12,197 nt of DNA. Origin: Promethearchaeota archaeon (lineage in GTDB: Archaea > Asgardarchaeota > Lokiarchaeia > Sigyniarchaeales > SOKP01). The notes beneath the pieces are model-generated. The model was not told the DNA's origin and did no database searches. It saw only the letters and a program-made list of their open reading frames with translations. Positions 1 to 12,197 of the stretch are shown piece after piece. Position 1 is the stretch's first letter. Each line of letters begins with the position of its first letter. The stretch lies in the NCBI GenBank assembly GCA_011364925.1, contig RDOA01000072.1, positions 1-12,197 of the forward strand. Direction: 5' to 3'. A program made the translations under genes and the position numbers.

Positions 1-17
1 TGGGCGGATTCCCTTAA
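1..17 (+). CDS. Possible extreme 3' end of an upstream gene (...GGFP-stop)
   Basis: GGC GGA TTC CCT TAA at 3-17, followed by a 13-T tract. Too short to identify. Confidence 0.3.
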
Positions 18-30
18 AGCTTCAAATTTC

Positions 31-43
31 TTTTTTTTTTTTT
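31..43 (+). terminator. Oligo-T archaeal-type terminator
   Basis: 13 consecutive T in the intergenic region, converging with the end of the 96..1166 gene. Confidence 0.5.
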
Positions 44-95
44 ATTATTATAATTTTTGTAAAAAATAGTAGTTCAAATGCGTATTAAATTAATT

Positions 96-1166
96 TTATA
101 GCAGTAACTCCCAATTTATTTGGTTCTCCATTAGATCAAGAACTTCTTGAATTTCGTCTTCTTGTATCCCCGGTTTTAAGCGCTCTAAATTTCTTATTGT
201 AGTATACGTGTCTGATGGGCTTAAAATAATTGGAATCTTCTTTTCGTTAGCTATGTGGACAACTTTTTGGTCCGGTTGAATAAATCCCGTTAAAATTAAT
301 ACAGAGACATCCTCATTCAATGCTGCTAATGCAAGGTCTGTTCTATCTCCCCCTGTGATTACAGCAGCTTTTTTTACTTGCCTTAGGTATTTCAGTGCTG
401 CCTGTGCGTTCATAGCTCCGATAATAATCGTTTCTACTGTATTATTTAACCCCATTGAAGCTAAATCGTTAATTAGTTCACCTCCGATAGCTTCTAATAC
501 TTCCGATACTCGAGGTGAAAATAATTTAATGCTTCTTTCAATTATCCCTAATACTGGAATGTTATATCGATCGATATGGTTTTTTTGAAGCTCTTGAATT
601 CTAGGAATATATTCGAAATCAATATTATTAAAGATAATGGCCGATAGATTAACATCTCGAAATTCGAAGTAGTTTTTAGTAAAAAATATGTCGTCAATAC
701 ACTTATCAGAGGATTCAGAGCTAATGTATATCATATCCTTTATCCCTAGCGCTTTTGCAACACTCACATCATCAATACCAACTCTGATGAATTTTCTGAT
801 AGAAGGTGCTCCTTCAATTATGACATAATCAACATTTTGAGATACTTCTTGATATTTTGTCTTAATTTTATCGAGGTACTCAACTTTTTTGTCAGCATCA
901 ATTAAATCAATATAGTATGCTTCAGGAACGGAGATGGGACAAACGGACTCATATGGTCCCTTATCAAGATACACCGTTTTTAAAATAAAATCTATATCTT
1001 TATCTGATTTTTGACTAAATGCGCCTCTTGGACACCCAATTGGTTTAAAGTATGCAAATTTTTTACCTTCCTTTTTTAATTTCTGAATGAATCCAATAGA
1101 AAGAAAGCTTTTTCCCACTCGTTCTTTTAACGAGCACAAATACAATGCCTTTACCATTTTATTCAC
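96..1166 (-). CDS. Phosphotransacetylase N-terminal-like protein (BioD-like P-loop + DRTGG domain), without the Pta catalytic domain
   Basis: N-terminal RVGKS P-loop, YFKPIG, VIIEG and the DRTGG signature VITGGDRTDL...LILTG. It is 356 aa and lies immediately downstream of the ADP-forming acyl-CoA synthetase. Confidence 0.9.
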   Translation of the reverse strand: MNKMVKALYLCSLKERVGKSFLSIGFIQKLKKEGKKFAYFKPIGCPRGAFSQKSDKDIDFILKTVYLDKGPYESVCPISVPEAYYIDLIDADKKVEYLDKIKTKYQEVSQNVDYVIIEGAPSIRKFIRVGIDDVSVAKALGIKDMIYISSESSDKCIDDIFFTKNYFEFRDVNLSAIIFNNIDFEYIPRIQELQKNHIDRYNIPVLGIIERSIKLFSPRVSEVLEAIGGELINDLASMGLNNTVETIIIGAMNAQAALKYLRQVKKAAVITGGDRTDLALAALNEDVSVLILTGFIQPDQKVVHIANEKKIPIILSPSDTYTTIRNLERLKPGIQEDEIQEVLDLMENQINWELLL

Positions 1167-1210
1167 TTTATTACTCTTTTTTATTTATAATTATTACTGG
1201 AATTATTATA

Positions 1211-3379
1211 TTATCTTGATATTGTGATCTTTATATCTACTGCGCTATATCCCTTTACAAATGATAGAAGCGGATTGATATCTAATTCGACAATCTCGGG
1301 AAAATCGTTTACTAACTGAGAAAGTCTTAACAATACATCGATAATCGCGTCAATGTCTGACGCAGGTTCGCCTCTTACACCTTGTAGAAGACTGTGTATT
1401 TTCGTGTTTTGGATAAGTTTCTTCGCGCTCTCTTTAGAGAATTGATACGATAAAGCAAATGAAACATCTTTCATAAAGTTCGCGTAAATCCCTCCTGTTC
1501 CGAACATGATTAATGGTCCAAATTGTGGATCTTTAGACATGCCCATAATAATTTCGTTTACCTTCGGTTCCTTCTTAAAGTCGATCATTTGTTGAACTTC
1601 TACACCATAGATTCGAGCGTTCTGAGGTCCAAACTTTTTTGCATTGTTTACGATCTGTACGTATGCTTCAAACGCGTCTCGCTCCGATTCGATATTTAGA
1701 ATTATACCCCCAACGTCTGTTTTATGAATTATTTGAGGGCTTACGATCTTTAATACAGATTTCCCTACTTCATTCTGTAATTCAGCTGCTTGGGCTGGCG
1801 TTCTTGCTAATTTAGATTTGGGCGAATGGATGCCATAGTTTTCGAAAATTTCGCTCGTTTCATAACTGAGCAGCACAGTTCTTCCCTCATTTCGTACGTT
1901 ATCGAATATTTCCTTAACTCTTTCTTTTTTAACAGAAAACTTTGGAATTTCAGTCTCCTCGTATGGTTCTCTACTTGAAAATTCGTTGATTTTAACCATT
2001 GCTTTAAGAGTTTGAGCTGCTCGTTCGGGAAATCGATAGCAAGGAATCCGGTTTTGTTGTAAATACTTGGTTGCTTCAACCATAGAAACCCCACCAACTA
2101 ATGCACACACGATTGGTTTATCTGATAAAGACTCTGACGATATTCTATAAATTAATTTAGCGACATCGTTTGGCCGAGTTTGAGCTTGCGGGCTCATGAT
2201 TATAAGGGCTCCGTAAGTAGTTATGTCATCTTCCTCAATAATTTCGGAATGCTCATCGTTGTTTAACCCAAAAATAGTTTTTATGGTAAACTCGTATCTA
2301 TCAGGCGAAGCATCCCCAACGATATCGATAGGATTAAATATTGCTGCCTCTGCTGGTAAGTTTTTACGAAGCAAGTGGAGTATGGGTTCTGAGAACTGAG
2401 CAAATTTGAGGCCTTCTCGCTCAAACGCATCGGTACTTACGATACCAGGCCCTCCCGCGTTGGTAATAATCGCAAATGAATTTCTTTTTGGTACTGGTTG
2501 AAATAATAAGATTTCTCCAAAATCAAATAAATCTGCTATTGAACAAGCTCTTAAAACTCCACATTTTTCAAACGCTAAATCGTAAGCTATATCAGAACCA
2601 GCTAAAGCGCCCGTGTGACTTGACGCTGCTCTAGCTCCTGCTTCGCTAACTCCCGATTTCAGGATTATTATTGGCTTTTTTCGAGATACTCTGGAGACTA
2701 CTTCCAAAAATTTTTTGCCGTCCTCAATACTTTCTAAATAACACAATATAACTTTAGTATTTGAATCATGGGCTAGGTGTTCAATAAAGTCAACCTCATC
2801 CATGTCAGCTTTATTACCTAAGCTAATATTGCACGAAAATCCAAAAGCTTGATCCATCGAGTAGTCCATCATTGCCGTTAACATTGCCCCAGATTGAGAT
2901 ATCATCGCGATTTCTCCTTCTTTTGGCGTGTTTGCGGCAAAAGAACCGTTGTAGTTGATCCCTATGAACCCAAGACAATTTGGTCCTATAATCCTCATGT
3001 TATGCTTCTTAGCAATTTCAATCAATTCTAGTTCGCGTTTTACACCTTCTCCACCGATCTCTTTAAAGCCAGCGGTAATAACAACTAACCCTTTTATTCT
3101 TTTTTTACCACATTCTTCTGCAATTTGATTAACTAATTTTGCGGGGACGACAAATATCGCGATATCAATTTCCTCTGGAACATCTAACACGCTCTTGTAA
3201 GCTTTGATACCTAGTATCTCATTCGCTTTAGGATTAATAGGAAATAATTTTCCAGAATATTTCGACTCAATAATATTTTTTAAGACATTATATCCCACTT
3301 TGCCCGGAGTTCCGCTCGCTCCAACGACTGCAATGCTTTCTGGGTTAAAGAAGAAAGAGAGATCGCTATGTTTTACCAT
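1211..3379 (-). CDS. acdA: Acetate/acyl-CoA ligase (ADP-forming), fused alpha-beta
   Basis: CoA-binding FFNPESIAVVGAS, IIGPNCLG, SQSGA, SLGNKAD, phospho-His motif ASSHTGALAG and TNAGGPG. C-terminal ATP-grasp with IIHKTDVGG, DPQFGP and ELDINPL. Confidence 0.93.
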   Translation of the reverse strand: MVKHSDLSFFFNPESIAVVGASGTPGKVGYNVLKNIIESKYSGKLFPINPKANEILGIKAYKSVLDVPEEIDIAIFVVPAKLVNQIAEECGKKRIKGLVVITAGFKEIGGEGVKRELELIEIAKKHNMRIIGPNCLGFIGINYNGSFAANTPKEGEIAMISQSGAMLTAMMDYSMDQAFGFSCNISLGNKADMDEVDFIEHLAHDSNTKVILCYLESIEDGKKFLEVVSRVSRKKPIIILKSGVSEAGARAASSHTGALAGSDIAYDLAFEKCGVLRACSIADLFDFGEILLFQPVPKRNSFAIITNAGGPGIVSTDAFEREGLKFAQFSEPILHLLRKNLPAEAAIFNPIDIVGDASPDRYEFTIKTIFGLNNDEHSEIIEEDDITTYGALIIMSPQAQTRPNDVAKLIYRISSESLSDKPIVCALVGGVSMVEATKYLQQNRIPCYRFPERAAQTLKAMVKINEFSSREPYEETEIPKFSVKKERVKEIFDNVRNEGRTVLLSYETSEIFENYGIHSPKSKLARTPAQAAELQNEVGKSVLKIVSPQIIHKTDVGGIILNIESERDAFEAYVQIVNNAKKFGPQNARIYGVEVQQMIDFKKEPKVNEIIMGMSKDPQFGPLIMFGTGGIYANFMKDVSFALSYQFSKESAKKLIQNTKIHSLLQGVRGEPASDIDAIIDVLLRLSQLVNDFPEIVELDINPLLSFVKGYSAVDIKITISR

Positions 3380-3501
3380 CTTTAATTTGACGCAAGATGA
3401 ATTTAACTTAAGTTCTTACAGACTTTTATTACCATTAGCTTAAAAGTTTTTATATTTTGGAACAAAAATAGAATCTTTAATTAAACTGAATGATATTATT
3501 G

Positions 3502-3519
3502 AAAAAACCGAGGTTTTTT
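3502..3519. promoter_or_regulatory. Inverted repeat in the divergent acd/cyclophilin promoter region
   Basis: AAAAAACC-GA-GGTTTTTT, flanked by AATGAT (3489-3494) and ATCATT (3521-3526). Confidence 0.35.
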
Positions 3520-3544
3520 TATCATTACGCATTAGATCACTATT

Positions 3545-4021
3545 ATGACAATAGTAAAAATGATAACTACTAAGGGAGATATTAACCTCCAACTATTCGA
3601 TAATGAGGCTCCACTAACGGTTTCGAGCTTTTTGTTTTTAATTAAAGAGGGATTTTACAATGGATTGACTTTCCATCGCGTCATAGCCGATTTTATGATT
3701 CAAGGTGGCGATCCACTAGGAAATGGTACAGGAGGTCCACGATCAGTTGGTATAAACTCGTTTCCATTTCAAGGACGACAAGTGTCGTACCCATACGCAG
3801 ATGAGTTTCAATCTGGAAAAGTGTTTAATAAATCAGGAATTTTAGCAATGGCAAACGCCGGAGCAGGTACGAATGGTTCGCAATTTTTCATAACACACGT
3901 ACCCACTCCACACTTGAATAATAGGCATACAATATTCGGAGAAGTCGTAAGTCGCGCCGATCAAACTGTAGTGGACGCGATACGACAAGGAGATAAGATA
4001 AAGGCTATTGAAATTATTTAA
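3545..4021 (+). CDS. Cyclophilin-type peptidyl-prolyl cis-trans isomerase
   Basis: FYNGLTFHRVIADFMIQGGDP, LAMANAG, TNGSQFFIT and HLNNRHTIFGEV. Confidence 0.97.
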   Translation: MTIVKMITTKGDINLQLFDNEAPLTVSSFLFLIKEGFYNGLTFHRVIADFMIQGGDPLGNGTGGPRSVGINSFPFQGRQVSYPYADEFQSGKVFNKSGILAMANAGAGTNGSQFFITHVPTPHLNNRHTIFGEVVSRADQTVVDAIRQGDKIKAIEII

Positions 4022-4052
4022 ATTAGTTGGTTATAATCAGACACTGATAAAA

Positions 4053-4068
4053 TTTTTCCTTTTTTTTT
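4053..4068 (+). terminator. Oligo-T terminator after the cyclophilin
   Basis: TTTTTCCTTTTTTTTT about 30-45 nt after the stop codon. Confidence 0.45.
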
Positions 4069-4102
4069 ATCTTTACATTTGAGTTAGTGTAGATTTATAT
4101 TA

Positions 4103-4249
4103 TTAATCTTCATCGTCGTCCCATTCGCCGTCGTTATAGTCGTCCCAATCTTCGTCCTCTTCATTATCGAAGTCATCATCATAATCGTCGTCATCGTCGT
4201 CGAAATCTTCTCTAGCTTCATATAAATCGTGTAATTTTATATCTTCCAT
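4103..4249 (-). CDS. 48-aa hyper-acidic microprotein, not in the ORF track
   Basis: Manual translation gives MEDIKLHDLYEAREDFDDDDDDYDDDFDNEEDEDWDDYNDGEWDDDED, ending in tandem TAA TAA. AAGGAG lies 9 nt upstream of the ATG. GAT/GAC codons are mixed rather than a pure triplet run. Confidence 0.75.
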   Translation of the reverse strand: MEDIKLHDLYEAREDFDDDDDDYDDDFDNEEDEDWDDYNDGEWDDDED

Positions 4250-4419
4250 AATAATCAACTCCTTGTTAGATCATTTAAGAAATTATATTTAACCTTTTTT
4301 AATCAAAGTATATTATTTGAATTACAAATCTTGAATGTTTTTTAAAGATTACGATCAAAAGATTTATTAGCTACTGCCTTTATTAATAATTCAAAATAGA
4401 ACTTTAGGTTGCTTTCAAA

Positions 4420-5874
4420 ATGAGTAAAGAATTAAAGGATTTAATAGATTCCATTGATTCGGCGAATAAGGCGCACTCTGACTTAGAAACGATGATTAAG
4501 TTTTTAAAGGAGGAAGTTCAGCGTCTTACTTTTACTGTTGATGAACAAAAGAAAATTATTCAAAACCAAAAATCACAGATTTCTAACTACACTATTCCTG
4601 AAGATATTGCTGTTTTAAAAGATTTAGTAGCAGATCAACGTCAAGATTTAATTAAAAAGGATAAAGACATCGAAATCCTTCAGCAAACTATCGCTGATAT
4701 CTCTACGGAATTGGAAAACGCTCAAAGTTTCGAAGAGGAAAGCGAAGAACTCATTTACGCCAATAAAGAAATTGTCCACCTCACTGAAGAAAATGAATCG
4801 TATAAGAAACAAGTTGAGGATTTACGCAACGCAATAAAGGAACTTCAGGAAGCAAAAGAAGCTACAGTAACTTCAATCGACGAAGAAAGTTCCGAATTAG
4901 TAGACGCCAAAAAATTAATAATTAAATTGACGGAGGAAAACAGTATCGACCGAGTTCAAATAGAAGCTTCAAAGCACGAAATCGAGGAGTTACAAAAAAG
5001 ACAGCAAGAAAGTGAAGAGTTAAAAAACCAATATTTACAAGAACTTAACGAGATAAATAAAATTGTAGATCAGTTGACATTTGACAACGATCAATATCAT
5101 GAAAAAGTTAATTATCTTCAGCGAAAATTAGAAGAAACCGTAAGTTTGCAAGAAGAGCAATTTAAAGAAATTGGAGCAGGTTCTGACTATGAAGAAAATA
5201 ACCAGAAGTTATTTAATCTCGAAGTTGAAAATAATGAGTTAAAGGATATCATAAAAACAAATATTAACATTATAGAAAACCTAAAACAACGGACTCAAGA
5301 CCTTGAAAATGAATTAGAAGGGATAGTTAAAAGTGAAGACCAGAAAATAGAAGCGCTTCGAAAAAAAACTTTAGAAAAAGACGAGGAGTTGAGCAATTTG
5401 AACCTTAAACTGCAAAAAGTCGAGGCGGCTAATGAACAACTAAGCGATTTAATTGTAGAACTAAAGATTATAGAGGATTCTATAGAAGACCACATCCAGA
5501 TTAAACCTATTCCTAAGCAAACCATATTTGAACCCTATCCACCTACATTATTCTTTAAAATGTATAAGTTGCTCTCTGAAGATTACAAAAATTTAATCGT
5601 AAACCAATTGATCGACGATTTAAAAAGCAATAATAGAGATTCTAGAACATACGCGATCAAAATTTTAAGCGCGATCAAAGGAGAAAAAATATTTAATGAA
5701 TTGAAAGAACTGGTTAATGACGACGATTGGATCGTTAAACTTTACTTAATAAGAGCATTGCGCAATTTTGAATATTCCGAATCGGCCGAAATTTTAAAGA
5801 AACTTCGAGAGGATAAAGATCCTGATGTTCGAGAAGCAGCTGTCGGGATGCTTTCGAAGTTAAATATCCAATAA
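4420..5874 (+). CDS. Long acidic coiled-coil protein with C-terminal HEAT (PBS-lyase-like) repeats
   Basis: About 350 aa of E/K/Q/L heptads, a Pro-rich linker (KPIPK...PYPP), then HEAT motifs SRTYAIKILS, DDDWIVKLYLIRAL and DKDPDVREAAVGML. Confidence 0.85.
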   Translation: MSKELKDLIDSIDSANKAHSDLETMIKFLKEEVQRLTFTVDEQKKIIQNQKSQISNYTIPEDIAVLKDLVADQRQDLIKKDKDIEILQQTIADISTELENAQSFEEESEELIYANKEIVHLTEENESYKKQVEDLRNAIKELQEAKEATVTSIDEESSELVDAKKLIIKLTEENSIDRVQIEASKHEIEELQKRQQESEELKNQYLQELNEINKIVDQLTFDNDQYHEKVNYLQRKLEETVSLQEEQFKEIGAGSDYEENNQKLFNLEVENNELKDIIKTNINIIENLKQRTQDLENELEGIVKSEDQKIEALRKKTLEKDEELSNLNLKLQKVEAANEQLSDLIVELKIIEDSIEDHIQIKPIPKQTIFEPYPPTLFFKMYKLLSEDYKNLIVNQLIDDLKSNNRDSRTYAIKILSAIKGEKIFNELKELVNDDDWIVKLYLIRALRNFEYSESAEILKKLREDKDPDVREAAVGMLSKLNIQ

Positions 5875-5997
5875 TCCTGCTCTATTAACAAGTTAATATT
5901 ATTTTTAAAAAAATGTTATATATCTACTTAAACGAAACAATAATTAAGGATAAGGTATAAGTGTACTTTCTATCTGATCTAAATTATTTTTGTGTGA

Positions 5998-6267
5998 TTG
6001 AGTAGCGTGGTAAGGGAACTAACTCCTAATAGATGGAATTGGTCTCAAAAAGATAATATGTGGGTCTTTATTGAGTGTAAAGCTGACGGTGATTTAACTT
6101 ATTACTATCAAATGGATCCTCCCGAAGAATTTAATGAATTAACCTATAAAATCAAGATTTTAAACGATAAATTAATGGCGTGCACTGATCCTAACGAAAA
6201 CGCAAAAATTTTTCGGCAGATGATAAAGATATCCAAAAGACTGCAGTGTATGGATCGAATTTGCTAA
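5998..6267 (+). CDS. Hypothetical protein (89 aa)
   Basis: TTG-start ORF filling the intergenic gap, with protein-like composition. No family recognised and the start is uncertain. Confidence 0.65.
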   Translation: MSSVVRELTPNRWNWSQKDNMWVFIECKADGDLTYYYQMDPPEEFNELTYKIKILNDKLMACTDPNENAKIFRQMIKISKRLQCMDRIC

Positions 6268-6439
6268 TGATATTGCTCCTATAATCTCTTTTTCTGAAAT
6301 AATATATTATTAATAAATTAACGAATTTCTTATCAATGATAATCAATTCTTTTCTATCATTTACAGATAGAAATCTCAAGATTTTATATCCATTATTGAA
6401 TAATTTTCATAATAGCATAGTAATTAAAGGGAATGGTTA

Positions 6440-7243
6440 ATGAAGATAGCGATTTCTGGCAAAGGCGGGGTTGGCAAGACATTGATTGCTGGCACTATAG
6501 CTCGACTATTCGCTAAGGATGGTTTTAAGGTATTAGCGATTGATAATGATTCAGCTATGAACTTGAGTTATACTCTTGGCATTGAAGAAGAAGTTAAATC
6601 AAAGATCGTTCCAATTTCAGAAATGAAGAATCTGATTCAGGAACGCACGGTTGTTGAAGGAGCTGGGCCTGGGGTTTACAATATTAATCCTGAAGTGTCT
6701 GATATTCCCGATAGATTCAAAGTCACAGGTCCAGATGGTCTACAACTATTAGTTTTAGGAGGCATAGAAGAGCCTGCTACAGGGTGTTTATGCCCCGAAA
6801 ATGCGTTGATAAGAACTTTACTCTATAATCTTTTTGTGAAACGAGATGAGGTTATTGTCGTAGATTTTGAGGCAGGATTAGAACATTTGGGACGCGGAAC
6901 TGCTAAAGGAATAGATGTAATGCTAGTAGTAACTGAACCATCGCAAAAATCTTTAGATCTCTGCTCGAAGATAATTGAACTGTCAAAGAAACTAGGAATA
7001 ATCAACATTTATCTTATCGCTAACAAAATAATGGATGAATCGCAATTAGATGCGATCAACGATCGGATTAAAACTTGGAAAGTTCCGTTGTATCACTCTA
7101 TCCCTTTCGATCTTGAAATTGGTAAAGCAGACTTAAATGGCATATCTCCTCTGGATTTTAATTCTAATTCAAAAGCTTTAAACTCAATTAAAGGGCTTTT
7201 TGAGAAGTTAAAGCAACTTAAATTAGAGTTGTTTGATCTATAA
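6440..7243 (+). CDS. cooC: CooC-type nickel-insertion ATPase (CODH/ACS maturation, MinD/SIMIBI class)
   Basis: KIAISGKGGVGKT deviant Walker A, Ni-binding GCLCPE CxC motif, DFEAGLEHLGRGT and ANKI. Confidence 0.92.
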   Translation: MKIAISGKGGVGKTLIAGTIARLFAKDGFKVLAIDNDSAMNLSYTLGIEEEVKSKIVPISEMKNLIQERTVVEGAGPGVYNINPEVSDIPDRFKVTGPDGLQLLVLGGIEEPATGCLCPENALIRTLLYNLFVKRDEVIVVDFEAGLEHLGRGTAKGIDVMLVVTEPSQKSLDLCSKIIELSKKLGIINIYLIANKIMDESQLDAINDRIKTWKVPLYHSIPFDLEIGKADLNGISPLDFNSNSKALNSIKGLFEKLKQLKLELFDL

Positions 7244-7395
7244 ATTGCGATTTAGTTATTCTTTTATTCTTATTCCTTAAGGTTAAGACAATATATATAG
7301 ACTATATATCTAAACAATATATAAGCTATTTTTCTTTCTAGGATTGGAGAAATCCACAAATTATGGAAATTACTAAAAGGAGGGATGATATCAAG

Positions 7396-7581
7396 ATGGT
7401 GAAGAAAAAAGAGAATTTACTAGTCTTAGGAATGATAAGCTTGATTATAGCGTTTATCTTTAATATGTTCGGTACTGCGAACTTAGTTCTTGATGTCGTT
7501 ATCTTAGTCTTTATTGCTATTGCTATATTCTCTAACGCAAGTTACTTAGTTCTATCATCTACTAAAAATAAGAAAAAGTAG
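7396..7581 (+). CDS. Small two-TM membrane protein
   Basis: Two hydrophobic segments with Lys-rich ends. ATG 7396 is preferred over 7363 because AGGAGG precedes it. Confidence 0.65.
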   Translation: MVKKKENLLVLGMISLIIAFIFNMFGTANLVLDVVILVFIAIAIFSNASYLVLSSTKNKKK

Positions 7582-7604
7582 TTTTTTTTCTTTAAACAAA
7601 AATC

Positions 7605-7847
7605 CTATAGCATATCAGATAAATCTAAACTCTGGTCATCCGCAACTTCTTTCCACTGTTCAATGGCTTCTAATGCGTCTTTCTCCTCCATTTGCTCAAT
7701 CGCGTAACCAGCATGGACAATAACGTACTTTCCTATTTCTGGTTTTAGAATTAAAGCAACGATAACTTCCTGTTGTATTCCATCAAAATCAACTAAAGCA
7801 GTATTTCCATTGATCTTTACGATTTTACCGGGAATTGCGAGACACAT
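7605..7847 (-). CDS. hypC: [NiFe]-hydrogenase maturation chaperone HypC/HupF
   Basis: MCLAIPGKI N-terminus and YVIVHAGYAI motif. Confidence 0.96.
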   Translation of the reverse strand: MCLAIPGKIVKINGNTALVDFDGIQQEVIVALILKPEIGKYVIVHAGYAIEQMEEKDALEAIEQWKEVADDQSLDLSDML

Positions 7848-8000
7848 TTTACCTTAGGCGAAAGAAAATTAACTGTGTTTTGTAATGTTCTAGCCTAAAA
7901 AAAATTATTGATTATTTTTTTATCGTAATGAGTGATAGTAAATCCTTTATATAAGTTATCCAATACTTTATCATAACAATTAATATTATTGTGTTTACGC

Positions 8001-8552
8001 ATGTTTTTAGAAAAATTGAAAAAATCTCCTAGTGATTTAATCCTTTTAATCGTAGCAGCAATAGGGATTGTAATTCTATTAACGGTCAATATCTTTATTT
8101 TTGAACCTCTAGCAAAAGCTGTCTATTTCTATGGAATCTTGGATTTTGAATTTGCGTGGACCAAAGGACAAGCTTTAACAATCTTAACAACATGGGGGCC
8201 TTTAGGGAGCGCATTAGAAATACAGGGCGTCTACTGGGATTTTCTTTACATCTTTGGATATGCAGTCCCTCTTTTTGCCTTGATCTTGTTTTTATCGAGG
8301 AAATTTGAAAATCGAATAGTAACAATCGGACTTTACATGAGCCTAACACCTGTTATAGCAGGAATCTTTGATTTTATTGAAAATGTTAACTTATTAATCA
8401 TGCTTAACGATACTCCGAACTTTGCATCGGTCGTACCGCTGCTTGCTTCAATATCAGCAACTATTAAATTCGGATTTTTACTAGTTGGGGCAATTTTCTT
8501 CTTAATAGCGATTGGATTATTTATCTTCCAGAAGCTGAAAAAAAAAAATTAA
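8001..8552 (+). CDS. Hypothetical integral membrane protein (about 4-5 TM)
   Basis: Hydrophobic helices with DFLYIFGY and FDFIEN motifs. ATG 8001 is preferred over TTG 7989. Confidence 0.8.
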   Translation: MFLEKLKKSPSDLILLIVAAIGIVILLTVNIFIFEPLAKAVYFYGILDFEFAWTKGQALTILTTWGPLGSALEIQGVYWDFLYIFGYAVPLFALILFLSRKFENRIVTIGLYMSLTPVIAGIFDFIENVNLLIMLNDTPNFASVVPLLASISATIKFGFLLVGAIFFLIAIGLFIFQKLKKKN

Positions 8553-8618
8553 GAACTTTTTTCTATTCTTCTATTATGAAAAGTAGACATGGATAAGTTT
8601 AAATTAATATAGCACTCA

Positions 8619-9401
8619 TTAAATCTTTCCACTGTATTGCTTCAGTAAGTCATCTAACCACTTAAATATCTCTTCCTTCGACAAATTTCCAATATTAAAT
8701 TTCAATCGTTCAATTTCTTTTAAAAGATCTATCAATTCTAAAGGAATAGACCTTTGAACCAGCTCAAATAACATCTCGTTTGTTTTCGAAATTAAAATTT
8801 TGACCTTGGATGCTAAAGGTTCTATATGGGGCATATCTTCCAAGCGAACAAGAATGTTAATAAGACTAAACAAGAATTCGGTTTTATTTCCTTTAAAGCT
8901 ACTGTCAAATTGATAATAATATCGATCGAAATATTCCCTCGGCACTACTTCCTCGTATCTATTAGCTATTTTAATAACTGATTTTATGTTTTTAAAGAGT
9001 AATGATGGTGTCCAGTTAAAAAGTTGAAAGTTAGACTCAATCTTTCCACTATGAATCACGGGTATAAACTTATGATCCTCTTTAAAATAACCAAAAGGTA
9101 GAATAATAAAATCTAACGAATCTGAAGATTTATAATCGTTCACATCAATGTAGAGATTCTTTAGAGTGTGGACAAGCTCTGTTCGATGATCGAGAATGTC
9201 GAATTCTATTCTATTCAAAGACGGCCTGTAGATATAAAACAAAAGCCCGTCAAATCCTTGTATTTCTAAATCAAGCGTAAAATTAAACATATCAACTGTC
9301 GCATTTTCAGTTTTAAATCTCATATCTAGCACAATATGAGAATAATTCTCGATATAAGGAAAGAACCAAGGGGGGTTCCTCTCCGCTTCGAACGATATCA
9401 T
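8619..9401 (-). CDS. Hypothetical soluble protein (260 aa)
   Basis: Long ORF with an AGGAG RBS upstream. No family recognised. Confidence 0.75.
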   Translation of the reverse strand: MISFEAERNPPWFFPYIENYSHIVLDMRFKTENATVDMFNFTLDLEIQGFDGLLFYIYRPSLNRIEFDILDHRTELVHTLKNLYIDVNDYKSSDSLDFIILPFGYFKEDHKFIPVIHSGKIESNFQLFNWTPSLLFKNIKSVIKIANRYEEVVPREYFDRYYYQFDSSFKGNKTEFLFSLINILVRLEDMPHIEPLASKVKILISKTNEMLFELVQRSIPLELIDLLKEIERLKFNIGNLSKEEIFKWLDDLLKQYSGKI

Positions 9402-9606
9402 CTAATCTCTACTCCTATTATCTCTTTTTAAGATGATTTATATATATTTTATACCTATTTATACTTCTTCACTCGAAGAAATATTTTGCACATAAATAAT
9501 TACCTTCCATATTTTTAATTTTTCCGATTTGAATTGCAATAATACTCAATGAGAAAAAGAAAAGGATAACTATACTCCTTAAAAATCTCTCCTAAAGAGA
9601 GCTCTC

Positions 9607-9662
9607 TCCAAGTAGCTAATTCTTATTCAAGCTAATAATCTTTGATTAATTTACTTTTAGCA
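9607..9662. repeat. 56-bp perfect direct repeat, copy 1
   Basis: TCCAAGTAGCTAATTCTTATTCAAGCTAATAATCTTTGATTAATTTACTTTTAGCA is identical to 10090-10145 (offset 483 bp). Confidence 0.95.
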
Positions 9663-10057
9663 GCGTAAACATCCTCTTTTGTTATTGAAAGAATATCCAT
9701 TATCGCAAATGTTCTTTGATTAAGCGATACGAACATTCCAGGCTTCAACTGCTCGTTTAGCACTTTCCGAGAAGAATTTACAACAAATATTGGTCCCGTC
9801 GAAGACAGGACTGTAATTTTCCCTGTGTTCTCTTTTACGCTTAAAACCACTGCCGCAACTAAAGGAGGTTCTCTCAATCTATCGATTTCGTTTCTTAAGC
9901 TATTCAGTTCCTGTTCTAAACGTAATCGTTCAGCATCAAACAATTGCTTTTCAGCCTCTAAATTATGTAATTTCTGCTCTAAATGACGAATATCAGTGGT
10001 GAAATATTCCTCATCTTTAGTTTCTTCCTTTTTTTTCCTTTCCTCAGTCGTTGTCAT
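9632..10057 (-). CDS. Stand-alone PAN/Rpt N-domain protein (coiled coil + OB fold, no AAA+), paralog B
   Basis: LRNEIDRLREPPLVAAVV, VLSSTGPIFVVN and LKPGMFVSLNQRTFAIMDIL match the PAN pattern E..RL..PPL.VG, KSSTGP.FVV and LKPG.RVALNQ.TLAIV.VL. The gene stops before any Walker A. Confidence 0.88.
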   Translation of the reverse strand: MTTTEERKKKEETKDEEYFTTDIRHLEQKLHNLEAEKQLFDAERLRLEQELNSLRNEIDRLREPPLVAAVVLSVKENTGKITVLSSTGPIFVVNSSRKVLNEQLKPGMFVSLNQRTFAIMDILSITKEDVYAAKSKLIKDY

Positions 10058-10089
10058 TACCTTCTGATAGTGTTTTATTTATATTCAAT

Positions 10090-10145
10090 TCCAAGTAGCT
10101 AATTCTTATTCAAGCTAATAATCTTTGATTAATTTACTTTTAGCA
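10090..10145. repeat. 56-bp perfect direct repeat, copy 2
   Basis: Identical to 9607-9662. Confidence 0.95.
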
Positions 10146-10543
10146 AAGTAAATTTCTTCGTTTGTTATTGAAAGAATGTCCATTATCGCAAATGTTCTTT
10201 GATTAAGGGAAACAAACATTCCTGGCTCTAAATCTAGATTTTTAATTTTGCGGGATGTACTAACTGTATACAATGGTCCATTGGAGAGTAGTACGGTTGC
10301 CTTTTCTTTGTCTTCACTAACACTGACGATAACTGCCGTAAGTAAAGGAGGCCCCCTCGTCCTATCAATTTCGTTTCGCAAACTACTGAGTTCCTGCTCT
10401 AATCTTAAACGCTCTGCATCTAAAAGTTGTTTCTCCGTTTCAAGATTTCTTAATCTTTTTTCTAAATGTCTCGTATATGTGATTAGATATTCTTCATCTT
10501 TCGAAGTTTCTTCCTTTTTTCTCCTGTTCTTAGTCTTTGTCAT
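10115..10543 (-). CDS. Stand-alone PAN/Rpt N-domain protein (coiled coil + OB fold, no AAA+), paralog A
   Basis: RHLEKRLRNLETEKQLLDAERLRLEQEL coiled coil, RGPPLLTAVI, SNGPLYTV and LEPGMFVSLNQRTFAIMDIL. Confidence 0.88.
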   Translation of the reverse strand: MTKTKNRRKKEETSKDEEYLITYTRHLEKRLRNLETEKQLLDAERLRLEQELSSLRNEIDRTRGPPLLTAVIVSVSEDKEKATVLLSNGPLYTVSTSRKIKNLDLEPGMFVSLNQRTFAIMDILSITNEEIYFAKSKLIKDY

Positions 10544-10589
10544 TATCCTTTTTTCTCCAATTCTTTTTAAGATTTTTATCTATCATCTT

Positions 10590-10610
10590 TAGAAATGCTT
10601 AACATTTCTA
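10590..10610. promoter_or_regulatory. Palindrome upstream of the PAN-N pair (candidate operator)
   Basis: TAGAAATG-CTTAA-CATTTCTA, 47 nt upstream of the paralog A start codon. Confidence 0.4.
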
Positions 10611-10829
10611 GTGATAACTAGTGCTTCTAGTATAAAATGCTATCGTTCTTTATCCATATATTATATTTATCTTAAATAATGTCAATTTTTATTTTATGGG
10701 ATCTAATAAATTTAAGCTTCACCCATATTTAATCTCTAAGATTGTAAATTAGTCGAAAAGCAAATTATAAATATATTGCATGCGCTTAGTAAGTATTAAA
10801 AACATATCAATTTCGGAGGCATCTATATT

Positions 10830-11513
10830 TTGGATCCGTTAAACCTACTAAAAATTGTCACAACAATTACTACAGCAATTATCGCACTTATAATAGGATT
10901 ACGCATACTCTCTTTAAACAGAAGAGACTTATTGAACGTATGGTTTACTTTATATTTTATGACTTCATCTTTAGGATTCATTTTTTATGCAGTCTACCAT
11001 CTAATTTTTAACAATGCAAATATTATCATTCCACTCATGATTACAGCTCAAATATTATTTAACCTTAATTCCATATCCCTCATCATGACTGTGTTCGCGT
11101 TAGAAAAGTATTCTCAGATTGCAATGAGCGTTAAATATTTTGGAACAATGACAGTTGTATTCTTTGTGATGACCATTGGATATTTCCTATTTCCTCCGTA
11201 TCTCGATATGGGTGATTACGCTCTGGATATCGTTAATACTCATACTCCTCCCGGGTTGTTTATTTTTGTAAACGCCATTCGATTACTTTTAGCTGTATAT
11301 GCCGTACTTAGATATATTATAATAACCAAGAAACTTGAAGGTAAAACTAAAAAAAAAGTAAAATGGTTTATTTTGGGAGTCTTGGTGCTAATTATGGGGC
11401 TTTTCACCAATTTGCTAGGTGGTTTACTTTCATTGATAGTAGTGGAAGTTGTAGCTCTAATAATTGTCGATATCGGGGCTATTCTTGTTCTTAAAGGATT
11501 TTTGATCAAATAG
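10830..11513 (+). CDS. About 7-TM membrane protein, similar in layout to 7TM sensor regions of histidine kinases
   Basis: Seven hydrophobic segments and a basic loop (KKLEGKTKKK) before TM6. GGAGG precedes the TTG start. Confidence 0.8.
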   Translation: MDPLNLLKIVTTITTAIIALIIGLRILSLNRRDLLNVWFTLYFMTSSLGFIFYAVYHLIFNNANIIIPLMITAQILFNLNSISLIMTVFALEKYSQIAMSVKYFGTMTVVFFVMTIGYFLFPPYLDMGDYALDIVNTHTPPGLFIFVNAIRLLLAVYAVLRYIIITKKLEGKTKKKVKWFILGVLVLIMGLFTNLLGGLLSLIVVEVVALIIVDIGAILVLKGFLIK

Positions 11514-11520
11514 CTCGTTG

Positions 11521-11862
11521 TTACTTCCTGTAAACTCCATAATTTTTACAGGTGTCAATCATAGCTTTTACATTTTCTAGTTTAGCGTCATCTGGAAGCT
11601 CACAGCCTACCCATAATCCTCCACCATCAGCGCACTTGTCAATTATCTCCTTAGTTCTCTTCTCAATCATATGCGGAGTACCTAGCGTAAAATCTGATGG
11701 TTTAAAATTTCCTTCAATTAGCATGCGATCGCCAAGGATTTCTTTTGCTTTTACGATGTCTGTTCGCTCGTCCATATGAAGATAAATCTTACCCTTTGGT
11801 AGTTCCGCAAGGTAATGCAACCTTGAAGTCCAATCTGTATCAAAATGTAATTGAACAATATA
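11521..11862 (-). pseudogene. C-terminal fragment of a uroporphyrinogen decarboxylase / MtaA-CmuA methyltransferase family protein
   Basis: TDIVKAKEILGDRMLIEGNF and GGGLWVGCELPDDAKLENVKAMI. The frame extends upstream as YIVQLHFDTDWTSR, then hits TAA at 11893-11895 with no ATG. The fragment is much shorter than a full TIM barrel. Confidence 0.75.
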
Positions 11863-12197
11863 AGTATCGTATAATAAGGAAAGATGGAGAAATTAGATGG
11901 CTTGAAAATTTTTCAAAAACAATTAAGTATAAAAGAAGACCAGCCGACTTCATAGTGTCAATAGACATTACAGAACAAATGAATGCGGAACAAAAGTTAA
12001 AAAATTCAGAACAACAGTACCGTTCAACAATTGATTCAATACGAGATCCAATTCATGTTATTGATAAAGATTTAAGAATTATTCTTATTAATAATTCAAT
12101 TAGAAAATGGCTTGAGATTTTAGATATTAAAGATGATATAATAGGTAAGAAATTAAATGATGTATTTACATTTTTGCCTAAGAAAGTCATTGATGAA
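11853..12197 (+). CDS. PAS/PAC-domain signalling protein fragment (5'-truncated, runs off the window)
   Basis: Manual translation gives EQYKYRIIRKDGEIRWLENFSKTIKYKRRPADFIVSIDITEQMNAEQKLKNSEQQYRSTIDSIRDPIHVIDKDLRIILINN..., i.e. a PAC motif, a DIT linker and the start of the next PAS domain. Confidence 0.8.

What the first reader, a model, noticed from the sequence alone, without database searches (positions are those of the whole stretch)
9632..10543. Tandem pair of ATPase-less PAN N-domain genes: candidate ATP-independent chaperone or proteasome modulator
Seen: two intact 141/142-aa ORFs consist of a coiled coil, a PPL linker and an OB fold. Both end with the same short tail (AKSKLIKDY) where PAN would continue into the AAA+ domain, and no AAA remnant follows either. 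Known: PAN/ARC N-domains form hexameric rings (trimers of coiled-coil dimers) that capture substrate, and they have been reported to suppress aggregation without ATP. Inference: the copies have diverged strongly in the OB core yet kept frame, length and motifs, which argues for functional stand-alone proteins. They could act as holdases, substrate adaptors or dominant-negative subunits that mix with full-length PAN.
Basis: partly seen in the sequence, partly recalled or inferred. Interest (0 to 1): 0.85.

Follow-up and report, generated by a model that had tools for sequence, protein, structure and literature searches.

The report
Motor-less PAN N-domain family, Asgard archaea
An Asgard archaeon carries two genes that encode only the substrate-catching front end of the proteasome's unfolding motor PAN; they belong to an undescribed family under purifying selection whose coiled coil stays a near copy of the cell's own PAN, most likely to compete for whatever docks on PAN.

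Summary
Confirmed. Both ORFs (141/142 aa) are PAN coiled coil + OB fold with no AAA+ part; the genome also has two full-length PANs and 20S genes. Misassembly or a freshly broken pan is ruled out: about 60 complete relatives from Promethearchaeota/Lokiarchaeia form one side of a branch (99/96), show purifying selection (median dN/dS 0.22), and independent assemblies hold the same tandem. The family replaced PAN's linker with an amphipathic helix and turned four polar OB positions hydrophobic, yet first copies keep the coiled coil 92-100% identical to PAN1 (OB 50-72%). Gene B's 5' end was recopied from the host pan1 by gene conversion. The identical tails are also a conversion product, not independent conservation. 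The family is accessory: intact in 5 of 135 family genomes. The same coiled coil is grafted onto Rab-like GTPases and an ATPase-less Cdc48-N protein. Best reading (0.42): a stand-alone ring competing for PAN's ligands (decoy/holdase, ClpC2-like); main rival (0.30): direct pairing with PAN1. No function or expression is shown, and I found no description in the papers searched. The scan noted one such gene in another genome (e1-5577367, unchecked).

The parts
10115..10543 (-). Gene B (upstream copy), 142 aa ATPase-less PAN N-domain protein
   Evidence: 91% identical orthologue P0001 in the same synteny
10352..10486 (-). B coiled coil (residues 20-64); 42 of 45 residues identical to host PAN1
10385..10543 (-). 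Conversion tract from host pan1: 9 differences in 159 nt; 45/49 identical-residue codons unchanged versus 16/40 beyond the tract (p 1.5e-7)
10169..10351 (-). B Pro-Pro junction and OB fold (residues 65-125), with family-specific hydrophobic V71, L85, L91, F110
10118..10168 (-). B C-terminal amphipathic helix replacing PAN's linker; no HbYX motif
10090..10183 (-). 3' tract homogenised between B and A (includes 25 nt after the stop codon)
9632..10057 (-). Gene A (downstream copy), 141 aa; coiled coil 36/45 identical to PAN1, synonymous sites saturated against both B and pan1
9686..9868 (-). A Pro-Pro junction and OB fold
9607..9700 (-). A's copy of the homogenised 3' tract
9587..9612 (-). Hairpin after gene A, possible end of a two-gene transcript (consensus match only)
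8619..9401 (-). Flanking conserved 260-aa hypothetical gene, marks the insertion site; not an AAA remnant
10830..11513 (+). Flanking 227-aa membrane protein gene; lies about 270 bp from the 260-aa gene in relatives that lack the pair

Best explanation
The genes encode an accessory, motor-less copy of the PAN N-ring that works as a competitor (decoy or holdase) for PAN's ligands. SHOWN: the fold, the lack of AAA+ domain and HbYX, a family under purifying selection, a coiled coil kept PAN1-like, and a remodelled OB surface with a new end helix. INFERRED from PAN biochemistry: subunits pair through the coiled coil and close into a trimer-of-dimers ring, as the isolated CC-OB fragment does. INFERRED from sequence: the new helix packs on the four positions that became hydrophobic and caps the face where the linker to the ATPase lay, making the ring self-contained. 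INFERRED function: the ring shows the same coiled-coil surface as PAN1, binds the unfolded proteins, adaptors or hostile binders that would dock on PAN1, and holds them without unfolding or feeding the 20S core. This buffers load on PAN, as ClpC2 does for ClpC1.
For: Isolated CC-OB forms hexamers, and PAN's coiled coils suppress aggregation without ATP hydrolysis (PMC6006169). OB positions 71, 85, 91 and 110 are hydrophobic in 0% of 30 PAN1 and 81-100% of 57 short proteins, and the tail has hydrophobic residues at 127/132/135/139/140. First copies keep the coiled coil 92-100% identical to PAN1 while the OB falls to 50-72% (PAN1 vs PAN1: 97% and 93%). This also holds for copies found by OB-only queries. 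In G088 it is 38/38 identical to the host PAN1 with codon identity at background, so selection and not only conversion. Outer heptad positions b/c/f are as PAN1-like as the core (0.85-0.90 vs 0.87-0.91), unlike the ATPase paralogue PAN2 (0.22-0.42 vs d 0.86). Tandem pairs recur, one protein fuses two such domains (P0103), and coiled-coil deletions are 7 and 14 residues, keeping the register. Precedent: ClpC2 as sponge and proposed holdase (PMC10030653).
Against: No ligand, oligomer or expression was observed. Gene conversion copies all heptad positions, so it can mimic selection on the outer face. Helix packing on the OB was not read from coordinates. An identical coiled coil fits direct pairing with PAN1 equally well. 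In G101 and G097 both copies have a degenerate coiled coil (32-68%), so PAN mimicry is not required everywhere. Most relatives lack the genes.
Confidence: 0.42

Rival explanations
1. Direct PAN1 partner: the PAN1-like helix forms mixed coiled coils or mixed N-rings with full-length PAN1, acting as a motor-less (dominant-negative) subunit or as a tether. The grafted copies on GTPases and Cdc48-N are then docking tags.
For: Near-identity of the coiled coil and recopying from host pan1. [quoted passage not shown] The helix is grafted, under selection, on unrelated domains (pS 0.5-0.7 vs pN 0.08-0.12 against host pan1 for three GTPases). ESMFold2 on 3x PAN1-N + 3x B gave weak support: score 0.51, best control 0.00, runs agree in >=87% of contacts, partner pLDDT >=72. 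The mark was reached by 51/78 solved and 2/108 mismatched pairs, but at <=0.60 by only 5/78 solved and by all 4 mismatches that passed; likeness to solved PAN N-rings can explain the pass.
Against: The OB, which builds the ring contacts, has drifted to 50-72% and is resurfaced. Lineages with degenerate coiled coils keep the genes. The short genes were next to pan in none of about 20 loci.
Confidence: 0.3
2. Bait in a conflict: the copies absorb a viral or competitor protein that targets PAN1's coiled coil, and conversion keeps the bait current.
For: Patchy presence with empty sites, duplication and decay, and location at variable sites. One locus sits beside an N6-methyltransferase, others near LRR, TPR, AAA_15 or HNH genes. 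Toxin and phage sponging is proposed for ClpC2.
Against: No PADLOC hit for the genes and no copy in viral contigs. The window's neighbours are housekeeping-like. No sign of diversifying selection in the coiled coil.
Confidence: 0.12
3. Function-less leftovers of pan duplication, kept recognisable by gene conversion.
For: Rare in genomes; broken copies in G148 and G098; B carries odd changes at the coil-OB junction; constraint is weaker than on pan1.
Against: Median dN/dS 0.22 overall and 0.28 in OB + tail, outside the pan1 tract. One branch of about 60 full-length members with a shared new helix. An AU test rejects descent of A and B from the host's pan1 (p 0.004).
Confidence: 0.07
4. ATP-independent cap of the 20S core (PA26-, Bpa- or PbaB-like), docking through the new C-terminal helix.
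For: Six C-termini would point away from the coiled coils; the main subfamily often ends in Tyr (28 of the short proteins counted); 20S genes are present.
Against: Penultimate Tyr in only 1 of about 60 proteins; ends vary in length and sequence by up to about 40 residues.
Confidence: 0.05

Closest known systems
PAN N-domain (subcomplex I; PDB 3H43, 2WG5, 6HE8) of the proteasome-activating nucleotidase, TIGR01242
   Same: Coiled coil, Pro-Pro junction and OB fold; descends from Lokiarchaeia PAN1
   Different: A natural separate gene rather than a proteolytic fragment; no AAA+ domain, no HbYX; new C-terminal helix; four OB positions turned hydrophobic
Mycobacterial ClpC2 (PMC10030653)
   Same: ATPase-less partial paralogue of an essential AAA+ unfoldase that keeps the ligand-binding N-domain; sponge, competitor, proposed holdase
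   Different: Unrelated fold (Clp repeat vs CC-OB); ClpC2 is also a self-repressor; the working analogy is untested here
Chloroplast ClpT1/ClpT2 (own knowledge, not checked in a paper here)
   Same: Stand-alone derivative of an AAA+ N-domain
   Different: Binds the ClpPR core; unrelated fold
Eukaryotic Rpt1-6 N-ring with alternating cis/trans pairs (PMC5476697)
   Same: Homologous fold; paralogues that could pair
   Different: All 63 aligned short proteins keep the second proline, so there is no cis/trans split; the Rpts keep their motors
ATP-independent 20S activators Bpa/PafE, PbaB, PA26 (own knowledge; Bpa abstract)
   Same: Small, motor-less, possibly ring-forming
   Different: Different folds; no HbYX here

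Membership tests
PAN (TIGR01242 / PRK03992) | N-terminal coiled coil + OB domain | tested here: met
PAN (TIGR01242 / PRK03992) | Conserved proline at the helix base | tested here: met
   P66 invariant in 63 rows
PAN (TIGR01242 / PRK03992) | AAA+ module; score over the 500-bit cut-off | tested here: not met
   85 and 70 bits, model positions 1-98 only; no AAA hit in the window
PAN (TIGR01242 / PRK03992) | C-terminal HbYX | tested here: not met
   both end K-D-Y; penultimate Tyr in 1 of about 60; host PAN1 ends M-Y-T
PAN (TIGR01242 / PRK03992) | Hexameric ring of three coiled-coil dimers | tested here: inconclusive
   only a mixed 3+3 model with weak support, possibly from likeness to solved rings
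N-domain-only AAA+ paralogues (ClpC2 kind, by working principle) | Separate gene with the ligand-binding N-domain and no ATPase, alongside the full-length enzyme | tested here: met
N-domain-only AAA+ paralogues (ClpC2 kind, by working principle) | Competes for the parent's ligands | not testable with these tools
   needs binding and degradation assays
ClpC2/ClpT (by homology) | Clp repeat domain | tested here: not met
   no such Pfam hit; fold is CC-OB
Rpt-like cis/trans heteropair | One partner loses the cis-proline | tested here: not met
   second proline kept in 100% of short proteins
Anti-phage defence systems (PADLOC) | Match to a defence model | tested here: not met
Truncated or misassembled pan pseudogene | Descent from host pan, neutral evolution, single assembly | tested here: not met
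   AU p 0.004; dN/dS 0.22; independent assemblies

The most novel reading that the evidence does not exclude
In this Lokiarchaeia family the ~45-residue PAN1 coiled coil has become a portable docking tag. Motor-less N-rings, Rab-like GTPases, an ATPase-less Cdc48 N-domain and other domains carry a near copy, zip onto PAN1's open helices and so recruit regulators or substrates to the proteasome motor. This would be an archaeal parallel to the use of Rpt coiled coils as docking arms in the 26S proteasome, with gene conversion keeping tag and target matched.
Probability: 0.25. Interest if true: 0.85.

Novelty: new variant of a known kind. Interest (0 to 1): 0.62.

Why it matters
How archaeal PAN picks substrates without ubiquitin receptors, and what its coiled coils bind, is open (PMC6006169). 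A natural motor-less N-ring whose coiled coil is kept matched to the host PAN is a ready-made probe for that question: 16-kDa proteins, easy to express, with natural variants that keep or lose the match. In relatives of the eukaryote ancestor it shows the proteasomal ATPase being split into reusable modules and joined to Rab-like GTPases and Cdc48-N. The limit on its importance is that it is accessory, confined to a Lokiarchaeia family, and not on the line to eukaryotic Rpts.

Tried and rejected
Misassembly or collapsed repeat: rejected. The longest exact match between B and pan1 is 49 nt, and four ENA contigs plus GCA_029856205.1 hold the tandem in the same synteny. Split gene or AAA remnant downstream: none. 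Recent tandem duplication of A and B: rejected on the OB tree (AU p 0.02); they are older paralogues with homogenised 3' ends. The 25-nt shared 3' flank as a cassette or attachment site: no full-length copy elsewhere in the genome, only weak short matches. Viral origin: no hit in viral contigs. Defence models: none for the genes. G084:C384 and G012:C110 short frames are contig-end fragments of pan and were excluded. P0098 and P0101 (pan 5' end joined to an epimerase or an amidase on ~1-kb contigs) are treated as probable chimeras. Paper searches found no description of the family; Djuranovic 2009 and Zhang 2009 were not held and are cited only through PMC6006169. The ESM Atlas holds a matching cluster (171 members, named only as an OB-domain 'fragment'). 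Trees rest on 61 columns, so deep branching and the root are unsure.

Full report
1. Observation. The window is a whole 12.2-kb contig (C85) of a 3.9-Mb genome. Named homologues come from Promethearchaeota, i.e. Lokiarchaeia, Asgard archaea. Gene B (10115-10543, minus strand, 142 aa) and gene A (9632-10057, minus strand, 141 aa) are intact. Both hit the proteasomal ATPase OB family and only the first 98 positions of the PAN model. The model of B is a long helix, a five-stranded OB barrel and an extra helix at 128-138, and it matches solved PAN N-domains best. No AAA sequence lies in the window. The genome has canonical PAN1 (C101, 403 aa, ends M-Y-T), a divergent PAN2 (C38, no HbYX) and five 20S subunit genes.

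2. A real family. A homologue search returned about 60 complete 132-190-aa proteins that stop after the same new helix instead of PAN's linker. On a tree of the OB columns alone, 57 of them form one side of a branch against PAN1 and PAN2 (99/96), and 62 do so when PANs from other families are added (SH-aLRT 98). The data reject joining A and B with the host's PAN1 (AU p 0.004) or with each other (p 0.02). Among 23 genes with DNA, median dN/dS is 0.22 over 68 unsaturated pairs, and 0.28 in OB plus tail. The same tandem in the same neighbourhood occurs in four ENA contigs and in GCA_029856205.1. Tandems recur in about seven of some twenty loci, and one protein fuses two such domains. Coiled-coil deletions in second copies are 7 and 14 residues long.

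3. Accessory distribution. Among 161 genomes of the class, intact genes were found in five, all in the window's family of 135 genomes: G000, G080, G088, G097 and G101. G148 has a copy with a stop and G098 a remnant. Five genus relatives show the empty site, with the flanking genes about 270 bp apart. In 239 further Asgard genomes no match covering the tail reached the listed rows; the list is cut at 150 rows and two genomes with double matches were not opened. Draft genomes may under-count such loci. Separate truncations without the hydrophobic changes exist in other Lokiarchaeia lineages (G158, P0107, P0109, P0071). None was found in viral contigs.

4. What changed and what was kept. Four OB positions that are polar in all 30 PAN1 sequences (T71, K85, S91, R110) are hydrophobic in 81-100% of the short proteins, and the new helix has a hydrophobic stripe at 127/132/135/139/140. 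I infer that the helix caps this surface; I could not read contacts from the model. There is no HbYX. The coiled coil of first copies is 92-100% identical to PAN1 while the OB is 50-72% (PAN1 vs PAN1: 97% and 93%); second copies drift to 32-84%. This is not only search bias, since OB-only queries retrieved the same pattern. Outer heptad positions are kept as well as the core, unlike in PAN2.

5. Gene conversion. B's first 159 nt differ from host pan1 at 9 sites. In the tract 45/49 identical-residue codons are unchanged against 16/40 beyond it (p 1.5e-7). In codons 19-53 B has 6 differences to host pan1 but 17-26 to the pan1 of nine relatives. The orthologue in an independent assembly shares further pan1 variants that B lacks, which suggests repeated events. 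Conversion is not the whole story: in G088 the coil is 38/38 identical to host PAN1 with codon identity at background.

6. The coiled coil as a module. The same helix occurs on Rab-like GTPases, at the N- or C-terminus (G056, G094, G095, G117). In L122 a GTPase is fused to a whole short protein. It also occurs on an ATPase-less Cdc48-N + zinc-ribbon protein present in G141, G143 and this genome (C18:402-1463), and on TPR and other proteins. In three GTPases it is conserved at the protein level against host pan1 (pS 0.5-0.7, pN 0.08-0.12).

7. Mechanism. Isolated PAN CC-OB is a hexamer, the coiled coils have chaperone activity without ATP hydrolysis and are implicated in substrate binding, and only one of three is fully zipped in full-length PAN (PMC6006169). 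With no motor and no HbYX the proteins cannot unfold substrates and are unlikely to open the 20S. My best reading (0.42) is a self-contained ring that displays PAN1's binding surface and so sequesters PAN's clients or partners. The capped, diverged OB argues for self-assembly, and the conserved outer face for a shared ligand. ClpC2 is the working precedent (PMC10030653). The main rival (0.30) is direct pairing with PAN1, favoured by helix identity and by the grafts. A 3+3 model scored 0.51 against a best control of 0.00 (runs agree in >=87% of contacts, partner pLDDT >=72). This is weak: such low passes came from 5/78 solved complexes and from all 4 passing mismatches, and likeness to solved N-rings can explain it. 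The two readings are not exclusive. Conflict bait (0.12), function-less leftover (0.07) and 20S cap (0.05) follow.

8. Comparison and novelty. These are not PANs (AAA+ and HbYX tested, not met) and not ClpC2/ClpT homologues. They resemble the latter in principle only. Ten paper searches found no description of a natural stand-alone PAN/Rpt N-domain family; databases call these proteins hypothetical, 'proteasome regulatory subunit' or 'fragment'. The library lacks most subscription papers, so absence is not proven. The scan's first stage noted a similar gene in another genome (e1-5577367), unchecked. Verdict: new variant of a known kind, interest 0.62. Existence and selection are well supported; function is inferred and expression is untested.

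Noticed in passing
G000:C18:402-1463 (+); L089:3-1061; L090:1243-2319: ATPase-less CDC48_N + CDC48_2 protein with a PAN1-derived coiled coil and a C-terminal zinc ribbon; full-length matches in only 3 of 161 class genomes. It joins parts of both proteasome-linked ATPases in one chain.
   Followed up: partly
L083:271-1281; L085:1465-2454; L099:162-1145; L101:1489-2367; L122:464-1501: Rab/Ras-like GTPases carrying the PAN1 coiled coil at either end; L122 and P0034 fuse a GTPase to a whole short protein.
   Followed up: partly
L228:887-1678 (P0103): 263-aa protein made of two short-family N-domains in one chain; seen on one contig only.
   Followed up: partly
L229:2073-3948: Ras-family gene overlapping a gene (P0215) that starts with the PAN coiled coil; both contain a stretch that looks profilin-like by eye (untested); possibly a frameshifted fusion.
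   Followed up: no
L002 / G000:C38:169335-170546: Second full-length PAN with a degenerate coiled coil, no Pro-Pro junction and no HbYX; such PAN2 paralogues are common in the family.
   Followed up: partly
L114 / L240 (G158:C450:9781-10110); P0107, P0109, P0071: ATPase-less PAN N-domains of apparently separate origin in other Lokiarchaeia lineages, without the hydrophobic OB changes.
   Followed up: partly
L067-L070, L241: In genus g12 the gene sits at another conserved site, between a GNAT gene and a ~693-aa N6-methyltransferase/specificity fusion.
   Followed up: partly
window 11521-12197: A 99-aa C-terminal fragment of a uroporphyrinogen-decarboxylase-like gene overlaps a PAS-like ORF (by eye) that runs off the contig; looks like a rearranged or broken junction.
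   Followed up: no
window 96-7847: Ordinary neighbours: phosphotransacetylase-like and ADP-forming acetyl-CoA synthetase genes (by eye), cyclophilin, coiled-coil + HEAT protein, CooC/MinD-like ATPase, HypC.
   Followed up: no
L001:1471-2682 (G000:C101:56485-57696): pan1 starts with TTG, and its coiled coil is unusually invariant (97% across the family, still close across the order), which suggests an unknown binding partner.
   Followed up: partly
P0088, P0090, P0092, P0097: PAN coiled coil followed by an unannotated ~100-aa domain without a Pfam match.
   Followed up: no
L116 (G012:C31:28912-29262): 652-aa PAN-like ATPase with a long charged N-terminal extension.
   Followed up: no
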